Part shown: positions 1 through 64,000 of the stretch, in pieces
Layout of the letters: each line of letters starts with the position of its first letter
Position numbering within the stretch: position 1 is the stretch's first letter
From: Candidatus Pacebacteria bacterium CG_4_9_14_0_2_um_filter_40_15
Lineage (GTDB): Bacteria; Patescibacteriota; Microgenomatia; UBA1400; PJMF01
Reading direction: 5' to 3'
DNA: 64,000 nt
NCBI GenBank assembly: GCA_002788675.1
Contig: PFRS01000007.1
Coordinates: 270 to 64,269, forward strand
Translations under genes and position numbers: made by a program
The notes under the pieces: model-generated
What the model was told of the DNA's origin: nothing
The model's database searches: none
Seen by the model: only the letters and a program-made list of their open reading frames with translations

Positions 1-35
1 GGTATTAATTATGTAAACATCAAATCGAAAAAAAT

Positions 36-938
36 ATGACAAGTTTGGATCAGACAGATGGTAGAGCCATAGGTGAAACAGGTGCCCTATTGGAAAAAAA
101 AACTGCCACAAATAAAATTTCTCAAGTTGAGTTTGATGCCCCAAAATATCAACCAAAAATTTTGAAGCTTTCTGAAATGGCATTGTCAATTTCAGATTCA
201 GACGGTGAGCATTATGTTAGTGAGGCGGGAAATAGTCATTATGGATTGCAAGAGATATTTGTTGTTGAGCAAACAACAGAAGGTGAAAAGATTGTATTAA
301 TCGAAGGTAAACGGGTTCAAAAAACTTTCCCTACTTGGGAGCTAACAGATACAGACCTTGTTAAATTGGGAAATTTTTTGGGATACATTCCAGTAACCAG
401 TTTTTTTGCCAAATGGGAACCAGGTTTATATAGTGATCGAGATTTTGTTTCGGAGTTAAGTCAACATGAAGCAGATGTAAAAAGAAGGCTTTTCTATGTT
501 GAAGTCTTAGTCAGAGCTGCTGGGACAAGTATTTTGCCTCTAGATTTTGATCAAGCAGTATGGGCACTAACTGCTCAACCAGAGAAAAAAAAGTACTCTC
601 CAGAGGATTTATTTGAATCATACACTGAAGTTTTATTGAGAAAAATTGAATTTTCCGATGAAGATAATCATGAAGCAGTGAAGATAATAAAAGAAAGTGT
701 GAAACGTTTAGAACTCTCAATTAAAAATGAAGAAGAGTTTATTGTTCAGTATTATTATGTATATGCAGCTTTGAAAATGATTGATTTCCAAGATATTGAA
801 CAAATAGTTGATTCATTAAGATATTTCCCATTTGTTGAAACTCTTATGAAGAAATTTGAAGATCAACCTGATGCTAGTTTTAGTGATAATTTGTTAGGGG
901 CTTTAAGTAGGTTCTCAATAGAATTCCGCAAAGATTAG
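36..938 (+). CDS. hypothetical protein (300 aa), no recognisable motif
   Basis: Long uninterrupted ORF with in-frame stops just upstream of the ATG; acidic, coiled-coil-like composition; no family recognised. Confidence 0.5.
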   Translation: MTSLDQTDGRAIGETGALLEKKTATNKISQVEFDAPKYQPKILKLSEMALSISDSDGEHYVSEAGNSHYGLQEIFVVEQTTEGEKIVLIEGKRVQKTFPTWELTDTDLVKLGNFLGYIPVTSFFAKWEPGLYSDRDFVSELSQHEADVKRRLFYVEVLVRAAGTSILPLDFDQAVWALTAQPEKKKYSPEDLFESYTEVLLRKIEFSDEDNHEAVKIIKESVKRLELSIKNEEEFIVQYYYVYAALKMIDFQDIEQIVDSLRYFPFVETLMKKFEDQPDASFSDNLLGALSRFSIEFRKD

Positions 939-1140
939 TTCTTTATTGGAAAGATTTTATGCATATACTTGATGAGCATAGTAGAGTGAAGCCAGGGGTG
1001 TTTATTTTGAAATAATTATTGGTATATGTCGGCCGTGTGGGAAGATGTTGGAACTTTTTTAAAGATTAATTCTAAAAAATCCGCAACAAATTTGAACAAT
1101 GTTTAGATATATAGTGTTTTATACATTTCATATATAATCT

Positions 1141-1815
1141 TTGAATATGCAAGAAAATCATCCTCAAACCCAAGATAATAATGAAATCAAGACTGTTCAA
1201 TCAGCTATGAATCTAACGTCAACAAATCCAATTCTATATATTCTTACAGGTTTTGGGGTTGCAGTAGTTGCATTTGGATTAGGATACATGGTCAGAGGAT
1301 ATTCAGTAGATGAATATATGGTTGCACAAGAAATCATAGCTCCAGAACCTATGACTCAAGAAGAAACTGTCAGTCCACTTGTAATGATGGAAGAACCAGC
1401 TGAAGCTAATTTACCATCAACAATTCTTGAAAGTGAAGATTTTGTGTATACAGATGAACAACTTGGTTTTTCACTAACATTGCCACCGAAATATTCAGTT
1501 ATTGGAGCAGATATTATGGGTAATGATGATGACAAAAGTGTTTCAATTATGTTTTATTTACCAGTAAATAATCTAGCTGGTGAATCATCAAGAGAAGACC
1601 TTTTTATAATAACTAGATTTGCACCTGGGACTGATATTTCTCAGCATGGCCCTGGAGGACAAAAAATAACTACTACTAAAGATGGAAATGACTATTATTT
1701 CTATGCAAATCGTGCTATTGGACTGCATCCAGAGCAACCAGAATACGAAGTCTACTTTTCTTTGGGGGGAGATCAAGCCTTTGATCTAGTTAAGGATGGA
1801 TTTAAATTACTTTAA
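1141..1815 (+). CDS. hypothetical membrane-anchored protein (single N-terminal TM helix)
   Basis: ORF with a hydrophobic stretch ILYILTGFGVAVVAFGLGYMV near the N-terminus; no family recognised. Confidence 0.5.
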   Translation: MNMQENHPQTQDNNEIKTVQSAMNLTSTNPILYILTGFGVAVVAFGLGYMVRGYSVDEYMVAQEIIAPEPMTQEETVSPLVMMEEPAEANLPSTILESEDFVYTDEQLGFSLTLPPKYSVIGADIMGNDDDKSVSIMFYLPVNNLAGESSREDLFIITRFAPGTDISQHGPGGQKITTTKDGNDYYFYANRAIGLHPEQPEYEVYFSLGGDQAFDLVKDGFKLL

Positions 1816-1824
1816 GAATTTTAT

Positions 1825-2073
1825 ATGAATAACCAGATTATTTCATATTGTTTTGTTTGTAAAAATCTAGTAGAAATTGACGCAAATAATTTATCATTTT
1901 CTCAAGATATTGAAAGTAAAACTTTAAATGCAGGAGCTTTTCCAGCTAAATTTGATGTTGATAAAGGCATTTATTGTATAGATATTGAAGAAGTAGAAAA
2001 TAAAAATGAGATACTAGAGGCAGTTAAATCTCTATTGCTGGGTTATGGTGTTGTTATTTTAGAAATTAACTAA
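1825..2073 (+). CDS. small hypothetical protein (82 aa)
   Basis: ORF starts 10 bp after the preceding gene, same strand; no motif. Confidence 0.35.
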   Translation: MNNQIISYCFVCKNLVEIDANNLSFSQDIESKTLNAGAFPAKFDVDKGIYCIDIEEVENKNEILEAVKSLLLGYGVVILEIN

Positions 2074-2123
2074 ATAAATATTTTATTTTGCAGGTTTGTA
2101 TAAAAATGAATTTATATAGTACA

Positions 2124-2283
2124 TGTCGGGGAAACAGGACTCCTCGCTCGCTTCGCTCACTGCGGGATGCTCGTACTGTAGGAGGCTTACGCAATTTATA
2201 ACTCGCATAGCGACCCATAGGTTCAATCCTTTGCTTGCTCCAATACACAAAAAAACCCACCAAAAGGTGGATTTTTTCGTGTG
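2124..2283 (-). repeat. mini-element downstream of tRNA-Pro. Displaced copy of the tRNA-Pro 3' end (2124-2142, 19/19 identical to 2282-2300) is fused to the conserved motif CTCGCTTCGCTCAC (2147-2160, reverse complement of GTGAGCGAAGCGAG)
   Basis: Direct sequence comparison. The duplicated block starts at G57 of the T-loop and runs through the discriminator. The same 14-mer and the same architecture recur after tRNA-Gly. Confidence 0.7.
2250..2278. terminator. bidirectional hairpin plus T/A tracts (cccacc-aaaa-ggtgg-tttttt), terminates tRNA-Pro
   Basis: GC stem CCACC/GGTGG flanked by an A-run and a T-run, immediately 3' of tRNA-Pro on the minus strand. Confidence 0.6.
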
Positions 2284-2357
2284 TCGGGGAAACAGGACTC
2301 GAACCTGCGACCTCACGGTCCCAAACCGCGCACTCTAGCCATCTGAGCTATTCCCCG
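2284..2357 (-). tRNA. tRNA-Pro (anticodon TGG)
   Basis: Reverse complement folds as a cloverleaf. Acceptor stem CGGGGAA/TTCCCCG. D arm GCTC-AGATGGCTA-GAGT. Anticodon stem CGCGG/CCGTG with loop TTTGGGA. T arm GCAGG-TTCGAGT-CCTGT. Discriminator A. No encoded CCA. Confidence 0.85.
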
Positions 2358-2598
2358 AATTGTTATGTAAAGAACAAGATCAAATTATACCGCACTAATG
2401 AGTATTATTCGAGATGGTCTTTTGTACTATGACTCATGGTTGGTATCTTTTCGTAAGATATCTATCAGAGGTCGAGCAGGAATCAAGGCAAGTTTTTGCC
2501 AAAAGGCTTCTTGTTTTTTTTCTTTGTCTCTTCTCTCTTTCCAATCATCAAGATCTTTTTGGGAGATCTCTTGATGAGTTTCTTTTTGAGTCATTGTG

Positions 2599-2682
2599 TG
2601 CCGCGGGTGGGAATCGAACCCACACGATATTGCTATCACGAGATTTTAAGTCTCGCGCGTCTACCAATTCCGCCACCACGGC
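2599..2682 (-). tRNA. tRNA-Leu (anticodon TAA), long variable arm
   Basis: Reverse complement: acceptor GCCGTGG/CCGCGGC, anticodon stem CGAGA/TCTCG with loop CTTAAAA, long variable arm, T arm GTGGG-TTCGATT-CCCAC, discriminator A. No encoded CCA. Confidence 0.85.
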
Positions 2683-2764
2683 TTGTTCACTTTAGAACAC
2701 TCACGATTATATCACCACAATTATCTTACTTGAAGTACAAGGAGAAGTTCTTTAGAATGAAACT

Positions 2765-5700
2765 ATGACTATGGATTCACGGCCTACGGCCGTACATACG
2801 ATCGAAAATACTCCGCCTCCTCCTCAAGAGCAGGAACATCCATTTATGGTTGGTGAACAACTTGGTGTTCTAAAGATTAATAATCCAGGTAGTGTTTTTG
2901 ATGGAATGGAGATTCCAATTCCAAGACAAAGACGAGAATTAAGTCGCAATGTGTCTGAAGCTTTGCTTTCTGAAATGCAGAATCCCGTACAACAACTCTT
3001 GCAGTTAGTGGAGAATGTAACCAATCAATCATTTGCACAAGGAGCTAAAACATATCAAGGTGAAAACAGAAAAATTCTCATACATAAGATACTTGAAAAC
3101 TTGTCTGATTCTCCTAAGTATAGAAAGCTACTCGAAAAATTTGCTAGTGGGAGCAGTGAATTTTCAAAAATAGTTATAAATGCGACTGTGTATATGTTAA
3201 GTAATACCAATTACTTGAAGGCAATTATTGGATTTGTTGTTGATGGTTGGGATAGTTCAAGAGCACCTCGAAGAATTCAAGACTTTGAGGATGCTATGCG
3301 CGAGGCAAGTTGGCAGGTGCAACAAGAACGCGATCCTGGTTTTTACCAGCAAACGCAAGCAGGACACTTTTCAGTTCAAACAGTACTTAATCCAGCAGTG
3401 GCATATGATCTTTTTTCATTTTATCAACTCACACAGCAGACAGAAACAGTGGGCTTAGTGCCCACTGAATCATTTGAATCTGATCATCCAAAGCAAATCC
3501 GACCAGGACAAGATGAAGAAGAGTATAAAAAAGAACAACTCGCACATTTAGAAAGATTGGAGGCTGAAAAGGCTGCTCGAGATGCTGCTGCTGCGCGTCC
3601 ACTTGCTCGTATAAAAAAGAAGCTGCAAGAGGCTGCTAATACATTTTCAGACCAGCAAAAGGAATTTCCTGAAGAGCCAGTGAGACAGGTTACATCTGAA
3701 GAATTTGAAGCAAAAGCTGCTGAGCGTCAACTTTTTGCAAATACCGAAAAACTTAATCGACTGGAAAAGGATTTTAGATCTGCAGTAGTGGGAGTAACCA
3801 TTGCAAATAAGATTGAGCTAATGCGAGAAGCAGCAGAGTTTCTCGAAACAGATTACGGTGAAGAAAAAGCAACACTCACAAGATATGAGCGACTTACAAA
3901 AAAATTAAAAGCAAAGTTATCTGGTAGACATTTTAGTCCTGAGTCAGCCGAAGCATTTTTACGATTACAAGAAGTGTATAAGTTTGATCCAAATAGTGAG
4001 GCTGTTAACCGATTACTTGATCAAGAATTTGGTTTAGATCAGGCTGAGATTACTGCATTAAATAGCACCAGAAATGGACGTAAAGATCTTGAAAAATTAA
4101 TCAGACGTGCTCGTGCAATAGTTACGCATGGTTTTACTAGAGATACCCAACATGGGATTGCTGAAGTTACTTTTGGTAAGGAACCAAGGCATTTTGTTAT
4201 ACTTGTTCATGGAGCACCTTACAAAATTGAATATTACAATAAGGATGGCTTTATAACTCAAGAATTGTTGATCAGAGCAGTACAAAATCTCGAATATACA
4301 CATGCTGATCAAAGTAAAGATCCAGAAGTACTCAAACAGAGACAAGTCATAGCTTCAATCTGGACTGAGTTAAGTTACAATCCTAAAAAAAATGAAATAG
4401 TAACTGATCCTCTTTTGTTAGACCAATTTATCAAAAAGTTTTTGAGGTCTGATTTAAAAAATACATCACAAGTTACACTGCAAATTGCTGATTCAATCAG
4501 GGCATTAATAAGTGCAGACTTTTCTGTCTCTGTGGGGGCAGATGAAGTTCCAGCTTTTGGAGCTGACGATCAAGCTGGGGAAATGCTCTCGTTGGTATTT
4601 GGAGGACAGCACATTGATATTTCAGATAATATTGGGGCGTTTTGTCAGCAATTTCTTGACTCTGATGAGATGAATAATAAACGAACACTATCAAACATTG
4701 CAAATTTTTTTGAAAAAGATAGTTGGGCGACACAATTACTTATAAAGATTAATTCACAATTTGATCATGGTTTGACTGATGGACGGGAAGCTCAAGAGAC
4801 TAATGCGGAATTATTACTGAGGTTATCTCAATATTTGGTAAGTGTGGGCAATGTTGCAGCAAGTAGAAAGATACTTCCAGAAGCACTACTCGCACAAAGT
4901 CTGAGTCTTGGTGTAATTGATGGTGAAATGGTGTTTGATGATGAAAAGGTTATTGCCGAGAATGTACACGAGTACAGTTATTCACTTCCGGACTTGCCCG
5001 AAGCCCTCGTTAACTCACCCAAAGCGTTAACTAAGGAGCTTGATAGAAGTGTCACTATTACTATGGAGAATGAGCTTAGAGATCGACTTGAAGCTATTGA
5101 TAGCATGAGTCTTAGGGAACTTTTTGACGGGGCAGGTACAATGGTTGATCGATTTGTAAATGTAACTGTTGATGTTCAGATGAATGCTATTAGAGAACCT
5201 GCATGGCAAGAACACTTGCGCTTGAATCCAGATATTCCATCCAAGAGTCCCAGGAAAATACAAGTTATCAAAGATACATTTTATATAGATTTGGAGACTG
5301 GTCTTCGAGACACAGTTAAAATTTTTCTAAATGGGGATCATGAGCTCATGAAGGAAGTACAAGAAAAATTACAGCTCAAAAAATATGATTTCTCAGCTGC
5401 GGCTCGGCTGTACGGGGTTGCTGATGTTTCAAAAATTTCTGCTGTTGAATATAGTCGATTTATGGCAGATCGTACTACATTGGCAGGAGAAAGCGATACA
5501 TTTAACATCCTTGCTCAATATGAACAAATTAATACTGTTGCACGAAAAGTAAAACGTAGGCTAACTGCAATTCAAAAACAAAAAAAAGAGGCTGAACATA
5601 CAAGAGATACTATTAGTGATGTTCTTGATATCAAGACTGTTTATGATGAGACTTACGCACGACTTAATTCAACTGAAGAGCAAGATTTATTACAGTTGTT

Positions 5701-6898
5701 AGATGAAATGAATGCGGCCCTTAAGCAAATTAATTTGGTGCTGACTCGATGTCTTTATGATAAAGAATTGTTTGCTACCGATGCCTCTGGGTCAGTGAGA
5801 GAAAGTGATCCGATTATAGCTCAAGTCCACAACCTACAATTAAACAGAATTAGTTCGGTCACCGCAATTCATTATGCTCAACTTATGGCGGACATGATGA
5901 ACATGATGAGTGATGATATGAGGCCTGCATTGCGTAGATTACCCACATCACGTAACATTGCTGAAATTCCTACGAGTAGGCTCGATTTTCACACTATGAC
6001 TGGGTATGCAGAAACAATGTTAAGTATGCAAAGCTTTGCAGAGATTTGGGCTGACACAAATAAAGATAGAACGGATGGGAAAGCACAAGTGCTTGAAGCA
6101 TTTAAGGATATAATTCAAGATTTTGTTGTAAATTATAGTATGCAGTTTCAAATAGGTGTTGATCAGGCACGAAAGCAAGTCAGTGATACGTCAGTATTAT
6201 CTGCTGGTACTAACAGATTTACTCAGTGGTTACTGGAAGTTTCTTTGCAATACACGGGTCTCACCGGGGTACTGGCTCAACAGCGCACGGGCAATATGAT
6301 TTCAGTGGTAGATTCAAATCCCGGTGTTGCTGGAGGGTATAGTTTACTGAGTCTGAGTGAAGGAGAGATGAGTGAAGCCGAGCATCTTACTGCGGTTTTA
6401 AATAGCAGCCATGGTCAAGATTCATTTCATACAGCTGGATCAAAAAATGTTGGTACTGCTATGGGAGTTACTCGAGTACACGATGGGGAAAATTCTCATT
6501 ATGCCTTTAAAGGTCGTAAGGCTGTCACTGATCAGCATCTAGATCAAATTGCCATGGCCATGCTGGGAGTAGAACGAAATGTAGCACGAGAATTAGTTGA
6601 AGGTATAAAACCTGGGTATTACTTTAATCAGCTGACTGTGCCGCAGCGCCGAGAGGCTCTCCATACAGCTAAGAGTGAGCTGGTTGAACAAACTAAATCT
6701 ATGTATTACTGGTACTTCTTTATTAACGTTATTACTAAAATGGATATGAATCAGGTGGGAACAAGGTATGATGAATGGGTGGTATCGGAAAGTTCACTCT
6801 CATTTATTAAATATGTTATGGAACAGGAACTGCCAAAGTATAACTTGAGTGAAGAGGCTATGGATTTCTATCAAAATGGTCCTAGATTGAACGCCTAG
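2765..6898 (+). CDS. giant orphan protein (1377 aa). No signal peptide, no P-loop, coiled-coil rich, no recognisable domain
   Basis: Single 4.1-kb ORF with no sizeable competing ORFs. Flanked by tRNA-Leu upstream and tRNA-Gly 30 bp downstream. Confidence 0.7.
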   Translation: MTMDSRPTAVHTIENTPPPPQEQEHPFMVGEQLGVLKINNPGSVFDGMEIPIPRQRRELSRNVSEALLSEMQNPVQQLLQLVENVTNQSFAQGAKTYQGENRKILIHKILENLSDSPKYRKLLEKFASGSSEFSKIVINATVYMLSNTNYLKAIIGFVVDGWDSSRAPRRIQDFEDAMREASWQVQQERDPGFYQQTQAGHFSVQTVLNPAVAYDLFSFYQLTQQTETVGLVPTESFESDHPKQIRPGQDEEEYKKEQLAHLERLEAEKAARDAAAARPLARIKKKLQEAANTFSDQQKEFPEEPVRQVTSEEFEAKAAERQLFANTEKLNRLEKDFRSAVVGVTIANKIELMREAAEFLETDYGEEKATLTRYERLTKKLKAKLSGRHFSPESAEAFLRLQEVYKFDPNSEAVNRLLDQEFGLDQAEITALNSTRNGRKDLEKLIRRARAIVTHGFTRDTQHGIAEVTFGKEPRHFVILVHGAPYKIEYYNKDGFITQELLIRAVQNLEYTHADQSKDPEVLKQRQVIASIWTELSYNPKKNEIVTDPLLLDQFIKKFLRSDLKNTSQVTLQIADSIRALISADFSVSVGADEVPAFGADDQAGEMLSLVFGGQHIDISDNIGAFCQQFLDSDEMNNKRTLSNIANFFEKDSWATQLLIKINSQFDHGLTDGREAQETNAELLLRLSQYLVSVGNVAASRKILPEALLAQSLSLGVIDGEMVFDDEKVIAENVHEYSYSLPDLPEALVNSPKALTKELDRSVTITMENELRDRLEAIDSMSLRELFDGAGTMVDRFVNVTVDVQMNAIREPAWQEHLRLNPDIPSKSPRKIQVIKDTFYIDLETGLRDTVKIFLNGDHELMKEVQEKLQLKKYDFSAAARLYGVADVSKISAVEYSRFMADRTTLAGESDTFNILAQYEQINTVARKVKRRLTAIQKQKKEAEHTRDTISDVLDIKTVYDETYARLNSTEEQDLLQLLDEMNAALKQINLVLTRCLYDKELFATDASGSVRESDPIIAQVHNLQLNRISSVTAIHYAQLMADMMNMMSDDMRPALRRLPTSRNIAEIPTSRLDFHTMTGYAETMLSMQSFAEIWADTNKDRTDGKAQVLEAFKDIIQDFVVNYSMQFQIGVDQARKQVSDTSVLSAGTNRFTQWLLEVSLQYTGLTGVLAQQRTGNMISVVDSNPGVAGGYSLLSLSEGEMSEAEHLTAVLNSSHGQDSFHTAGSKNVGTAMGVTRVHDGENSHYAFKGRKAVTDQHLDQIAMAMLGVERNVARELVEGIKPGYYFNQLTVPQRREALHTAKSELVEQTKSMYYWYFFINVITKMDMNQVGTRYDEWVVSESSLSFIKYVMEQELPKYNLSEEAMDFYQNGPRLNA

Positions 6899-6927
6899 TT
6901 GCAGGTATAATTCGGGGTGTTAAGAGC

Positions 6928-6999
6928 GCGGGTATAGTACAACGGCTAGTATGACTGCCTTCCAAGCAGTAGATGGCGGTTCGATTCCGCTTACCCGCT
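6928..6999 (+). tRNA. tRNA-Gly (anticodon TCC)
   Basis: Acceptor GCGGGTA/TACCCGC. D stem GTAC/GTAT. Anticodon stem ACTGC/GCAGT with loop CTTCCAA. T arm GGCGG-TTCGATT-CCGC. Discriminator T. Confidence 0.85.
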
Positions 7000-7201
7000 C
7001 AGAAATGAAAATAGGCCGTCAGGCCTCTTTTTATTTCTGAATGGTGTAGATACGGAACTAATCTAGCGAGATGAATATCGAGCTAAGTTCTGACGGAGAG
7101 TGCGATAGCACCCGCCTAATGCATGTGAGCGAAGCGAGTCGTAGATTCCGCTTACCCGCTCAGAAAATAAAAAAGGCCGTGAGGCCTGTTTTTATTTTAG
7201 A
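7000..7201 (+). repeat. mini-element downstream of tRNA-Gly. About 103 bp of unique sequence (7041-7143) ends in GTGAGCGAAGCGAG (7125-7138). It is followed by a ~58-bp imperfect direct repeat (7144-7201) of the tRNA-Gly 3' end plus its terminator (6983-7040)
   Basis: 23/23 identity between 6983-7005 and 7144-7166. The second hairpin ggccgtgaggcc + tttttatttt is a near copy of the first with compensatory changes. Confidence 0.75.
7011..7040 (+). terminator. rho-independent terminator after tRNA-Gly (aggccgtcaggcct + ctttttatttc)
   Basis: Perfect GC hairpin followed by a T-run. Confidence 0.65.
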
Positions 7202-7914
7202 AGTTCTAACACTTTTTCTTCTGGCAGCTCAATGTATTTTTCACCATCTAAGTCACCAATATCAAATGGTCCCATTTTTGTGCGAACAAGTTCAATAGTG
7301 TCGTATCCTACTCTCTCAGTCATACGGCGAATTTGTCTGTTTCTGCCTTCTGTAATGGTTATTTCAATCCAGGTTTGGTTTTCTTCATGTGACAAAACAG
7401 TAACCTCTGCTGGTTTTGTGTAGCCATCTTTGAGTTTGACGCCTCTTCTGAGGTGATCAAGCGCTAAATTGGTGGGTTTACTACTGAGAAGAACTTCATA
7501 GGTTTTTGCTATTTCGTATCTTGGGTGAGTAAGTGTGTGAGCTAGCTCTCCATTATTGGTAACTAGCATAAGGCCTTCACTCTCTTGGTCAAGTCGTCCA
7601 ACTGGATAAACGCGTTCAGTTATTTTTGGTATGAGTTCAAGAACAGTTTTTCTGCCAACTTCATCTGAAGTAGTTGAAATATATCCCACTGGTTTATTTA
7701 TCAGAAAATAACGATGTTTTTGAGGTGCTGAGATAGGTTTTCCGTCGATTGAAACTTTGTCTTTGTGAGGGTTTACGCGTTGACCAATTTTTGCAACAGA
7801 ACCATTTACTGTTACGACTCCAGTTTCAATAAGAGCCTCGGATTTTCTTCGTGAAGCAATGCCAGCTCTAGCAAGGAAGAGTTGCAGCTTGATTGTTGAT
7901 GTATTGCTCGTCAT
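7192..7914 (-). CDS. 16S/23S rRNA pseudouridine synthase, RsuA/RluB family (S4 domain + PseudoU_synth_2)
   Basis: N-terminal S4-like RNA-binding region plus the catalytic motif region YPVGRLDQESEGLMLVTNNGELAH, typical of the RluB/RsuA family. Confidence 0.85.
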   Translation of the reverse strand: MTSNTSTIKLQLFLARAGIASRRKSEALIETGVVTVNGSVAKIGQRVNPHKDKVSIDGKPISAPQKHRYFLINKPVGYISTTSDEVGRKTVLELIPKITERVYPVGRLDQESEGLMLVTNNGELAHTLTHPRYEIAKTYEVLLSSKPTNLALDHLRRGVKLKDGYTKPAEVTVLSHEENQTWIEITITEGRNRQIRRMTERVGYDTIELVRTKMGPFDIGDLDGEKYIELPEEKVLELLK

Positions 7915-7930
7915 AATATGTTCCTGTTGT

Positions 7931-8608
7931 ATGAAAAAAACACTTATTATCTCTGATCTTCACTTAAATAATAGCTTCGATAGAGAATTATCGCATTATA
8001 TCGCGAATTTAGTCAGATCTGTTGACCAAGTTATAATCAATGGGGACTTTTGGGATCACTATATTTGTAGTTTTGATGAGTTTGTTGCATCTGAATGGAA
8101 TCAGCTCTTTCCTATTCTTAGAGAAAAAAATGCCATATTTATATATGGTAATCATGATAAGGCTGCCTTTTCAGATGAACGTGTAACCTTCTTTAGTGCA
8201 AAGCAAGTTGTTGAATACACACTTCACTCGGGTGATAAACGTTTCATTATTGAGCATGGAAATCGAATCGCACCTGAAATGGATGATAAACATCCAACAC
8301 TTGCAAATCTATTTGATAGATTTTATCCTCGATTTTATTTTTACATGATGAAGGATCTGTGGGCAACACGATTTATTCATAGAAAATTTATGTATCCAAA
8401 GCAAGAAAAACTTGATGTCATCTTACAGAGATATTTCTCTCGACTAGATGATGCCTCTGTAGATGGCTACATTTGTGGTCACTCACATATATTTGCTGCA
8501 TCACCGACTTTTAAATATTATAATTCTGGTTACTTTTTTGCAGGTGAAGCGCACTATCTTATTATTGAAGATGGTACTATCTCAAGACATTCTGAGTTTT
8601 ATTGGTAG
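7931..8608 (+). CDS. calcineurin-like metallophosphoesterase (YfcE/LpxH-like)
   Basis: Motifs ISDLHL, INGDFWD and YGNHD. The ORF track starts at 7859 and overlaps the upstream gene. The start is more likely the ATG at 7931 (MKKTLIISDLHL). Confidence 0.7.
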   Translation: MKKTLIISDLHLNNSFDRELSHYIANLVRSVDQVIINGDFWDHYICSFDEFVASEWNQLFPILREKNAIFIYGNHDKAAFSDERVTFFSAKQVVEYTLHSGDKRFIIEHGNRIAPEMDDKHPTLANLFDRFYPRFYFYMMKDLWATRFIHRKFMYPKQEKLDVILQRYFSRLDDASVDGYICGHSHIFAASPTFKYYNSGYFFAGEAHYLIIEDGTISRHSEFYW

Positions 8609-8617
8609 AATACTTTC

Positions 8618-9688
8618 ATGAAAACATGGCAAAAGCTAGCTGTCTCAAATGCAGCAATCAGACCTTTCAAGATACGAGAAACGGTACTGGATACTATTAG
8701 ATCCTTTTTTAAAAAAGAGGGTTTTTTAGAAGTTGAAACTCCCCTTCTCTGTGAAAACCCAGGGACTGAGCCATATCTTGAGGTTTTTAAAACGACACTC
8801 AAAGCACAAAACTTTTCAGATAGACCTGGTTTTTTAGTTACGAGTCCTGAACTTTTTATGAAAAAATTGTTGGCTGCTGGAGTTGGTAGCTGTTTTCAAA
8901 TTTGTAAAAGTTTTAGAAACGAAGAAGGTGTGAGTGCCTTTCATAATCATGAATTCACTATTTTAGAGTGGTACCATGTTGATGCAGATTATACTGACGT
9001 GATGACTGATTGTGAGAATTTGTTGCTACGAATTCTTAGAACAGTTTCAGGGGATGAGACTGCCATTATTTTAACATATCAAGGCAAGGAATATGATCTT
9101 TCCCCAGGATGGGAGAGAATTTCTGTTGCTGAAGCATTCAAAAAATATGCAAACGTGGACATTGATGAACTTCTCACTGAAGAGTCATTACTCAAAATTG
9201 GACAGGAAAAAGGATATTCAGTTACAGAAACAACTGACTGGGAGGAAATCTATAACCAAATTTTTCTTAATGAAATTGAACCAAATTTAGGTAAAGCAAA
9301 GCCAACTATTATTTATGAGTATCCTGCTTCTCAAGCAGCACTTTCAAAACGCAAAGAATCTGATCCACGATTTGCTGAGCGCTTTGAGTTCTATATAGGA
9401 GGATTAGAGTTGGGAAATGCATTTTCAGAATTAACCGACTCTGATGAACAACGAGCTAGAATGCAGGAAGACCTTGAGATGCGAAAAAAAATGGATAAGT
9501 ATTCATACACCTTGGATGAAGACTTTTTTACAGCACTCAAAATGGGACTACCACGTACCGGTGGTATTGCTGTTGGTGTTGATAGATTAGTGATGCTTTT
9601 TGCAGATGTTGCATCTGTGCGTGAAACGCTTTTCTTTCCTATTAATGAAGTCTTTGATTTTTCTGTGACTGAATCTGATAAAAAATAA
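8618..9688 (+). CDS. epmA: EF-P lysyl-lysine ligase EpmA (PoxA), a truncated class II LysRS paralog
   Basis: Class II aaRS motifs (FRNEE, GLELGNAFSEL, GGIAVGVDRLVMLF) without an anticodon-binding domain; lies directly upstream of efp. Confidence 0.8.
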   Translation: MKTWQKLAVSNAAIRPFKIRETVLDTIRSFFKKEGFLEVETPLLCENPGTEPYLEVFKTTLKAQNFSDRPGFLVTSPELFMKKLLAAGVGSCFQICKSFRNEEGVSAFHNHEFTILEWYHVDADYTDVMTDCENLLLRILRTVSGDETAIILTYQGKEYDLSPGWERISVAEAFKKYANVDIDELLTEESLLKIGQEKGYSVTETTDWEEIYNQIFLNEIEPNLGKAKPTIIYEYPASQAALSKRKESDPRFAERFEFYIGGLELGNAFSELTDSDEQRARMQEDLEMRKKMDKYSYTLDEDFFTALKMGLPRTGGIAVGVDRLVMLFADVASVRETLFFPINEVFDFSVTESDKK

Positions 9689-9711
9689 AACCAATGATAT
9701 AATACTACTCT

Positions 9712-10278
9712 ATGTCTATCGTCAAAGCCGGAAACATTCGAAAAGGGATGTACCTACTCCATAAAGATCAACCTTACTATGTCACTCATACTGATTTTAT
9801 GAGTCCAGGAAAAGGCTCAGCATTCATGCGAGTAAAGTATCGTAATGTGATTACTGGTAATACTGAAGAATTTACCTATAAGTCAAGTGAATCTGTTGAA
9901 GAAGCTGAAATTCAAAGTACTCAAATGCAGTTCTTGTATGTTGATGGCAGTGACTCAGTTTTTATGGATAACAATACGTATGAGCAAGTTGAAATTCCAA
10001 CTGTTATGCTTGAAGATAAGCAGGGACTTTTAACACCTGATATTCAAGTATATGTTATGTTTTACAATGGAAAAGCACTCGGTGTTTCACTCCCTCCAAA
10101 AGTTCGCCTTAAAGTTACCTATGCTGAAGAAGCTACAGCTGGAAATACACAAGGTCAAGCTCGAAAAATGGTTACACTTGAAACTGGACTAGAAATTTCA
10201 GCTCCAATCTTTGTAAAAGAAGGTGACACACTTGTTATCGACACCGATACAGTAAGTTACGTTTCTCGAGCTAACTAA
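9712..10278 (+). CDS. efp: elongation factor P
   Basis: Typical EF-P N-terminus MSIVKAGNIRKGM. The conserved loop SPGKGSAFMRVK carries the modifiable Lys. Three OB-domain length. Confidence 0.9.
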   Translation: MSIVKAGNIRKGMYLLHKDQPYYVTHTDFMSPGKGSAFMRVKYRNVITGNTEEFTYKSSESVEEAEIQSTQMQFLYVDGSDSVFMDNNTYEQVEIPTVMLEDKQGLLTPDIQVYVMFYNGKALGVSLPPKVRLKVTYAEEATAGNTQGQARKMVTLETGLEISAPIFVKEGDTLVIDTDTVSYVSRAN

Positions 10279-10284
10279 TTTTTC

Positions 10285-11250
10285 TTAGAAAAGTCCCAGA
10301 GTTTTTACAACAAAGACAATAAAGAAGGCTATGAGTGCAACGCCAATTTTCTTTGGTACCTGCTTGCCTTTATACATGAATAGCATCAGGCAAAAGAAAA
10401 TAGTTATTATCAATAATGAATAGAGCTCCCAGGCTGAAATCGGTCCTTGATCGCCAAAGAGCAAAATAATTCCAGGAAATAGTGCTAGGTTAAACACGTT
10501 GCTTCCAACCAATGTTCCAATTACAACTTTATTTTCATGTTTGTGTGAAGCAATAACAGAGAGAATAAGTTCAGGTAATGAAGTCGAAATGGCTGTGAGA
10601 GTTAATCCAAGCACAGATGTTGCGTATCCTAAGATATGAGCAAGTCCATTTACAGCATTCACTGTAACCATACCGCCAACGGTTAAGCCTGCGGTAGTGG
10701 TAAGTAGGGTAATGATATAAAAGAGACGTGGGTGTTTTCTATTTTTTTTGTATAGATTCTGAAGTGCATCTAATAAGCGCTTATCTTCATGAAGTCTCCC
10801 CTGTTTTGCGGAAAAATATTGATACAAAAGTGAAATGCTTATTGTGAAGAAGAAGATTATCACTTTATTTTGGAGTGATATAGATGAAAGAAGTAAAATC
10901 ACAAACAAAACAGTGATTGCCAAGAGCAAAACAGCATTCTTCTGTGATTTATTATTGCCAAGCTTAACGCCTCCAAAAAGTGTCGCTACTCCAAAGATAA
11001 GAGTAATATTTGCAATACTGCTACCAATCAAGTTAGCCATAGCTAAGTCTGCATCATGTTGATAGAGAGATACACCAGTAACGGTGAGCTCTGGCAAGTT
11101 TGTGCCGAGCGCAACAATTACAAGGGAAATAAACAATGGTGAAAATCGCCATTTTGCTGCTAGTTCTTGAATTACCTTAAGAAATGCTTGTGAAGATACA
11201 AGCATAATACTTAAACCAATGGCAAATGAGAACAATGTGGGCAGTAACAC
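10285..11250 (-). CDS. Ca2+:cation antiporter (CaCA/YrbG family)
   Basis: Two alpha-repeat motifs (GTNLPELTVTGVS and GTSLPELILSVIA, GSNVFNL); about 10 TM segments. Confidence 0.75.
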   Translation of the reverse strand: MLLPTLFSFAIGLSIMLVSSQAFLKVIQELAAKWRFSPLFISLVIVALGTNLPELTVTGVSLYQHDADLAMANLIGSSIANITLIFGVATLFGGVKLGNNKSQKNAVLLLAITVLFVILLLSSISLQNKVIIFFFTISISLLYQYFSAKQGRLHEDKRLLDALQNLYKKNRKHPRLFYIITLLTTTAGLTVGGMVTVNAVNGLAHILGYATSVLGLTLTAISTSLPELILSVIASHKHENKVVIGTLVGSNVFNLALFPGIILLFGDQGPISAWELYSLLIITIFFCLMLFMYKGKQVPKKIGVALIAFFIVFVVKTLGLF

Positions 11251-11381
11251 ATGTTCAGTATAGCAACCTGAAGAGGTATTTGTCTACCGAGTGGAATAGA
11301 GTTGACATTTTATAAAAAATATCCTATAATTATTAATTAGCTTTTTAAAATGTTACTTTATTTTAGCATCAGCCTTTTTGG

Positions 11382-11732
11382 TTGATGAATCATGGAGAGA
11401 CGATAATGGTCATCTTGGAATATGTATTTTATTTTGTTGTACTAGGTTGGAAGTCGATTACAGAGACGGCTGATTATTTAATTCAAGGTTGCATTGGTAT
11501 TGTGGTTGGTATATGTGTACTAGCATCGCCAGCAGCAACACCATTTGTTGTAGTAACGGGGGTATTTGCGTATGGTGTTGGCATGCTTGCTTTCAGCTAT
11601 ACGAAGAAACTCGCCTTAAATTCTGATCCGGATCCCATAATGTATTATATAATTTGTGGATTTGCTACAGGTTACCTTTGGGGATACATTTTCTACTGGG
11701 TTGCATCATTGGCAACCACAGTTCCTAGCTAA
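11382..11732 (+). CDS. small hypothetical integral membrane protein (3-4 TM)
   Basis: Hydrophobic ORF, no motif. Confidence 0.4.
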   Translation: MMNHGETIMVILEYVFYFVVLGWKSITETADYLIQGCIGIVVGICVLASPAATPFVVVTGVFAYGVGMLAFSYTKKLALNSDPDPIMYYIICGFATGYLWGYIFYWVASLATTVPS

Positions 11733-11784
11733 TTTATTTAACATTTTTTTGCTAACTGCTCGGTCATGTACCGGGCAGTTTTTT

Positions 11785-13059
11785 TTATAAAATTTCATTT
11801 AGCTCACGCTGAGGCATGCGAATTTTTTTAGGTGTCACAAAGAGTAATCCAAGAGAAATTATTGCTAAGCTAATTCCCAAGAGTGAAAAAGCACCTTTAA
11901 TGCCAATAATTGATGCTAAGAATGTAGCAACAATGGGCCCAATCACATAGGCAAAACTGCTAGATGAACCTTGTAGACCAATCAATTCATTACCATCATC
12001 TTTCAGTCGACTTATGTAATCTTCAAAGGTGGCTTTCATTTCTGGTACAGCAATTCCCATAAAGAATGAAACCAGTAGTGTGACAACTAATATTACAACT
12101 ACCGAATGAAGGAGCACATAAGTACCTAAAGCAACACCGGCCAAAGCGCTACAAATGAGTGCTGTTTTCTTTTTACCAATGGGAAGGGTTAATTTTGTTA
12201 GGAATAGGCCTACAAAGGTAGCTGGTAGAATGTAGGCTGTAAGCAAAAAGCTACCCAAACTGCTTTCCTGCGATAATGACTGCATTAGAAGGGCCCCAAT
12301 TGTCCAAAAGCTGGCGTCAACACTAGAAACAATAAGCTGTAGTGCTAGTAGTGGCCAAACGCTTTTAAAGAGAATTTTCCATACTTTGAACTCCGAAATC
12401 CAAGACTTGTGAAGTTCTTTTTTTTGATTTCTATGTGAGTGTGGATTAATAAATACAATTCTAAAAAATAGAGTAAGAAAAAGTGCGATTCCCAAAAAAA
12501 ATAACACGGCAGTGAACCCAAGCTCAAAACTACTTGAAAGTAGATGTACCGCAAGTAACGGCCCAAGTGCATATGCTCCAGAATGAAATGCCTGGAGTAT
12601 TCCCCATGCTTTGGTATGTTCTGACAAATGGATGTAACTGTTCACAAACTGAAATGATGAAAACATGTTGAGTTCAAAATACACCCCCCATATTGCCATA
12701 GCCAGAAAGAGTGTCATTATATGCTGTGGAAAAAATAGAAATGTGGTTGGAAACAGTATGGCCGAAAGTAACGTAACTTTTAAGAAAAAAAAGTGAGATT
12801 TATTGGTAAATATTTTTGGAAATACTATGTCACAAATAATGCCGACAACAGATGAAAATGCAAAAATAAGCCCCATTATAAACGTGCTACTTACCTGTGC
12901 CTCAATGAAGATCGGACTGATGTAAGACATGATTGCATCGGCAAAAGAAATCAAGAAAGATATCACTGCAAAGGATAGCAATACAAGCCACTGTGGTTTT
13001 TTACCTCGAATGAAAAACATGTATACAGTATGCATCTTTTTTATCGAAAAGGGAAGCAA
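11785..13059 (-). CDS. MFS-type transporter (12 TM)
   Basis: 424 aa, about 12 hydrophobic segments with a central loop; typical MFS architecture. Confidence 0.65.
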   Translation of the reverse strand: MLPFSIKKMHTVYMFFIRGKKPQWLVLLSFAVISFLISFADAIMSYISPIFIEAQVSSTFIMGLIFAFSSVVGIICDIVFPKIFTNKSHFFFLKVTLLSAILFPTTFLFFPQHIMTLFLAMAIWGVYFELNMFSSFQFVNSYIHLSEHTKAWGILQAFHSGAYALGPLLAVHLLSSSFELGFTAVLFFLGIALFLTLFFRIVFINPHSHRNQKKELHKSWISEFKVWKILFKSVWPLLALQLIVSSVDASFWTIGALLMQSLSQESSLGSFLLTAYILPATFVGLFLTKLTLPIGKKKTALICSALAGVALGTYVLLHSVVVILVVTLLVSFFMGIAVPEMKATFEDYISRLKDDGNELIGLQGSSSSFAYVIGPIVATFLASIIGIKGAFSLLGISLAIISLGLLFVTPKKIRMPQRELNEIL

Positions 13060-13150
13060 ATATGAGCTTAATGAGTATGTTGAACACTGTAATTTCTATT
13101 TGATGCAATGTGAAAGAAATAACTCTCCGGCTTTTGGCCGGAGAGCGTGT

Positions 13151-13477
13151 TTATTTTGAAACAACAAAAGTGCCATCACTGGCTTGCCAGTGATGAGAGT
13201 AGATATCTGTGCACAACTCATTATTAAAGCGTGCATCAGATACAAAGTCTTGCATCATCCACCAATAATCGGTGGTGCATGGAAACTTCATTTTTTTATG
13301 ATTCCCTGGTTGTTGGCCAAGTTCATCAAAAGTGCAATGACGGATATACCGCCGCATGCTTTTTTTGAACTGCCGAACAAGATTACCTTTGCCTGCATAG
13401 CCACGGTACACAGCTTTTTTGTAACTGTTACCGCTCCGACGCCCGGTTTTTTTTGCTACTTTCCCATCTTTTGCCAT
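13151..13477 (-). CDS. hypothetical basic protein (108 aa)
   Basis: GGAGA Shine-Dalgarno 10 nt upstream of the ATG. A terminator hairpin (ctctccggc...gccggagag) lies downstream at about 13120-13145. Preferred over the overlapping plus-strand ORF 13184..13534. Confidence 0.45.
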   Translation of the reverse strand: MAKDGKVAKKTGRRSGNSYKKAVYRGYAGKGNLVRQFKKSMRRYIRHCTFDELGQQPGNHKKMKFPCTTDYWWMMQDFVSDARFNNELCTDIYSHHWQASDGTFVVSK

Positions 13478-13641
13478 TTATTAATGTTCTCCAAATTACG
13501 GTTAGCAGTTATTTTTGAAAAAAACTGCCAATGATAATGGTAGATGAGTGTATTATATCGTGAAAAATCAAAAAGTAAAATACTATGAGATGTATATAGT
13601 TGAGTAAATAAGATTGAGCTTGTTGTGCTCTACTTAACTAT

Positions 13642-13938
13642 TTATTCAGTAAATGCTGTAATCCAAGCAGTAATTTCACGATTGAATGCTCTTGGCATGG
13701 TATAAGCTGAAAGCATAAGGTATTGATCTGTACCTTTGTGATGAATGTAGAGATTATTACGATCCATTCGCAGATCAAGTTGATCGGCTAATTCTGGTTC
13801 CATTTCATAATCATCTTTAGCACCGTTATAGTCGAATGCTGCATCAAAGAGTGCTTTGAGTTCATTTTGACGAATGCCAGCTTGAATTTCAGCAGGGCTA
13901 GGAATATCATCTGGTGTTGGTTTTTTTCGTTCAGACAT
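13642..13938 (-). CDS. hypothetical protein (98 aa)
   Basis: ORF only. Confidence 0.35.
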   Translation of the reverse strand: MSERKKPTPDDIPSPAEIQAGIRQNELKALFDAAFDYNGAKDDYEMEPELADQLDLRMDRNNLYIHHKGTDQYLMLSAYTMPRAFNREITAWITAFTE

Positions 13939-13996
13939 GTGCCTATTATACCACTCTGAAGCGTTTCAAGAGTTTTTCTTAAAGAAAGCAATAATT

Positions 13997-14515
13997 TTAG
14001 TTTTTTACTACACCCCACTGAGCATCTGAGTATTTAGGATTATTTTGTATGTTTTTTTCAATTAGGTTACCGATTACTTTCATATCGTCATCAGTCAGTG
14101 GCTTGAAACCATCGTAAAAACCTGTAGATCTGTCAGGTAACGAGACTGCTTCAGGAAGTGTTTGTGGGCCATTTGAAAAGACTCGACCGAAGATATGGAT
14201 ATGGAGTGTTGGTCGCTCATTTCGCTTAAACGCCCAATTTCCTAGGTCTTCCAGGTTTACCCATGCTACTTTTATCCCCTGCACGTTTAATCCTGCCATC
14301 ATAGATTCCCTTACCACCATTTCTAGCCTGGCAAGTTCAATCATCTCGAGAGGTGTGAGGTCATTTATACAGCTAATTGTGTGGTCTTTTGGGAAAATAC
14401 GTATGTGGCCACCTTCTTCTCGCGATACGAAAGGATGAGGTGATCTTTCTACGGTAAAAGATTTTGATGCAAAGATTAGGTTTGTTTGTTCAATTGTCAT
14501 AGAGTTCTCTTCCAT
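13997..14515 (-). CDS. HIT-like superfamily protein (variant motif LHIHIFGR)
   Basis: Histidine-triad-like H-phi-H-phi motif near the C-terminal third, with the third His replaced by Phe. Otherwise unassigned. Confidence 0.4.
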   Translation of the reverse strand: MEENSMTIEQTNLIFASKSFTVERSPHPFVSREEGGHIRIFPKDHTISCINDLTPLEMIELARLEMVVRESMMAGLNVQGIKVAWVNLEDLGNWAFKRNERPTLHIHIFGRVFSNGPQTLPEAVSLPDRSTGFYDGFKPLTDDDMKVIGNLIEKNIQNNPKYSDAQWGVVKN

Positions 14516-14561
14516 TTTTTTGTTTACTTTAACTCTCTCTCCCTACAGCCATATGTTCAGG

Positions 14562-15440
14562 TTAGAGGAATAAAAGTATTAATCCAGCTGTTACTCCTAC
14601 TATTCCAATCATCTTTTTAGTCGTTAATTCGTCTTTAAAAAAGAAGGAAGACATGATTGTTAATAGTGAAATTGATGCGGCATTTGTGGCATTAACATAG
14701 CCAACATTTGGAGCCAAATTAAATCCAACTTGCATAAAGTAAGCATAGCTCGAGCCAAATAAGCCAATAAAAATGAGTGTTACGAGTTGTGTTTTATTAA
14801 TGTGAAAAACTGGAATTTTCTTAACGAGTATTTCTCCGAGTATTAAGACAGTTACAACCAGCATTGATAAAATAAGCCGAGTAAGAATAGGCACACCCAT
14901 ATTGAGTAGATATTTTGAGCTTAGTGCCAGAAATCCCCAGCAAAAAAATGCACCCATCGTGTAAGGGAACCATACTGAATTTGAAGTAGCTTTATTTTTT
15001 TCTTTATCGATCGTAATGAAAGCTGAAAATAATACGATAGCTAGAATGGCAATTGCGGACTTAAATGTTAGTGGAGCAAAAAAAATGAATATCGAAGCTA
15101 TTGCGGTAAAAACCACATAACTTTTTGAGATAATTAAACTATATCCCGGGTTTGGAGAATTCTCCATTCCTTTTAAGGAAAAAACATTTCCAAAATAACT
15201 AAAGAAAATACCTGAAACTAAAATGAGTATTAACTCGACTGGTGTAAGCGCATAACTAGTTGGGGTTTTAATCGTTACAGCTATGTACACAAGTACTGGT
15301 ATTAGAAACATAGCCAAGTTATTTAGTTGTTGAGGAGTTTTGAGTGCATTGCTTTTTCGCACGCAAAGATACAGTGCAACCGAGCTGAAAAACATTAGTA
15401 GGCTGGCAATAATCCAATTCATATATATAGTATAGTTCAA
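14562..15440 (-). CDS. DMT/EamA-like permease (10 TM)
   Basis: 292 aa, two 5-TM halves; typical drug/metabolite transporter topology. Confidence 0.5.
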   Translation of the reverse strand: MNYTIYMNWIIASLLMFFSSVALYLCVRKSNALKTPQQLNNLAMFLIPVLVYIAVTIKTPTSYALTPVELILILVSGIFFSYFGNVFSLKGMENSPNPGYSLIISKSYVVFTAIASIFIFFAPLTFKSAIAILAIVLFSAFITIDKEKNKATSNSVWFPYTMGAFFCWGFLALSSKYLLNMGVPILTRLILSMLVVTVLILGEILVKKIPVFHINKTQLVTLIFIGLFGSSYAYFMQVGFNLAPNVGYVNATNAASISLLTIMSSFFFKDELTTKKMIGIVGVTAGLILLFL

Positions 15441-15498
15441 GTGAAGAAATAATTTGGATTTAAACTTGAGTTGGTGATGTTCAGAGTAAAAAGATATG

Positions 15499-15573
15499 GG
15501 TGGCTAACCGGGTTCGAACCGGCGACCTTCGGTACCACAAACCGACGCTCTAACCAACTGAGCTATAGCCACC
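15499..15573 (-). tRNA. tRNA-His (anticodon GTG) with encoded G-1
   Basis: Reverse complement: extra 5' G pairs with discriminator C. Acceptor GTGGCTA/TAGCCAC. Anticodon stem TCGGT/ACCGA with loop TTGTGGT. T arm GCCGG-TTCGAAC-CCGGT. Confidence 0.8.
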
Positions 15574-15704
15574 ATGCATAGGTACAAAAAGTGCACCAAT
15601 GTAAAATAAAGAACGAAGCATATTATAGCTTGAATTCAGAGTTTAGCCAAGTCACTAACAGGACCCTGGGCAATTATTTTTGATCTGATACAATCAGTTA
15701 CCAA

Positions 15705-17081
15705 ATGGGACTTTTTTTATTTTTAGTTTCACTCTTTTCAGCTGTTGGGTTTATGCTTACGTTGTTAGGATTTTGGGGCTGGTTGCCCAGCTTTTTTTTG
15801 TACCTACTCTTTAGTGTCTTTCTTGTTGTCCCAGTTAGTATTCTCTATCGTCTCTTTCTTTTTATTCCTCAATTATCAAAAAATGAGAGAGTATTTCTAT
15901 TTGTTATACTTACTATTTGGTTTGGACATTTTATACAAGTCCTTGTGCCTGAAACAGGGTTTGATGCGCTCTGGTATCACTTGCCAGTAGTTGAACATAT
16001 TTTATCTATTGGTAAAATTACGTATCTCCCTGAGTTATATCAAACCATGAATCCCCTCTTTGCGGATATGTATTTTTTAGTGGGCTACTTTGTTGCTGGA
16101 TCAGTAGGCGCAAAGCTAGTTGCATATCTCTTTGGAATGATGTTGGCTGCAACTACCTATTTTGTAGCGCGTTTCTTTTTACGTAGAGATTTGTCATTAC
16201 TTGTTGTAGCAACTGTATCACTCTTTCAGGTGGTGGCTTGGCAATCTAGTAGTTTTTATGTTGACGTGGCTAAAGCATTTTTTGAGCTAGCTGGTCTTCT
16301 AGCTATATTGAATGTTTCAAAGAAATCAACACGGTTTTTATTATTAGCAGCCCTGCTCTTTTCAGCAAGTTTAGCAACAAAAATGTTTTCACTGTTTTTA
16401 GTGCCACTTTTCTTGGGAATTCTTTGGAGCAGTTGGAAAGAAAGAAAGTTGAAAGTGAGTTTCTTTGTTGTTTTAGTTGTTGTTCTTTTTGTATGTGCGC
16501 TACCCTATTATCTAGGAGCATGGAGGTATACGGGTAATCCTGTATTTTCTTTAGTGGTTCCACTGGCTATCTTGGGTGAAATTGGTGGGTCTGGTTCAGT
16601 TGTGGGGTATGTGCTAAGAAGAATAAAGTTAAGCCCGTTACTATTTGTTACATTACTCTTTGCTAGAGATTATGTTCCGCCACTTACTCTTTTGGCAGTT
16701 ATCCCAATAGCTAAACGGTTCAAAGATATTTCTCGTGATTATACATTAAAGTTACTTGGAGTATTTTCGTTTTATCAGCTTGGAATTTGGTGGTTTGTGC
16801 CACCATTTTCAACTAGGTATGCGTTGTCTGGGTTTATTACACTCTTTTTGCTTGGAGTAATCGTTGTTGATCGGTACTTTGTACATACAAAAAGGCAACG
16901 ATTTGTGTTTATGGTTATGCTTTGCCTACAGATAGCAGTCTTGTCGATTCCCAGAGTTATTGTGGCCGGAAGGAGTCTAACCTATTTACTTACAGCACAA
17001 ACTCAACGTGAGTATCTACAGCAGTTCTATGATGGAACGATTGACGATAAAATTAATGATTGGTACTATCCAAAAAAATAA
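15705..17081 (+). CDS. polytopic membrane protein, GT-C-like (ArnT/PMT-type glycosyltransferase fold suspected)
   Basis: 458 aa with more than 10 TM segments. Its arrangement resembles undecaprenyl/dolichyl-phosphate-dependent glycosyltransferases, but there is no decisive motif. Confidence 0.45.
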   Translation: MGLFLFLVSLFSAVGFMLTLLGFWGWLPSFFLYLLFSVFLVVPVSILYRLFLFIPQLSKNERVFLFVILTIWFGHFIQVLVPETGFDALWYHLPVVEHILSIGKITYLPELYQTMNPLFADMYFLVGYFVAGSVGAKLVAYLFGMMLAATTYFVARFFLRRDLSLLVVATVSLFQVVAWQSSSFYVDVAKAFFELAGLLAILNVSKKSTRFLLLAALLFSASLATKMFSLFLVPLFLGILWSSWKERKLKVSFFVVLVVVLFVCALPYYLGAWRYTGNPVFSLVVPLAILGEIGGSGSVVGYVLRRIKLSPLLFVTLLFARDYVPPLTLLAVIPIAKRFKDISRDYTLKLLGVFSFYQLGIWWFVPPFSTRYALSGFITLFLLGVIVVDRYFVHTKRQRFVFMVMLCLQIAVLSIPRVIVAGRSLTYLLTAQTQREYLQQFYDGTIDDKINDWYYPKK

Positions 17082-17085
17082 CGCA

Positions 17086-17105
17086 CATGATGGTGCGTTT
17101 TTTTG
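17086..17105. terminator. hairpin gcacatgatggtgcg + T-run between the GT-C ORF and tRNA-Arg
   Basis: Stem-loop followed by ttttttt. Confidence 0.5.
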
Positions 17106-17179
<74 letters not shown>

Positions 17180-17288
17180 ACGTATTGGTTGTAGGGGTTT
17201 ATTATACCACCGACTTTTGTGATTTAAACGTTTAAGCCGCAGGCAAAAGCCTGCGGCTTATTTCTCAGAGCAAAACTCTGGAGACAGG

Positions 17289-17552
17289 CTATTCTTTTTG
17301 TGCTGTTTTTTTAGCAGCAACCGTAGCTTTTTTGACAGCAGTTTTTGTTTTCTTCACTGTTTTTTTAGCTGTTTTTACTTGTTTTTTAACTTCCTTCTCT
17401 GCTTTTTTTGCAGAGCTTTTAATATCTTGGGTTGCTTTGGTAACGGCTTCCTTTGCCTTTTCTCTGTTTTCATCTTTTGAGAAGAAAACAGCTGCGGCTC
17501 CAGCAACTGCGCCAAGTGCGAGTGTAAAGAGACTGTTTGATTTTTTCCCCAT
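17289..17552 (-). CDS. small Lys/Ala-rich protein with an N-terminal hydrophobic anchor (YtxH-like or histone-H1-like tail)
   Basis: 87 aa. TM-like N-terminus followed by a KKxxK-repeat basic tail. Terminator hairpin aagccgcaggc-aaaa-gcctgcggctt downstream at 17234-17259. Confidence 0.5.
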   Translation of the reverse strand: MGKKSNSLFTLALGAVAGAAAVFFSKDENREKAKEAVTKATQDIKSSAKKAEKEVKKQVKTAKKTVKKTKTAVKKATVAAKKTAQKE

Positions 17553-17573
17553 AGTACCCCTTTCGGATATTTA

Positions 17574-19001
17574 TTAGTTAATTTGTAAAATAGATAACGT
17601 ATTGGTTAGTCCTGGTTTCTTCCAGAAAGTACCGTGTACAAGTAATACTGTTTCACCAACTTTAGCTATATTCAATTCTTTTATTCTATCCAAAAGTGCT
17701 TCAGAACTTTCTAATTTATCTTTACTTGAAAGCTCTACCATGTGAGCTTCAACGCCGTAAAGGAGAGAAAGCTTGCTGTAGGTTGAGACGCTACTGGTAA
17801 GGACGTGCACAGGCACATGAGGTCTAAATCTTGAAAGATTTCGAGCAGTCTGACCTGTTTCTGACAAACAGACAATCTTATCGATTTGGATATTATTACT
17901 TTGGAGCAAAGAAACTTCAAGTAGAGAGACAGCTGAGTGTGTGATGTATGCAGATGCATCAGAGTCTTCGGTAGCAATTGGCTGTGGATAGGCATGATCT
18001 TCATTGAAGGCTGCAATGCGTGCCTGAGTAGCAACTGCTTTTACAGGGTAATCGCCAATTGTAGTTTCTTCAGAAAGCATCACGGCATCGGTTCCGTCGT
18101 AAATAGCATTGGCAACGTCTGAAACTTCTGCTCTTGTTGGCCGTGGATTATTGACCATTGATTTGAGCATTTGTGTAGCTGTGATAACTGGTTTGCCAAG
18201 TTCACGACACTTCAAAATTATTGTCTTTTGCCAGAAAGCTAACTCTTCAAATGGAACTTCAACTGCTAAGTCACCTCGAGCCACCATGATTGCATCAGAT
18301 GCAACGATAATTTCGTCGATGTTATCGATTGCTGATTGGTTCTCAATTTTTCCAACAATTCTACAATCTTCAAGTCCACGAGCATCGAGCTCATTTCGTA
18401 GGATTTTAATGTCTTGTTCGTTACGAACAAATGAAAGTGCAACAAAATCTACGTTCCCTTTTTTAATACCATCTAGCTGGACAAAGTCTGTAGGAATAAG
18501 TGAAGGTAGCTCAATTGTTACACCTGGAGTATTGAGCGTTTTTCTGTTTGAAACAGTAAAGCTGCCGAGTGCTGTGGCGTGTAAATCAATTCCTGAAATT
18601 TGAGAGACCACAAATTCACCAAGACCATCATCAATGAGAATGCGGTCGCCGGTTGAAAGCGTTTCAATTACTATTTGAGGAATAAAAGCTGATCGCTTGC
18701 CATTACCTTTTTCATTAGAAGTGAAGATCATATCTTCACCTTCTTTAATTTCAAAAGCTTCTCCATTTGGAATGGTGATGCGGATTTCTGGACCCTGAAG
18801 ATCAAGAAGTACTCCAACTGGTGTATTAAGTTCTTTTGCAACTTTTTTTACACGTTCAATACGCTCCTGATGCCACTCTGGGGTGCCATGTTTAGTGTTA
18901 AAACGGGCAACGTTCATTCCTGCTCGGATGAGTTGTTCGATAACTTCTTCTGTTTCGGTTGCTGGGCCAATTGTGGCCACGATTTTGGTAGATTTTTGCA
19001 T
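17574..19001 (-). CDS. pyk: pyruvate kinase
   Basis: N-terminal TKIVATIGPA...NVARFNTKHG and the rest of the barrel and C-terminal domain are conserved. Confidence 0.9.
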   Translation of the reverse strand: MQKSTKIVATIGPATETEEVIEQLIRAGMNVARFNTKHGTPEWHQERIERVKKVAKELNTPVGVLLDLQGPEIRITIPNGEAFEIKEGEDMIFTSNEKGNGKRSAFIPQIVIETLSTGDRILIDDGLGEFVVSQISGIDLHATALGSFTVSNRKTLNTPGVTIELPSLIPTDFVQLDGIKKGNVDFVALSFVRNEQDIKILRNELDARGLEDCRIVGKIENQSAIDNIDEIIVASDAIMVARGDLAVEVPFEELAFWQKTIILKCRELGKPVITATQMLKSMVNNPRPTRAEVSDVANAIYDGTDAVMLSEETTIGDYPVKAVATQARIAAFNEDHAYPQPIATEDSDASAYITHSAVSLLEVSLLQSNNIQIDKIVCLSETGQTARNLSRFRPHVPVHVLTSSVSTYSKLSLLYGVEAHMVELSSKDKLESSEALLDRIKELNIAKVGETVLLVHGTFWKKPGLTNTLSILQIN

Positions 19002-19164
19002 ACGTCTTTCTATTATCTGCTTTTCTTACTATTACTTCAAGTATGTAATCTGGTTGCCTCTTGTCAGTCCTAAGTGTCTACGATACAGTGGTATTCTGAA
19101 AACAAAGAATCATGTTTACTTAAGTCAAGGAGACAAGGTGAAATTGTAACATATTTTAGGATAA

Positions 19165-19731
19165 ATGAAAGGAACTATGACTGACGACACTCAGAAATTA
19201 GATGCACCAGAAGATACTACGGCACTTCCGGCAGCAGAAGAAGAAATGATGTTAGAAAGTGGTGATGACTTAGCAGCTGCTGCTCTTGCAAGCAGTGTTA
19301 GTGATGATTCAGACGATGAGACCATTGCATCCGATCAACTCGCTACCACACTTTCTTCTTTGCAAAATGTGATTGAGCGAAACGCGGATTTACTCACACA
19401 GCTTGGTTCAGATTTAAAGCTTAAACGAGAGAGTTTGAAGAATGTTTTTGATAACGATACCCAGCTTTCTGAAGCAACTCAACAACAACAAGAGGTTTCA
19501 CAGCAAGTTAAGGAACGTAAGTCAAAACTTCTAACCAGTCCAGAAGTGACTCAACTTAAGACTCAAATTGGAGAATTAAATGAGCAAAAGAAAGAAATTG
19601 AAGAAGCACTCAGTAATCACTTACTTAATTACTACCAGCTTACGAACTCAATGAGTTTTGATACCAGTGATGGTGATCAATGGGAATTTGGGATTCGTGC
19701 AAAAGTTAAAGGTAGAAAGAAACAAGAGTAA
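19165..19731 (+). CDS. acidic coiled-coil hypothetical protein
   Basis: ORF with D/E-rich N-terminus and heptad-like C-terminus. Confidence 0.45.
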   Translation: MKGTMTDDTQKLDAPEDTTALPAAEEEMMLESGDDLAAAALASSVSDDSDDETIASDQLATTLSSLQNVIERNADLLTQLGSDLKLKRESLKNVFDNDTQLSEATQQQQEVSQQVKERKSKLLTSPEVTQLKTQIGELNEQKKEIEEALSNHLLNYYQLTNSMSFDTSDGDQWEFGIRAKVKGRKKQE

Positions 19732-19832
19732 CTTAACTTTGTTTGAATGTAACTGAAAAGCGCCAGGCAATTTGCCTGGCGCTTTCCGTTTTACTTTAAA
19801 AAACATTTCAATAAGATTGAAACATGTATGTA

Positions 19833-20087
19833 TTAACTCTTTCCTAATCTTTCACCGATTCTTTGAAGAACTAGAGGAGCAATATTTTTCATGCGTTTAA
19901 GAGCTCGAGAACGCTTGCGCAGTCTACGAACTTCAGTTTTCTTAATGGTACGTTTTAGTGATGGCTTCTGAAAATAGCGACGATCACGTGCTTTGGTTAC
20001 GATGTCAGCTGCTGCTGTAGCCTTTTTAAACTTCTTAATGACGTCAAAAGTGCTATCGTTACCTTGTGCTTTTACGATAATTGGCAT
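19833..20087 (-). CDS. rpsU: 30S ribosomal protein S21
   Basis: MPIIVKAQGNDSTFDVIKKFKK...RRYFQKPS...RKRSR matches the S21 consensus in length and motifs. Confidence 0.85.
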   Translation of the reverse strand: MPIIVKAQGNDSTFDVIKKFKKATAAADIVTKARDRRYFQKPSLKRTIKKTEVRRLRKRSRALKRMKNIAPLVLQRIGERLGKS

Positions 20088-20205
20088 GTACTCTCACCTC
20101 CTCTCCAAAAAAATTACAAATAAGTACATAAGGCTAAGCCTTAGTGCTTCTCGGGTGAAAAGCAGACTGCTATTATAACCTATAGAATTGGAAATGTCAG
20201 TAGCG

Positions 20206-20586
20206 TTACTCGTTGATGAGTGTGGCGGCTTCTTCTTCGATTTTTTCGATGCTGGCTGCCTGGTCCCAGCCACCGGTAAGGTGTACGTGTATGTGATGTA
20301 CTTGTTGTACTTTTTTACCTACGTTGAGAAACACTTTATAGTTTTCAGAAATGTTTAATTTTTTTGCAACTTTTCGAACGGTGGTAAGCAGCTGAGCATG
20401 AAATGCCTCGTCTTCCAAATCGACTTGTTCGAGTGTTTCATACTGCTTTTTAGGAATAATCAGTACATGAACAGGAGCCTTAGGGCTAATATCATTAATG
20501 GCAATGAAGTCTTCATCTTCATACTGAATTGTGGCAGGAATTTCACGATTAATTATTTTGGTAAAAATGGAAATGGAATCTGACAT
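20206..20586 (-). CDS. HIT family protein (HinT-like nucleotide phosphoramidase)
   Basis: Canonical histidine triad HHIHVHL at the C-terminus; 126 aa. Confidence 0.85.
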   Translation of the reverse strand: MSDSISIFTKIINREIPATIQYEDEDFIAINDISPKAPVHVLIIPKKQYETLEQVDLEDEAFHAQLLTTVRKVAKKLNISENYKVFLNVGKKVQQVHHIHVHLTGGWDQAASIEKIEEEAATLINE

Positions 20587-20598
20587 GTGCTCCTTCAG

Positions 20599-21537
20599 TT
20601 ATTTTTTGCCGTAGGTGTCTATGATAAGTGCGGTGATTTCATCGAGGGTAAGTGGAGAGGCTTTTTGATCTTTATTTTTGATAGAACCGTTAAGTAACAT
20701 CTTGCCACTTGAGTGTAAAAACCAATCACCGACTGTGTCACGAGCAGAAATTTTTTCAGATAGTGCAGATAAATCAATGTTAACGTCTGGCCGAGCTTTG
20801 ATACGAATATTTCCTAATTTGGGATTTTTCTTTACTACCAGTACAAACCCTTGTTTTTGTGCAGACTTTATAGTGTCATCATTCCGGGTTTCGAGTGCTA
20901 GGCACTTGCCTTGTGGAAGATCAAATGGTTTTCCTTTTTCATTAATTATTTCATTTGCTTTCACTTGCTGAGTAATAGTTGCATATACGTAATCAAGACA
21001 CTTCATTCCAAAGTGAAGTTGCGATTCATCGTCATGTGGATCGGAAAATTCGTTGCCTCTAATGAGTTCATGGATCATAAAACTATAGCGATAGGATTCT
21101 GCTTCTGGCCAGTATATTTCTCCAAAGTGATCGATTTCAGTTATGAATTTTACGATTATGTCGAGTGCTTGATCTTCTTCAAGTTCAGGATGGATTTGAA
21201 TGAGGTGATCATGCACCAGAGAGGATGCACAAATGTCTGTGCTAGCACGTTCTTTTTGATGATGATCGAACTCGCCAAGACCAGTATCTACATGTCGTAC
21301 ATCTCGTTCATCAATTCCAAGCTGCTCTATCTCATATTCTTCGATTAGACTGCCTGGATTCACAAATGCAACTTTTGCATCTCCGAAATCTTGCGTATCA
21401 AATTTTTTTAGTAACCAAACTGAGCCGATTGCATCAAGGTCTGGAGCATGATGTGTGACAATTAATCTTCTTTTTTGCATTACCTGTAGTTTACCAGACA
21501 TTTTACTATTGGTCAGACTAAGATAAAAGTTTGCCAA
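20599..21537 (-). CDS. DHH family phosphoesterase (NrnA-like nanoRNase/pAp phosphatase)
   Basis: Motifs THHAPDLDAIGS and DHHQ plus a DHHA1-like C-terminal region. Confidence 0.7.
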   Translation of the reverse strand: MANFYLSLTNSKMSGKLQVMQKRRLIVTHHAPDLDAIGSVWLLKKFDTQDFGDAKVAFVNPGSLIEEYEIEQLGIDERDVRHVDTGLGEFDHHQKERASTDICASSLVHDHLIQIHPELEEDQALDIIVKFITEIDHFGEIYWPEAESYRYSFMIHELIRGNEFSDPHDDESQLHFGMKCLDYVYATITQQVKANEIINEKGKPFDLPQGKCLALETRNDDTIKSAQKQGFVLVVKKNPKLGNIRIKARPDVNIDLSALSEKISARDTVGDWFLHSSGKMLLNGSIKNKDQKASPLTLDEITALIIDTYGKK

Positions 21538-21797
21538 AGATATGCATTTGCTGGTAAATCAAAACCCACCACATTTGCCTTAGATAAATCTAGAAAAAAT
21601 GTAGTGGGCATCCTCACCGGGATTAATTAGTACTATACCTTTTGTTCTAGAAATATGTAGTGTTAAAAAGTCACTATCTATGGGTGTATAACATCAATAC
21701 CAGGCTAACTTAAAATTTCTATATGGGTTATATTAATACGCATTATATACATAATATTTACCGCAATTTTTTAAGTAATTGCCGAATGTGCACCCCA

Positions 21798-22145
21798 CTA
21801 TAGTTTTGAAATTCGTTTAATTATAAAGAGTGCAATTTTCCACAAAAGTTTAAATGGTAACGTAATGAGTGTCCATGCAAGCGGCACGCGATCATCTTCT
21901 CCTCTTATCCATGTAGAAACCACCAGATATTTTTTTTCAGCTGGTAAATATGAAGCTACTACAAAATGGCGTCTTCCATTAATTGTTTTAATATATCGTT
22001 TCGATTGTTTTTGCTCAGATTTTACTGATTCAGGGTATGTAATAGTTTCCCATACTGAGTGATCAGCTATGCTGCGGAGCGCCATGCGCTCCGCAGCATG
22101 CTTTGTAAAGACAATATTTTTATATGTTCGTTGATGTGATGCCAT
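21798..22145 (-). CDS. DUF4258-like small protein
   Basis: N-terminal motif FTKHAAERMALRSI is characteristic of DUF4258. Hydrophobic C-terminus. Contains a 14-bp perfect palindrome. Confidence 0.4.
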   Translation of the reverse strand: MASHQRTYKNIVFTKHAAERMALRSIADHSVWETITYPESVKSEQKQSKRYIKTINGRRHFVVASYLPAEKKYLVVSTWIRGEDDRVPLAWTLITLPFKLLWKIALFIIKRISKL

Positions 22146-22154
22146 AACAGAGTA

Positions 22155-23600
22155 TTAATATGCCTGAGCAAACAACCAAGTGTGCGTTGCTGGTTTACCA
22201 CAGTGTACACATGTTCCGTGTGCTTCTTCAACATCACCTTCGTGGTTCGTGAACGGTAAACATCGAGTAGTTGCTTTTGTTTCTTCTTTAATTGCTGTTT
22301 CACAGGCTGTATCTTCGCACCAAAATGCTTTAATGAAGCCGCGATTCTCTGTCATTATTTTCTTGAAATCATCAAAGGTTGAGGCTTCAAACGTAAGTGC
22401 CTCTTGCCGCTGCTTTGCAGCATCAAATAATGCTAACTGAATATCTTCAAGCAATTTTGGAATTGTTTGACCCAATGTGGCAATGTCCATTGATATTTTT
22501 TCATGATTATAGCGAACTGAAACAGAAACTTTTCCTGAAGCAAGTTCTCTGGCTCCTACCACTATCACGAGTGGAATACCTTCAAGCTCTGCATCATTTA
22601 TTTTCCAGCCCATGGAGGTTGCAATTTCTGTGTTTGCTTCTGCACGGACTTCTTCCTGAATGAGAACATCGGTTATTGTTGCTACTGTATCGAGTGTTTC
22701 TTGATCTTTGGTTGCATTAACTACAAGTACCTGAGTAGGTGCAATTCTTGGTGGTAATACCAACCCTTCATCATCTCCATGTGTCATAATTAGCGCGCCA
22801 ATAATTCGAGTTGAGAGTCCCCAGCTATTCTGCCAAACATACTGGAGAGTATCAGAAGAGTCTTGGAACGAAATATTAAAAGCTTTAGCTTTTGAAAAGT
22901 TTTGACCCAGATGATGACTTGTTCCAGATTGAAGGGCTTTTCCATCTGGCATGAGTGCTTCAATCGTTGTAGTTACAACTGCGCCAGCGAATTTTTCAGA
23001 TTCACTTTTTCGTCCTTTTACAACAGGGATAGCTAGAAAATCTTCTGAAATTTTTCGATAACTTTCCAGTGCATCGTACATTGTTGTCAGTGCTTCAGCT
23101 TGGGTTGCATGGGCGCTGTGAGCTTCTTGCCATAAAAATTCTGTTGTTCTGAGGAAGAAGTTAGTTCGTTTTTCCCATCGCACAACATTATTCCACTGAT
23201 TAATCTTAAGTGGTAAGTCACGATGTGATTGAATCCATTTACTGTACATGTGGTACATGATTGTTTCTGAAGTTGGTCGAACTACAAGTTTCTCAGTGAG
23301 TTCTTCACCTCCTGCGTGGGTAACTACAGCCAGTTCAGGGGCAAAGCCCTCGACATGGTCAGCTTCTTTTTCTAGAAATGACATTGGAATGAAAAGTGGA
23401 AAATAGGCATTTTTAACACGCATTGCAGATAACATTGGTTGATAACTCTGCTGGATATGTTCCCACAAACCATAGCCGTTGGGACGAATAACCATACATC
23501 CTTTAACTGGCGAGTAATCGGCAAGCTTTGCTTGCTGAATGACTTGTGTATACCATTTGCTCATGCTCTCCGATTTAGGAGTTAGATCTCGTTTAGCCAT
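22155..23600 (-). CDS. proS: prolyl-tRNA synthetase, archaeal/eukaryotic-type (C-terminal zinc-binding domain)
   Basis: Class II motifs plus C-terminal CxxC...CxxC. The ORF track starts at 23639 inside the leader terminator. The start is more likely MAKRDL at 23600, preceded by AGGA. Confidence 0.9.
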   Translation of the reverse strand: MAKRDLTPKSESMSKWYTQVIQQAKLADYSPVKGCMVIRPNGYGLWEHIQQSYQPMLSAMRVKNAYFPLFIPMSFLEKEADHVEGFAPELAVVTHAGGEELTEKLVVRPTSETIMYHMYSKWIQSHRDLPLKINQWNNVVRWEKRTNFFLRTTEFLWQEAHSAHATQAEALTTMYDALESYRKISEDFLAIPVVKGRKSESEKFAGAVVTTTIEALMPDGKALQSGTSHHLGQNFSKAKAFNISFQDSSDTLQYVWQNSWGLSTRIIGALIMTHGDDEGLVLPPRIAPTQVLVVNATKDQETLDTVATITDVLIQEEVRAEANTEIATSMGWKINDAELEGIPLVIVVGARELASGKVSVSVRYNHEKISMDIATLGQTIPKLLEDIQLALFDAAKQRQEALTFEASTFDDFKKIMTENRGFIKAFWCEDTACETAIKEETKATTRCLPFTNHEGDVEEAHGTCVHCGKPATHTWLFAQAY

Positions 23601-23614
23601 GATTCCTTTCAGTT

Positions 23615-23905
23615 TATTTTGGGTAAAAAAAAGACCCATGTAAACAACTACTTTGTGTTTACAAGGGCTCTCTTATGAGGGCGGTACCACCTTGTTTTTG
23701 ATTATTTCTAATCAAATCTTGATGATTGCACTGGTATGCAATCGAGCACATGATTTCGGGTGCTTGCCGGATAAGTTAGCAGTTCTATCTAAATAGACAA
23801 AGGATCCTTATCGATTCTCGCTTGTTTGCGACCTCAAGTTAGGAGCTTAAGGTATACACAACCTGTGTATGAAATCTAGTAGATAGTATACTAAAAATTG
23901 ACCTG
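23615..23905 (-). promoter_or_regulatory. T-box riboswitch leader of proS
   Basis: Minus-strand sense reads AAGGTGGTACCGCCC (T-box consensus AGGGTGGNACCGCG). It is followed by a terminator hairpin cccttgtaaaca...tgtttacatggg + UUUUUUUU whose 5' arm is complementary to the T-box (antiterminator/terminator switch). Confidence 0.65.
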
Positions 23906-23922
23906 ATATACCAGTACTAACT

Positions 23923-24822
23923 TTATATCCAGGCTTTGAGTGCATTTGCAAAGAGTTCAGATGCATCAAGTATAGTGACTTTAGGAGGGAGATCTTTTTG
24001 GACAATAGTATTTGCTACAACGACACTATCTATGCTTTCGTGAGATAATTTTTCTCTAGCTCCCTGAGTTAAAACTGGATGTGTTGCTAGAAAGTGTACT
24101 TCTTTAGCACCCTTTTCTTTAAGAAGCTTGCTCGCTTCAAGAACAGTGCCACCAGAAAGTATTGAATCATCAAAGACTACAACAATCTTACCTTCAACAG
24201 ATCCCCCTTGGAGAGATTGGGCGGTAACTTCACCCGTGCTTAGGTCTCGGTGTTTATCCACATTTACCAAATTAGTATGTAATTCGTTTGCAAACATATG
24301 TGCGCGTTTTAGGCCGCCAAAGTCTGGGCTAGCTACCACAATCTCATTTAGATCAAATGATTGACGGACGTACTCAGTGAAGAGTGAAATTGCAGAAAGA
24401 TTTTGGGTTGGAATGGTGAAAAATCCTGGAACGCTACTATTATGTATATCAAGTAATGTTGCTCGTTTTACATAACTGTTTGAAACTAAGTTCGCGACTA
24501 CTTTTGCTGCAATTGGTTCACCTAAGCGGAATGATTTATCCTGAAGTGAGTATCCCATCCAGGGAATGATCGCATGGATATGACGGGCACCCAATCGCTC
24601 TAAGGCGTCGGTGATAAGTAAGAACTCCATGATGTTTTCATCGGTTGGATCGGAAAATGACTGAACAAAGGCGATATTCTCCCCTTCGATCTTGTCTTTA
24701 ATCCAGATGCGTTTTTCACCATTGGCAAATTTTGAAATCTCAATTGAGATTGTTTCAAGTCCAAGTCTGGTACTAAGATTTTTTGCAAAATCTGGGTTAG
24801 ATGATCCTGAGATTAGTTTCAT
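23923..24822 (-). CDS. prs: ribose-phosphate pyrophosphokinase
   Basis: PRPP synthetase N- and C-terminal domains with the PRPP-binding loop VVFDDSILSGGT. Confidence 0.9.
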   Translation of the reverse strand: MKLISGSSNPDFAKNLSTRLGLETISIEISKFANGEKRIWIKDKIEGENIAFVQSFSDPTDENIMEFLLITDALERLGARHIHAIIPWMGYSLQDKSFRLGEPIAAKVVANLVSNSYVKRATLLDIHNSSVPGFFTIPTQNLSAISLFTEYVRQSFDLNEIVVASPDFGGLKRAHMFANELHTNLVNVDKHRDLSTGEVTAQSLQGGSVEGKIVVVFDDSILSGGTVLEASKLLKEKGAKEVHFLATHPVLTQGAREKLSHESIDSVVVANTIVQKDLPPKVTILDASELFANALKAWI

Positions 24823-24842
24823 ACTCCCTATTGTATCGTATT

Positions 24843-27779
24843 TTAGCCCTTATGTTCAGGCGCATCGATAAGTCCGCACTTTTTATACTTGAGTCCACTG
24901 CCACAAGGACAAGGATCATTGCGTTTTATTTTTACCTTTGAGACTCCAGGTTTAGGTCTACTCGTAGCTTTTGCAGAACCCAGAGCTGAGGCTAAGTCAC
25001 CTAAAGATCCTTGTTTTGACTGAGGAGCTGTGCTTTTTTGTGATTGGTCTACATTTGAAACAGCCTGAGCAAGATTCGATGTAATGGCTTGCTTTTGAGC
25101 AACAGCTTGTTTCTGTGGAGATGACTCAACTTTTTGTTGCACTCCTCGCAATTGTACTCTAAAGAGTCTGTTTGCAATTGTGCTTTCGATTGACTGTACT
25201 AAGTCCGCAAACATTACAAAGCCTTCTTTTTTATACTCAGAAAGTACCGTCTTTTTATCACCGCGCAGCCAAATTCCTTCGCGAAGCGCATCCATGGCAT
25301 CAAGATGATCCATCCACTTTTCATCAATTGTTGAAAGTGTTACCAGTCTTTCCAGAATAGAAAGCTGTTCAGCTCCGAGAGCTTTTTCCCTGGAATCGTA
25401 TGCATCTGTTGAGATCTTTAGAAGCGTATCTTCAATATTGTTAGACGTAGTTAAAGATTTTGCTAGTTGTTGTTGTGAAGCATGGTCAAAAGGAATGAGT
25501 TTAGAAAACTCGTTTACTAACTCGTGATATTCTTCATCAACTCCTTCTGCTGGAGCATGCATTGCAGCAATACTTTTGACTTCATCCTCAATATATCCAA
25601 CTATTTGGTCATGGAGGGATTCCTCAGTCTCAGATTCAGTAGAGGCTTGTTTAAGTAGACGACGACGTCGTTCGTAAATGATTTCGCGCTGTTTGTTCAT
25701 GACGTCATCAAACTCAACTAATCGCTTACGTTGGTCAAAGAAGAATCCTTCAACTTTTACTTGAGCAGATTCGATTGATTTACTGACCATGCCATGTTCA
25801 ATGGGTTGGTTTTCTTCGATTTTGAGCATGTCCATGACTTTAGCAATTTGTTCACCTCCAAAAATGCGCATAATGTCATCTTCTAGAGCAACATAAAATT
25901 GTGAGGCACCTGGATCACCCTGACGACCTGAACGACCTCTCAGCTGATTATCAATACGACGGGATTCATGTCGTTCGGTACCAAGAACGTACAAACCACC
26001 GAGATCTTTTACTTCTTGATGCTCTTTTTTCCATGTATCGAGATCTTTGACGTATTCAGAAAGTTTGTAGTTATTTGGGTTAACTGATGGAGGCACTTGC
26101 ACTCCATATTTGTCTTGAATTTCTTTTCGTTCTTTTTGAGTTGGAATGTCTTTAGAGCGAGTTTTTTTTCGATACTCTTTTAATTCTGGAGCCGTGCCAC
26201 CTAGTACAATGTCAACACCACGACCAGCAATGTTTGTAGCAACGGTTATAGCACCTTTTTTACCTGCGTCAGAAATAATGAATGCTTCTTTTTCGTGATT
26301 TTTAGCATTAAGAACCTGATGTGGAACATTTTTTCGCTTTAGGAAGTTTGAAATTATTTGGTTGTGTTCAATGGATTTGGTACCAATCAAAATTGGTTGG
26401 CCAGTTGCATGAATTCGGGCAACCTCATTACTAATTGCTGAATACTTAGCAGCAGTGGTTTTATAAATGATGTCACTTTTATCGTTGCGAACAACAGGTT
26501 TATTTGTTGGGACCACCAGGACTTCAGCAGCATAAATCTTCATGAATTCTTCAGACTCAGTTTGTGCAGTACCAGTCATACCACTCAGTTTTTCGTAGAG
26601 ACGAAAATAATTTTGAATTGAAATAGTTGCTAAGGTACGTGATTCACTCTGAATATTGACACCTTCTTTAGCTTCAATTGCTTGATGGAGACCATCTGAG
26701 TAACGGCGACCATACATTAAACGACCTGTATGTTCATCAACAATAACAACTTCTCCTTCACGGACAATGTAGTCTTTGTCCCGCTGAAAAATAGTTTTTG
26801 CCTTAAGAGCGGACTCCAGCTGATGAATGGTATCAAAACTTTCTTCATACAGATTTGAAACACCAAGTTTAGCTTCAATTCGTTTAACACCCAAATCTGT
26901 TAAGGTTACAGAACGGGCTTTTTCATCAATATTGTAGTCAACATCTCTGCTCAAAATGGTAACCATTTTTGCATATTCAAAATATTGTTTAGTAGGAGTT
27001 GAGTCTGGTGCTGAGATAATCAGAGGAGTTCTGGCTTCATCAATCAAAATAGAGTCAGCTTCGTCCACAATGGTGTAGTGGTGCGCGTTGTCGAAACGTT
27101 GGACCATTTGGGCTTCTTGTTGCACCATGTTGTCTCGAAGATAGTCGAAACCAAACTCATTATTTGTACCATACGTAATGTCTGCGGCATATGCTTCACG
27201 GCGACTAATATCTTGGAAGTGCTCTAGACGTTCATCACCACGTTCTTCACTATCGATTTCAGGATTATAGAGCCGAGAGTGATCATGCACGATAACAGCT
27301 GATGAGAGGCCTAAGAAGGTATAAACTGGTCCCATCCAACCAATTCCAAGTTCAGCCAAGTAGTCATTTACTGTAATGAGGTGGGCGCCTTTGCCTAGAA
27401 GCGCATTAAGATACAAAGGAGCGGTAACGGTTAACGTTTTACCTTCACCTGTACGCTGTTCAGTGATCATGCCTTTGTGCAGAGCAATACCAGCAATGAG
27501 CTGAACGTCGTAGTGGCGCATTCCAAGTACACGTCGTGAAGTCTCACGTACCGTTGCAAACGCTTCTGGAAGGAGTGCATCAAGAATATCAGCATCGGAT
27601 GTCCCCCTTGAGGTTTCTTCAGCGATTCTCTTTTTGAATTCTTGTGTTTTTTTTGCAAGTTGAGCATCAGTTAATTTAAGAAACTCTGGCTCGAGTGCAT
27701 TAATTGCATCGACAATGCCTTGAAAAGAATTAAGATTCTTTTTGTTATCGTCGAACATGTTGGAAAGGAATTTAAGCAT
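24843..27779 (-). CDS. secA: preprotein translocase ATPase SecA (with C-terminal zinc finger CPCGSG...KKCG)
   Basis: DEAD motor motifs, preprotein cross-linking domain and C-terminal Zn finger all recognisable. Confidence 0.95.
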   Translation of the reverse strand: MLKFLSNMFDDNKKNLNSFQGIVDAINALEPEFLKLTDAQLAKKTQEFKKRIAEETSRGTSDADILDALLPEAFATVRETSRRVLGMRHYDVQLIAGIALHKGMITEQRTGEGKTLTVTAPLYLNALLGKGAHLITVNDYLAELGIGWMGPVYTFLGLSSAVIVHDHSRLYNPEIDSEERGDERLEHFQDISRREAYAADITYGTNNEFGFDYLRDNMVQQEAQMVQRFDNAHHYTIVDEADSILIDEARTPLIISAPDSTPTKQYFEYAKMVTILSRDVDYNIDEKARSVTLTDLGVKRIEAKLGVSNLYEESFDTIHQLESALKAKTIFQRDKDYIVREGEVVIVDEHTGRLMYGRRYSDGLHQAIEAKEGVNIQSESRTLATISIQNYFRLYEKLSGMTGTAQTESEEFMKIYAAEVLVVPTNKPVVRNDKSDIIYKTTAAKYSAISNEVARIHATGQPILIGTKSIEHNQIISNFLKRKNVPHQVLNAKNHEKEAFIISDAGKKGAITVATNIAGRGVDIVLGGTAPELKEYRKKTRSKDIPTQKERKEIQDKYGVQVPPSVNPNNYKLSEYVKDLDTWKKEHQEVKDLGGLYVLGTERHESRRIDNQLRGRSGRQGDPGASQFYVALEDDIMRIFGGEQIAKVMDMLKIEENQPIEHGMVSKSIESAQVKVEGFFFDQRKRLVEFDDVMNKQREIIYERRRRLLKQASTESETEESLHDQIVGYIEDEVKSIAAMHAPAEGVDEEYHELVNEFSKLIPFDHASQQQLAKSLTTSNNIEDTLLKISTDAYDSREKALGAEQLSILERLVTLSTIDEKWMDHLDAMDALREGIWLRGDKKTVLSEYKKEGFVMFADLVQSIESTIANRLFRVQLRGVQQKVESSPQKQAVAQKQAITSNLAQAVSNVDQSQKSTAPQSKQGSLGDLASALGSAKATSRPKPGVSKVKIKRNDPCPCGSGLKYKKCGLIDAPEHKG

Positions 27780-27844
27780 ACGACTCTTTTCTGTGTTTTT
27801 TTGAGCTTACTTGAAGGGTCATTATACCCCACTCTGCCGTGATG

Positions 27845-27858
27845 TTATAGCAGAAAGT
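27845..27858 (-). promoter_or_regulatory. extended -10 promoter (TGcTATAAC) upstream of secA; shares the 13-mer CTTTCTGCTATA with the serS leader promoter
   Basis: TGn + TATAAC about 65 nt upstream of the secA ATG on the minus strand; the same motif sits at the 5' end of the serS T-box leader. Confidence 0.4.
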
Positions 27859-27947
27859 CGAGTTAAAATGAAGGCTGAATTGTGATTTTCTGTCTTTTTA
27901 GAGCGACTGAGTTATAGCTCAGCCGCTCTATTTTTGGACGCTTTTCT

Positions 27948-29228
27948 TTATTTTTTGAGCGTAATTATTTCAGTACCAACAAAATCTTGTAATACTTCAG
28001 GCACAATAATACTTCCATCTGCCTGCTGATAGTTTTCGATAACAGCAGCGAGTAAGCGAGGTGTTGCTGCCATTGTATTATTAAGTGTGAAGACATGTTT
28101 TGTAGTACCGTCTTTAGCCTGATACTTTATGCCCAGTCTTCTAGACTGAAAGTCATTAAAGTAACTGGCTGAATGTGTTTCTCGATATTTATTTTGGCCT
28201 GGGAACCAAGTTTCAATGTCATACTTTTTGCGCTGTCCTGCACCCATATCGCCTGTGCACATTAAGAGTACTTGGTAAGGTAAACCGAGGTCGTGCAAGA
28301 GTTGTTCTGCATAACCAGTCATTTTTTCGTGCCACTTCTGTGTTTCATCTTCATCAGCAATAGTGTAGACGACTTGTTCCACTTTATTAAATTGATGGAC
28401 CCGGATTATCCCTTGGGTGTCTTTCCCATGGGTGCCCACTTCTCTTCTAAAGCATGGTGAAATGCCGACCATTTTGACAGGTAAATCTGCTTCACTCAGT
28501 GTTTCACCCATGTGATATGCAGTGAGTGCGACCTCTGCAGTTCCTGCTAAAATTTGACCATCTTGGGTTTTGTAGTGATCTTCTTTTCCCCAGGGAAAAT
28601 ATCCAGTTCCTTCCATGGCTTCTTTGTTTACCAAAATTGGTGCAGACATGGCTGTGAAGCCTTCATTGCGTAAGAGTTTTAGAGAATAGTTGAGAATGGC
28701 TTGTTCAAGCAAGAGCCCTTCATTTTTTAAGAAATAAGATCTAAATCCACCAATGCGGACAGCTCTGACTGTGTCGACTAAGTCAAGTGCTTCCATGAGT
28801 TCATGGTGTTGTTTTGGCTCAAAATCAAGTTTTGGAAGTTCTCCAACAGTTCTAACAACTACATTACCTTCTTCATCTTTTCCAATGGGAACTTCATCAG
28901 CAGGCACATTTGGCACACTGTACATAAGTGTGGTAAATGCTTCTTCTGCAAGTTTAAGTTCTGGTTCGATGCCTTGGAGTTCTGTTTTGATTTCTTTGCC
29001 GTTGGCGATAAGTTCTGCAGAAGGTTTGCCGTTTGCTTGAACTTCTTTCTTTACGGCGTCAGCATTCTGATTGGCTGTTTGACGAAGGTTATCGACTTCG
29101 TATTGTAGTTTACGGCGTTTTTCGTCGACAGCTAGAAGTTCGTCAATGATAGAACTTTCAAGTTGCTTATTTTTACAGGCATTTTTTACTACTTCTGGGT
29201 TATCGCGAATGAACTGAATGTCCAACAT
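27948..29228 (-). CDS. serS: seryl-tRNA synthetase
   Basis: N-terminal coiled-coil tRNA-binding arm plus class II catalytic core. Confidence 0.9.
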   Translation of the reverse strand: MLDIQFIRDNPEVVKNACKNKQLESSIIDELLAVDEKRRKLQYEVDNLRQTANQNADAVKKEVQANGKPSAELIANGKEIKTELQGIEPELKLAEEAFTTLMYSVPNVPADEVPIGKDEEGNVVVRTVGELPKLDFEPKQHHELMEALDLVDTVRAVRIGGFRSYFLKNEGLLLEQAILNYSLKLLRNEGFTAMSAPILVNKEAMEGTGYFPWGKEDHYKTQDGQILAGTAEVALTAYHMGETLSEADLPVKMVGISPCFRREVGTHGKDTQGIIRVHQFNKVEQVVYTIADEDETQKWHEKMTGYAEQLLHDLGLPYQVLLMCTGDMGAGQRKKYDIETWFPGQNKYRETHSASYFNDFQSRRLGIKYQAKDGTTKHVFTLNNTMAATPRLLAAVIENYQQADGSIIVPEVLQDFVGTEIITLKK

Positions 29229-29482
29229 AGCACCCTTTCTGCACGTTTGTGCAAAATAATTTATAGTGTGCTTGGCTTTTGGGAAAAAGGTACAAAAAAA
29301 CTCTTACCCATCGACACAAGCGATGTAAGTAAGAGGGTTCTAAGATGACTAGAACGGTGCCACCTCTCCGTACTCATTCCTGCTGTAACGGGCTTACCCG
29401 GCTTGGTTGTTACCCCAAGCAGCATCGATAGCTGCTAACTATCTCAAGTGCTGTTGTTGTTTTAACTGATGGTAGTATAGCA
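29229..29482 (-). promoter_or_regulatory. T-box riboswitch leader of serS, with extended -10 promoter (TGcTATACT, 29474-29482) and an intrinsic terminator (29293-29335)
   Basis: Minus-strand sense has GAGAGGTGGCACCG (T-box-like). Downstream is the hairpin ctcttac...cgatg(ggtaagag) + UUUUUUU, whose 5' arm (ccctctt) can alternatively pair with the T-box. Confidence 0.6.
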
Positions 29483-29527
29483 GAAAGCTTTTTTTTTTGA
29501 AGTGACGTGTGTGTTTAGCATGTATTA

Positions 29528-30079
29528 CTAAACTATGTGTACACTTCTTTTGCCGTTAGGATTTCTGTGTCGGGGATCATCAAATAGTAATTTTCGGGCA
29601 GCGTCTAATGCAACTTCTTGTTCGATTGTTCGATTTAATCCTGTAGATTGGTTTTCTTGTGCACTAACTTCAAAACTATTTGTAGCCACTTCTTCGCCTG
29701 CGGCTTGATTATCTTTTCGTTGTTTTTCAGCCGCTTCTTTTTTTTCTTGTTCTATCCGGTCTTCTTCATCTTGGATAGCTCGCCATTCAGCAAGAGCGGT
29801 ATTGGCATCTGGGTCAAGTACTTCACCTAAGTCGTTTTCAATTCGTGCTTCTTCATTGAGGTCTCTTGCGTACTCTGCTTCACCGGTAAAAGCATCTCGC
29901 ATTGCTTCTTGAAGAATAAATGCTTGAGTTCTGCTTCTATTCTCAGCAGTTCTTTGTGTTGCTTTTCTTTTTTCCCGATGAACTCGTTCACTTTCACGTT
30001 GAGGTGCTGATTTCTCGCGTGGTTTTGCTTTTTGAAGTAAATCAGGTCGCTTAAAAAAATGTCTCTCTTCTAATGGCAT
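29528..30079 (-). CDS. hypothetical highly charged protein (183 aa)
   Basis: ORF; K/R/E-rich, low complexity. Confidence 0.4.
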   Translation of the reverse strand: MPLEERHFFKRPDLLQKAKPREKSAPQRESERVHREKRKATQRTAENRSRTQAFILQEAMRDAFTGEAEYARDLNEEARIENDLGEVLDPDANTALAEWRAIQDEEDRIEQEKKEAAEKQRKDNQAAGEEVATNSFEVSAQENQSTGLNRTIEQEVALDAARKLLFDDPRHRNPNGKRSVHIV

Positions 30080-30141
30080 AGTATAAGAATAGCACCCATC
30101 TGGGGTGCTATTCTAGAGTTACTTTTATATTTTAAAAACAA

Positions 30142-32244
30142 TTAGTCGTTTTTTGAAAAGACAGAAATCAAAAACTCAAAGTGCTCATCAGCAGTTTTAC
30201 CAATAAGTTGCAAACCCTCTTCAATATCTTCTCTACTTACATTGGCAGCAAACGCTTTAGTTTTAAGTTTTTTCTTGATTGATTTTGATTTCATACCCTC
30301 AAGACCAGTTGGGCGAAGTAGTGAAACGGCATTAATGAAACCAGAAATTTCGTCACAGGCAAAGAGGTAGCGGTCCAATGTTGTGATTGGATCACGTCCA
30401 GTTCTAGATGGAGCATGTGCCGCAATAGCATCAAGCATGGCTTGTGGGTACGCTGTTAAGATTTCATTGATGGCTTTATTTGGATGTTCGTCGGGGTACA
30501 TTTCCCAGTCTAGATCGTGGAGCAAACCAGTTTGGTACCAGAGTTCTTCATCCTCACCAAGTTCTTTTGCGTAAGCAGTCATAGCTTGAGCGACCATGCG
30601 TGAGTGGTTGCGTAGTGCTTCATCTGAAATATACTTTTCCAAAAGTGCTGTTGCAGCTTCTCTAGAGGGCATTTCTACAGAATCTGCTTTTTTCTCTGTT
30701 GAAGCATTTTTACCTGTGATATGCAGTGGAACAAGTGGGCGTAGCGTTGGAAAGGCAATCACCTCTTTAATACTCCAAGTGTTAGTAAGGAACATGACTA
30801 AACGGTCAATTCCCATTCCAATTCCACCAAGTGGTGGCATACCATGTTCCATAGCTTCAAGGAAGTCTTCATCAAGTGGATGAGCCTCGGTGTCACCATG
30901 AAGCATATTTGCTTGTTCATTTTCCCAGATGTTTCGTTGATCGACTGCGTCGACAATCTCACTCCAACCATCGGCAAGCTCTTTCCCTCCTATATAGGCT
31001 TCAAAGCGTTCTGCAAATTCTGGTTGGGTGCGATGTTGTTTTGCTAATGGAGAAATGTCACGTGGGTAGTCGACAATCCAAATTGGTGCGATTAAATGAG
31101 GAGTGACTAGTTCATCAAAGAGCTCAAATAATGCTTTACCTCTGGTGAACTCGCTTTTTAGTTCAATTCTGTGGGTTTTCATGAGTGCTTTCACTTCTTC
31201 GTCTGAAAGAGAGTCAAAGTCGATATTTGCGTGTTGTTTAAGTGCTTCATCCATTCGTACTCGAGGCCAGTCACCAGCAATATCAATGATTTTTTCACCA
31301 ACGGTAATCTCATGGTTACCGTAGAGTTTAAAGGTGAGGTGTTTAACCAGAGCTTCTGCTACATTCATCATGCGAGTGTAGTCTGCATAGGTCTCGTACC
31401 ATTCGATCATAGTGAACTCAGGTTGATGGGTTTGATCAATACCCTCATTGCGGAAGTTGCGGGCAATCTCAAAGACTCTATCGTAACCACCTACAATTAG
31501 CCGTTTTAAGTAGAGTTCTGGAGCGATGCGTAGGTAGAAATCACTATCAAGTGCATCCATGTGAGTGGTAAATGGAGTTGCATTTGTGCCGCCATATAAA
31601 GGTTGTAAGATTGGCGTTTCAACTTCAATAAAATCATGTTGATCTTGAAGAAACCGACGGATCTCTTTTTCAATTAACCAGCGAGCATCAAGAATTCTTT
31701 TTGTGTCTGGATTAATGAGCATGTCGACGTATCGTTTTCTAAAACGAACTTCTTTATTATCTGCTGCATTAAAGGCTGTTGGAATTGGTCGAAGTGCTTT
31801 AGAAAGCATCTGAAACTCAGTTGCTAAGATGGTTAGTTCTCCAGTTTTTGTGGTCATTACGGTACCAGACACTCCTAGATAATCACCTCGGTCGACTAAT
31901 GTTTTTAGCCACTCGAATGCTTTGGAATCAACTTCAGCTTCTCGTACCATTACTTGGATATTGGTTGTAGAGTCTTGTAGATCAAGAAACACAACTTTTC
32001 CATGTGCTCTGATGGACATGATGCGACCAGCAGTTTGAACTGATTGATCCATCATTTCTCGAACTTGAGCAATAGTAAACTTCTTATCAAAGAAATGAGG
32101 ATGCACAGTAATACCTTGTGCTTCTAATTGAGCTCTTTTATCTTTTTTTGCTTGAATTGTTTCGTCCATTCGCGACATGCCGGCGGTCCTTTTTGTGCTT
32201 TGTACTGCTTTATTTTGATTAATTTGTGCGTCTTGATTATACAT
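30142..32244 (-). CDS. lysS: lysyl-tRNA synthetase (class II) fused to a ~190-aa C-terminal HD-domain-like extension
   Basis: LysRS OB-fold plus the catalytic motifs FRNEGIDQTHQPEFTMIEWY and GGIGMGIDRLVMFL. The C-terminal tail contains H...LLHDLDW...H, typical of HD phosphohydrolases. Confidence 0.85.
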   Translation of the reverse strand: MYNQDAQINQNKAVQSTKRTAGMSRMDETIQAKKDKRAQLEAQGITVHPHFFDKKFTIAQVREMMDQSVQTAGRIMSIRAHGKVVFLDLQDSTTNIQVMVREAEVDSKAFEWLKTLVDRGDYLGVSGTVMTTKTGELTILATEFQMLSKALRPIPTAFNAADNKEVRFRKRYVDMLINPDTKRILDARWLIEKEIRRFLQDQHDFIEVETPILQPLYGGTNATPFTTHMDALDSDFYLRIAPELYLKRLIVGGYDRVFEIARNFRNEGIDQTHQPEFTMIEWYETYADYTRMMNVAEALVKHLTFKLYGNHEITVGEKIIDIAGDWPRVRMDEALKQHANIDFDSLSDEEVKALMKTHRIELKSEFTRGKALFELFDELVTPHLIAPIWIVDYPRDISPLAKQHRTQPEFAERFEAYIGGKELADGWSEIVDAVDQRNIWENEQANMLHGDTEAHPLDEDFLEAMEHGMPPLGGIGMGIDRLVMFLTNTWSIKEVIAFPTLRPLVPLHITGKNASTEKKADSVEMPSREAATALLEKYISDEALRNHSRMVAQAMTAYAKELGEDEELWYQTGLLHDLDWEMYPDEHPNKAINEILTAYPQAMLDAIAAHAPSRTGRDPITTLDRYLFACDEISGFINAVSLLRPTGLEGMKSKSIKKKLKTKAFAANVSREDIEEGLQLIGKTADEHFEFLISVFSKND

Positions 32245-32250
32245 TATTTG

Positions 32251-33336
32251 CTATCTTTCCTCTTGGCTAATTTTTGTTGAGCTATCGGCGAGTTTGAGAA
32301 TAAGCTCTTGCATACGTTCGAGTGCATATACACTAGTTTCTTCTCTGGTTGTATGTGCATGTTTGCTTCCATCCCCAAGGTTATATACATTCAGATTTGG
32401 CGACTGGTTAAAAATGTTTGCGTCTGAAACACCAAACGATTTTTTGTGAGTGGTGGTTGTATTCAGTGCTGAATCAATAATTTTTGTCATGGAATCTATT
32501 TCATCTTCTGTATGACTGTACCCAGGATTCTCAATCACGATTTCTGATATGATCTCACATGCATAAGGAGTATCTAGTAATGCTTGCAATGTACTCAGTC
32601 CGTTCTGAAAGGTGGCTAGATCAAAACTTCTTACTTCACCATGCATTATTATTTTTCCCATCACTGTATTTCGAGCATTTCCCCCAGATATCTTACCAAT
32701 ATTTATGAGCAAATCGTTTGATCGCAATTTTTTTATTTCAGTAGCTAAAGAAAGAAATGTAGGAAGTGCTGCGGTAGCTTTTTCTGGATAGCCAGCATGA
32801 GCTGATTTTCCTTGTATTTCAATGTCAAATCGTGCGTAGTAGGGAGATGCCGACATGATTGTTTCGATTGGTCCTGTGCCATCAAAAATGATTCCTGTTT
32901 TTGCTCTAAGAGCTGATGTATCATATCCCTTTGCGCCCTTGCACTCTTCTTCCTCAGAAACAGTAAAGACAATATCAAGAGGCCGCCATTTAATCTTTGA
33001 GTTTGTTGTTATGTGTTGAAGCGCTACAAGTATGGCAGCAACGGCACCTTTATCGTCGGCACCAAGAATAGTGTTGCCAGTACTGCGAATAATGCCATCT
33101 TTGAGTTCTGGAATAATTCCTCTACCTGGTTCTACAGTATCTAAATGGGCGCATAAGAAAAGTGCCTCACCTGTTCCATCTGTTTGGATTGTTACATTGC
33201 CATGTGAGTCAACATTTGCTTCGAGATCACAGTTCTGTTTTGAAAAACGGACTATTTCTTGAATCATCTCTTCCTCTTCGCCGGAGACACTATCAATTTG
33301 GACAAGATCCATAAAAAGTTCAGTTACTGATTGCAT
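32251..33336 (-). CDS. M20-family metallopeptidase (peptidase T/tripeptidase-like)
   Basis: Metal-binding motifs (CAHLDTV, GADDKG, SEEEE) in M20 order; start is 6 bp downstream of lysS (operon). Confidence 0.7.
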   Translation of the reverse strand: MQSVTELFMDLVQIDSVSGEEEEMIQEIVRFSKQNCDLEANVDSHGNVTIQTDGTGEALFLCAHLDTVEPGRGIIPELKDGIIRSTGNTILGADDKGAVAAILVALQHITTNSKIKWRPLDIVFTVSEEEECKGAKGYDTSALRAKTGIIFDGTGPIETIMSASPYYARFDIEIQGKSAHAGYPEKATAALPTFLSLATEIKKLRSNDLLINIGKISGGNARNTVMGKIIMHGEVRSFDLATFQNGLSTLQALLDTPYACEIISEIVIENPGYSHTEDEIDSMTKIIDSALNTTTTHKKSFGVSDANIFNQSPNLNVYNLGDGSKHAHTTREETSVYALERMQELILKLADSSTKISQEER

Positions 33337-33403
33337 TAGTTCCTTTAAAACTAAAAACCCCGCTTGTATGCGGGTTTTTTACATTTTTTGTTAGTATTAG
33401 TAC

Positions 33404-33883
33404 TTATTTGATTTCTACTATTGTGTATTCAATTTCCCCCGCTGGAGCTTGAAAGACTGCTTTATCGCCCTTCTTCTTACCAACTAGAGCTTCCCCTAAT
33501 GGAGAGCCAACTGAAATTTTTCCTAAAACTGGATCCGCCTCAAACTCACCAACAACCTTAAGTTCTTTTTTCTCTTTTGAACCTTTTTTTGAAACTATTA
33601 CAGTTGTGCCAATACCGATATTGCTTTTACTGCGTGTATTTTGAACAACTACAGAACGAGAAATGATAAGTTCAATTTCTTCGATACGAGTTTCAATAAA
33701 TTCTTGCTCCTCTTTTGCGCTATGGTATTCGGCGTTCTCAGAAAGATCTCCATATTCGCGAGCTTTTGCAACGCGTTTGATAACGGCAACAAGTTTTTGC
33801 TCTTTTAGTTGGGTAAGTTCAGTCTGGAGTTCTTCTAGACCTTCTTTTGTAAGTTCGATTTTGTTTGTGTCGTTGTTTGACAT
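33404..33883 (-). CDS. greA: transcription elongation factor GreA
   Basis: N-terminal coiled-coil with acidic tip YGDLSENAEY plus C-terminal FKBP-like domain. The ORF track extends to 33997, but the start is more likely MSNNDTNK at 33883. Confidence 0.8.
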   Translation of the reverse strand: MSNNDTNKIELTKEGLEELQTELTQLKEQKLVAVIKRVAKAREYGDLSENAEYHSAKEEQEFIETRIEEIELIISRSVVVQNTRSKSNIGIGTTVIVSKKGSKEKKELKVVGEFEADPVLGKISVGSPLGEALVGKKKGDKAVFQAPAGEIEYTIVEIK

Positions 33884-33962
33884 AATGTTCCTAGTATACC
33901 GTGTCTTTTGTATGTGACAAGCAGATAATGTAATTTTTGTGTGAAAATAAGTGAAAATGGAC

Positions 33963-34373
33963 TTATAGACCGCGCTTTTGAGCAACTTTGATTTCAAGCA
34001 TTGCTCTCTTCAAAGACGCTTCAGCCATGATAAGTTCTCGACGATTTTCAGAAATTTTCATGGTCTCTTTAGCGGCAGAAATCGCTTCTTCAGCCTGAGC
34101 GACACTTATGTCACGTGCAAGAGTTGCACTGTCCACCATTACTATTACTTCATTGTTAGGATTAACCGTTAAGAACCCGTCAGATACCACAATTGAGTGT
34201 TCTCTCTCTCCCTCAAAGTATCTTAGCTCACCAGTCTTCAACTGAGTAAACAATGGGATATGACGAGCTAAGATAGTAATTTCGCCTTGAGTTGTGATCG
34301 CAGAAACTGACTCGACTTCAGTTTCGAGTAACTTTCTTTCTTGTGATACGACGGTTAACGTTAATTTTTGCAT
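33963..34373 (-). CDS. atpC: ATP synthase F1 epsilon subunit
   Basis: Beta-sandwich N-terminus typical of epsilon; last gene of the atp operon. Confidence 0.85.
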   Translation of the reverse strand: MQKLTLTVVSQERKLLETEVESVSAITTQGEITILARHIPLFTQLKTGELRYFEGEREHSIVVSDGFLTVNPNNEVIVMVDSATLARDISVAQAEEAISAAKETMKISENRRELIMAEASLKRAMLEIKVAQKRGL

Positions 34374-34377
34374 TTGG

Positions 34378-35808
<1,431 letters not shown>

Positions 35809-36678
35809 TTATGAGTCTTGGGCTAATAATGCGGTTACCACATCAAGTAGTTCTGAGGTGATACTTGCTTGACGTGATTTATTGTATACGAGTCGAAGAT
35901 CAGACATCAACTCTCCAGCGTTCTCACTTGCATTCTTCATACTCACCATGCGAGCACTGTGTTCACTGGCACGTGCTTCAAGAAATGCCTGATACACACT
36001 GTTTTCCAGATAATAAGGCAGCAAGTTATTTAAAATAGCATGTGCACTAGGCTCAAAGATGTATTCAGCTTCATTTAGTTTATCAACAAGAGCTTCATTT
36101 TCGGCCTGAATTTTTGGTAGAGGTAATACCTGTTGTACACATACTTTTTGGACCAAGGTACTTACAAAGTCCATGTAGATGAGCGAAACTGATCTAAATT
36201 CTTGATCAAGGAATCCTTCACGAATGAGTGTACTAATGGCAATGGTGTCAGAAGAAGATACTTGGTCTGGTAGCTCAATAAACTGAGCGTAGAGCTCAAT
36301 GCCAGATATTCGAGCAAAACCAACTGATTTTTTACCAACAGCCACAACTTTCCCGTTGGGATGAGATTTAAGCCAACTTATTGTTTCTTTAAATAATGTT
36401 TGGTTTAAGCTTCCACAGAGACCTTTGTCAGTCGAGATGATCACGGCAATATCAACACCAGTATCGTGCTCGGTGAGCAGCGGGTGAACAGTTGTGCTTG
36501 AGGCCGCAGCGAGTGATTGAAGTGATGCGTTAAGGGCGTTGGTGTAAGGTCTAGTAGCTAAAGCGGCTGCTTGAGCACGACGCATTTTACTTGCAGAAAC
36601 CATCTCCATTGCTTTTGTAATCTTAGAGATATTACCGGCAGTCTTAATTCGCTGAACGATTTGTCGTGTATTCGGCAT
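35809..36678 (-). CDS. atpG: ATP synthase F1 gamma subunit
   Basis: Conserved N-terminal (IKTAGNISKITKAMEMVSASKMRRAQ) and C-terminal helices. Confidence 0.9.
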   Translation of the reverse strand: MPNTRQIVQRIKTAGNISKITKAMEMVSASKMRRAQAAALATRPYTNALNASLQSLAAASSTTVHPLLTEHDTGVDIAVIISTDKGLCGSLNQTLFKETISWLKSHPNGKVVAVGKKSVGFARISGIELYAQFIELPDQVSSSDTIAISTLIREGFLDQEFRSVSLIYMDFVSTLVQKVCVQQVLPLPKIQAENEALVDKLNEAEYIFEPSAHAILNNLLPYYLENSVYQAFLEARASEHSARMVSMKNASENAGELMSDLRLVYNKSRQASITSELLDVVTALLAQDS

Positions 36679-36690
36679 ACAAGTCCGTTA

Positions 36691-38226
36691 CTACTCCTCT
36701 TCTGCTACTGGAACTAATTCGGTGTGAGTATCATTAAACACCTGAATGGCTGTCTTTAACTCTGCCTCGATTGCATCATTTAATTTTAATTCCTTAACAA
36801 GGTTTTCAAAAATTTGAGGATAAGAACTATGCATGTACTCTAAAAACTCTTTTTCCCACTTCTGCATGTCATCAATGGCTACTTTATCAAGATATCCTTT
36901 TACTGCTGAGTAGATTACAACGACTTGTTCTTCCATTTTTAAAGGAACATCCCAACCTTGTTTAAGGATCGCATTAACGTGTTCTCCTCTATCAAGAATA
37001 GATTTGGTTTTTTCATCCAAGTCAGAGCTAAATTGCGCAAATGCCTGAAGTTCTCTGAATTGAGCTAGATCAAGTTTCATAGTTCCAGCAACTTGCTTCA
37101 TTGCTTTTCTTTGTGCAGATGAACCAACACGAGATACTGACAGACCCACATTAATAGCTGGCTTCATACCTGCGTTAAAAAGGTCAGACTCTAGATAGAT
37201 TTGGCCATCAGTAATACTAATAACATTAGTAGGGATGTAGGCAGATACGTCGTTTGCTTGGGTTTCGATGATTGGAAGCGCTGTGACTGAGCCACCACCG
37301 TTCTTTTCATTCAAGCGACAAGCTCTTTCAAGCAGACGTGAGTGAAGATAAAAAACGTCACCAGGATATGCTTCGCGACCAGAAGGACGGCGGAGCAAGA
37401 GTGAAATTTCACGGTATGCTTGAGCGTGTTTGGTAAGATCGTCAAAAATAATAAGTACGTCTTCACCCTGTGCTAAAAAGAATTCTGCAATTGCTTGACC
37501 AGAATATGGTGCTAAAAATTGCTCAGCAGCTGTTGAAGAAGCTGTGGCTGAAACAATAGTTGTATATTCCATTGCCCCACGGTCTTCAAGCATTTTAATT
37601 GTTTGTGCAAGTGATGATCGTTTTTGGCCAATACAGACATAGACACACTTCACGTTTTGATCAGCTTGATTTAAGATAGTGCCAAGTGCTACAGCAGTTT
37701 TACCTGTTGAACGGTCTCCGATAATAAGTTCACGCTGTCCTCTACCAACTGGAATCATGGCATCAATCGCTTTTATACCAGTCTGAAGTGGTATAGATAC
37801 TGATTGTCGTGGCATAATACCTGGCGCTTTTTGTTCGAGAAGCATATATTTTTGAACGGGAAAATCGCCTTTACCATCAACCGGTTGACCAAGAGCATCA
37901 ACAACTCTACCTAAGATAGCGTCAGATGCACCAATGGAGAGAATACGGCCAGTTCTTTTTACTGTTTGGCCTGCAGATAGATGTGAAGCGTCTCCGAGTA
38001 CAACAATACCTGTTTTTTCTTTTTCAAGGTTGAGTGTGAGTCCAAACTCGCCTGAACCTAAGTCAATAAGTTCTCCTGATTGAACATCATCGAGTCCAGT
38101 GACAGTAACAACTCCATCTCCAAAGGAGAGAACGGTTCCTACAGCCTCAGCTTCTGTGACTACATCTAGATTAGAAATAATCTTCGAAATTGATGTGCTA
38201 AATTCCTTTTGTGTATTCTTTTTCAT
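36691..38226 (-). CDS. atpA: ATP synthase F1 alpha subunit
   Basis: P-loop GDRSTGKTA, full-length alpha. Confidence 0.95.
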   Translation of the reverse strand: MKKNTQKEFSTSISKIISNLDVVTEAEAVGTVLSFGDGVVTVTGLDDVQSGELIDLGSGEFGLTLNLEKEKTGIVVLGDASHLSAGQTVKRTGRILSIGASDAILGRVVDALGQPVDGKGDFPVQKYMLLEQKAPGIMPRQSVSIPLQTGIKAIDAMIPVGRGQRELIIGDRSTGKTAVALGTILNQADQNVKCVYVCIGQKRSSLAQTIKMLEDRGAMEYTTIVSATASSTAAEQFLAPYSGQAIAEFFLAQGEDVLIIFDDLTKHAQAYREISLLLRRPSGREAYPGDVFYLHSRLLERACRLNEKNGGGSVTALPIIETQANDVSAYIPTNVISITDGQIYLESDLFNAGMKPAINVGLSVSRVGSSAQRKAMKQVAGTMKLDLAQFRELQAFAQFSSDLDEKTKSILDRGEHVNAILKQGWDVPLKMEEQVVVIYSAVKGYLDKVAIDDMQKWEKEFLEYMHSSYPQIFENLVKELKLNDAIEAELKTAIQVFNDTHTELVPVAEEE

Positions 38227-38245
38227 GGATCTCTGCTTTCAATTC

Positions 38246-38485
38246 TTACAACTGACTCATAAGTTGAGACTTGAGCTTGGTTAGCTTTCCTGTGATGGTG
38301 CCATCATACTCGACTGAATTAATAGTGAGTTTAATACCACCAATAAGGGCTGGGTCAACAACTTTTTCGATAGTTACAGACGAAACTGCATGTTTCTGTT
38401 TTATAGCTGCGATAATGTCTTTTTCTTGAGCTGGGCTCAACTGGACAGCCGTGGAAACTGTAACGGTAAGTTCTGTACTTTTCAT
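38246..38485 (-). CDS. atpH: ATP synthase delta (OSCP) subunit, C-terminal domain only (79 aa)
   Basis: Aligns to the C-terminal ~75 residues of bacterial delta (SAVQLS...VDPALIGGIKLTI...DGTITGKL). There is no N-terminal helical-bundle domain, and only 5 nt separate it from the atpF stop. Confidence 0.65.
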   Translation of the reverse strand: MKSTELTVTVSTAVQLSPAQEKDIIAAIKQKHAVSSVTIEKVVDPALIGGIKLTINSVEYDGTITGKLTKLKSQLMSQL

Positions 38486-38490
38486 AGTAT

Positions 38491-38976
38491 TTATAATGCC
38501 TTAATGATTTTCTTAAGTTCGCTGTCAATGAGTTGAGATGCTGCTTTTTTATCAAGAGCATCACCAATTACTTTTTCAGAAATCGAAAGAATTGATTCAG
38601 CCATATCTTTTTCAGCTTTCTTAAAAAGCATTGCTTTTTCGTTTTCCCATTGAGTTTTAAGTTCAGCAATTTCAACTTTTGCTTGAGCTTTTGCATCTGA
38701 GATTATTGTATCTCTGCGTTCTCCTGCTTCTGTTTGTGCATCCTTAATAACTTTGTTTCGCTCTTTTTTGAGCTCTGATTCTACTATTTTTTGTCGTTTC
38801 TCAATTTCACTGTAAGCTTTTTGTGCTTTGACGGCAGCTCTTTCTCCTTCGGCTATACGTTTCGATCTTTCATCAAAGATTTTAAGTACTGGCTTGTAGA
38901 GTAAGAAACTAACAGCACCAACAACTACAGAAAAGTTGATTATCTGAAAGAGAATCTGTGTAAGTTGTATATCCAT
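38491..38976 (-). CDS. atpF: ATP synthase Fo b subunit
   Basis: N-terminal TM plus long charged helix; 161 aa. Confidence 0.8.
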   Translation of the reverse strand: MDIQLTQILFQIINFSVVVGAVSFLLYKPVLKIFDERSKRIAEGERAAVKAQKAYSEIEKRQKIVESELKKERNKVIKDAQTEAGERRDTIISDAKAQAKVEIAELKTQWENEKAMLFKKAEKDMAESILSISEKVIGDALDKKAASQLIDSELKKIIKAL

Positions 38977-39012
38977 ACTATTTCCTTTTCGTGTTTCTGT
39001 TTCTAAAGTGTA

Positions 39013-39243
<231 letters not shown>

Positions 39244-40230
39244 TTAATGTTGTTCATGGCTTTGGGTAGCCATATTAAAAAATACTAATGATAACATTGC
39301 GAATACGAGAGCTTGGATGAATCCAACAAAGATCTCGAGACCATAAAATGGCATTGGTGCGATAATTGGTAACAGTGCTGAAATAACTACCAAGAGAACT
39401 TCACCTGCAAAGATGTTTCCAAAGAGACGGAAGGCAAATGAAATGATTTTGGCAAATTCTGAAATAATTTCCAAGAATCCAACAAATGTCATAATTGGAT
39501 TTGAGAAATTAATATATTTTTTAAAGTAACTCAAACCCAATGCCTGAACACCAAATACTTGAGTCATAAAGACTGAGACAATAGCGAGTGCAAGTGTTGT
39601 GTTGAGGTCGGCTGTTCCAGGACGAAGGAATGGTACAAATTTTGTTTTTGCTTCTCCGTGAGCTGATTCTTCCTTATATTCAGATTCAGCAGCAGGTTCT
39701 TGGTGTGCTTCTTCTATAGTTACTTCTTCGTTTGTGTCAACTAATTCTACCTCAGTGTGGGTAGTAGCATCTATCTCTACTGGTTCAGTAACCGCATATG
39801 TTTGTGTAACTAAACTACTAGCATGTTCTTCAATTTCAGTGGATTCAACTTCCTCTTGCAAGCCAATAGTTCCAACTCCAGGCAATAAACCAAGCCAGTT
39901 ATTAAGCAAAATCCAAATGAGGAATGTACCGACAAATGGTAAAAAAAGACGGGTCTTTTTTAAGTCACCCGTTACGCCGTGTACTAAGTTGTGGAGAGAT
40001 TCGATAATCCATTCAGCAAAATTCTGAAGGCCTCTCGGGTTTGATGTGTCCTTAAGTTTAAGGTTAACCATCAAAGCGAAAGCGATGATAAGTCCACTGA
40101 CAATTAGACTTGTGAGCATTGAATTGGTGATAGAAATACCACCGATTGTGAGAAGTGTCTCAGCAGAAATTGAGATGTGTAGTCCTGCAGCCATGGTTTG
40201 ATCTTTTCTATGTTTACTACTTAATTTCAC
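39244..40230 (-). CDS. atpB: ATP synthase Fo a subunit with a ~85-aa acidic insertion
   Basis: Conserved a-subunit C-terminal helices with the essential Arg (FRLFGNIFAGE). The insert EEVESTEIEE...EAKTKF lies between TM segments. Confidence 0.85.
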   Translation of the reverse strand: MKLSSKHRKDQTMAAGLHISISAETLLTIGGISITNSMLTSLIVSGLIIAFALMVNLKLKDTSNPRGLQNFAEWIIESLHNLVHGVTGDLKKTRLFLPFVGTFLIWILLNNWLGLLPGVGTIGLQEEVESTEIEEHASSLVTQTYAVTEPVEIDATTHTEVELVDTNEEVTIEEAHQEPAAESEYKEESAHGEAKTKFVPFLRPGTADLNTTLALAIVSVFMTQVFGVQALGLSYFKKYINFSNPIMTFVGFLEIISEFAKIISFAFRLFGNIFAGEVLLVVISALLPIIAPMPFYGLEIFVGFIQALVFAMLSLVFFNMATQSHEQH

Positions 40231-40336
40231 AAAAAAAGAACAACAGACACATTATGTGTTTATTTGTATGTAATGTGTATGTCGGTCAGACAATTTGAAT
40301 TATATCGTTCTTTTCGGGTAGAACAAGGGACAAAAT

Positions 40337-42253
40337 CTACTCTGATAGCACTATTACAAAGTCATAGGCGCTTGCTGTGTCTTCTTGTTCTTTATTTTCT
40401 AAATCTAATTCAAATGTTAAATTTGTTGCTTTTTCGATGTATTCTTTCAGTCCAGGCATTTCTTCATCAACTAAAATAAAGTTGCCTTCTTCATACTCAC
40501 CTTTAGCATTTGCCGCATCGACATCATCAAAGTCGGCGTCGGTTAAGTCTGTTTTGATAGTGCCTGCATACCCGGCTTTTGTTGTAGCATTTACGATGAG
40601 TACAGAGTATCCCGTTGTTGGGTCAAACTTAACAATTTCTTGTATTTCTGCTGATTCTGTAGCCTCTGGTTCCGGTGACTGAGTTTCAACAACAACTGGA
40701 GTAGCCTCATTTTGAGTATCCTGTTGGGTTACTTTTAGAAGTCCTAATCCAACTCCAACACCTACAGCAACAGTTGCGAAAAATACGGCGAGAGTTATGA
40801 AAACCATTTTCATCATAGTACCAACTCCAGAACTATTTTTTATAACATTTGATGTTTTTTTTGAATTTTTTGCTGTTTCCGATTTTGTAGTGTCGCCACC
40901 GTCTATTGAAAACTTGCGTAAATCAATTGAATCTGCATCGTAAAGTGAACTATCTGTTGAGAGTTCTTTTTCTTCAGCTGTTGTTTCTATTTCATCAGAC
41001 ATTTCTGTGTCCTCCTCTGGTTCAGTCACTTTAGAAGTACTTTTAGATTCTTCAACGTGGTTGGTATCAGGTTCTTTGGTTTCAAGCGTATCACTGTTAC
41101 TATCTATTTTACTATTCTCATCTGATGTTTCCGGTTCCTCAGGTTTGACTTCTACTGAAGCTAGTTCATCTTTTGTATCTGTCTGGTTCTGTTCTTCAAT
41201 GGATATATTAGATGTATCTACTGAGAGGTCTAAGTGTTTAATCTGACTCAGAGCTGCGGTTGTTGTGGCTGAGGCATCAGGAAGAGTTGGAGTAGGAAGA
41301 GTATCAGTTGTATTCGTATCTTTTGTTTCTACTTCTTCAGAATCCTCTTCTGTGTCTCTTTCCTGGGCTCCTTGTGTTAATGCTTCGATTGTTTTTTCGT
41401 CCTCAGCGGTTGCTTTTTCAATTTCAAATGAAGGTGCCAGATAATCTGGAATTGAGAGAGTCTTCATGCCAGACTCAATAATATATTTAATGTAAGATGG
41501 CATCTTTGCATCTTCTTCTTTAAATGATGCCAGCTGTTGTATAGGAAGTATCGATTTGAGTTTATCTGTTAATTCTTCTTCTACAATTGCGTTTGAAAGC
41601 AAGTAGATGGTTTGAATGCTTGGTTCTCCACCTTTGAGTGTTTTAATTGTCTCAATTATATTTGAAATTTCATCAAGCTCCGCAACAGTCGTTTGGTCAA
41701 TACCAATGTAGTGAAGTGATGAATATAATTTACTACCGACTTGAAGAATACTAATACTTGGTTCAAGAGAGATGATAGATTTAGCACTCCAACTTAACGC
41801 AGTGACACCTTCAAAACTGACGTCATGATTTTTAGCGCTGACTCTAATTGGAGCTAAGAGACTTTTTTCAATCGCACTAATCTGCACTTTTGATTCGCCT
41901 TTGAACTGGTTGAGTACGAAAGTATTTACATAGTGAGAGTCTGTTGTTAATCCAAGTGATGGAAGCAATTTTTCTTTGAGATGTACTATTACAGCTTTTT
42001 CATCAGTTTCTTTTACAGAGACGATTGTGTCAGTAAAAAGAAAATCTGGAAGAATGAGTGATGTGAAGTTTTCTCCCTTAAATTTACTAAAGAGTTTATC
42101 TACATTTTCAGGCAAAAATTCTGTATCATCTAGAAATTCTCCATTTACTTGACGGAATGACTGCACGGCAAAGGTGAATTCTTTTTTTGTCGGAAGTAAT
42201 TCTGCAAAGTAAGTGACGTCTGGAAGTATATAAAGTAGTTTATTGCTTGGCAT
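40337..42253 (-). CDS. hypothetical bitopic membrane protein (638 aa): N-terminal cytoplasmic domain, long acidic/Thr-rich linker, one TM, C-terminal LytR_C-like extracellular domain
   Basis: TM at MMKMVFITLAVFFATVAVGVGVGLGLL. The C-terminal ~110 aa resemble the LytR/CpsA/Psr C-terminal domain (VLIVNATTKAGYAGT...). First gene upstream of the atp operon. Confidence 0.45.
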   Translation of the reverse strand: MPSNKLLYILPDVTYFAELLPTKKEFTFAVQSFRQVNGEFLDDTEFLPENVDKLFSKFKGENFTSLILPDFLFTDTIVSVKETDEKAVIVHLKEKLLPSLGLTTDSHYVNTFVLNQFKGESKVQISAIEKSLLAPIRVSAKNHDVSFEGVTALSWSAKSIISLEPSISILQVGSKLYSSLHYIGIDQTTVAELDEISNIIETIKTLKGGEPSIQTIYLLSNAIVEEELTDKLKSILPIQQLASFKEEDAKMPSYIKYIIESGMKTLSIPDYLAPSFEIEKATAEDEKTIEALTQGAQERDTEEDSEEVETKDTNTTDTLPTPTLPDASATTTAALSQIKHLDLSVDTSNISIEEQNQTDTKDELASVEVKPEEPETSDENSKIDSNSDTLETKEPDTNHVEESKSTSKVTEPEEDTEMSDEIETTAEEKELSTDSSLYDADSIDLRKFSIDGGDTTKSETAKNSKKTSNVIKNSSGVGTMMKMVFITLAVFFATVAVGVGVGLGLLKVTQQDTQNEATPVVVETQSPEPEATESAEIQEIVKFDPTTGYSVLIVNATTKAGYAGTIKTDLTDADFDDVDAANAKGEYEEGNFILVDEEMPGLKEYIEKATNLTFELDLENKEQEDTASAYDFVIVLSE

Positions 42254-42458
42254 GCTGTTGAAAATCCTTACACATAGTATCTATAATTTTCGTGTTAATT
42301 TCAAGTGTATTTATAGTATTCATTAAGATACATAGTTTATAGTGTTATATATGTGCTTTAAAATTCGCCTCTGTGCTCAAGAGACGCTGCTGTCTTGGTA
42401 CTTTTCTATTCTTTGATTTTGAGATAAAATACTCCAGTTCTTATTAATGAAGAAAAGT

Positions 42459-42532
42459 GGGTCCGTAGCTCAGTCGGTTAGAGCGACAGCCTTTTAAGCT
42501 GTGCGTCCCGGGTTCGAGTCCCGGCGGACCCA
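42459..42532 (+). tRNA. tRNA-Lys (anticodon TTT)
   Basis: Acceptor GGGTCCG/CGGACCC. Anticodon stem ACAGC/GCTGT with loop CTTTTAA. T arm CCCGG-GTTCGAGT-CCCGG. Discriminator A. Terminator hairpin ccacctcaggtgg + ttttttt at 42541-42567. Confidence 0.85.
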
Positions 42533-42546
42533 CCCAGCATTCCACC

Positions 42547-43158
42547 TCAGGTGGATTTTTTTGTAGCAATCAGGCTTAGTATACTTATTGCTTGTGAAGT
42601 GAGCATTTTTTCAAGTACATCTAGCGTTGCTCTGCTTTGTTCAACAACTGAGTCTTCAAGATTTATATACACATCGTGGTTTGCAATTCGTTGAATTGTA
42701 GTATAAAAATGTGTTGATTCCCCTATATATGTCGCAACTCTATCAAGAATACGAGCGAGAGTTTCTGCTTGAAGCAGGTATTTTGCAGCTTCCTGGGGCT
42801 TGTTTAGGGCATCATACATTGTTAGGTCTAAATGTACCTGTCGGGTGAAGCTTTCTAGTCTCTGTTCCAAATACACGGTTTCTGCTGAAAGAGTAATTAT
42901 TTCTAGTGAGCTCTCAACAGTAAAGTCATGTTCAGATATTGATTCAGCTGATAGTAGCAAAAACAATAGATGTAAGTTTTTGAAGACTGTATTTCTAACG
43001 GTAACAACGTCTAAAGAATCTATCTTATTTTTTAAACCTTGTATATTAAGTGATCGTTCTTGTTCTTTTTGCATCGTGCGACATTGTAATACTCGACTAC
43101 AGAGAAAGCAATGTCGCTTTGTAACAATTGCAGTGACGTGTACAATAGGGCACATCAT
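42547..43158 (-). CDS. hypothetical protein (start uncertain; may begin at the internal Met)
   Basis: ORF divergent from mutM, no motif; the start codon overlaps the mutM ATG by 2 nt in opposite orientation. Confidence 0.3.
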   Translation of the reverse strand: MMCPIVHVTAIVTKRHCFLCSRVLQCRTMQKEQERSLNIQGLKNKIDSLDVVTVRNTVFKNLHLLFLLLSAESISEHDFTVESSLEIITLSAETVYLEQRLESFTRQVHLDLTMYDALNKPQEAAKYLLQAETLARILDRVATYIGESTHFYTTIQRIANHDVYINLEDSVVEQSRATLDVLEKMLTSQAISILSLIATKKST

Positions 43159-44002
43159 GCCAGAATTACCAGAAGTTGAAACGGTAGTGCGTAGACTACA
43201 AGAAGTTTTGCCAGGAAAGCAATTGGCAAATCTAATTGTTCACAAGGAAAAATCCTTTGAAGGTACCGTTAAAGATTGTCTTGGTGGCACTATCACTGAT
43301 ATCTCAAGAAAAGCGAAGCTTATTAGAATTCATTTAAACAATGAAATGAGTTTTTTGGTTCATCTTAAGATGACAGGTCAATTGATTTATGTTGACGGAG
43401 AAACTCGGTTTGGTGGCGGGCACCCGACTGCAGATTGGGTTGAGTCACTTCCCAGTGGACACACGCGGATTACTTTTGATTTTGGTGATGGCTCATTTCT
43501 CTTCTTTAATGATCAACGTATTTTTGGCTGGGTTCGATTGCTAACTGCAACAGAAGTGCAACATGAGTTTTCTAAATATGCTCCTGATGTGATTGATGAA
43601 GTAATTTCAACACACTATCTTTGGCAGCACGTTCTGAAGACAAATAGAGTCATTAAATCTGTGTTATTAGATTCCAAAATTATGAGTGGATTAGGAAATA
43701 TTTATGTATGTGATGCACTTAACTTGGCTCAAATAAGCCCGTATCGAAGAGCTACAACACTTTCATATTCAGAAACTGAACGATTACTTGATGCTTCAAA
43801 AGCTGTTTTGGAAAAAGGTATTACATTGGGTGGTGCTACTATTGAACATTTTCGACATGTGGATGGATTTTCTGGAGATTACCAAAAAGAGGTTCTTGTG
43901 TATGGTCGTGAAGGTGAAGCTTGTTTTAATTGTGGAGCAAAAATAATTAAAGAAAAAATTGCCGGCCGAGGAACCTATTTCTGTCCGGCTTGTCAAATAT
44001 AA
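43157..44002 (+). CDS. mutM: formamidopyrimidine-DNA glycosylase (Fpg/MutM)
   Basis: Catalytic N-terminus MPELPEVE, H2TH region, C-terminal zinc finger C..C..FCPACQ. The ORF-track N-terminal extension (from 42800) is unlikely. Confidence 0.85.
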   Translation: MPELPEVETVVRRLQEVLPGKQLANLIVHKEKSFEGTVKDCLGGTITDISRKAKLIRIHLNNEMSFLVHLKMTGQLIYVDGETRFGGGHPTADWVESLPSGHTRITFDFGDGSFLFFNDQRIFGWVRLLTATEVQHEFSKYAPDVIDEVISTHYLWQHVLKTNRVIKSVLLDSKIMSGLGNIYVCDALNLAQISPYRRATTLSYSETERLLDASKAVLEKGITLGGATIEHFRHVDGFSGDYQKEVLVYGREGEACFNCGAKIIKEKIAGRGTYFCPACQI

Positions 44003-44022
44003 CTGTTTTGTTAGAGCAGCGT

Positions 44023-44961
44023 TCAAAGTTCATCGAGTACTAATGCAACTGCGGCTTCAGCTGTAAGCTCATATTTCTTAAGCAGTTCTCTATCTGGTCC
44101 TGATTCTCCAAAGGTATCGAGCATTCCCATTCGATGCAGCGGTGGATGATGAGACAGTTCAGAAAGCACCTCAGCAATTGCAGATCCTAGTCCTCCAGTG
44201 ATTTGGTGTTCTTCCATCGAGATAAGTAGTTTTTTTTGTTGTACTAACTCTAGAATCGAGAATCGATCGAACGGTTTAATCGTGTGCATATTCAGTACTT
44301 CGACACTAATAGAATACTTCTCAAGCAATTCAGCGGCTCTGAGTGCTTCAGAAACCATTGTTCCACAGGCAATTATAGCTACAGTGTTGCCTTGACGTAG
44401 TGTGGTTGCTCTACCAAGTTCAAAAGTCGCTGACTCAGTTGTGACAGCGTTAGTTGGAAATTTTCCAATACGAAGGTATGCTGGCCCGTGATGTTCAATG
44501 ATTGCATGAGTTGCTTTTTTTGCTTCTTGGTAATCTGCCGGTACAACCACAATCATGTTTGGCAGCGTTCTCATAAGGGCAATGTCTTCTAGGGCTTGAT
44601 GCGTTGCCCCGTCTGGTCCAGTAGATATCCCAGCATGCCCGCCGATAATTTTGACATTTGTTTTTGAATAACAGACTGAAGTCCTAATCGGACCCATCGC
44701 GTTTTGAGGGTTGAAGACTGCATAGCTACAGGCAACAGGAATTTTTCCAGCTAGCGCAAGACCCGCAGCAGCTCCAACCATATTTTCTTCGGCAACACCC
44801 ATCTCGAAAAAACGATCTGGAAAAGTTTGGGCAAAAGCATCAAGCCGCATTGATTCTCTTAAGTCTGCAGTCAGAGCTACAACGGCTGAGTTTTTTGTTG
44901 CTGCTTCGACTAATGCTTCGCCGAAACCATCTCTAGTGGTTTTATTGTTTTCTTTTGCCAT
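44023..44961 (-). CDS. transketolase, C-terminal subunit (pyrimidine-binding + C-terminal domain)
   Basis: Split-type transketolase second half; adjoins the N-terminal subunit gene with a 2-nt gap. Confidence 0.9.
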   Translation of the reverse strand: MAKENNKTTRDGFGEALVEAATKNSAVVALTADLRESMRLDAFAQTFPDRFFEMGVAEENMVGAAAGLALAGKIPVACSYAVFNPQNAMGPIRTSVCYSKTNVKIIGGHAGISTGPDGATHQALEDIALMRTLPNMIVVVPADYQEAKKATHAIIEHHGPAYLRIGKFPTNAVTTESATFELGRATTLRQGNTVAIIACGTMVSEALRAAELLEKYSISVEVLNMHTIKPFDRFSILELVQQKKLLISMEEHQITGGLGSAIAEVLSELSHHPPLHRMGMLDTFGESGPDRELLKKYELTAEAAVALVLDEL

Positions 44962-44963
44962 AG

Positions 44964-45791
44964 TTATGTGAGCTCTTCTAGAGCACGTTGTAATTCTGAT
45001 TCTGTAGGTGGTTTACCATGCCAGGTAAAATCATTCTCAATAAAACTGACCCCTTTACCGGGTGTTGTATTGCATATAATTGCCGTAGGCTGATCAGATT
45101 CTTGGGCATCTGACACGGCATTCTCAATTGCTGAATATGAGTGCCCGTCAATAGTTATCGTATTCCAACCAAAGGCTCGAATTTTTTCATCGAGTGGGTT
45201 AATGGGAAGAACTTGGTCTGTGGTGCCCCCAATTTGAATGTTATTTCTGTCAATAAAAACAGTAATGTTTGATAATGAGTGACTACCTGCGTACATATAT
45301 GCCTCCCATGTTTGGCCTTCTTGTTGCTCACCGTCGCTGAGTATGCAAAAGACATGATTCGTTTTTTTGTCTAATTGAAATGCCATTGCCAAACCAATTG
45401 CTTGGGATAGACCTTGTCCCAGTGGTCCAGAAGAAATTTCGATTCCAGGTAGTGAATGCAAATGTGGATGCCCTTGTAATCGTGAGTTTATATCACGGAG
45501 TGTTGCTAGTTCTGACAGAGGAAAGTATCCCCTTTCAGCCAACGTTGCATACAGCACAGGACAGATGTGACCTGCAGAAAGGAGCACATAGTCTCTTTCT
45601 GGCCAGCTGGGGTTATCAGCTTTTTGCTCTGCGAGTTTAAAATATAAACTTACAAACACCTCAACCATGCCAAGAGCTCCAGCGGTATGTCCACTGCCAG
45701 CTTCAGTCAACATAGTAAGAATTGACCGTCGAATTGATCGTGCATGGAGTGATAAATCTTCGTTTGATGGTGATGTTGTGATGCTGTTCAT
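44964..45791 (-). CDS. transketolase, N-terminal (TPP-binding) subunit
   Basis: TPP-binding motif GDGEQQEG...N region; 275 aa. Confidence 0.9.
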   Translation of the reverse strand: MNSITTSPSNEDLSLHARSIRRSILTMLTEAGSGHTAGALGMVEVFVSLYFKLAEQKADNPSWPERDYVLLSAGHICPVLYATLAERGYFPLSELATLRDINSRLQGHPHLHSLPGIEISSGPLGQGLSQAIGLAMAFQLDKKTNHVFCILSDGEQQEGQTWEAYMYAGSHSLSNITVFIDRNNIQIGGTTDQVLPINPLDEKIRAFGWNTITIDGHSYSAIENAVSDAQESDQPTAIICNTTPGKGVSFIENDFTWHGKPPTESELQRALEELT

Positions 45792-45857
45792 GGGCGGTAT
45801 CTATATAGTGTACTGGCTTAATGAGGGGGCTGTAAAGATCAATGATACAATGCCAAC

Positions 45858-46592
45858 ATGCATGATCTGGATACGGTTCAATCTATTTTGGAAAACAAGG
45901 GCGGTTTGTTAGCTGTAGATAAGCCTAGTGGTGTTTCAAGTCATACATTAGTGAATTGGGCTAGAAAAGTGTTTGGAATACGAAAAGTAGGACATACTGG
46001 TACTCTGGATCCGTTAGCCTCGGGATTGCTGTTACTGCTAGTAGGTAGAAAATACACCAAACAACAGCCCAAATATTTAAAGCAAGATAAAAAATATTTA
46101 GTTACTGCTCAGCTTGGTATAACTACCGACACCTATGATGCGATGGGGAGACGTGTATCTGAAAAATTTTGGACAGAGATTGAAGATATTACTGAAAAAG
46201 CTATTAGTACTGCGCTTAATTCATTTCAAGGTGAATCTGAGCAAACAGTTCCAGCCTTCTCTGCAGTTAAAAGAAAAGGTAAAAAAATGTATGATCTTGC
46301 TCTATCGGGCGAACTTTCTACTGCAGATTTACCTAAAAGAACAATTACGATACTAGATATTACTCTCATTTCTGTATCTAAAGATAGTTCTGCCCAAGAA
46401 TTTTTTGTGACTTTTTCTGTATCTTGCGGATCTGGTACGTATGTCAGATCATTGGTTCACGATGTAGGTCAACTCCTTGGTTGTGGAGCTATTGTGAAAG
46501 AATTGCGGAGGACTAGAATTGGTAGCACGCAGATTACTGATGCTACTGTTTGTCCTGTACTTCCAAAACAATATATTATTCACAAAAAATAA
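45858..46592 (+). CDS. truB: tRNA pseudouridine(55) synthase TruB
   Basis: Catalytic motif GHTGTLDPLASGLL (catalytic Asp) and overall TruB length. Confidence 0.85.
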   Translation: MHDLDTVQSILENKGGLLAVDKPSGVSSHTLVNWARKVFGIRKVGHTGTLDPLASGLLLLLVGRKYTKQQPKYLKQDKKYLVTAQLGITTDTYDAMGRRVSEKFWTEIEDITEKAISTALNSFQGESEQTVPAFSAVKRKGKKMYDLALSGELSTADLPKRTITILDITLISVSKDSSAQEFFVTFSVSCGSGTYVRSLVHDVGQLLGCGAIVKELRRTRIGSTQITDATVCPVLPKQYIIHKK

Positions 46593-46697
46593 ACCGTATA
46601 TTCAGTATTTTTTCGAGATTTACGCTTGCACAGCACATCCTAAAAGTATTACACTGAAAACATGACTGAAAAACGGTCTACTTTGTGATGCGTTACT

Positions 46698-47945
46698 ATG
46701 AATAATCAAAATGTATTTATGATTGGCTGGGAATATCCTCCCCACAACAGTGGTGGTTTGGGGGTTGCCTGCAAAGGCCTGACAGAAGCTCTTTCTCAAG
46801 ATCAGACTACTATTCAGTTTGCTCTGCCCTATCACTTTTCGCAGGGTGTTGATCATATGAAAATTATTTCTTGTGTCGATCCAACCTGGGAAGAACGGCT
46901 GGGACAAAAAGTGTTGTATCCTCCCTTTGCGAGTTATAGTTCAGATGGTGTGATTAGAAGTTTCGTGACTGCTAAGGATAGTTTATCTCCAGAAAAGTTG
47001 AGATTGTTACCTCACTCTGAGCTTGAACAACGGGTGCAAGAGTATGCCCGTGTTATTGGTTCTCGCTCTGGATCAATTGAGAAGCATACTGATGTTATTC
47101 ATGCGCACGATTGGATGTCTTTTCCAGCAGCACAGACACTCAAAAAGAAGACAGGAAAGCCTTTTATTGCTCATGTGCACAGCACTGAGTATGATCGCGC
47201 TGGATTAAATCAAGGTAATCACTTTATTTCACATATTGAACACGAAGGTATGACTCAAGCAGATAGAGTTATTGCGGTAAGTTATTACACCAAGAGTTTA
47301 TTAGTCAATAAGTATGGTATAGATGCTCAAAAAATTGACGTAGCGCACAACGGAGCCTCTTCACCTGAGTCCCAACCTAATCCGGGGAATCATCACTTTG
47401 CACAGAAACGACCGGTCGTTGTGTTTATGGGTAGGCTTACTCTCCATAAAGGAGTGCAGTACTTTATACAACTTGCCCAGTCGGTGCTTGCTTCAATTCC
47501 TAATGCGTTGTTTATTGTTGCCGGTTCGGGTGATATGTATCATGAACTCTTATTAACCTCTGCAACGAGGCATCTATCTGCATCAGTTCTTTTTAGTGGT
47601 TTTGTTCGTAGCGAGCAACGCGATACACTTCTTGATCGAGCTGACGTGTTTGTGATGCCATCAATCTCTGAACCATTTGGTTTAGTTGCCGTTGAAGCAG
47701 CACAACGTCACACACCAGTTATAATTTCAAAAAATGCCGGGGTAAGTGAAGTGTTACATGGAGCAGTTGCACTAGATTTTTGGGATTTAGATAAGATGAC
47801 AACCGCAATTAAAGAACTTATTTTGGATCCAAACCACTCGAGAAAAGTTGTGAGTAATCAACTCAACGACTTAGAGCACATTACTTGGGGTAATGCAGCT
47901 ACAAAAGTAAAGCAGTCGTACTTACGAGCTATTCTTGGAAAGTAG
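46698..47945 (+). CDS. GT4-family glycosyltransferase (glycogen/alpha-glucan synthase-like)
   Basis: N-terminal GWEYPPHNSGGLGVA and C-terminal GT-B nucleotide-sugar-binding motif (EPFGLVAVEA). Confidence 0.7.
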   Translation: MNNQNVFMIGWEYPPHNSGGLGVACKGLTEALSQDQTTIQFALPYHFSQGVDHMKIISCVDPTWEERLGQKVLYPPFASYSSDGVIRSFVTAKDSLSPEKLRLLPHSELEQRVQEYARVIGSRSGSIEKHTDVIHAHDWMSFPAAQTLKKKTGKPFIAHVHSTEYDRAGLNQGNHFISHIEHEGMTQADRVIAVSYYTKSLLVNKYGIDAQKIDVAHNGASSPESQPNPGNHHFAQKRPVVVFMGRLTLHKGVQYFIQLAQSVLASIPNALFIVAGSGDMYHELLLTSATRHLSASVLFSGFVRSEQRDTLLDRADVFVMPSISEPFGLVAVEAAQRHTPVIISKNAGVSEVLHGAVALDFWDLDKMTTAIKELILDPNHSRKVVSNQLNDLEHITWGNAATKVKQSYLRAILGK

Positions 47946-47950
47946 TCCTC

Positions 47951-49180
47951 ATGCCCAAAGTATGTTTTTATTTTCAGTTGCATCAACCGTACCGCTTAGC
48001 AGATATTAGTGTTTTTGATGTAGGTACTGGGACAGATTATTTTTCAGGTGTAGGGAAAAAGAACCAAGCGGACGATAATAAAGAAATCTTTTTAAAAGTG
48101 GCTGAAAAGTCATATCGGCCGATGCTTACTCTGTTACTTAAGCTGGTTAAAAAGCATTCTGACTTTTATTTTTCTATGTCCCTGTCAGGGGTTTTTCTCG
48201 AACAGGTTGAAGCGTATGCTCCAGATCTCATTCCGATTTTAAAGAAACTTGCCAAATCTCGCCAAGTCGAGTTCTTAGCTGAAACGTATTATCATTCTTT
48301 GGCTGCCCTCTACTCTCCAACTGAGTTTAAAAAGCAGGTGCAGCAGCATTCCGACATTTTATTCAATTTGTTGGGTGCACGGCCAAGTGCTTTTAGAAAT
48401 ACTGAGCTTATTTTTAATAATGATATAGCTCAATTAGTTGAAGAACTTGGGTATGCAGGCATGCTTACTGAAGGAGTTGATAGATACCTTTGGGGTAGAA
48501 AACGCACGGTTCCTTATATAGCTAAAACAAAATATCAATTGCCCGTTTTGTTAAAGCATGCTCAGTTATCGGATGATGTGGCTTTTCGATTTTCAGAAAA
48601 ATCCTGGCCTGCATGGCCATTAACGGTTAAGCAGTACTTAGAGTGGATTGAGGTGTATCCTGAGGAAGAAATAGTTAACCTATTTATGGATTTTGAAACC
48701 TTTGGTGAACACCAGTGGGCAGATACAGGTATTTTTACTTTTTTTGAAGCATTCGTAGCTGCATTTTTACAAAAAAAATGGAATAGGTTTGTTACGCCCA
48801 CACAGATATTTACTCCTGTATGTGATCGGAAAATTAAGAAAAACTGTTTAGATAAATCAAAATTAGATACTTACGATGTTGTTGAACCAATTTCATGGGC
48901 CGACGTAGACAGAGACATAACGGCTTGGCGAGATAATCCCTATCAGATAGATACTCTAGAAATTATGTATGACATGGAGTCTCGAGTCCTTTTAAGTAAT
49001 GATGCAGAGCTTGTAAATGATTGGCGTCGTCTACAGACCAGTGACCATTTTTACTACATGTGTACAAAATGGGCTGCTGATGGAGATGTTCATGCGTATT
49101 TTAGTCCATATTCTGATCCACATGAAGCGTATAGAAGATTCACTATCGCATTAGCTGATTTGCAAGAACGATTACTCTAA
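47951..49180 (+). CDS. GH57-family glycoside hydrolase (alpha-amylase/branching-enzyme type)
   Basis: GH57 N-terminal hallmark FYFQLHQPYRL. Confidence 0.7.
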   Translation: MPKVCFYFQLHQPYRLADISVFDVGTGTDYFSGVGKKNQADDNKEIFLKVAEKSYRPMLTLLLKLVKKHSDFYFSMSLSGVFLEQVEAYAPDLIPILKKLAKSRQVEFLAETYYHSLAALYSPTEFKKQVQQHSDILFNLLGARPSAFRNTELIFNNDIAQLVEELGYAGMLTEGVDRYLWGRKRTVPYIAKTKYQLPVLLKHAQLSDDVAFRFSEKSWPAWPLTVKQYLEWIEVYPEEEIVNLFMDFETFGEHQWADTGIFTFFEAFVAAFLQKKWNRFVTPTQIFTPVCDRKIKKNCLDKSKLDTYDVVEPISWADVDRDITAWRDNPYQIDTLEIMYDMESRVLLSNDAELVNDWRRLQTSDHFYYMCTKWAADGDVHAYFSPYSDPHEAYRRFTIALADLQERLL

Positions 49181-49256
49181 CGATTTTTGCTTTTGTGGTA
49201 GCTTGAGTGCCTTTGATATCTTGTAGAAGGTTTCCTTACACTGGTATAGTTATAGT

Positions 49257-51266
49257 ATGCCCAGAGCTCTTACACTTGGAAATGGAAAAATGTTGGTTTG
49301 TCTCGATGAATTCGGTTTTGTCAGAGACTTTTATTACCCATACGTTGGTTTAGAAAATCATGTTGCTGGTCATAAGCACAGAATTGGTGTTTCTGTGAAC
49401 AATGCTTTTTCTTGGTTGAATGATGGTAGCTGGGAGATATCTATTGGCTATAAGCCAGAATCAATGGTTGGATACTTAGTGTGCAAAAGTTCTAAACTTA
49501 ACATTACTCTCGTTATGGAAGACTCAGTGTATAATGAGAAAGATGTCTTTCTGCGACAAGTCGATGTGTATAATCACTCTGACGAATATGTTGATGTAAA
49601 GATCTTTTTTCATCAAATATTTCATATTTCAGAATCTAAAAAGCGTAATACAGCATTTTATGACCCCACACATAATTCAGTAGTTCACTATAAAGGTAGA
49701 CGTGTGTTTATTGTGAATGGTCAGACTGAGAATGGTTCAGGGATAGATGATTATACTGTTGGGGCGTTCGAATATGAAGGAAAGGAAGGCTCATTTAGAG
49801 ATGCTGAGGACTCAGTTCTCACACAGAATGCTGTTGAGCATGGTTCCGTTGACTCTGTTGTTCGTTTTAGTACCTCTTGTGCTAATAAATCAAAATCTCG
49901 TGTGTATTATTGGATAGCAGTAGGTAAATCTCTGGAGGATGCCTATGAACTTAATAATTTAGTAGTTAGTAAGACTCCAAAGGCAATGTTGCATTCAACC
50001 GAAAGTTATTGGAATGCTTGGTTAAACACGCGCGAGTTTGATACAGATAGCCTGCCTCCTGAACAGAAAAAATTATTTGATACGTCTCTCTTTGTACTGA
50101 GAAGTCACACAGATAATAGAGGCAGTATTATTGCCAGTGGTGACAGTGAAATGATTGAGTATGGCAAAGATGACTATAGTTATATGTGGCCAAGGGACGC
50201 TGCGTTTATTGCTACTACTTTAGATAAAGCTGGATATCATGAAGCTACCAAAGAATTTTTCCTTTTCTGTAAAGATGTTATGCATCCTGATGGCTATTTG
50301 CATCATCGCTACCGAAGTGATGAAAGTTTAGGTTCAACTTGGCACTCAACGACTTCACAAGGTGAATGGCTGAAGGACAAGATTCTTCAGTTACCTATTC
50401 AGGAAGATGAAACTGCGGGCGTGCTCTTTGCACTTTGGAATCACTACGAAAAATCAAAAGACTTAGAATTTATTGAATTTTTGTATAAGCCGCTTATTGA
50501 AAAGATGGGTCGTTTCTTAATTAGTTTCAGAGATAAAGATACTGGATTGCCTCTGGCATCATACGATCTCTGGGAAGAAAAGATCGGTGTATCAACATAT
50601 ACTTGTGCTAGTACGTATGGTGGATTAATGGCCGCAGCGAAGTTTTCTGAACTTTTGGACAAAAGAAATCATATGCGTGATTATAAAAAGGCAGCCAATG
50701 AAATCAAGAAAGCCATGACAGATAATCTCTTTTCACCAAGTTTAGATGCCTTTGTTAGAATTGGGTATTATAAGCAAGAAGGTTTTGTAAGAGATGAAAT
50801 TGTAGACTCAAGCTCTCTCTTTGGTCTATGGTACTTTGGCATGTTTGATCAAGATGATCCTCTTTTTCAGAAGACCTATCAAGCTACCCGAGAACGATTG
50901 TGGAATCCGACAGAAATAGGTGGTTTTATACGGTACGAACATGATAATTATTTTAGGTCTACCAACAAATCAAACCCCTGGTTTATCACAACATTATGGG
51001 AAGCACAGATGAAGTTATCAAAAACTACTGTAACGGCAGAAGATTTGCAGTTTGCAAGCGATACATTCGCTTGGGTTACAAAACATGTCTTTAGTTCTGG
51101 TGTCTTAGCTGAGCAGCTTAATCCCTACACAGGTGAGTCACTTTCTTCAACCCCACTCGTTTGGAGTCATGCGGTGTATGTTGAAACGATGCTTCTCTAT
51201 TTAGAAAAGAAACAACAGTATGATCTTCAGAGTCAAGACGTCTCGGAAGCTACGCATACGTTATAA
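49257..51266 (+). CDS. GH15-family glucoamylase/glucodextranase-like hydrolase
   Basis: N-terminal beta-sandwich plus (alpha/alpha)6 region with YMWPRDAAF, typical of GH15. Confidence 0.7.
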   Translation: MPRALTLGNGKMLVCLDEFGFVRDFYYPYVGLENHVAGHKHRIGVSVNNAFSWLNDGSWEISIGYKPESMVGYLVCKSSKLNITLVMEDSVYNEKDVFLRQVDVYNHSDEYVDVKIFFHQIFHISESKKRNTAFYDPTHNSVVHYKGRRVFIVNGQTENGSGIDDYTVGAFEYEGKEGSFRDAEDSVLTQNAVEHGSVDSVVRFSTSCANKSKSRVYYWIAVGKSLEDAYELNNLVVSKTPKAMLHSTESYWNAWLNTREFDTDSLPPEQKKLFDTSLFVLRSHTDNRGSIIASGDSEMIEYGKDDYSYMWPRDAAFIATTLDKAGYHEATKEFFLFCKDVMHPDGYLHHRYRSDESLGSTWHSTTSQGEWLKDKILQLPIQEDETAGVLFALWNHYEKSKDLEFIEFLYKPLIEKMGRFLISFRDKDTGLPLASYDLWEEKIGVSTYTCASTYGGLMAAAKFSELLDKRNHMRDYKKAANEIKKAMTDNLFSPSLDAFVRIGYYKQEGFVRDEIVDSSSLFGLWYFGMFDQDDPLFQKTYQATRERLWNPTEIGGFIRYEHDNYFRSTNKSNPWFITTLWEAQMKLSKTTVTAEDLQFASDTFAWVTKHVFSSGVLAEQLNPYTGESLSSTPLVWSHAVYVETMLLYLEKKQQYDLQSQDVSEATHTL

Positions 51267-51273
51267 AGGTAGT

Positions 51274-52209
51274 ATGGCAGAGTATTATTTAGCAGTTGAT
51301 GGCGGTGGAACCAAGACAGATGTGGTTTGTGTAGATGAAACTGGGGCCATTATTGGTAAAGGTTCATCTGGACCCATGAGCTTAACAGTTACCACCATTG
51401 GGGCTGCGAGCTTTAATTTAATTGAAGCAATTCGTATTGCTATTGAGTCACATCCAGAAATTAAACAATTTAAACGTGTTGTACTTGGTTTGGCTGGAGT
51501 AGATACAACTGAGGAAAAGACCCGAGCAGAAGAAGTGTTTAAGCGAGCGCTTTCCCACTATCAGTTTGATGATTTTGTATTGCTTAACGACAGTGAAATA
51601 GCGCTAGTTAATGGGTCTGATAGTCCTAATGCCCTCATTTTAGTGAGCGGAACGGGTAGTATTTGCTATGGTAGAAATAGTAAAGGTGAGACGGCTCGCG
51701 TTTCTGGTATGGATTATTTGTTGGCTGATCAAGGTTCAGGATATAGCATTGGCCGTAAGGTGTTACAAGCAGCTGTGAAGAGTTTTGATGGTCGTGGCAA
51801 GTCAACATATCTTGAAGGTTTGGTTTGTGAACAGTATATGGTCCCTAAAATTTCCTTCTTAAAAGAAGAAGTCTATAATCCAGATTTAACTAAAAGTGAA
51901 ATTGCACGTCTGTCGCCGCTTTGCACAAAAGCAGTTGAGGCAGGAGATGAAGTTGCTATCTCAATTTTACATGAAGAAATCGATGAAATGATTCTCTCTG
52001 CATCTACTGTATTAAAAAAATTACACTCGGGTGATGAATTATTTGAAATAGTTTTTGCTGGGGCAATTTTAGAGTTAGAGTATGTTTCTAGTAAAGTAAA
52101 AGAACAACTTTCAACACAATTTAGTAATCTTCATTTTGTTCGCCAGGATAGTGATCCAGTCTATGGTGCAATAAAACTAGCGCTGCGCAAACAAGATAAA
52201 CAGGTATAA
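51274..52209 (+). CDS. BadF/BadG/BcrA/BcrD-type ATPase (N-acetylglucosamine/glucose kinase-like)
   Basis: ASKHA phosphate-1 motif LAVDGGGTKT. Start taken at MAEYYLAVDGGG (51274) rather than the ORF-track 51220. Confidence 0.6.
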   Translation: MAEYYLAVDGGGTKTDVVCVDETGAIIGKGSSGPMSLTVTTIGAASFNLIEAIRIAIESHPEIKQFKRVVLGLAGVDTTEEKTRAEEVFKRALSHYQFDDFVLLNDSEIALVNGSDSPNALILVSGTGSICYGRNSKGETARVSGMDYLLADQGSGYSIGRKVLQAAVKSFDGRGKSTYLEGLVCEQYMVPKISFLKEEVYNPDLTKSEIARLSPLCTKAVEAGDEVAISILHEEIDEMILSASTVLKKLHSGDELFEIVFAGAILELEYVSSKVKEQLSTQFSNLHFVRQDSDPVYGAIKLALRKQDKQV

Positions 52210-52217
52210 TACCGCCA

Positions 52218-52715
52218 ATGCAACCTCATACAGGCGCAATTATCACACTTTTGGCACAACTCCGTTATGATATTGGCGATAGTTACTACAAAGTTGATTG
52301 TGCCATGAATAACCGGCAATATCAGATAACCTTGCATGACGTCTATCGTCATCAGCTTATTTTGCGTGTTGGAAACATCTATCCGTGTTATACAAAGGTG
52401 CATCTTGAAGTTGGTGGGGATTTTTCAATTGAGAGCACTATGCAAGGAAATACGGAAGTAAATTTTTTGTACATGCGGAAAGAATGTCATCTGCGCATTG
52501 AACATTCTCACTCAAATATAGTTTCTGAAAAATATAAATTTGAATTTGATCGAGACACAGTTTGGATACGCAAAGGTGAGTACGATAAAGAAAATGGGGC
52601 TCGTGCTACTTTTGAAGGTCGGTATGAGGCAGCGTATCGTCGTTCTGAGTTGAAGGATACGATTTACTTGGATGGACACCGCACAGATGAGGTTTTTCAG
52701 TATACCTTGCCTTAG
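52218..52715 (+). CDS. hypothetical protein (165 aa)
   Basis: ORF only. Confidence 0.4.
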   Translation: MQPHTGAIITLLAQLRYDIGDSYYKVDCAMNNRQYQITLHDVYRHQLILRVGNIYPCYTKVHLEVGGDFSIESTMQGNTEVNFLYMRKECHLRIEHSHSNIVSEKYKFEFDRDTVWIRKGEYDKENGARATFEGRYEAAYRRSELKDTIYLDGHRTDEVFQYTLP

Positions 52716-52749
52716 TTTTCTTATTTTGAACGTTTTTTTTGAAAAATAA

Positions 52750-53052
52750 TTATTTTTCTTTTGTAACCTCTAATTTTTCGAACCAACCGCGTCGATATAA
52801 AATTCCAATTATTGCGTAGACGCCAATATCTGTCCAGGTATCGTCAATGGATTCATTTTCAGGTTCACCACTTTTCATGAGTAGATTTTTGAGTCTCTCA
52901 CCTTTTTCACTAATGCGGAAGGCTATGCCAAGTTCCTTAATGGAGAGGACATTGCCCTTACCATAGTCTTTATGTTTCTTTAAAAATGTTTGAAGAAATT
53001 CTTCAGCGACGATTTCAATAGCTTCATTTAGTGATTGAGGATCTTTACTCAT
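52750..53052 (-). CDS. small hypothetical protein, possibly MazG-like NTP pyrophosphohydrolase fold
   Basis: 100 aa with weak all-alpha resemblance; low confidence. Confidence 0.3.
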   Translation of the reverse strand: MSKDPQSLNEAIEIVAEEFLQTFLKKHKDYGKGNVLSIKELGIAFRISEKGERLKNLLMKSGEPENESIDDTWTDIGVYAIIGILYRRGWFEKLEVTKEK

Positions 53053-53221
53053 GGATTCTTTCTGAAAGTGTCAAATTATCAATAGTTTTTTATAAACTAT
53101 CTACCTGATGTTCCGCAAGGGTGAATCTAGTGCAAGCAGGCGGAACCCGCAGTGTGTATTTCAAAAAATTGGGAAAGTGATACACTATGATTTGGTTACA
53201 TGTCTTAATTAGAAAGGCACC

Positions 53222-53950
53222 ATGCGACTCAAAGAAGCAGAGTTTCTTAGAGAAGAAAACGTTGAAAAACAAGAAAAGTTTGGACATAAAATTATCAGTG
53301 TACCACCACTTTTAGAGTATGTAGAAAATGCAATTTGGAAGGCTGAAGATGAAGCTGAAGTAAAAAGACTTCTTGATGCTTCACGAGAACATGAAAGACG
53401 ATACTTTGGTTGGGAAATGAACAGAAAAGGCATCACTCCTGTTGGTTTTCTGTATACAGGATTAGAAGGATTTTTAGTTGGTCTAGGACTCTCAGCTGAT
53501 GAGGCACATGCTCGGATTATGCAGTATGGTTTAGATATTGTTGATGGTATATACAGAGCTCATTCCACTTCGTATGACAGTCGGAAACAACTAGAACGAG
53601 TTATGCGTGGTGAGTCTAGCAGAGCTGCAGCAGTTGAAGAGTGGAGTGCCATATTGGGAGCAACTTTAGCAAGACGGAGAGCTGAGATCACTACAAATCA
53701 CTCTGCTCAGGAATATCGCAGAATGGTTTCTGAGAGAGCTCAAACATTGCCTAAAATAAAGTATACGGTCGATTCAAATGGGCAAATTAAGCAAGAGTAT
53801 TTTATTGCGACGGAGCCAGTTTCAGCGACAAATGCTCCAGCATATAGTCCAAAAAATGATAGAGAAGCGTATGCGCAGCTTGTTACTCGTCGAATTGGTA
53901 TTGTTGGTCACCCTCTACTACGAGCTGCCATGCGACATGCTCACCGTTAG
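53222..53950 (+). CDS. hypothetical protein (242 aa)
   Basis: ORF only. Confidence 0.4.
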   Translation: MRLKEAEFLREENVEKQEKFGHKIISVPPLLEYVENAIWKAEDEAEVKRLLDASREHERRYFGWEMNRKGITPVGFLYTGLEGFLVGLGLSADEAHARIMQYGLDIVDGIYRAHSTSYDSRKQLERVMRGESSRAAAVEEWSAILGATLARRRAEITTNHSAQEYRRMVSERAQTLPKIKYTVDSNGQIKQEYFIATEPVSATNAPAYSPKNDREAYAQLVTRRIGIVGHPLLRAAMRHAHR

Positions 53951-54020
53951 TACTTTATTGTAGATTTGAAGTGAGTGGTGGTACTATGTGTACACAGTAG
54001 TTACGAAAAGGTTTGTATTT

Positions 54021-55211
54021 ATGCAGAATACTTCAGATCGCGCCATCAAAATTCACACACAATTTCAAGGAAAACTGGAAGTACAATCTCTTGTTCCCAT
54101 TGAAAATGCTGATGATCTTTCTCTTGCATATACACCTGGAGTTGGAGCTGTATCAAGAGTGATTGCCGAAGATAAAACCCAAGTTAAAAATTTGACACTT
54201 GCAGGTAGAACAGTAGCAATTATTTCAGATGGAAGCGCTGTACTAGGTCTTGGAAATATTGGACCAGAAGCAGCGCTGCCAGTTATGGAGGGAAAAGCCT
54301 TGCTTCTTAAGCAGTTTGCTGGATTAGATGCGTTTCCTTTAGTTATTACAGCAACTGAAGCTTCAGATATTGTTCGTTTTGTTAAACAGGTATCCCCCAC
54401 CTTTTTTGCTATAAATCTTGAAGATATTACCGCTCCAAAATGTTTTGAAGTTGAAGAGGCTCTACAAGATATTGGTATTCCTGTGTTTCACGATGATCAA
54501 CATGGTACAGCCATTGTAGTTGCAGCTGCATTACTCAACGCTGCCAAAGCTGTAGGCAAGAACTACGCTGACCTTAAGGTGGGTATTGTTGGAGCAGGTG
54601 CTGCAGGACTTGCCATTGCTAAGATGTTGTTAGGTGCAAATTGTCGAGCCTCAAGTTGTTCAATTGTTGAATCGCTCCCTAGAGTTTCAGACGTTGTGGT
54701 ATTTGATAGACAGGGGGCTTTGTATCGTGGCAGAAAAGGTATGAATGTCTACAAGCAAGCAGTTGCTGGTATTAGCAACAGGGAGCACAGTATTGGCCAG
54801 CCAGAAGAAGTATTAAGTGGGTTTGACGTAGTTATTGGAGTTTCTGGTCCTGGTAGCATTACTAAAAAAATAGTCAGTGGTCTTGCTGAAGATTCAATTG
54901 TATTTGCTATGGCAAATCCAGATCCTGAAATCATGCCAGAGGATGCTCTTGCTGCAGGTGCAACAGTTGTTGCCACAGGTCGCAGTGATTTTGGAAACCA
55001 AATAAATAATGTACTTGCATTCCCAGCAATTTTTAAAATTGCTCACGAGTTACAGTTACCTCGAATAACAATGGAAGTTAAAGTAGCTTTGATGAAATCA
55101 CTTGCGGAATTAGTTGAGTCTCCTACTCCAGAAGAGGTGATCGTGTCGCCATTTTATCCAAATTTAGTTGAAATTTTAGTTGAAAAAACAAAGCAGAAAA
55201 TTGCGCACTAA
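54021..55211 (+). CDS. NAD(P)-dependent malic enzyme (short prokaryotic type)
   Basis: Motifs YTPGVG, dinucleotide fold GAGAAG, FANPDPE. Start taken at MQNTSD (54021). Confidence 0.85.
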   Translation: MQNTSDRAIKIHTQFQGKLEVQSLVPIENADDLSLAYTPGVGAVSRVIAEDKTQVKNLTLAGRTVAIISDGSAVLGLGNIGPEAALPVMEGKALLLKQFAGLDAFPLVITATEASDIVRFVKQVSPTFFAINLEDITAPKCFEVEEALQDIGIPVFHDDQHGTAIVVAAALLNAAKAVGKNYADLKVGIVGAGAAGLAIAKMLLGANCRASSCSIVESLPRVSDVVVFDRQGALYRGRKGMNVYKQAVAGISNREHSIGQPEEVLSGFDVVIGVSGPGSITKKIVSGLAEDSIVFAMANPDPEIMPEDALAAGATVVATGRSDFGNQINNVLAFPAIFKIAHELQLPRITMEVKVALMKSLAELVESPTPEEVIVSPFYPNLVEILVEKTKQKIAH

Positions 55212-55245
55212 TGAATAGCATTGGGTGTGAAATTGATAAAAAAAA

Positions 55246-55266
55246 GCGGAGCGCATTGCGCTCCGC
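55246..55266 (-). terminator. GC-rich palindrome gcggagcgc-att-gcgctccgc, preceded on the plus strand by an A-run (terminator for the minus-strand small ORF; also caps malic enzyme)
   Basis: 9-bp perfect stem; a U-run follows in minus-strand sense. Confidence 0.55.
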
Positions 55267-55305
55267 TTGAGCATATGCTCATTGGGGGGACACCCTTGTT
55301 ACTGT

Positions 55306-55515
55306 TTACAGATAAAACAGTAACCAGATTATGCCCCAAAAAAATCCTATGATAGCTAGACATATACCAACCCAGATTCCAACCACAGAAAGATTAGTGC
55401 CTGAGTTTGTAATGTGCTGTTCTTCATCTTTGCCTGTGATAATATCCGAGGCGCTTGAAAAAACAATTGCAATTCCGGCCAGTAAAAAGAGCAATGGATA
55501 AAGAAATGTTTCCAT
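55306..55515 (-). CDS. small 2-TM membrane protein (69 aa)
   Basis: Hydrophobic ORF with its own terminator. Confidence 0.35.
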   Translation of the reverse strand: METFLYPLLFLLAGIAIVFSSASDIITGKDEEQHITNSGTNLSVVGIWVGICLAIIGFFWGIIWLLFYL

Positions 55516-55683
55516 TTTTATCCTCCTTTTTTATAGAATATATCCCATAGTATATAACAATTTTGATACAATGCAATATGGAGGTCTGTAATTAAAAAAA
55601 ATATTTTTTTGTACATATCCATCAAGGTATTTAAATAGGTGAATGATTCTTCATTTTTAATGCATACTACTGCATAATAGGGT

Positions 55684-57453
55684 ATGAAACGTTTATTCTC
55701 TTTTATTGCTGTGTTCGTTGCAGCAAGTAGTTTTTTTATTTCATCAGTACACGCTCAATCTGTATTGCCAGAAGAAATAGCATCTTTTCACTCCGATATA
55801 ACGATAAACAAAAATACATCTGTCTCTATTACTGAAACCATCGACTATACAACTACGTTGCAAAAACATGGTATTTACCGCTACATTCCAGTTACGTATG
55901 GGGCCGGTGGGAGAGAAAAAGAAACGCATCGAATTTCACACATTTCAGTCAAAGACGAAAGGGGTAGGACAATTCCTTTCACTCGATCTCAAGATGGTCT
56001 CAATCTTAATCTAAAGATTGGTGATGCTGATGTAACTTTTACAGGTGATAAAACGTATATTATTTCGTATGAGGTGGAGCAAGCGCTTGATCACTATGAT
56101 GATCATGTAGAGTTCTATTGGGATATAACTGGTGAAGGATGGAAAGTCCCGATTGCTTCATCAAGTGCGACGGTCACTTCTCCTTTCTCACCTATAGAAC
56201 GTGTTACCTGCTACTCAGGGTTGGTAGGGCGTGACGATGGTGGCTGTACCTCTAGTTTCATTGAAAGATCTGCTTCATTTGTATATCCACAGGAAGTTGC
56301 CTATGGTGAAAATTTCACAATAGTTGTTGGTTTACCTAAAGAGTCTCAACTGGTGTTTCCAACCCAACAAGAATTACTGCGATCATGGATTGAGGATAAC
56401 TGGGTGCTTTTTCTACTCCCCTTACCTACTTTGTTAGTTATTCTAGTATGGATAAAAAAAGGCAGAGATATTCAATTTGTCTCGCCTGATGTGTTTAATC
56501 TTGATCCTAATCGACCCGTGCAGCGACGACCACTGAGTTTTAAGGCACGCGAACCATTTGTGTATGAGCCTCTTAAAATGCTCACACCTGGTGAAGCAGG
56601 ATCACTGATTGATGGGCAAGCCAGCCCCCGAGATGTAGTTGCTGAAATCCTCGAGCTAGCTCGTAAAAAATATCTTAAAATTGATCGTGTCGAGAGCAAG
56701 GTGCTCTTTTTCAGTGTAAAGGACTACACGTTTACAAAATTGAAGCCAATGACCAGTCCTGAACCTGCAGCTCAGACCTATTTGTTTGGGCAACTCTTTA
56801 AGATCCAGGATGTAGTTTCACTTTCTTCCCTCAAGGGTACTTTTTATCAAGAAATGGCTGCAGTTCGGGCGATGCTGAAATCTAGTTTAGAGCAGAAAGG
56901 CATTTACGAAACAAAACCATCAGTTACAAAGGCTTGGGCTCTAGGAGTGAATTTTGCCTCCTCTGCTGCTGTGTTTGGATTAGTTTCTGTGTATCTGTTA
57001 CCACTTGATATAGTTTGGCCAGTAATTGTACTTTTTGTGCAGTTTGGTTTGTTAAGTCTCTGGGGAGGTCTGCTTGCACAGAAGTCAGCCGTCGGCACCA
57101 ATCTTTGGTTGCAAACACGTGGTCTTCGCAAAACTATTACGTATGGTAAATGGCGTGAAGAGATCAAAGAGAAAAATTTGTTTATTGAAGAAGTACTCCC
57201 CTTTGCAGTGGCTTTTGGTGTGGTGGACAAGTTAGCCTCAGATATGGACAAGTTGGGTGTGAATCCTCCCGATTATTTGGGTAGTGCAAATCTTGGTGGC
57301 TTAACAGCTGCACAGTTTGTAAATGACTTTAGTACCACTGTTGGACAGAATTTATCGTACAATCCGTCATCTTCCTCTAGGAGTGGTGGATCCGGTTTTA
57401 GTGGTGGTTCTTCTGGTGGCGGAGGTGGCGGCGGAGGTGGTGGTAGCTGGTAA
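55684..57453 (+). CDS. DUF2207-like secreted/membrane protein with a C-terminal poly-Gly tail
   Basis: Signal peptide MKRLFSFIAVFVAASSFFISSVHA, an extracellular domain, three C-terminal TM segments, and the tail SGGSGFSGGSSGGGGGGGGGGSW. Confidence 0.55.
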   Translation: MKRLFSFIAVFVAASSFFISSVHAQSVLPEEIASFHSDITINKNTSVSITETIDYTTTLQKHGIYRYIPVTYGAGGREKETHRISHISVKDERGRTIPFTRSQDGLNLNLKIGDADVTFTGDKTYIISYEVEQALDHYDDHVEFYWDITGEGWKVPIASSSATVTSPFSPIERVTCYSGLVGRDDGGCTSSFIERSASFVYPQEVAYGENFTIVVGLPKESQLVFPTQQELLRSWIEDNWVLFLLPLPTLLVILVWIKKGRDIQFVSPDVFNLDPNRPVQRRPLSFKAREPFVYEPLKMLTPGEAGSLIDGQASPRDVVAEILELARKKYLKIDRVESKVLFFSVKDYTFTKLKPMTSPEPAAQTYLFGQLFKIQDVVSLSSLKGTFYQEMAAVRAMLKSSLEQKGIYETKPSVTKAWALGVNFASSAAVFGLVSVYLLPLDIVWPVIVLFVQFGLLSLWGGLLAQKSAVGTNLWLQTRGLRKTITYGKWREEIKEKNLFIEEVLPFAVAFGVVDKLASDMDKLGVNPPDYLGSANLGGLTAAQFVNDFSTTVGQNLSYNPSSSSRSGGSGFSGGSSGGGGGGGGGGSW

Positions 57454-57542
57454 AACAGCATCCCCATGAAGCATCTGCTGATTTCTGGCAAAAAATTAGA
57501 ACACTTTTCCATTTTTCTTTGAAAAAATAAGGTATGAGTGCA

Positions 57543-57644
57543 GTCTTACAGAGTTTCATGAGGTCGTCAGCAAATACTGTTTGCAACTTGCAGGTTATGT
57601 GAGGTCCGAATGAAAGCGACCTGTTGGGAGCGGCTCTGTAAGAC
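57543..57644 (+). ncRNA. structured RNA element in the 5' leader of the RRM-protein gene (11-bp terminal helix gtcttacagag/ctctgtaagac enclosing further hairpins)
   Basis: Long-range perfect complementarity plus internal helices AGGTCG/CGACCT and GCAAA/TTTGC; identity unknown. Confidence 0.35.
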
Positions 57645-57834
57645 TACACGTATACCATCTCCTGCTATACTTCCCCCAATAACCTGTTACAATTACACCA
57701 TAGTTTTGAGCAGTTCGAATGACGGACAACATGAATTTCATTTTCCTTCGGTCTAACATGTTCTTAACTGAGTAAAAAAAGCTCAGTATATTTACTGAGC
57801 GTTGAGAGTTCTCTAAGAACTCGGTAGGAGTAGG

Positions 57835-58182
57835 ATGCAAGACGCACCACAAGAAAATCCCAAGAAGCTATTCGTGGGTAATCTTCCTTTCAGTACAACT
57901 GAAGAAGATGTAGTAAGTATGTTTTCAGATTTCGGAACAATTGCTGACGCAGCTTTGATTATGGACCGCATGAGTGGTCGATCAAAAGGTATCGCTTTTG
58001 TTACTTTCGAAACTGAAGATGAAGCTAAAGCAGCAATCGATGGTTTGAACGGTCATGAAATTGACGGTCGTGCAATCGTTGTTAACGTTGCTCGCCCAAG
58101 AGTTCCTCGAACTGACTTCGGTGGAGGACGTGGAGGTGATCGCCGTGGAGGTGATAACCGTGGTGGCCAACGCCGCTACTAA
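57835..58182 (+). CDS. RRM-type RNA-binding protein with Gly/Arg-rich tail
   Basis: RNP2 (LFVGNL) and RNP1 (KGIAFVTF) motifs; C-terminal RGG repeats. Confidence 0.85.
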   Translation: MQDAPQENPKKLFVGNLPFSTTEEDVVSMFSDFGTIADAALIMDRMSGRSKGIAFVTFETEDEAKAAIDGLNGHEIDGRAIVVNVARPRVPRTDFGGGRGGDRRGGDNRGGQRRY

Positions 58183-58314
58183 TCTTTACAAAAAGAAACT
58201 AGAAAAAGGCAGGGTAACCTGCCTTTTTTGGTGGTTCAACGTTTTCGGTCTTGAGCTCAACAGTCCCTAGGAGTATAAACGAGCCATAAAGTGCATTAGT
58301 TTGGTAGTAGTGAG

Positions 58315-58824
58315 GTGTTAAAAATGTCTGAAAAAATTGAGAGATCAGTTGCACGAGTCGTATTGCGAGTGCCTGTAGTACATCCAAAAAATAATCAAAA
58401 AGTTGGAAATGAAGTTGCGCTAACTATGCGACCAGGCTGGTCTAACTTGGGTAGATATGCTTATACACTTCCTGGTGGAAAAATTGAAACTGCTGATTTT
58501 GCAGCTGGAATTGCTGAAAATATAACTCCTGATCAGATGCAGAGTGCTGGAATTCGGGCAGCTGTTCGAGAATTGTCAGAGGAATTGGGTATAACTCTTT
58601 CACACCAATTACTACAATTTGTGCTCTGTGCAACCAATGAATCTAATTGGACAACCTATGTATATGCGGCTGATTTAGAGAGCAAGCCTCAGCTGCTTGT
58701 ATTGCCAGAGAGCGCTGGAACACTCTGGTTGCCTGAATCAGAGTTGCTGAGTGGAACAATCCCATTGTTTGCTGATCATGGTGCATTTGTTGTGGCTGCA
58801 TTGCAGTTACTTTCAAATACCTAA
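58315..58824 (+). CDS. Nudix hydrolase
   Basis: Nudix box GGKIETADF...AAVRELSEELGI; the start may be the internal ATG at 58324 (MSEKIER). Confidence 0.7.
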   Translation: MLKMSEKIERSVARVVLRVPVVHPKNNQKVGNEVALTMRPGWSNLGRYAYTLPGGKIETADFAAGIAENITPDQMQSAGIRAAVRELSEELGITLSHQLLQFVLCATNESNWTTYVYAADLESKPQLLVLPESAGTLWLPESELLSGTIPLFADHGAFVVAALQLLSNT

Positions 58825-58886
58825 TTTTGTTTTTTCTCAGTGACCCAGTATAATGCTCTACTAGATACGTCTACCAAAAGGAATGC

Positions 58887-59390
58887 ATGCCTGTTCTCAC
58901 CCACGATGAGATTAAAAAGGAAATTGAAAAAGGAACTCTAACGTTCTCTCCTCCAATTTCAGATGATCAAATAAGTGTGGCCTCTGTAGATTTACATTTG
59001 GCTCCAGAATTCAGAGTGTTTGAAAAGGGTACTCGTCAGTTAGATCTTGTTGAAGAAACAAACTACATGGATTGTACGCGTGAAGTTCTAAGTGACAGTT
59101 TATTTGTTAAGCCAGGTGAAACGGTGCTTGGAGTGACGACAGAAATAATAGGTATTCCAAGTACTATGTGTGGTTGGCTTGAAGGCCGTAGTCGCTTTGC
59201 GCGTCTTGGATTGCTGATACACATTTCAGCTGGATTCATTCAACCTGGTGTGGCAAATAGACAAGTTCTTGAAATTACCAATTTAAGCCCAAATACTCTT
59301 GTATTACATGCAGGTGAGCGTTTGTGTCAGATAATATTCCAACGATGTGAGGGTGAAGCAACCTATTCAGGAAGATTCGTGTCACAGTAA
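58887..59390 (+). CDS. dcd: dCTP deaminase/dUTPase-superfamily protein
   Basis: N-terminus MPVLTHDEIKKEI and jelly-roll core motifs typical of the Dcd/Dut family; 167 aa. Confidence 0.75.
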   Translation: MPVLTHDEIKKEIEKGTLTFSPPISDDQISVASVDLHLAPEFRVFEKGTRQLDLVEETNYMDCTREVLSDSLFVKPGETVLGVTTEIIGIPSTMCGWLEGRSRFARLGLLIHISAGFIQPGVANRQVLEITNLSPNTLVLHAGERLCQIIFQRCEGEATYSGRFVSQ

Positions 59391-59617
59391 TTACTGATTT
59401 GGACACATTCTTTCACAATCGAACTGTGGTTTTATAAAATAAAACTCAGTACTACAACTGCACGAACTAAAATAGTTTCCAGGCTGAAAAATCTCAATAT
59501 ATGCAGCTAAGAGTCCAATAACGATCACAATCAGAGCCAGAGTGGTGTTGGGAATGGTCTTCATACTGATAGTGTATCAACCAAACAGATTTCACACAAT
59601 TCTGATACAATACCTCA

Positions 59618-60097
59618 GTGCAAATACCTAAAAAAACCATTCCTTTTACTAAAGAAAAATATGAACAGATGCAACAAAAAGTTGCAGATCTTTTGGCTCT
59701 TCGAGTTGAAGTCATGGAAAGATTGGTCACTGCCCGAGAGATGGGGGACCTTTCAGAAAATGGTGCATATAAATATGCTAAGTTTGAGTTAGGAAATATT
59801 GGTAGAGAACTTAAAAAATATCAAGGTTTGCTTGATAGAGGGTATACTCAAGAGCGGTCCGCTGCTTCACGTCAGGTGATTGATTTTGGAAGTGTGGTTA
59901 CCGTACAGCACTCTGATAACCCAGAGAAAAATAAAACATTCACTATTGTAAGCAAACATGAATCAAACCCTGTTGCCGGGTTATTGGCCTTTTCTAGTCC
60001 TATTGGTAGAGCTGTGATGAAGAAAAAAATTGGTGATAGTGTTGATGTTTTAACTCCTCGTGGTACAGTCTCATACCTTATAACTGAGATTAATTGA
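59618..60097 (+). CDS. GreA/GreB-family transcript cleavage factor (second paralog)
   Basis: Coiled-coil with acidic tip GDLSENGAY plus C-terminal FKBP-like domain. Confidence 0.75.
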   Translation: MQIPKKTIPFTKEKYEQMQQKVADLLALRVEVMERLVTAREMGDLSENGAYKYAKFELGNIGRELKKYQGLLDRGYTQERSAASRQVIDFGSVVTVQHSDNPEKNKTFTIVSKHESNPVAGLLAFSSPIGRAVMKKKIGDSVDVLTPRGTVSYLITEIN

Positions 60098-60112
60098 CAT
60101 ACTCAATGTTAA

Positions 60113-61645
60113 TTGCATCTTGTGTGCTTTTATTGTTACTATAGGTACATGGATATAACAAAACTCCCCTTTTCTTCCTTTCGCGAAAATACTGTGTGGG
60201 AAACATTTATTACAGAGAAATTGCGTCCACTTGAAAATGACCTGACTAACTATTTAAGATATTGGTACATAGAAAGTCAGGAAAATAATCGTGCTTACCC
60301 AAGTCAGGGTCTGTTAAAAACACCCTTTGATGAATTTGAGTATAAGCAAAGAGGTATGATTCCTGTCAAAGAGATTCTTCATATTTTACGTGTGAGGCAG
60401 TATTTTTTGGAAATTTTTAATCATCCTGAACGTATTGCTGCACTTAAAAAAATGCAACGCAAGCCATTTATTGCCCCTTCTGCTATTGCTTCAACGGTTA
60501 TGGAACAAACAATTGCAGACGGATTGGCACTTTCAATTTCTGATTTAGGCATACGGGTAGTTGGATCTCAGCGGGAACGAGTGTCTCGCAAGCAGCGACT
60601 TACGCATGGTCCATTTGTTAAGTTGGGAAAATATGCTCGATCGATGCTGGTTGGTTCAGCAATGCCTGACGTTTGGGGTAGTGTCTATGCAATTTCAACT
60701 ATGGCTCAGTGTTTGTCTTTAGTTGGTGTTCCACGGAATGGTCCATTTAATAAAATTAGTCGTCAAGCTGCACTGGCTCAGGAGGTTTTTAAGGCACTTG
60801 AAGAAAGCGAAGTGCTTATTGGAAGGAGTCACTATCAGAAACAATTTCTACTTGAACAGTGGAAACATAACGTTATGGGAGTCATAGATGCTGATCCCAA
60901 GAAGGCACTAGAACGTGCAAAGGCTTTATATGCAGTTGGAGTAAGAACCTTTAGAGTGTATTCACCTGAACCAGGTAAGGGTCCAGTGCGTACAGTCAAG
61001 ATGTTGCGAAAGCACTTTGGAGACGAAATTGAAGTGTTTGCTGGCCAAGTAGTTGATGTTTTACAAGCACAGCAACTCGAGGCAGCAGGAACAGATGGTC
61101 TCTATATTGGAATTGGTGGAGGTGGTCGGTGTATTACTGGCGTTCGGAGTGGTTCGGTGATAGATTGGCCAGTTCTTTTATGGGAATTGCGTGGTACGAT
61201 AACGATTCCTGTTATTGTTGAAGGTGGAGCAAGTGATCATATTGCGACCACTTTGGCTCTTGGGGCTTCAGGCATTGGTGTATCTCGAGTTGTAGCTGGG
61301 GGTACAATTGAGTCCCCTGGCGGTATGCTCTACTATATAGATAAGAATGGCAGCTACTTTAAGCCTTATGGTGGCGAAGCTTCAGCAAGGACAAAATACC
61401 TTGATAATAAAATGCTCCCTTTTGATTTACCATCTTTTGTTGAAGGTGAAACACGACGAGCATATATGAATCATGTACCGTATGGCGTACCTACAATTCC
61501 ATTCCATGTGCACAGCTTAACCGAAGATATAATTTTGTCGTTAGTGTTTAGAAGTGCCGAAGATATTACTCAGTTTCAGGCATTCGATCCGTCACCTATT
61601 CGCAGAAATACCTCTCAGGGATCTTGGCAGCAGAATACTCATTAA
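60113..61645 (+). CDS. IMPDH/GMP-reductase-family TIM-barrel protein with an atypical ~250-aa N-terminal region (no CBS pair)
   Basis: C-terminal half has the catalytic-loop-like GIGGGGRCITG and the flap/phosphate-binding region VEGGASDH...GASGIGVSRVVAGG..ESPG; the N-terminal half is unassigned. Confidence 0.55.
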   Translation: MHLVCFYCYYRYMDITKLPFSSFRENTVWETFITEKLRPLENDLTNYLRYWYIESQENNRAYPSQGLLKTPFDEFEYKQRGMIPVKEILHILRVRQYFLEIFNHPERIAALKKMQRKPFIAPSAIASTVMEQTIADGLALSISDLGIRVVGSQRERVSRKQRLTHGPFVKLGKYARSMLVGSAMPDVWGSVYAISTMAQCLSLVGVPRNGPFNKISRQAALAQEVFKALEESEVLIGRSHYQKQFLLEQWKHNVMGVIDADPKKALERAKALYAVGVRTFRVYSPEPGKGPVRTVKMLRKHFGDEIEVFAGQVVDVLQAQQLEAAGTDGLYIGIGGGGRCITGVRSGSVIDWPVLLWELRGTITIPVIVEGGASDHIATTLALGASGIGVSRVVAGGTIESPGGMLYYIDKNGSYFKPYGGEASARTKYLDNKMLPFDLPSFVEGETRRAYMNHVPYGVPTIPFHVHSLTEDIILSLVFRSAEDITQFQAFDPSPIRRNTSQGSWQQNTH

Positions 61646-61677
61646 TCTGTGTCTTAATGGGACTGAGTCTCAAGGAA

Positions 61678-62613
61678 TTACTGCAAGCCTTCAAATACTA
61701 TTTTTGAAAGTTCTTGAATAGTTTTTTGTTGCTCGCTAATATTGGTACCTTTAGTCATAATGCACAACACATACGGTCTATTGGGGTTATAGATAATGCC
61801 GCAGTCGTGCAGTTGTTTAAGTTCTTGGCTATGAGAAATGCCATATTTATGAGCAACTATAATGTCGCTGGGTACGCCTGCCTTAAGTCCGTCATCAAAA
61901 TCTGAGGTAGTTAATAATTGCAAGATTTTTTCTGAGTTTCCCCAAGAAAGATATGAGGCATTAAAGAGCACTCGGAATAATGATGCGTATGACCTAACAG
62001 AAACAAAATTTTGAGGGGTGGTTGCTGATGGAAACGGAATTCCCAAATCATCATGTGTTTTTTTTATTTCTGAGTCTGAAAGTGAGTTTGTGAGCATGTT
62101 GAAAGCTTGATTATCCGAAAGTACTAGTGCTCTCTCAATAAGGGACTGCACGGAATAGCTTTTGCCTAGTTCTAATGAGGGTTGATCAGCTCTATTTGAG
62201 GGAATTTCTTCTGAGTATGTGAGCTCGCTGGATAATAAGTTCGGATCAAGATCTGCTTTTTTATAGTAGCTCATTGCAATGGGAAGTTTTAATAAACTTT
62301 GAGGTGAAAAAGTTGTTTCTTCGTTGATACCAAACCATGGCCCATTATTCAAATCACGATAGTACACACTTACTTCTTCAGTATGACGACTCTTAATGGT
62401 ATCCTCAAGTTTATTTTTAACTGATTGCAAATGTATGTCAATTTTTAATTCAGATTCTGCACATTCTAAGAGTGGATTGATGAGTTTGTAGCCAGTTTCT
62501 CTTTTTTCAGTGATGGTAGTGCTAGAAGTACCCTTTTTAAGATACGGTGAAATGGCAATTCCTACAATAAAAAATAGTACAGAAGATAGAATGAGTAGGG
62601 ATATATATTTCAT
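61678..62613 (-). CDS. membrane-anchored serine hydrolase, class A beta-lactamase/PBP-like
   Basis: S-x-x-K (SLLK), SDN and a K(T/Y)G-like motif in canonical order. Start taken at MKYISLL (62613), not the ORF-track 62745. Confidence 0.5.
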   Translation of the reverse strand: MKYISLLILSSVLFFIVGIAISPYLKKGTSSTTITEKRETGYKLINPLLECAESELKIDIHLQSVKNKLEDTIKSRHTEEVSVYYRDLNNGPWFGINEETTFSPQSLLKLPIAMSYYKKADLDPNLLSSELTYSEEIPSNRADQPSLELGKSYSVQSLIERALVLSDNQAFNMLTNSLSDSEIKKTHDDLGIPFPSATTPQNFVSVRSYASLFRVLFNASYLSWGNSEKILQLLTTSDFDDGLKAGVPSDIIVAHKYGISHSQELKQLHDCGIIYNPNRPYVLCIMTKGTNISEQQKTIQELSKIVFEGLQ

Positions 62614-62801
62614 ATAGGAAGTAAGTATTTTAAATTGTATGGATAGTACTCGATATAGTATGAGGCTAGTTTGTACGTATGCAAGATTGAAATCAATGCA
62701 TTTTGTATTATTCTCGAGCTGATTTGGGAGCGTAATTAGTTCCAAAAAATCAGGGAAGCATTTTGCTTCCCTGATTGATTTGAGTATTTGCTTTCTTAGA
62801 T

Positions 62802-63584
62802 CTATTTATCAAGATGTTTTGTGTACTTTACACACTGTCCCTGATTTTTGAACTGCATAGAACCATAATTTTCCCATGCATAGTTTTTGCACTGGTCAGT
62901 TTCAATTGGGGATACGTTTTCGACAAGTATATCGATACTACTTGTTGCTGTATTTCCTGCACTATCAACAACATGTGTAGTAACAGTATATGTTCCTTCT
63001 GCAAGTTGACGAGTGTCTAATGTATATAGAATTTCATCTGAAATTGGGATATCACTATACACTTGTGCAGTTGTATCAATAACGACATTTGCTTGATTTG
63101 TGACATCAACCCAGTATTTTTGAAGATTTGCATCGTTCAGTGTGACTTTAAAGTCAATGAGACCTTCCGTTGAGCCAACTAAATTAGTCATTTGAACTGA
63201 AGGAGTTGTGTTGTCTGTGGTAAAGCTATTGAGAGTGCTCCAGATGTAGTCTTCGTTTACTGTATCTATTGCTTCTACTCGCCACCAGAAAGTACCTTCT
63301 TGGCCAAAACCATTTAATGCAACTTCAGAGTTTGGCGTGAAATATGAATATACAGGTTGTGAGGAGAGATCTGCAGAACTATACACTTCGACAATATAGA
63401 ATTCGCTTCCTGAGACATCATCCCAATCTAGAATCGTTGAACCTGAATTTATAATTGAGCCATTTTCTGGTGAAGTAAGTATTGGCTCTGATAAAGCAGC
63501 AAATGCAGGTGATACGCTTGTTGTTAGCAATATTCCCAGTGCAAGTGCTAAGGCCATTTGTATTTTTTTTAACTGTTTTTTCAT
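62802..63584 (-). CDS. secreted protein with Ig/FN3-like beta-rich repeats
   Basis: Signal peptide MKKQLKKIQMALALALGILLTTSVSPAFA; Thr/Val-rich beta strands. Confidence 0.5.
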   Translation of the reverse strand: MKKQLKKIQMALALALGILLTTSVSPAFAALSEPILTSPENGSIINSGSTILDWDDVSGSEFYIVEVYSSADLSSQPVYSYFTPNSEVALNGFGQEGTFWWRVEAIDTVNEDYIWSTLNSFTTDNTTPSVQMTNLVGSTEGLIDFKVTLNDANLQKYWVDVTNQANVVIDTTAQVYSDIPISDEILYTLDTRQLAEGTYTVTTHVVDSAGNTATSSIDILVENVSPIETDQCKNYAWENYGSMQFKNQGQCVKYTKHLDK

Positions 63585-63589
63585 ACTTT

Positions 63590-63934
63590 TTACTTTCGCT
63601 TTCTTTTCTTCTTCACTGGTTTAGGAGTATGCAGTTTGATAAGACCCAAACTTGCAAATAGTGCATAGAATTTACAGCCAAGACAATAATTTAGGAATGA
63701 TGCTGAAAAGGTAGCACCTACCAAAAATCCGACTGTGAGGATGAGTGGGATTTGAAATCCTAGATAGTAAAAAGCATACACGAGAATGGTCATAAAGAGG
63801 CCAATTTTGGCTGCAAAAAGTTTTGGCGCTCTGTCAATCATGTATGGTTTTATACCAGCTACTCTTATTATTATTTGATTCAATCTATACACAGGGCTGA
63901 GTTCAATGGCGTAAGCTCTAAGAAAAAAAGACAC
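63590..63934 (-). CDS. small membrane protein with a polybasic C-terminus (KKKRKRK)
   Basis: Hydrophobic ORF immediately upstream of the secreted protein, same strand. Confidence 0.4.
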   Translation of the reverse strand: MSFFLRAYAIELSPVYRLNQIIIRVAGIKPYMIDRAPKLFAAKIGLFMTILVYAFYYLGFQIPLILTVGFLVGATFSASFLNYCLGCKFYALFASLGLIKLHTPKPVKKKRKRK

Positions 63935-64000
63935 AATTAAGAAAAGCCATATGGCTGGATATAACCAACCAGCGATAACTAAGAATAAAGAAGCAAGACA

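What the first reader, a model, noticed from the sequence alone, without database searches (positions are those of the whole stretch)
2122..2357. The same architecture lies downstream of tRNA-Pro: conserved 14-mer fused to a displaced tRNA-Pro 3' end
On the minus strand, tRNA-Pro (2284-2357) is followed by its terminator and about 140 bp. Next come GTGAGCGAAGCGAG(CGAG), present as the reverse complement at 2143-2160, and then a 19-nt perfect copy of the tRNA-Pro 3' end (2124-2142 equals 2282-2300). This copy again starts at G57 of the T-loop. The intervening sequence shows patchy similarity to the Gly-associated core (GCGAG-T-AA-T...TAAG, and CCCGC before the 14-mer). These are two members of one element family that target different tRNAs at the same structural position.
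Basis: seen in the sequence. Interest (0 to 1): 0.75.

Follow-up and report, generated by a model that had tools for sequence, protein, structure and literature searches.

The report
Short cassette modules stacked behind tRNA genes
Behind two tRNA genes of an uncultured Patescibacteria bacterium sit ~160-base non-coding inserts that rebuild the tRNA's end, add a terminator and push the original tRNA end downstream; relatives show 0 to 3 of them, and module-related sequence also closes gene-carrying stretches, so they look like a small, undescribed cassette-insertion system.

Summary
A perfect 19-nt copy of the tRNA-Pro 3' end (2124-2142 = 2282-2300) lies 158 nt downstream, preceded by GTGAGCGAAGCGAG. 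tRNA-Gly has the same layout (161-nt spacing, 59-nt repeat).

- The organism is a Patescibacteria MAG.
- At tRNA-Pro, relatives carry 0, 1, 1 or 3 homologous modules. Each has a terminator, a ~105-nt core and a short hairpin, and abuts a perfect 18-nt tRNA end.
- In one relative a complete module closes a two-gene interval. In another, a truncated core follows an APH-like gene.
- The Gly insert exists only in the window species.

This looks like serial insertion at the tRNA T-loop (G57|A58). No recombinase was found.

- The 14-mer is not a family hallmark: it varies between orthologues, and elsewhere it never abuts tRNA fragments.
- The Gly and Pro cores are not detectably homologous.

The 14-mer is the tip (GCGAAGC) of a covarying hairpin. 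In this species the Pro copy matches, over 25 nt, a multi-copy motif upstream of genes in uncultivated phages. That motif fits the sequence rules of N4-type hairpin promoters.

The mechanism is inferred, not shown.

The parts
2283..2357 (-). tRNA-Pro(UGG), intact. Its last 18-19 nt (2282-2300) are the upstream copy of the repeat.
   Evidence: ARAGORN; Rfam tRNA model, 61.7 bits; sequence read directly.
2246..2281 (-). Intrinsic, bidirectional terminator directly after tRNA-Pro. The stem is CCACC/GGTGG at 2257-2270, with A and T runs on either side.
   Evidence: The same hairpin type follows tRNA-Pro in L227, L228 and L313.
2167..2248 (-). Non-coding core of the B-type module.
   Evidence: A profile built from relatives' modules only finds it at E = 1e-18. 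With the window copy included the hit is 2248-2143 at E = 2.6e-28. It is 77-82% identical to the L227 and L228 orthologues, while four-fold sites of efp are 23-54% identical.
2142..2166 (-). Irregular hairpin CCCGC-A-GTGAGC-GAA-GCGAGC-GAGG that abuts the displaced tRNA end. It contains the 14-mer (2147-2160) and the GCGAAGC tip. It matches a phage intergenic motif over 25 nt.
   Evidence: The closing stem covaries across five modules: CG, UA and GC pairs, with 4 of 500 shuffles reaching the observed score. The inner stem is fully Watson-Crick in L228.
2124..2142 (-). Displaced copy of the tRNA-Pro 3' end. It is 19 nt in this genome; 18 nt (A58 to 2 nt past the discriminator) are shared across species.
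   Evidence: The copy is perfect in the window, L228/L314 and L313, and has one mismatch in L227.
6928..7000 (+). tRNA-Gly(UCC), intact.
6983..7041 (+). Repeat copy A: the tRNA-Gly 3' end from G57, plus terminator A (stem 7013-7026).
7042..7124 (+). Gly-type core. It has no detectable homology to the Pro cores or to anything else searched.
7125..7143 (+). The 14-mer GTGAGCGAAGCGAG plus the linker TCGTA.
7144..7202 (+). Repeat copy B: the displaced tRNA-Gly 3' end (7144-7166, identical to copy A) plus terminator B (stem 7174-7187). It lies next to the convergent pseudouridine synthase gene (7192-7914, minus strand).
   Evidence: The empty site in the L227 species has one terminator between tRNA-Gly and the pseudouridine synthase gene; in L230 the gene follows tRNA-Gly with no insert.

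Best explanation
These are ORF-less members of a cassette-like insertion system anchored at the 3' end of tRNA genes in a small clade of Patescibacteria.

Layout of one unit:
- It begins with a copy of the tRNA's last 18-23 nt, starting at T-loop position A58. This copy completes the tRNA.
- An intrinsic terminator follows. In some relatives cargo genes also lie in the interval.
- It ends with a non-coding module of about 105 nt whose final ~25 nt form a hairpin tipped by GCGRAGC.
- That hairpin abuts the next copy of the tRNA 3' end, which is the displaced original.

Proposed mechanism: conservative site-specific recombination within the shared 18-nt segment. One partner is a circular form of the cassette, in which hairpin and tRNA segment are joined (an attP-like site). 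The other is the tRNA gene (attB). A recombinase encoded elsewhere would act in trans. Repeated events, followed by unequal crossing-over between modules, build and reshuffle arrays.

What is shown:
- the repeats and their exact junction;
- intact tRNAs;
- occupied and empty sites;
- arrays of 1 to 3 modules;
- a complete module closing a two-gene interval in L314, and a truncated module core after a one-gene stretch in L319;
- sequence conservation well above neutral;
- covariation in the terminal hairpin.

What is inferred: the circular intermediate, the recombinase, and whether the modules are still mobile or are fixed relics.

The 14-mer is only the tip of the terminal hairpin. Why it is identical to a phage motif in this species is unexplained.
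For: (1) Direct repeats made of the tRNA 3' segment, with an intact tRNA at one end, at two different tRNAs.

(2) Presence and absence at syntenic sites. tRNA-Pro carries 0 modules in L230, 1 in the window, 1 in the L227/L319 species, 1 in L313, and 3 in L314. tRNA-Gly is occupied only in the window species.

(3) L314 has four perfect copies of AGTCCTGTTTCCCCGACA, spaced 120, 160 and 1314 nt apart. The 1314-nt interval holds a 112-aa gene and a GNAT gene, then a terminator, a C-type core, the hairpin TGAGCGGAGCGAG, and the repeat.

(4) In L319 an APH-like gene downstream of the B module is followed by a truncated B-like core, E = 3e-12.

(5) Synteny between tRNA-Pro and the conserved MGMT/HhH-GPD genes differs in every species, as expected at an insertion hotspot.

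(6) Modules are mosaic. The 3' 78 nt of the L313 module are about 96% identical to the third L314 module, while its 5' part resembles type A. This fits recombination between array members.

(7) The displaced 18-mer is nearly invariant: one change across all copies. The adjacent core differs by 18-23% between species, and neutral sites are near saturation.

(8) The stem that closes exactly at the junction covaries.
Against: - No integrase, transposase or other recombinase was found in the inserts, among the sampled neighbouring ORFs of the window, or in the cargo intervals. Only about 84 kb of the genome could be inspected, and not every ORF in it was scanned.
- Identity with the tRNA starts at A58, so the seven-base T-loop cannot be the overlap region used by classical T-loop-targeting tyrosine integrases. 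The geometry of the site is therefore unknown.
- No circular or excised form, and no within-species polymorphism, was seen. All strains of the window species carry identical inserts.
- The Gly insert carries a diverged copy of the resident terminator. The 59-nt repeat could equally arise from a duplication made at insertion.
- No phage or plasmid was found with the tRNA segment next to the hairpin.
- Only five genomes and two tRNAs are involved.
Confidence: 0.45

Rival explanations
1. The module is a functional small RNA gene, or a cis-acting RNA or DNA element, kept by selection. Its 3' end copies the tRNA's acceptor and T-arm 3' strand. It might act as a processing or decoy substrate for tRNA-end enzymes, or as a stabiliser or terminator unit. 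In that case the arrays would reflect gene duplication, not mobility.
For: - B-type cores are 77-82% identical between species whose efp four-fold sites are 23-54% identical.
- The 18-nt tRNA segment is almost invariant.
- The terminal hairpin covaries.
- The Gly element with its tRNA segment folds better than shuffles, z = -2.5.
Against: - No Rfam family matches, even at E <= 10.
- No sigma-70-like promoter lies inside either insert, although the host's tRNA genes have clear TATAAT boxes.
- The consensus fold is weak, -9 kcal/mol for five sequences.
- The hairpins are not exceptional thermodynamically.
- The apparent pairing of the core's 5' end with the tRNA segment is not better than shuffles in most copies.
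- Module types A, B, C and Gly differ greatly, and one copy is truncated.
- This idea does not explain the empty sites or the cargo intervals.
Confidence: 0.2
2. The inserts are scars of phage or island integrations at the tRNA. Each would be the fused remains of the two attP arms after the interior was deleted. They persist only because they now supply the tRNA's 3' end and terminator, and they are no longer mobile.
For: - The layout of attL, insert and attR, and the tandem arrays, are typical of repeated integration at tRNA genes.
- The Pro hairpin in the window species is identical over 25 nt to a motif present in 1-3 copies per fetched locus in six uncultivated phage contigs.
- One downstream module is visibly decayed.
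Against: - Independent random deletions should not leave inserts of nearly the same length. The repeat spacing is 156-161 nt in five of six full-length modules.
- The cores are conserved across species far above neutral.
- No viral contig carries the Pro 18-mer. The Gly 18-mer occurs in viruses only inside complete phage tRNA-Gly(GCC) genes.
- The phage contigs that carry the motif showed no tRNA genes in the fetched parts and no integrase among the 10 ORFs scanned.
Confidence: 0.15
3. The structures arose locally by replication errors, with no mobile element. Slippage, template switching at the terminator hairpin, or unequal crossing-over would duplicate the tRNA 3' end and its trailer, after which the copies diverged.
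For: - At tRNA-Gly the repeat includes the terminator (59 nt, 88% identical), as a local duplication would.
- Arrays of similar units evolve by unequal crossing-over, and the modules are mosaic.
Against: - The ~85-105 nt between the repeats has no counterpart in the empty sites of relatives, so new DNA was added.
- The cores are not decayed tRNA copies. Core against the tRNA 5' part gives p >= 0.35, and the tRNA covariance model finds nothing.
- The same architecture and junction arose at two unrelated tRNAs.
- Gene-carrying stretches are followed by module sequence.
Confidence: 0.12
4. The module is an RNA scaffold with a 3' guide, like an omega-RNA or crRNA. The tRNA-derived 18-23 nt would direct a nuclease or transposase to the tRNA gene, with GGTTCG serving as the adjacent motif.
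For: A scaffold followed by 18-23 nt identical to a genomic target that sits next to the invariant T-loop motif GGTTCG is formally the layout of TnpB/IscB guide RNAs and of CAST homing spacers. That comparison rests on my own knowledge.
Against: - No nuclease, transposase or cas gene lies nearby.
- There is no Rfam match to omega-RNA, HEARO or CRISPR families.
- The repeat extends past the tRNA into flanking DNA, and at Gly into the terminator. That is a signature of DNA-level duplication, not of a guide.
- No promoter was found.
Confidence: 0.03

Closest known systems
Tandem integrative elements (prophages, genomic islands) inserted in the 3' part of tRNA genes by tyrosine integrases. Comparison from my own knowledge of the literature on tRNA integration sublocations.
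   Same: The insert is flanked by direct repeats made of the tRNA 3' segment. The element supplies a replacement 3' end, so the tRNA stays intact. The crossover lies in or next to the T-loop. Arrays form at one tRNA. Relatives show empty sites.
   Different: The inserts here are 120-160 bp with no gene at all, or about 1.3 kb with two small cargo genes. No integrase is present. Identity starts at A58, so the T-loop cannot be the overlap region. Every unit ends in the same kind of ~105-nt non-coding module.
CIMEs (cis-mobilizable elements): att-flanked remnants of integrative elements that lack recombination genes and are mobilised in trans. Comparison from my own knowledge.
   Same: They are non-autonomous, bounded by att-type repeats, and can sit in tandem with related elements.
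   Different: CIMEs are kilobase-sized deletion derivatives of known ICEs. Here no parent element or recombinase is known, and the units are about ten times smaller.
Integron gene cassettes with attC sites, and integrase-less attC clusters (CALINs). Comparison from my own knowledge.
   Same: Arrays of units, some ORF-less and some carrying one or two accessory genes (a GNAT, an APH-like kinase). Units end in a structured non-coding site, and a short conserved sequence marks every boundary.
   Different: The boundary sequence is a tRNA 3' end, not GTTRRRY. No R''/R' inverse core sites are present. No intI lies next to the array. The anchor is a tRNA T-loop rather than attI.
Early promoters of phage N4 read by the virion RNA polymerase (PMC4496689). 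This comparison concerns only the 14-mer and hairpin.
   Same: The template-strand hairpin has a three-base loop with 5' G and 3' A, closed by C:G. Purine at -11, G at -10 and G at -8 together spell 5'-GCGRAGC-3'. In the window's Pro copy and in the phage motif the template has C at +1 and a purine at -1. The phage motif occurs 1-3 times per fetched locus, three of them within 3.1 kb in L073, about 30-55 nt upstream of start codons.
   Different: Only two Watson-Crick pairs flank the loop, followed by G.A, A.G and U.G pairs, against N4's stem of 5-7 bp. No giant polymerase gene was seen in the fetched parts of the phage contigs. The Gly copy and the orthologous Pro copies break one or more of the rules. 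No transcription data exist.

Membership tests
tRNA-targeting integrative elements (tyrosine-integrase type) | Insert flanked by direct repeats of the tRNA 3' segment, with an intact tRNA at one end | tested here: met
tRNA-targeting integrative elements (tyrosine-integrase type) | Empty site in related genomes | tested here: met
   tRNA-Pro is empty in L230. tRNA-Gly is empty in L227/L319, L228/L314, L313/L315 and L230.
tRNA-targeting integrative elements (tyrosine-integrase type) | Integrase gene carried by the element | tested here: not met
   The 140-nt inserts contain no credible ORF. The neighbouring and cargo ORFs that were scanned have no recombinase domain.
tRNA-targeting integrative elements (tyrosine-integrase type) | Excision to a circular form with a rejoined att site | not testable with these tools
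   This needs read-level metagenome data or an experiment.
Integron cassettes / attC | attC with inverse core and core sites (RYYYAAC ... GTTRRRY) at the cassette boundary | tested here: not met
   The boundaries read ...CGAGN|AGTCCTG. No GTTRRRY is present (sequences).
Integron cassettes / attC | Integron integrase gene next to the first cassette | tested here: not met
   The genes scanned beside tRNA-Pro and tRNA-Gly (a 1377-aa protein with no family match and a pseudouridine synthase) show no recombinase domain. tRNA-Leu and a small unscanned ORF also lie upstream of tRNA-Pro.
MITE | Terminal inverted repeats, a fixed-length target duplication, and many dispersed copies | tested here: not met
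   Complementarity between the core's 5' end and the tRNA segment is not above shuffles in most copies. The repeats are 18-19 nt at Pro and 59 nt at Gly. There are only two copies in about 84 kb, both at tRNAs.
Guide-RNA systems (TnpB/IscB omega-RNA, CRISPR or CAST homing spacer) | Adjacent effector gene and a recognisable scaffold or repeat | tested here: not met
   No such gene was found. No Rfam match.
tRNA pseudogene / tandem tRNA duplication | The region upstream of the copied 3' end is recognisably derived from the tRNA's 5' two-thirds | tested here: not met
   Local alignment against shuffles gives p = 0.35-0.89. The tRNA covariance model finds nothing there at E <= 10.
N4-type virion-polymerase hairpin promoter (the 14-mer only) | Template-strand loop 5'G-R-A3' closed by C:G, G at -8, C at +1 | tested here: met
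   The rules come from PMC4496689. The window Pro copy and the phage motif read ...C(+1)G(-1)CAGTGA-GCGAAGC on the 14-mer strand. The Gly copy and the orthologues fail the +1 or -10 rule.
N4-type virion-polymerase hairpin promoter (the 14-mer only) | Watson-Crick stem of 5-7 bp, and a virion RNA polymerase in the phage | tested here: inconclusive
   The stem has two Watson-Crick pairs plus non-canonical pairs. Folding energies are unremarkable. The fetched parts of the phage contigs show no large polymerase ORF in the two loci listed, but most of each contig was not held.

The most novel reading that the evidence does not exclude
This is an integron-like gene-capture system of Patescibacteria. 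A tRNA T-loop (G57|A58) would play the role of attI. A ~105-nt module ending in a GCGRAGC-tipped hairpin would play the role of attC. Cassettes, either empty or carrying accessory genes such as a GNAT or an APH-like kinase, would be stacked behind the tRNA by a recombinase acting in trans. Each cassette would restore the tRNA end and bring a terminator.

A further possibility concerns the copy that is identical to a phage hairpin-promoter motif. It might be read by the phage's own polymerase on infection, giving an antisense transcript across the module that could act as a decoy or a trigger.
Probability: 0.2. Interest if true: 0.85.

Novelty: new variant of a known kind. Interest (0 to 1): 0.6.

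Why it matters
If these modules are what they appear to be, streamlined, episymbiotic Patescibacteria have a compact way to stack DNA behind tRNA genes without damaging the tRNA. The units are an order of magnitude smaller than any described integrative element, and they carry no recombinase of their own.

That would add a new kind of recombination site to the short list of cassette systems (integron attC sites, Xer/dif modules). It would also give a handle on how accessory genes move in a phylum where mobile elements are poorly known.

The exact 25-nt match between a host module and a candidate hairpin promoter of uncultivated phages gives a sequence-level link between specific phages and a Patescibacteria host. 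It also gives a testable hint that N4-style hairpin promoters exist outside the known schitoviruses.

All of this rests on five genomes and two tRNAs, so it is a lead and not a result.

Tried and rejected
- **Decayed second tRNA copy.** Rejected. The core shows no significant similarity to the tRNA 5' part, and the tRNA covariance model finds nothing.
- **'Antipiece' idea.** RNAalifold paired the 5' end of the core with the tRNA segment along its whole length. Duplex energies against shuffles are not significant in four of five Pro modules, nor at Gly once the terminator flanks are excluded. Dropped.
- **Small ORF on the antisense strand** (MLVL...HGEP, 17 codons in two species). The changes are not concentrated at third positions, and the window copy has an in-frame stop. 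Not coding (my reading of the sequences).
- **Small GIY-YIG gene remnant.** This was a lead recalled from memory. The metagenome hits with GTCATTCYGR-14-mer-GGAATCC have no such ORF upstream and are a different, widespread palindromic repeat.
- **Phage attP.** No viral contig has the Pro 18-mer. The Gly 18-mer occurs only inside full phage tRNA-Gly(GCC) genes.
- **Conserved B-core block AGTACGAGCATCNCGCAG in viruses.** All five hits appear to lie in coding sequence; four are versions of one HU-like gene, by my reading of the translation. That number is about what I estimate for chance.
- **BLAST of both inserts against GenBank phages.** No match. The first 12 kb of the window also has no match.
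- **Integrase next to tRNA-Lys.** The 400-aa ORF there is an Fpg-type glycosylase.
- **Metagenome pattern scan.** It did not return the organism's own contigs, so that collection does not hold them. It could not be used to find more copies in this genome.
- **Further relatives.** Three of the four look-ups of pseudouridine synthase homologues returned only the four species already in hand.
Full report
**Observation.**
- tRNA-Pro(UGG) lies at 2283-2357 on the minus strand.
- Its last 19 nt, GAGTCCTGTTTCCCCGACA (2282-2300), recur perfectly at 2124-2142.
- That copy is preceded by GTGAGCGAAGCGAG-CGAG (2143-2160).
- tRNA-Gly(UCC) (6928-7000, plus strand) has the same layout, with the 14-mer at 7125-7138.
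6983-7041 and 7144-7202 match at 88% over 59 nt. The first 23 nt are identical and the rest is a second copy of the terminator.
- Repeat spacing is 158 nt at Pro and 161 nt at Gly.
- The 14-mer occurs only at these two places in the window, even allowing two mismatches, against 0.14 expected.
- The inserts are identical in independent JGI and ENA assemblies of the same species, so they are not assembly artefacts.

**Organism.**
- The window is ordinary chromosome at 37-43% G+C. It carries EF-P, a PoxA-like synthetase, ATP synthase subunit a, a split transketolase and many proteins without family matches.
- Proteins identical or close to the window's are labelled Candidatus Pacebacteria, Woesebacteria or Patescibacteria by their sources.
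- One close genome is labelled 'Pseudomonadales'. Over the stretches compared, its locus has the same sequence as a Woesebacteria MAG.
- About 84 kb of this genome could be read. It holds seven tRNA genes, two of which carry inserts.

**Comparative picture at tRNA-Pro.** Synteny (tRNA-Pro, tRNA-Leu, a 1377-aa protein, tRNA-Gly) is kept in four related species.
- The most distant, L230 (EF-P 62% identical), has no insert.
- The L227/L319 species has one insert, orthologous to the window's.
- L313 has one insert of a different type.
- L228/L314 has two in tandem directly behind the tRNA.
- A mismatch-tolerant search then found a fourth perfect copy of AGTCCTGTTTCCCCGACA in L314, 1314 nt beyond the third.
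- That interval holds a 112-aa gene and a GNAT acetyltransferase gene. These are followed by a terminator, a full module with the hairpin TGAGCGGAGCGAG, and the repeat.
- A profile of all modules also found a truncated B-like core just after an APH-like kinase gene, about 1 kb beyond the insert in L319 (E = 3e-12).
- The modules fall into at least three paralogous types: A (69 nt), B (107-108 nt) and C (105-107 nt). They are mosaic. The L313 module has an A-like 5' part, while its 3' 78 nt are about 96% identical to the third L314 module.
- The gene content between tRNA-Pro and the conserved MGMT/HhH-GPD genes differs in every species.

Taken together, this is an array-forming insertion hotspot. 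A complete module closes the cargo-carrying interval in L314, and a truncated one follows the cargo gene in L319.

**Comparative picture at tRNA-Gly.** Every relative has an empty site. In the L227 species a single terminator lies between tRNA-Gly and the convergent pseudouridine synthase gene, and in L230 that gene follows the tRNA with no insert. The Gly insert is therefore recent and specific to the window species.

**Junction.**
- In the relatives the base before the displaced copy is A or C, not the tRNA's G57.
- That base covaries with a base on the other side of the hairpin: C-G, U-A, G-C and U-A pairs.
- The shared segment therefore starts at A58 and runs 2 nt past the discriminator.
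- The displaced 18-mer is almost invariant, with one change in all copies.
- By contrast, B-type cores differ by 18-23% between species, and four-fold sites of efp are only 23-54% identical, which is near saturation.
- So the modules are either constrained or have spread more recently than the species diverged.

**The 14-mer.** It is not a family signature.
- Orthologous modules have GAGAGCAAAGCGAA, GCTTGCAAAGCAAG or GGGCGCAGCCC in its place.
- What is conserved is a hairpin: a four-position closing stem (N-C-G-C with G-A-G-N'), a bulged A, an inner stem of variable sequence, and a three-base loop (GAA, AAA, GGA or GCA).
- The closing stem covaries, with 4 of 500 shuffles reaching the observed score.
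- The inner stem is non-canonical in the window (U.G, G.A and A.G pairs) but fully Watson-Crick in L228.
- Nearest-neighbour folding does not rate these hairpins as unusually stable. GCGAAGC is, however, the classic extra-stable DNA mini-hairpin (PMC13037366).
- Outside this clade the 14-mer is frequent and unrelated to tRNA fragments. None of the 128 occurrences in viral contigs, and none of the 101 metagenome hits to the 14-mer-plus-T-loop pattern, has a duplicated tRNA end.
- About 30 of the metagenome hits belong to a widespread palindromic repeat, GTCATTCYGR ... GGAATCC.

**Phage link.**
- Six IMG/VR contigs carry GCAGTGAGCGAAGCGAGCGAGG one to three times in the fetched parts.
- The conserved block there is TCCTCGCTCGCTTCGCTCACTGCGGG. 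It always lies 30-55 nt upstream of a start codon on the same strand. In L073 there are three copies within 3.1 kb.
- The window's Pro hairpin is identical to this block over 25 nt. The Gly copy shares only the 14-mer.
- The published rules for phage N4 early promoters are a template-strand hairpin, a loop with 5' G and 3' A closed by C:G, purine at -11, G at -10, G at -8 and C at +1 (PMC4496689). Together these spell 5'-GCGRAGC-3'.
- On the 14-mer strand, counting from that G(-8), +1 is a C and -1 is a G. A transcript would start at the GGG of ...CACTGC|GGG.
- The phage motif and the window's Pro copy satisfy these sequence rules. The stem does not, having only two Watson-Crick pairs. The Gly copy and the orthologues also break one or more rules.
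- No large polymerase ORF was seen in the two fetched phage segments whose ORFs were listed. The phages have no close cultured relative.
- Why a host module carries an exact copy of this motif is unexplained.

**Ideas tested and dropped.**
- A decayed second tRNA.
- Homology between the Gly and Pro cores.
- A long helix between the core's 5' end and the tRNA segment.
- Known RNA families.
- Internal sigma-70 promoters.
- A small antisense ORF.
- Phage attP sites.
- Recombinase genes nearby.

**Most likely mechanism.** The pattern is what conservative site-specific recombination gives when a circular cassette carrying the tRNA segment recombines with the tRNA gene. The elements of that pattern are:
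- direct repeats of a tRNA 3' segment;
- an intact tRNA;
- a junction at one precise position in the T-loop;
- empty sites in relatives;
- arrays of units;
- module sequence closing or following cargo intervals.

Each unit would read: tRNA segment, terminator, optional cargo, core, hairpin. In the circular form the hairpin and the tRNA segment are joined. The recombinase is not in the insert and was not found, so it would act in trans. Later unequal crossing-over between modules explains the mosaics. I give this 0.45.

The steps actually shown are the anatomy, the polymorphism between species, the arrays, the cargo intervals, the conservation and the hairpin covariation. The circular form, the enzyme and present-day mobility are inferred.

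Rivals:
- a selected small RNA or cis element, 0.2;
- fixed scars of phage or island integrations, 0.15;
- local replication errors, 0.12;
- a guide-RNA system, 0.03.

**Comparison with known systems.** It works most like tandem integrative elements at tRNA genes and their non-autonomous derivatives (CIMEs). In array logic it resembles integron cassettes. It fails defining features of each:
- no integrase in the element;
- no attC core sites and no intI;
- no terminal inverted repeats or fixed target duplication;
- no effector gene.

I therefore file it as a new variant of tRNA-targeted integration, not as a member of any named family.

**Limits.**
- Only five genomes, two tRNAs and about 84 kb of the focal genome were available.
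- The genome and metagenome scans were each limited to one use.
- There are no expression data and no read-level data.

Noticed in passing
Loci L128, L129, L142, L149, L150, L184, L185, L209 and others (metagenome contigs; five are from sample Ga0111172): A widespread palindromic repeat of about 100 nt: GTCATTCYGR, a variable loop that is often GTGAGCGAAGCGAG, then CGARGAATCCCTATGATGA ... TCATAGGGATTCTTCGC ... GCTCAGAATGAC. It often occurs in clusters in intergenic DNA. It is unrelated to tRNA ends and accounts for about 30 of the 101 pattern hits.
   Followed up: partly
L073 3310-6431; L052, L223, L224, L225, L226 (IMG/VR contigs): The 26-nt motif TCCTCGCTCGCTTCGCTCACTGCGGG occurs in 1-3 copies per fetched locus, each 30-55 nt upstream of a start codon. 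It fits the sequence rules of N4-type hairpin promoters. In L223 an HNH endonuclease gene lies between two copies.
   Followed up: partly
L115 about 7880-8070 (IMG/VR contig with a tRNA cluster): GCGCTTGCGCCAGTGAGC(A/G)AAGCGAGTTGTA is repeated between consecutive phage tRNA genes, on the strand opposite to the tRNAs. This is another context in which the 14-mer recurs.
   Followed up: no
window 2765-6898 (+): A 1377-aa ORF lies between tRNA-Leu and tRNA-Gly. It has no Pfam, NCBIfam or PDB match. Only three proteins, including itself, match it in 5.8 billion sequences, and all come from this clade.
   Followed up: partly
L314 about 1615-1665 and 1010-1055 (minus strand): A ~50-nt repeat, GATCTRGAACTGAGTYATTAAACCGTTCCAYAAYTCCGACA, occurs twice downstream of the tRNA-Pro array. 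One copy sits just before the terminator of the third module. Its last 18 nt match the tRNA-Pro 3' segment at 10 of 18 positions, so it may be an older, decayed boundary.
   Followed up: no
window 7125-7166 (+): At the Gly insert the 14-mer and linker are complementary to the adjacent tRNA-Gly segment (UGAGCG with CGCUCA, AAGCG with CGCUU, AGUC with GAUU). This makes the 127-nt element fold better than shuffles (z = -2.5). Nothing comparable exists at Pro, so it may be coincidence.
   Followed up: partly
L228 (JACKFX010000001.1) versus L314 (GCA_020429005.1): A MAG labelled 'Pseudomonadales bacterium' has the same sequence, over the stretches compared at this locus, as a MAG labelled Candidatus Woesebacteria. 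L227 is labelled Patescibacteria. The Pseudomonadales labels of this clade in the genome collection look wrong.
   Followed up: no
window 6997-7002 and 7161-7166; relatives L227, L228, L313: tRNA-Gly is followed by an encoded CCA in three relatives. In the window species (both copies) and in L230 it is followed by CAG, so the encoding of the 3' CCA varies within the clade.
   Followed up: no
window 22074-22094 and 55246-55266: Two near-identical 21-nt GC-rich palindromes, GCGGAGCGCCATGCGCTCCGC and GCGGAGCGCATTGCGCTCCGC, lie 33 kb apart in an AT-rich genome.
   Followed up: no

What the first reader, a model, noticed from the sequence alone, without database searches (positions are those of the whole stretch)
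2122..7201. Two tRNA-linked mini-elements point outward and bracket a 5-kb block holding tRNA-Pro, tRNA-Leu, a 1377-aa orphan ORF and tRNA-Gly
On the plus strand the block is bounded by inverted copies of the 14-mer, CTCGCTTCGCTCAC at 2147-2160 and GTGAGCGAAGCGAG at 7125-7138. Inside it, the giant ORF is the only protein gene and sits between tRNA genes. The symmetric arrangement suggests a hotspot of integration and recombination. Alternatively the inverted 14-mers act as terminal inverted repeats of a composite island that delivered the giant gene.
Basis: partly seen in the sequence, partly recalled or inferred. Interest (0 to 1): 0.65.

Follow-up and report, generated by a model that had tools for sequence, protein, structure and literature searches.

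The report
tRNA-linked repeat modules, not island ends
The two "mini-elements" are small structured non-coding modules that sit just after a tRNA gene and end in a copy of that tRNA's last 19 bases, like the long-known but unexplained tRNA-linked repeats of E. coli, here in a candidate-phyla-radiation bacterium; they did not bring in the giant gene between them.

Summary
In detail: the 14-mer, the three tRNAs and the 1377-aa ORF lie at the stated coordinates. The composite-island reading fails. The giant ORF sits between tRNA-Leu and tRNA-Gly in every relative that covers the site, including those without the Gly-side element. Its GC content and codon usage are typical of the window.

Each mini-element has the same layout: tRNA, intrinsic terminator, about 85 nt of body, a hairpin (the 14-mer), 4-5 nt, then an exact 19-nt copy of that tRNA's 3' end starting in the T-loop. 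This is the hallmark of E. coli tRNA-linked repeats (TLRs; Rfam RtT).

Eight Pro-side copies from five related Patescibacteria genomes share four helices with compensatory changes. They are as conserved as, or more conserved than, nearby protein-coding genes. In most copies the 5' part pairs with the repeated tRNA end, giving an acceptor/T-arm-like minihelix as in RtT. The Rfam RtT model itself does not match.

Relatives carry one to four or more such modules after tRNA-Pro, often with unrelated cargo genes in between and no recombinase gene in sight. The Gly-side module is found only in the window's lineage.

Best reading: TLR-like trailer RNAs co-transcribed with the tRNA. Their repeats also make the tRNA-Pro trailer a variable hotspot. 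Function is unknown.

The parts
2283..2357 (-). tRNA-Pro(UGG); its last 19 nt (2282-2300, from the T-loop to the discriminator plus CA) form repeat copy 1
   Evidence: ARAGORN; Rfam tRNA 61.7 bits; direct repeat D11
2249..2278 (-). intrinsic terminator directly after tRNA-Pro (stem 2257-2270, bidirectional)
   Evidence: sequence; same hairpin in L001, L003, L014, L065, L091
2143..2248 (-). Pro-side TLR-like module body. It comprises the 5' strand of closing helix P1 (2225-2243), hairpin H1, and long-range helix H2 (2201-2208 with 2167-2174, containing a tandem G.A). It ends in a terminal stem-loop (2142-2165) whose inner hairpin is the 14-mer plus C (2146-2160).
   Evidence: RNAalifold and pair counts on 8 copies; covariance model R1 117 bits; H2 and hairpin tables; P1
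2124..2142 (-). exact 19-nt copy of the tRNA-Pro 3' end (repeat copy 2), the 3' end of the module
2427..2594 (-). conserved 55-aa ORF between tRNA-Leu and tRNA-Pro (context, not part of the modules)
   Evidence: sequence; homologous ORFs in L002/L003, L014, L020
2598..2682 (-). tRNA-Leu(UAA), no linked module
2765..6898 (+). 1377-aa lineage-restricted ORF, vertically inherited at this site and unrelated to the modules
6928..7000 (+). tRNA-Gly(UCC); its last 19 nt plus one base (6983-7001) form repeat copy 1
7013..7036 (+). first terminator (T1) after tRNA-Gly
7037..7143 (+). Gly-side TLR-like module body. It comprises a P1 5' strand complementary to the Gly 3' end (7039-7059), helix H2 (7064-7072 with 7077-7085, the same GC-GA/GA-GC core), an extra hairpin (7100-7111), and the terminal hairpin, which is the 14-mer plus T (7125-7139).
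7144..7162 (+). exact 19-nt copy of the tRNA-Gly 3' end (repeat copy 2)
   Evidence: D1
7174..7198 (+). second terminator (T2). It is homologous to T1, bidirectional, and overlaps the stop codon of the convergent pseudouridine synthase gene (7192-7914, -).

Best explanation
Both mini-elements are tRNA-linked repeat (TLR)-type modules: small non-coding units in the trailer of a tRNA gene, on the tRNA strand.

I infer that each is derived from its tRNA. A 5' strand resembling the acceptor and T-stem 5' strands pairs with an exact copy of the tRNA's last 19 nt, giving an acceptor/T-arm-like minihelix. About 80 nt of structured insert replaces the T-loop. That insert contains a hairpin, a long-range helix with a tandem G.A, and a terminal GNA-triloop hairpin, which is the 14-mer.

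The most likely working, inferred by analogy with E. coli TLRs, is as follows. The module is transcribed with the tRNA by read-through of the leaky first terminator; on the Gly side it lies between two terminators. It is then released by the nucleases that process tRNA ends, because it repeats the tRNA's 3' processing context, and yields a stable structured RNA of unknown role.

As a side effect, the repeated tRNA ends are direct repeats and possible secondary attachment sites. This would explain why the tRNA-Pro trailer of relatives holds arrays of modules interleaved with unrelated cargo genes.

The giant ORF is an ancestral, fast-evolving, lineage-specific gene that merely lies between two divergently oriented tRNA genes.
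For: Shown:
- Both elements have the same anatomy, and the 19-nt repeat starts at the same T-loop position in each.
- This matches the published hallmark of E. coli TLRs: the last 18-19 bp are identical to the 3' end of the upstream tRNA or rRNA gene, with 1-5 copies per locus. The rrn members lie between dual terminators and are made by read-through (PMC8144298). I reproduced the repeat on E. coli tyrT/tyrV.
- Structure is conserved. Across 8 Pro-side copies, 18 pairs are 94% paired against 26-38% when the partners are slid. Eight pairs show compensatory double changes, and 0 of 500 shuffles reach the observed values.
- Helix H2 keeps an invariant GC-GA/GA-GC core with covarying flanking pairs in all types, including the Gly element. 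The 14-mer hairpin is kept through G-C to C-G swaps, and in L003 the tandem G.A is replaced by two U-A pairs.
- G.U pairs and the alifold energy favour the tRNA-sense strand: -8.8 against -5.8 kcal/mol.
- Module bodies are 70-89% identical between genomes whose RluB and EF-P genes are 66-80% identical at the DNA level.
- The 5' strand pairs best with its own tRNA end in 9 of 15 modules when tested against 7 tRNA ends, including the Gly module and E. coli RtT. The Rfam RtT consensus has the same outer helix.
- No integrase or transposase domain was found in the window or in any cargo gene.
Against: No expression data exist, so transcription, read-through and processing are inferred only.

Neither covariance model crosses between the two groups. 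The Rfam RtT model does not match the window at E <= 10, and my model R1 does not match E. coli TLRs. Membership therefore rests on architecture, not on detectable homology.

Closing helix P1 is weak or absent in type B copies and some type A copies. It shows no covariation within the Pro family, because its 3' side is invariant. The single-sequence fold of the Pro module is no more stable than shuffled sequence, z = +0.1.

The structure was derived from only 8 related sequences falling into two main clades. Cargo genes lying between modules in relatives fit site-specific integration at least as well as they fit an RNA gene.
Confidence: 0.55

Rival explanations
1. The modules are relics or miniature non-autonomous derivatives (CIME-like) of elements that integrate by site-specific recombination into the T-loop to 3' end of tRNA genes. 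Each integration supplies a new tRNA 3' end plus terminator and displaces the old one. Repeated integrations build arrays. The conserved body and hairpin are the arm of the attachment site.
For: - Direct repeats of the tRNA 3' part starting in the T-loop are the classic attL/attR signature.
- On the Gly side the repeat extends through a similar but not identical terminator (88% over 59 nt), as expected if the incoming DNA carried its own copy.
- The Gly element is present only in the window's lineage.
- Relatives hold arrays with unrelated cargo genes between repeats (L003, L018, L091, L014). This matches the tandem integrations and partial-tRNA remnants described for Prochlorococcus tycheposon islands (bioRxiv 10.1101/2020.12.28.424599).
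Against: - No integrase, excisionase or recombinase fragment was found in any of five arrays or in the 64-kb window.
- No free element carrying the junction was found in 2.9 million viral contigs.
- A 140-bp double-stranded circle is an implausible recombination substrate.
- Strand-specific compensatory changes in four helices, and conservation above that of coding genes, are not expected of decaying att arms.
- E. coli TLRs also follow 5S rRNA genes, which are not integrase targets.
- This rival does not exclude the best explanation: module repeats may serve as secondary attachment sites.
Confidence: 0.25
2. Composite island: the inverted 14-mers are terminal inverted repeats of a 5-kb mobile block that delivered the giant ORF and the tRNAs.
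For: Only the inverted orientation of the exact 14-mer pair.
Against: - The giant ORF and the tRNA-Pro/Leu/Gly order are conserved in L001, L002/L003, L014 and L018, and in part in L008, L009, L012, L015-L017, L019 and L020. None of these has the Gly-side 14-mer.
- The giant ORF shows no compositional deviation.
- The 14-mers lie inside larger homologous modules whose orientation is set by their tRNA.
Confidence: 0.02
3. Guide-type element: the structured body is a scaffold, and the 3' 19 nt (or its complement) acts as a guide that directs a trans-acting RNA-guided or hairpin-recognising enzyme to the tRNA gene. The invariant GGTTCG of the T-loop would serve as an adjacent motif that the element's own copy lacks.
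For: - The layout is a structured scaffold followed directly by about 19 nt matching a nearby target, with re-targeting from Pro to Gly while the hairpin is kept.
- The base before the repeat differs from the tRNA context in every copy.
- Cargo-bearing arrays exist in relatives.
Against: - No TnpB, IscB, Cas, IS110-type or HUH gene was found in any locus examined.
- In most copies the 19 nt are paired within the module's own closing helix, which is not the behaviour of a free guide.
- E. coli TLRs have the same layout, and no such system has been reported for them.
Confidence: 0.05
4. Neutral by-product: chance local duplications of tRNA trailers by replication slippage or unequal crossing-over, with no function and no mobility.
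For: Short direct repeats promote tandem duplication. Some copies are clearly decaying: the L014 second copy, the L018 Ea core and the L003 E4 core.
Against: - The same 14-mer and the same H2 motif occur in modules behind two different tRNAs whose bodies are otherwise not significantly similar.
- There are compensatory changes.
- Identity exceeds that of essential coding genes.
- The insert has no counterpart in unoccupied trailers.
Confidence: 0.08

Closest known systems
E. coli tRNA-linked repeats (TLRs; Egan and Landy 1978; Rudd 1999), including RttR/RtT RNA of the tyrT operon (Rfam RF00391) and the rrn-linked RrA/RrB/RrF sRNAs (PMC8144298)
   Same: - Both lie immediately downstream of a stable-RNA gene on the same strand.
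- The last 18-19 nt are identical to the 3' end of that gene and start at the same T-loop position (E. coli Tyr AATCC..., here AGTCC... and ATTCC...).
- There are 1-5 copies per locus.
- The rrn members and the Gly module lie between two terminators.
- An outer helix pairs the 5' part with the repeated 3' end.
- GNA-triloop hairpins and a tandem G.A helix lie shortly before the repeat.
   Different: - There is no detectable homology. RF00391 scores 133-137 bits on E. coli but nothing on the window, and R1 scores nothing on E. coli.
- CCA is not encoded here.
- The unit is 158-161 nt, against 178 nt in E. coli.
- The host is a Patescibacteria (CPR) bacterium.
- In relatives the copies are interleaved with protein-coding cargo genes, whereas the E. 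coli tyrT copies are head to tail.
tRNA-anchored genomic islands built by repeated site-specific integration (Prochlorococcus tycheposons and their remnants; CIME/ICE accretion in streptococci, the latter from my own knowledge)
   Same: Partial tRNA 3' repeats separate successive inserts behind one tRNA gene. Cargo differs between close lineages. Degenerate repeats are scattered further out (compared).
   Different: No integrase or integrase remnant is present. Units can be as small as 120-160 bp with no gene. Each repeat is preceded by a conserved, covarying structured module, which has not been described for those islands.
Integron cassette arrays (attC-bounded cassettes)
   Same: This is a resemblance of layout only. 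Small cassettes of 0-2 genes, mostly co-oriented, each end in a 100-140-nt element conserved in structure more than in sequence, followed by a short invariant core.
   Different: - No intI gene is present.
- The core is a 19-nt tRNA end and not GTTRRRY.
- The structured element is a multi-helix fold and not a single imperfect palindrome.
- The anchor is a tRNA gene and not attI.

Membership tests
tRNA-linked repeats (TLR / RtT-like) | Located immediately downstream of a tRNA or rRNA gene, on the same strand | tested here: met
   Both modules start right after the tRNA and its terminator
tRNA-linked repeats (TLR / RtT-like) | The last 18-19 bp are identical to the 3' end of the upstream stable-RNA gene (PMC8144298) | tested here: met
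   Exact 19-nt repeats for Pro and Gly. The same holds in L001, L003, L014, L018, L065 and L091. E. coli control.
tRNA-linked repeats (TLR / RtT-like) | One to several copies per locus | tested here: met
   The window has 1 per tRNA. L003 has 4, L091 at least 4, and L018 and L014 have 2 each
tRNA-linked repeats (TLR / RtT-like) | An outer helix between the 5' part of the unit and the repeated 3' end (Rfam RtT consensus structure) | tested here: inconclusive
   The own tRNA end is the best partner in 9 of 15 modules. Cells are 81% paired against 39-62% when slid. The helix is weak in type B and several type A copies, and shows no covariation within the family
tRNA-linked repeats (TLR / RtT-like) | Match to the Rfam RtT covariance model RF00391 (homology) | tested here: not met
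   No hit at the gathering score or at E <= 10. The positive control on E. coli scores 133-137 bits.
tRNA-linked repeats (TLR / RtT-like) | Transcribed within the tRNA primary transcript and processed to a discrete RNA | not testable with these tools
   No expression data. Only the dual-terminator layout on the Gly side is visible.
Integrase-mediated integrated element (attL/attR at a tRNA gene) | The element is flanked by a direct repeat of the tRNA 3' part | tested here: met
Integrase-mediated integrated element (attL/attR at a tRNA gene) | A tyrosine or serine recombinase gene, or its remnant, lies in or next to the element | tested here: not met
   No such Pfam domain in the window ORFs scanned or in the cargo ORFs of L091, L018 and L003 that were scanned, nor among the precomputed Pfam domains of called genes in the other loci
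Integrase-mediated integrated element (attL/attR at a tRNA gene) | Occupied and empty sites exist among relatives | tested here: met
   The Gly site is empty in L001, L002, L008, L009, L012, L014-L020 and occupied only in the window. For Pro no clearly empty site was seen; L020 is cut off 84 nt after the tRNA.
Integrase-mediated integrated element (attL/attR at a tRNA gene) | A free or phage-borne copy carries the attP junction | tested here: not met
   Viral-contig scans returned only chance matches inside coding DNA
Composite transposon or island bounded by terminal inverted repeats | The whole block is absent from the homologous site of relatives that lack the repeats | tested here: not met
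   The block is present in all relatives, with or without the 14-mers
Composite transposon or island bounded by terminal inverted repeats | Cargo is compositionally distinct from the host | tested here: not met
   GC, GC3 and codon usage of 2765-6898 fall within the range of core genes
Known RNA families (Rfam 15) | Any covariance-model match over the modules | tested here: not met
   Only the tRNAs match. All other hits are far below gathering scores.

The most novel reading that the evidence does not exclude
The modules are tRNA-mimicking mobile units that seed and extend gene-cassette arrays in recombinase-poor CPR genomes. The repeated tRNA end, together with its structured hairpin module, acts as the recombination or guide site at which new cassettes are captured behind tRNA-Pro, and the unit can re-target to another tRNA such as Gly. 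This would be a tRNA-anchored, integron-like or guide-directed gene-capture system, and it would also give E. coli TLRs a mechanism of origin.
Probability: 0.12. Interest if true: 0.8.

Novelty: new variant of a known kind. Interest (0 to 1): 0.45.

Why it matters
TLRs were first described in E. coli in 1978, and most still have no known function or origin (PMC8144298).

This finding shows units of the same architecture in a Patescibacteria lineage. They have no detectable sequence homology to E. coli TLRs, show compensatory base changes, and are conserved above the level of neighbouring coding genes.

That suggests the layout is a recurrent, selected solution and not an enterobacterial curiosity: a tRNA-like minihelix capped by the 3' end of the upstream tRNA and carrying a structured insert.

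The arrays interleaved with cargo genes link this class of RNA module to genome plasticity at tRNA genes in small, mobile-element-poor genomes.

For the scan itself, the result removes a false lead: the giant ORF is not island cargo.

Tried and rejected
1. Rfam at gathering and permissive thresholds on the window and three loci found only tRNAs.

2. I scanned 2.9 million viral contigs for hairpin-plus-core junctions, for both Pro and Gly. Only chance hits inside genes came back.

3. The one metagenome scan gave 69 hits. Of these, 67 were chance matches in high-GC contigs and only L065 and L091 were real.

4. The one genome-collection scan, using the RluB-like protein as query, found only one close relative, which is identical to L002.

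5. I looked for an integrase or transposase by Pfam across window ORFs and cargo ORFs and found none.

6. I considered and dropped on inspection of the sequence: hammerhead-like motifs (CUGANGA), a K-turn, a group II intron 5' end, IS200/IS605 or IS91 ends, a retroviral-type primer-binding site, and a split-tRNA half. None of these motifs or required partners is present.

7. The antisense-RNA idea rested on a promoter-like TTGCAG-18-TATATA upstream of 2124 on the + strand. It is not conserved in relatives, the scan did not list it, and the fold favours the sense strand.

8. Sequence similarity between the Gly and Pro bodies outside the 14-mer is not significant (p = 0.15-0.6).

9. The function of the giant ORF could not be determined:
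   - Pfam gave only a sub-threshold DUF3053 hit.
   - NCBIfam gave nothing.
   - A PDB profile search gave nothing.
   - An exhaustive search of 1.84 billion representatives gave 4 hits, all close relatives or fragments.
   - AlphaFold2 on two conserved segments with 3-sequence alignments gave pLDDT of about 42, so no fold search was run.

10. I fetched the NCBI MAG of the same organism (L096) to look for an element-free allele, but it has a run of N exactly over the Gly module.


Full report
**Observation.** All coordinates hold.
- tRNA-Pro(UGG) is at 2283-2357(-), tRNA-Leu(UAA) at 2598-2682(-) and tRNA-Gly(UCC) at 6928-7000(+).
- The 1377-aa ORF is at 2765-6898(+).
- GTGAGCGAAGCGAG occurs only at 2147-2160(-) and 7125-7138(+), even with two mismatches allowed; 0.14 matches are expected by chance.

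Each element has the same order of parts: full tRNA, intrinsic terminator, 84-87 nt of body, the 14-mer, 4-5 nt, then an exact 19-nt copy of the tRNA's own 3' end. That copy begins at the same T-loop position on both sides: GAGTCC... for Pro with a spacing of 158 nt, and GATTCC... for Gly with a spacing of 161 nt. On the Gly side the repeat continues through a second, homologous terminator (59 nt, 88% identical). The 14-mers are inverted only because the two tRNA genes are divergent.

**Organism and context.** The window is core chromosome of a Patescibacteria (CPR) bacterium. The pseudouridine synthase gene at 7192-7914 is 100% identical to a protein from an NCBI 'Candidatus Pacebacteria' MAG, and its relatives carry Pacebacteria, Woesebacteria or Patescibacteria labels. 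The rest of the window encodes ATP synthase, SecA, aminoacyl-tRNA synthetases, pyruvate kinase, EF-P and similar proteins. No integrase or transposase domain was found.

**The composite-island idea fails.**
- The giant ORF had only two homologues in the 5.8-billion-protein search. An exhaustive search of 1.84 billion representatives found four proteins, all close relatives or fragments. It is therefore a true lineage-restricted orphan.
- It is nevertheless ancestral at this site. Homologues of 37-58% identity lie between tRNA-Leu and tRNA-Gly, next to the same RluB-metallophosphoesterase-EpmA-EF-P block, in L001, L002/L003, L008, L009, L012, L014-L019. A 1165-aa ORF occupies the same position in L020.
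- None of these loci has a Gly-side element.
- Its GC (0.390), GC3 (0.275) and codon-usage distance (0.113) match those of long core genes such as SecA.
- Its function remains unknown.

**The modules in relatives.** Every locus that reaches the tRNA-Pro trailer has at least one Pro-side module.
- Window, L001 and L065 have one each.
- L014 has one plus a truncated second copy behind an aminoglycoside-phosphotransferase-like gene.
- L018 has two, with 4.6 kb of cargo between them; the outer copy carries the exact 14-mer.
- L003 has four, with a 112-aa ORF, a GNAT gene and a DUF218 gene in between.
- L091 has at least four, with deaminase/cytidylyltransferase, WD40-like, DUF2087 and HAD genes.

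Cargo differs in every lineage, and none of it is a recombinase. The tRNA-Pro trailer is therefore a hypervariable site.

**Conservation and structure.**
- Module bodies are 70-82% identical between genomes whose RluB and EF-P genes are only 66-80% identical at the DNA level. L001 and L003-E3 are 89% identical, against 70-76% for those genes.
- RNAalifold on eight copies gives four helices with 18 pairs. Cells are 94% paired against 26-38% when the partners are slid. Eight pairs show compensatory double changes, and none of 500 shuffles reaches the observed values. The caveat is that the structure was derived from these same sequences.
- The terminal hairpin is the 14-mer itself: G-C, U.G, tandem G.A/A.G, G-C, C-G, and a GAA loop. 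It is kept by G-C to C-G swaps in type B. In L003-E2 two U-A pairs replace the G.A pairs, giving GCUUGC-AAA-GCAAGC.
- Long-range helix H2 has an invariant GC-GA/GA-GC core and covarying flanking pairs (A-U, G-C and U-A at the same position). It is present in every type, including the Gly module at 7064-7085.
- G.U pairs and the consensus energy favour the tRNA-sense strand, at -8.8 against -5.8 kcal/mol.
- Apart from these motifs the Gly and Pro bodies are not significantly similar in sequence. The shared 14-mer and H2 core are therefore constrained features, not recent copies.

**Identification.** The literature search brought up the E. coli tRNA-linked repeats. [quoted passage not shown] There are 22 TLRs at ten loci, one to five per locus. 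[quoted passage not shown] The function of most is unknown (PMC8144298).

I fetched the E. coli tyrT/tyrV locus. The tRNA-Tyr end recurs every 178 nt, starting at the same T-loop position, and is preceded by GNA-triloop hairpins and a UC-GA-GC...GC-GA-GA hairpin. Rfam RtT (RF00391) hits these copies at 133-137 bits. Its consensus has an outer helix in which GGGGAAGGA pairs with the repeated UCCUUCCCC.

The same closing helix can be drawn in the CPR modules:
- Type A: UUGG(A/G)G-C-AAGCA-AA-GG(A/G)YU pairs with AGUCC-UGUUU-CCCC-GA.
- Type C: UUGGG...ACAGGAC pairs with GUCCUGU...CCCCGA (p < 0.01 against shuffles).
- Gly module: 7039-7059 pairs with its own Gly end.

Tested against seven tRNA ends, the module's own end is the best partner in 9 of 15 modules, including the Gly module and E. 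coli RtT. The helix is weak in type B and several type A copies, so I rate it as moderately supported.

Read this way, each module is a tRNA-derived acceptor/T-arm minihelix whose T-loop is replaced by an insert of about 80 nt. This last step is inference from the sequences.

RF00391 does not match the window and my model R1 does not match E. coli. The relation is therefore one of kind, not of demonstrable homology.

**Mechanism.**
- Shown: the anatomy, the conservation, the covariation, the presence/absence pattern, the absence of recombinase genes nearby, and the identity of the hallmark with TLRs.
- Inferred: co-transcription with the tRNA by terminator read-through, release by tRNA-end processing enzymes, and a role as a stable RNA.

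The main rival is that the modules are miniature relics of integrase-type elements, as in tycheposon islands where successive integrations leave partial tRNAs. That rival explains the cargo-bearing arrays and the non-identical second terminator on the Gly side. It does not explain the strand-specific compensatory changes, the high conservation, the 140-bp size or the lack of any recombinase. The two readings can be combined: the repeated tRNA ends of TLR modules may serve as recombination sites.

I keep a guide-type or integron-like capture system as the most novel reading not excluded, at about 12%.

**Verdict.** The composite-island interpretation is refuted, and the hotspot interpretation is partly right for the tRNA-Pro trailer only. 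The elements are a new, structurally conserved variant of the known but unexplained TLR class, found in a distant phylum. Interest is moderate: ordinary as regards the giant gene, and of real interest to people working on tRNA-linked RNAs and CPR genome plasticity.

Noticed in passing
window 2427-2594 (-): A 55-aa ORF (MTQKETHQEISQKDLDDWKERRDKEKKQEAFWQKLALIPARPL...) lies between tRNA-Leu and tRNA-Pro on the tRNA strand. Homologous small ORFs occupy the same spacer in L002/L003, L014, L020 and L096. L001 lacks it and has a 71-nt spacer.
   Followed up: partly
L003 18745-18782 and 19335-19380; L091 about 6470-6500 and 5490-5520; L018 about 15895-15920: Cargo cassettes in the tRNA-Pro arrays of relatives end in short conserved 'pseudo-core' blocks that finish in ...CCGACA. 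Each is followed by a terminator and a full module. They may be degenerate tRNA-end copies or mini-helices.
   Followed up: partly
L096 10713-10786 (NCBI GCA_009995335.1, same organism as the window): The public MAG has a run of N exactly over the 3' half of tRNA-Gly and the Gly-side module. The giant ORF is called there as two genes (656 and 611 aa). The direct repeat probably broke the assembly, and strain heterogeneity cannot be excluded.
   Followed up: partly
L071 8467-8496 and L073 410-439 (high-GC metagenome contigs): CGAGCGAAGC followed by AGTCCTGTTTCCCCGACATG gives a 20-nt match to the Pro repeat plus its flank, inside what looks like coding DNA of an unrelated organism at 61-63% GC. 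Probably chance, but unexplained.
   Followed up: no
window 7001-7200, compared with L001 14200-15003, L008 3963-4766 and L009 862-1686: The closest relatives carry an inositol-monophosphatase gene between the pseudouridine synthase gene and tRNA-Gly. The window lacks that gene and has the Gly-side module at that spot.
   Followed up: no
window 30142-32244 (-): A class II aminoacyl-tRNA synthetase (Asp/Lys/Asn type, with an OB anticodon-binding domain) is fused to a C-terminal HD phosphohydrolase domain, 700 aa in all.
   Followed up: no
window 8618-10278 (+): An EpmA/PoxA-like truncated class II synthetase paralogue (356 aa) lies directly upstream of EF-P. The pair is conserved in all relatives of this CPR clade.
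   Followed up: no
L097 (E. coli K-12 1286709-1287236): E. coli TLR units share local motifs with the CPR modules although the covariance models do not cross-match. These motifs are AAGGTTCG, a UC-GA-GC/GC-GA-GA hairpin, and GNA-triloop hairpins followed by GAGUA and the repeat starting at T-loop position A58.
   Followed up: partly

Follow-up and report, generated by a model that had tools for sequence, protein, structure and literature searches.

The window analyzed here, a stretch of 64,000 nucleotides from Candidatus Pacebacteria bacterium CG_4_9_14_0_2_um_filter_40_15, contains a long open reading frame (ORF) that was recovered exactly as first described in a sequence-only reading of the same DNA (Table 1). 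That reading had placed the ORF between three tRNA genes, and ARAGORN and Rfam both call all three. Besides the tRNAs, the neighbours of the gene comprise rluB, a metallophosphatase gene, an epmA-like gene, efp and transporter genes. The 82-nt intergenic region upstream of the gene holds both the -10 element of tRNA-Leu and the gene's own putative promoter, whose -35/-10 pair is conserved; in five of five lineages carrying the gene, exactly 6 nt separate the -10 hexamer from the ATG. Based on this spacing, the gene is probably expressed as a leaderless mRNA. An 11-bp palindrome, TACTTGAAGTA (2727–2737), overlaps the -35 element. At the other end, the -10 element of tRNA-Gly follows the stop codon at a distance of 8 nt, and read-through transcripts would end at the hairpin behind tRNA-Gly, before which no terminator-like site occurs downstream of the gene.

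Table 1 Features of the locus and regions of the encoded protein, with positions counted from the first nucleotide of the window.
Feature	Position	Strand	Evidence or remark
tRNA-Pro(tgg), outer member of the conserved frame	2283..2357	-	ARAGORN and Rfam
tRNA-Leu(taa), divergently transcribed	2598..2682	-	ARAGORN and Rfam
-10 element of tRNA-Leu, TATAAT	2706..2711	-	conserved
Promoter-like TTGAAG-17 nt-TAGAAT	2730..2758	+	comparative
Orphan protein-coding gene	2765..6898	+	ATG start, 1377 aa and stop
Conserved N-terminal region, aa 25–232	2837..3460	+	alignments; mostly helical (predicted)
Variable charged linker, aa 233–332, E/K/A/Q-rich	3461..3760	+	alignments
Conserved core part 1, aa 333–625	3761..4639	+	alignments
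Variable insert, aa 626–660	4640..4744	+	missing from the 1284-aa orthologue
Conserved C-terminal two-thirds, aa 661–1377	4745..6895	+	alignments
-10 element of tRNA-Gly, TATAAT, 8 nt after the gene's stop	6906..6911	+	conserved in five lineages
tRNA-Gly(tcc), closing the frame 29 nt after the gene's stop	6928..7000	+	ARAGORN and Rfam
Terminator-like hairpin and T-run after tRNA-Gly	7013..7036	+	sequence

Between orthologues, synonymous sites are saturated (pS 0.74–0.78), while pN amounts to only 0.26–0.36 and is uniform over the full gene. This pattern lies far beyond what a chance ORF would give, and judged by these substitution patterns the ORF encodes a real protein that is maintained by purifying selection. 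The identical 1377-aa protein is encoded on 14 independent contigs (the longest of 1.19 Mb) and has already been deposited, unnamed, in several metagenome-assembled genomes (PIZ78482.1, PJA69332.1 and PJC41350.1; hypothetical protein, Candidatus Pacebacteria); a literature search for its accessions and locus tags returned no paper. The gene makes up ~0.35% of the ~1.19-Mb genome, and its GC content (0.38–0.40) is the same as the local background (window mean ~0.39). The protein is acidic (200 D+E vs 155 K+R) with only two Cys and a polar, Pro-rich N-terminus. Hydropathy and motif scans revealed no hydrophobic N-terminus, signal peptide or TM-like segment, the maximum 19-residue Kyte-Doolittle mean being 1.08, and no Walker A motif ([AG]xxxxGK[ST]) anywhere, in line with the initial statement that signal peptide and nucleotide-binding motif are missing. 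The motif scan likewise found no HExxH, CxxC or LPXTG and no effector motif, such as that of an NTPase or a nuclease, and neither hhalign of eight segments nor self-BLAST detected internal repeats. As it is acidic, almost free of Cys and devoid of an export signal, the protein is presumably soluble and cytoplasmic.

Single-sequence searches (hmmscan against the four libraries Pfam, NCBIfam, PHROGs and PADLOC, phmmer against the PDB) gave no significant match in Pfam, NCBIfam, PHROGs or the PDB. No Pfam-A or NCBIfam gathering cut-off was reached: the best Pfam match, DUF3053, scored 17.7 bits vs a cut-off of 23.9, the others stayed far below theirs and none was common to the orthologues. In PHROGs, no match fell below E = 0.003, and none of the families was common to more than one member. 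An exhaustive HMMER search with residues 333–1377 against 1.84 billion cluster representatives returned family members only, and a word-indexed profile search with the N-terminus returned family fragments only. PDB profile searches, run with the complete protein as well as with separate profiles of its N-terminus, core and C-terminus, remained at E = 0.1 or worse (non-significant matches to an RPN11 linker, a UGT, CinA/PncC and SH3b), and the search with aa 956–1377 was empty. Nothing was found in IMG/VR and JGI metagenomes by pattern and tblastn scans with two different pattern sets, nor by tblastn against 50,697 phage records and against plasmids; the GTDB genomes yielded one locus only, identical to a known lineage. 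Altogether, none of the curated families, solved structures, or phage, plasmid and metagenome collections searched contains a detectable relative, and the description of the protein as an orphan with no recognisable domain stands; the searches brought up no housekeeping, SMC-like or tail-fibre-like relative.

Several specific candidates were rejected. A phage structural protein (tail fibre, tape measure or virion protein) finds no PHROG, phage-genome or IMG/VR match and the neighbourhood is non-phage; an SMC-like or other long coiled-coil ATPase lacks Walker A, any SMC/AAA match in Pfam or NCBIfam and, in a helix model of low confidence that weighs less than the motif result, a coiled-coil arm of several hundred residues. 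PADLOC-DB v2 reported PbeC in orthologue P0002 only (E = 7e-5, residues 865–977) and PDC-M30B in L004 only (E = 0.003); the window protein, P0003 and L007 gave no defence match. PbeC was discarded as a match of 1/5 orthologues in a helical stretch of low conservation.

Full-length homologues were hidden from these searches because short fragments stand as representatives of their database clusters. Retrieval anchored on the neighbouring RluB gene recovered them, so that conservation across related genomes, a check proposed at the outset, could be followed in five full-length lineages, which share 36–59% identity and all carry the gene inside the identical tRNA frame. The rluB-metallophosphatase-epmA-efp block, tRNA-Pro/Leu and tRNA-Gly are constant in all five; genes beyond tRNA-Pro vary between lineages. 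The family's pairwise distances and those of the neighbouring genes are correlated (r = 0.91) at a ratio of 2.34, the gene diverging ~2.3 times faster than these translation-related genes. Since the distances track the neighbours and the frame is constant in all carriers, the sequence comparison indicates vertical descent rather than passage as a mobile island. The gene is carried where RluB identity is 69% or more and is lacking in lineages at 68, 66, 62 and 61%; by this distribution, it is restricted to one narrow Microgenomates ('Pacebacteria/Woesebacteria') clade of the ultra-small CPR bacteria. Population variants differ by 0–3 amino acids and show no hypervariable region.

The initial framing of the locus as a tRNA-associated island was not borne out, given the constant frame and neighbours, the correlated divergence, the native GC and the lack of an integrase. 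No integrase or recombinase domain is encoded in ORFs within ~5 kb on either side, the flanking orphans match no PHROG or PADLOC family, and no phage or defence gene adjoins the gene. Neither a patchy distribution nor a foreign composition was seen, as five of five sampled clade lineages carry the gene at native GC. Direct repeats flanking the ORF are absent; the sole pair, an att-like repeat of 59 nt in which the 3' end of tRNA-Gly and the terminator are duplicated (6983–7041 and 7144–7202), lies downstream of tRNA-Gly and encloses ~100 nt. A sister lineage (L005) has kept the tRNA frame with an unrelated 1165-aa orphan inside, in opposite orientation and without remote homology to the family (hhalign probability 0.5%). 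This occupant and the att-like duplication suggest that the content of the slot has turned over in the past. The stop codon of the 1165-aa orphan likewise abuts a tRNA promoter. Another tRNA slot (His/Arg), in lineage L009, holds a serine recombinase and orphans.

Alignment of the five lineages revealed 281 invariant positions, among which His is 2.3-fold enriched (13/28), and invariant D/E/H/R/K cluster at aa 448–526, 585–618, 667–675 and 1216–1260. The N-terminal region, whose invariant residues include E31, R56, R102, D160, R170, R179 and W183, found no relatives by N-terminal profile or PDB profile. The following charged linker is largely deleted in the 1284-aa orthologue, and aa 241–300 hold no invariant residue. 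The density of invariant His/Asp/Glu/Arg peaks in the core at aa 333–625, with the motifs AFLRLQEV, HGFxR...H...E, HFxxxVHGxPYxxEYYN, ADFSVSxGAxEVPxFGxDDxxGE and GGxHIDxS. Behind the variable insert, a motif N..(F/Y)DH...DGREA..TN (aa 663–680) is followed by a less conserved helical middle (aa 781–1020), another His-rich cluster of invariant residues (H1216, H1222, H1239, H1258, D1260) and, at the C-terminus, strong conservation (...EA.D.YKNG).

AlphaFold2 models of residues 333–1377 (5-row alignment) and 395–760 (five lineages) reached pLDDT values of 40.5 and 44.2, respectively, and Foldseek against the PDB with the latter gave a best E of 2 and TM 0.14 or lower; with both models of low confidence, the fold comparison is uninformative. 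The long helical or coiled-coil stretches predicted initially were supported in part: the low-confidence AlphaFold2 secondary structure contains ~60% helix and 3% strand, but its longest helix spans 39 residues (915–953), a crude heptad scan marked only short stretches near 927–997, and no SMC-like rod emerged. Motif scans and manual inspection recognised none of the catalytic motifs of known enzyme classes. A Fic motif, HPFx(D/E)GNGR, at residues 25–33 was dismissed as His25 is Asn in L007, and a 2OG-oxygenase HxD...H as in P0003 the His follows HxD at a distance of just 18 aa. Spacing or invariance did not fit RNAP 'NADFDGD' (vs 'SADFSVS'/'GADDQAGEM'), palm A/C motifs, NTase G[GS]x9-13DxD or ART R-S-E.

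It is very likely that the locus encodes a real, vertically inherited, clade-restricted soluble protein. Our best overall reading, to which we give a probability of roughly 0.5, adds to such a soluble clade-restricted protein its own promoter and an enzyme-like or ligand-binding core. The protein would be built from several domains, non-repetitive and mostly helical, which the two variable linkers connect, and its housekeeping-type promoter would probably drive a leaderless mRNA. We guess that it acts in the cytoplasm as a soluble enzyme-like or metal/ligand-binding protein rather than as a passive rod or surface fibre, in a lineage-specific accessory role. An active centre might be formed by the invariant His/Asp/Glu/Arg clusters at aa 448–675 (HGFxR..H..E; HF...VHG.PY..EYYN; ADFSVS.GA.EVP.FG.DD..GE; GG.HID.S; DH...DGREA..TN), perhaps with the second cluster at aa 1216–1260. 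The enzyme-like or ligand-binding core itself is put forward tentatively: polar conserved clusters also occur at protein-protein or nucleic-acid interfaces, and the enzyme idea draws no support from a pocket or a fold, as both AlphaFold2 models were unusable.

Fast evolution and slot replacement in a sister lineage would fit a conflict-related role equally well. The tRNA-bounded slot could be an accessory-gene hotspot and its content an uncharacterised single-gene anti-phage, anti-competitor or toxin-like system that this clade has kept, as the unrelated, inverted occupant in L005, the ~2.3-fold faster divergence, the att-like duplication, the lineage-dependent genes beyond tRNA-Pro and the recombinase-bearing slot of L009 would all favour. 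We nevertheless regard this as unlikely, because the two PADLOC matches (1/5 each) are inconsistent and both fall in a helical, low-conservation stretch, effector motifs such as those of NTPases or nucleases are missing, and the gene co-diverges strictly with its neighbours in five lineages instead of being patchy, at non-deviant GC and without adjoining integrase or phage genes. Once a structure becomes available, many an 'orphan' turns out to have a known fold, and this protein might be a very diverged member of a known family, for example a polymerase, transferase or hydrolase. The specific lead is the CinA/PncC amidohydrolase signature: 'IADSIRALISADFSVSVGA..VPAFGADD' aligns with 'MAASIRDIAQADVSIAISGYAGPEGGEDG' of two PncC/CinA PDB chains, and E improved from 1.4–2.2 to 0.2–0.4 with a core-only profile. 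E never became significant, though, only these two near-identical enterobacterial chains match, and the isolated segment from five lineages hits no Pfam CinA (PF02464) at E up to 10. Other weak matches point elsewhere (SH3b 2kt8, E = 0.9; UGT 9pfa, E = 0.1; Carn_acyltransf, E = 0.01–0.2) and the exhaustive HMMER search matched the family only, which makes membership in a known family quite improbable.

By analogy with the HMW1/HMW2-type cytoskeletal proteins of the Mycoplasma attachment organelle, which are large, acidic and signal-less, the protein could be a cytoplasmic structural scaffold. Its acidity, lack of export signal, ~60% helix, lineage specificity, apparently constitutive promoter, charged variable linker and Pro-rich N-terminus would suit such a role, but it is very unlikely considering that the longest predicted helix is so short, that long heptad-repeat regions are absent, that conservation sits in His/Asp/Glu/Arg-rich motifs rather than heptad patterns and that no sequence similarity to any HMW1/HMW2-type protein was found. 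An exported or surface-exposed effector for host interaction is equally hard to support. CPR bacteria are commonly taken to be episymbionts (e.g. PMC13059738), and a large, lineage-specific, fast-evolving protein in a reduced genome of ~1.19 Mb would be in keeping with this. Against it, signal peptide, TM helix, LPXTG and other anchoring motifs are lacking, the acidic, Cys-poor protein has no repeats or adhesin-like beta-rich domains, and its near-invariance within populations is unlike that of diversifying surface proteins.

The protein is new in the sense that it matches no known family or system, which is not a demonstration of a new mechanism. If the conserved His/Asp-rich core is catalytic, it would represent a new enzyme family. 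A decidedly unlikely, more far-reaching view is that the protein is the first member of a new fold or enzyme family and that the gap between tRNA-Leu/Pro and tRNA-Gly is an undescribed 'cargo slot' of Microgenomates that swaps lineage-specific giants. Giants would then be installed, long kept and occasionally replaced by unrelated ones, which could give episymbionts with reduced genomes a way to gain and try out large new functions in their dealings with hosts or phages, and the slot would offer a tractable locus for large-gene gain in reduced genomes. As a practical lesson, synteny-anchored retrieval finds homologues that are masked by fragment cluster representatives.

CPR bacteria account for a large share of bacterial diversity with much gene content unassigned, and unassigned proteins are common in their genomes. 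With CinA/PncC amidohydrolases (PDB 5vu3, 6l19), the protein shares a local resemblance of 38–40 residues with a helix-strand-loop signature, whereas E stays at 0.2–2, the rest of the ~160-aa CinA domain is unaligned and Pfam CinA is not matched. Similar to tRNA-targeted integrative islands, the gene is tRNA-bounded, an att-like duplication lies beside the frame and a sister lineage has other content in the slot; unlike them, it has no integrase, the repeats do not flank it, its GC is native and it co-diverges with its neighbours. A Gracilibacterium gene with PTD repeats, hypervariable within its population, is thought to be important for interactions (PMC6851277); it also encodes a large CPR protein without assigned function, but the protein described here has no repeats and varies by only 0–3 residues among population variants. 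Like other ORFans of CPR/Patescibacteria, the latter was deposited unnamed and without family assignment, but it is unusually long with 1377 aa, constrained over its full length and syntenic in five lineages.

The 1377-aa protein is the product of a genuine and constrained gene, which is restricted to one clade, has been inherited vertically and encodes a soluble, non-repetitive protein. The frame was confirmed exactly as the sequence-only reading had given it, and the three tRNA genes given there as its borders were called again by ARAGORN and Rfam. Comparison of the orthologues leads us to regard the gene as real, since synonymous divergence has reached saturation (pS 0.74-0.78) at a pN of 0.26-0.36. 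Constraint extends over its whole length except for aa 233-332 and aa 626-660, which form two variable linkers, and no more than 0-3 residues separate the population variants of the 90% cluster.

Features of the locus and of related intervals (window positions unless another locus is named)
Feature	Position	Strand	Remarks
Large gene	2765-6898	+	ATG start, 1377 codons
tRNA-Pro(tgg)	2283-2357	-	ARAGORN and Rfam
tRNA-Leu(taa)	2598-2682	-	ARAGORN and Rfam
tRNA-Gly(tcc)	6928-7000	+	ARAGORN and Rfam
-35/-10 pair TTGAAG, 17 nt, TAGAAT	2730-2758		in all five lineages (sequence comparison)
11-bp palindrome TACTTGAAGTA	2727-2737		overlaps the -35
TATAAT of tRNA-Gly	8 nt past the large-gene stop codon		conserved
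Terminator-like hairpin	7013-7036		after tRNA-Gly; first such downstream of the large gene
59-nt direct repeat	6983-7041 and 7144-7202		88% identity, copies 161 nt apart
rluB	7192-7914	-	
Metallophosphatase ORF	7859-8608	+	249 aa as listed
458-aa ORF	15705-17081		between tRNA-His and tRNA-Arg; no Pfam match
Class II aminoacyl-tRNA synthetase	30142-32244	-	700 aa; OB anticodon domain and tRNA-synt_2 core
638-aa ORF	40337-42253		adjoining tRNA-Lys; no Pfam match
Slot occupant of sister lineage L005	13145-16858 of L005 (GCA_964556485.1, CAZKVV010000008.1)		71-aa ORF directly abutting 1165-aa orphan; frame tRNA-Gly / tRNA-Leu / tRNA-Pro
tRNA-His/tRNA-Arg interval of L009	1257-5760 of L009		215-aa and 733-aa orphans beside a large serine recombinase

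The protein has no detectable relatives beyond its clade, and its earlier description as an orphan is strongly borne out by all searches, none of which gave a significant match outside the family. Single-sequence scans against Pfam, NCBIfam and PDB sequences remained without significant match, the best being DUF3053 with 17.7 bits (cut-off 23.9). Among 5.8 billion proteins, a word-indexed search retrieved only three, the one of the window lineage and two others with 58% and 52% identity. An exhaustive HMMER profile search with residues 333-1377 against 1.84 billion 50%-identity representatives yielded one full-length relative, three fragments of the same family and nothing else, and an N-terminal profile added no further relatives. 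No match was obtained in IMG/VR, in two scans of JGI metagenomes or, by tblastn, in phage and plasmid collections. The GTDB genomes contributed one locus (L003), 99.9% identical to the Woesebacteria lineage and labelled 'Pseudomonadales'. This 262-kb contig (JACKFX010000001.1) is titled 'Pseudomonadales bacterium isolate HK-STAS-PATE-16', yet bears a CPR locus whose protein matches its counterpart in a Candidatus Woesebacteria MAG at 1283/1284 residues; the organism label looks wrong.

Two further full-length homologues, at loci L004 and L007, were returned by neither of the large protein searches because their database clusters (P0005/P0127 and P0129/P0128) are represented by short fragments. 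The L004 cluster is represented by the 399-aa fragment P0005, the sole form returned, and from the L007 lineage nothing but the 55-aa fragment P0006 came up, though its 90% cluster has the full-length representative P0129. Both homologues were retrieved by a synteny-anchored look-up.

All carriers keep the same gene order, i.e. tRNA-Pro(-), tRNA-Leu(-), the large gene(+), tRNA-Gly(+), rluB(-), a metallophosphatase gene, an epmA-like tRNA-synt_2 gene and efp. RluB was therefore used as anchor for a survey in which genomes were inspected at stepwise greater distance. At anchor identities of 72% (L004) and 69% (L007), the tRNA frame holds a full-length homologue with 38-40% (1328-1330 aa) and 37-38% (1340 aa) identity to the window protein, respectively. 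At 68% (L005), the same frame encloses the 71-aa ORF and an unrelated orphan in opposite orientation, and at 66% (L008), 62% (L011) and 61% (L009, L010) the frame is absent and no large orphan lies near the anchor block. When the five carriers are compared in pairs, the distances of the protein correlate with those of RluB+EpmA+EF-P (r=0.91), which they exceed by a factor of 2.34. The GC content of the gene equals the background, and no integrase, phage or defence genes were found adjoining it. Therefore, the tRNA-associated island proposed by the sequence-only reading is unsupported for the present gene; the simplest reading is that the gene arose or was acquired once, at the base of the clade, and has since descended vertically, evolving fast yet under constraint. 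As a side observation, 56 nt of the metallophosphatase ORF as listed lie within the 5' end of rluB; orthologues of this ORF measure 224-231 aa, and the true start is therefore probably about 25 codons downstream.

The 82 nt that separate tRNA-Leu from the ATG are conserved. In every lineage the gap from the end of the -10 hexamer to the ATG is exactly 6 nt, given that the start in L004 is shifted upstream by 6 nt (MSMDRR), and an AAGGAG 20 nt upstream is unconserved and too distant for a Shine-Dalgarno role. Based on this fixed gap and the lack of a usable Shine-Dalgarno site, we infer that transcription begins at A2765 or an adjacent nucleotide and yields a leaderless mRNA, and expression would be of a leaderless, housekeeping type. 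The palindrome in this divergent tRNA-Leu/large-gene promoter region is kept in four of the five lineages and has a single mismatch in L002; it could be a shared operator or bidirectional promoter element.

The slot between the tRNA genes has itself undergone turnover. The 1165-aa orphan of L005 showed no BLASTP match to the large protein (hhalign probability 0.5%) and none to Pfam, PADLOC or PHROG; the TATAAT of tRNA-Leu immediately follows its stop codon, mirroring the window gene, which abuts the tRNA-Gly promoter. As the table indicates for other intervals, tRNA-bounded gaps may generally gather lineage-specific genes in these genomes. Such turnover would suit a gene carried as conflict-system cargo of a tRNA-bounded hotspot, a reading which we consider improbable for the large gene with its native GC and co-diverging neighbours. 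Downstream of it, the 59-nt repeat copies the 3'-terminal 19 nt of tRNA-Gly(tcc) together with the terminator hairpin, and L001 and L002 are without it. The sequence between the copies folds moderately well (z=-2.3) and contains neither a tRNA nor any Rfam family; the repeat resembles an att-type scar left by an integrative element that has since been lost, or else a tandem tRNA copy that has decayed.

In the alignment of the five lineages, 281 positions are invariant. Histidine is 2.3-fold enriched among them (13/28 His invariant), and invariant D/E/H/R/K clusters lie at aa 448-526, 585-618, 667-675 and 1216-1260. One possible reading, to which we assign a probability of about 0.4, is that the invariant His, Asp, Glu and Arg clusters form an enzyme-like or ligand-binding core. 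The protein is acidic (200 D+E vs 155 K+R), has 2 Cys and carries no Walker A, HExxH, CxxC or LPXTG motif. Its tRNA-bounded setting had suggested an exported host-interaction effector, which appears unlikely for a sequence in which neither a hydrophobic N-terminus nor a TM-like segment was found; we infer a cytoplasmic protein. Its helical character might also suit a cytoskeletal scaffold, and the least conserved part (aa 781-1020) is predicted to be helical. No internal repeats were found, and a low-confidence AlphaFold2 model with ~60% helix, 3% strand and a longest helix of 39 residues speaks against a rod of the SMC type or a fibre; we hold the scaffold to be doubtful.

There is likewise only a small chance that the protein belongs to a known family from which it has diverged very far; the leads that profile searches gave are weak. 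The AlphaFold2 model of residues 333-1377 reached pLDDT 40.5 (pTM 0.25) and that of residues 395-760, built on the alignment of the five lineages, 44.2 (pTM 0.26); Foldseek against PDB with the latter model gave a best E=2 and TM <=0.14, and neither of these low-confidence models favours or disfavours any fold. PDB profile searches produced only non-significant local matches of a CinA/PncC signature to 'IADSIRALISADFSVSVGA..VPAFGADD' (E=0.2-2), of a plant UGT segment (E=0.1) and of an SH3b protein (E=0.9). With the segment taken alone, Pfam gave no CinA match in any lineage. All three of these leads stayed unconfirmed, as did PADLOC PbeC and PDC-M30B, each matching a single orthologue inside the helical middle region.

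The window is a stretch of ordinary CPR bacterial chromosome, also encoding SecA, F-type ATP synthase subunits, pyruvate kinase, several aminoacyl-tRNA synthetases and EF-P. Its 700-aa class II synthetase shows an unusual fusion to a C-terminal HD phosphohydrolase domain (residues 546-634). The identical large protein occurs on 14 contigs (largest 1,189,027 bp), and its NCBI copies PIZ78482.1, PJA69332.1 and PJC41350.1 are titled 'hypothetical protein [Candidatus Pacebacteria bacterium]'; one other lineage is labelled Candidatus Woesebacteria. Members of the family are present in SRR18162975, ERZ23498634, ERZ23487494 and the Crystal Geyser CG_4 samples. No paper in the literature collection searched names these accessions of the NCBI copies. 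CPR genomes commonly encode proteins that lack an assignment; the family lies outside everything curated and is new in the sense of being unassignable.
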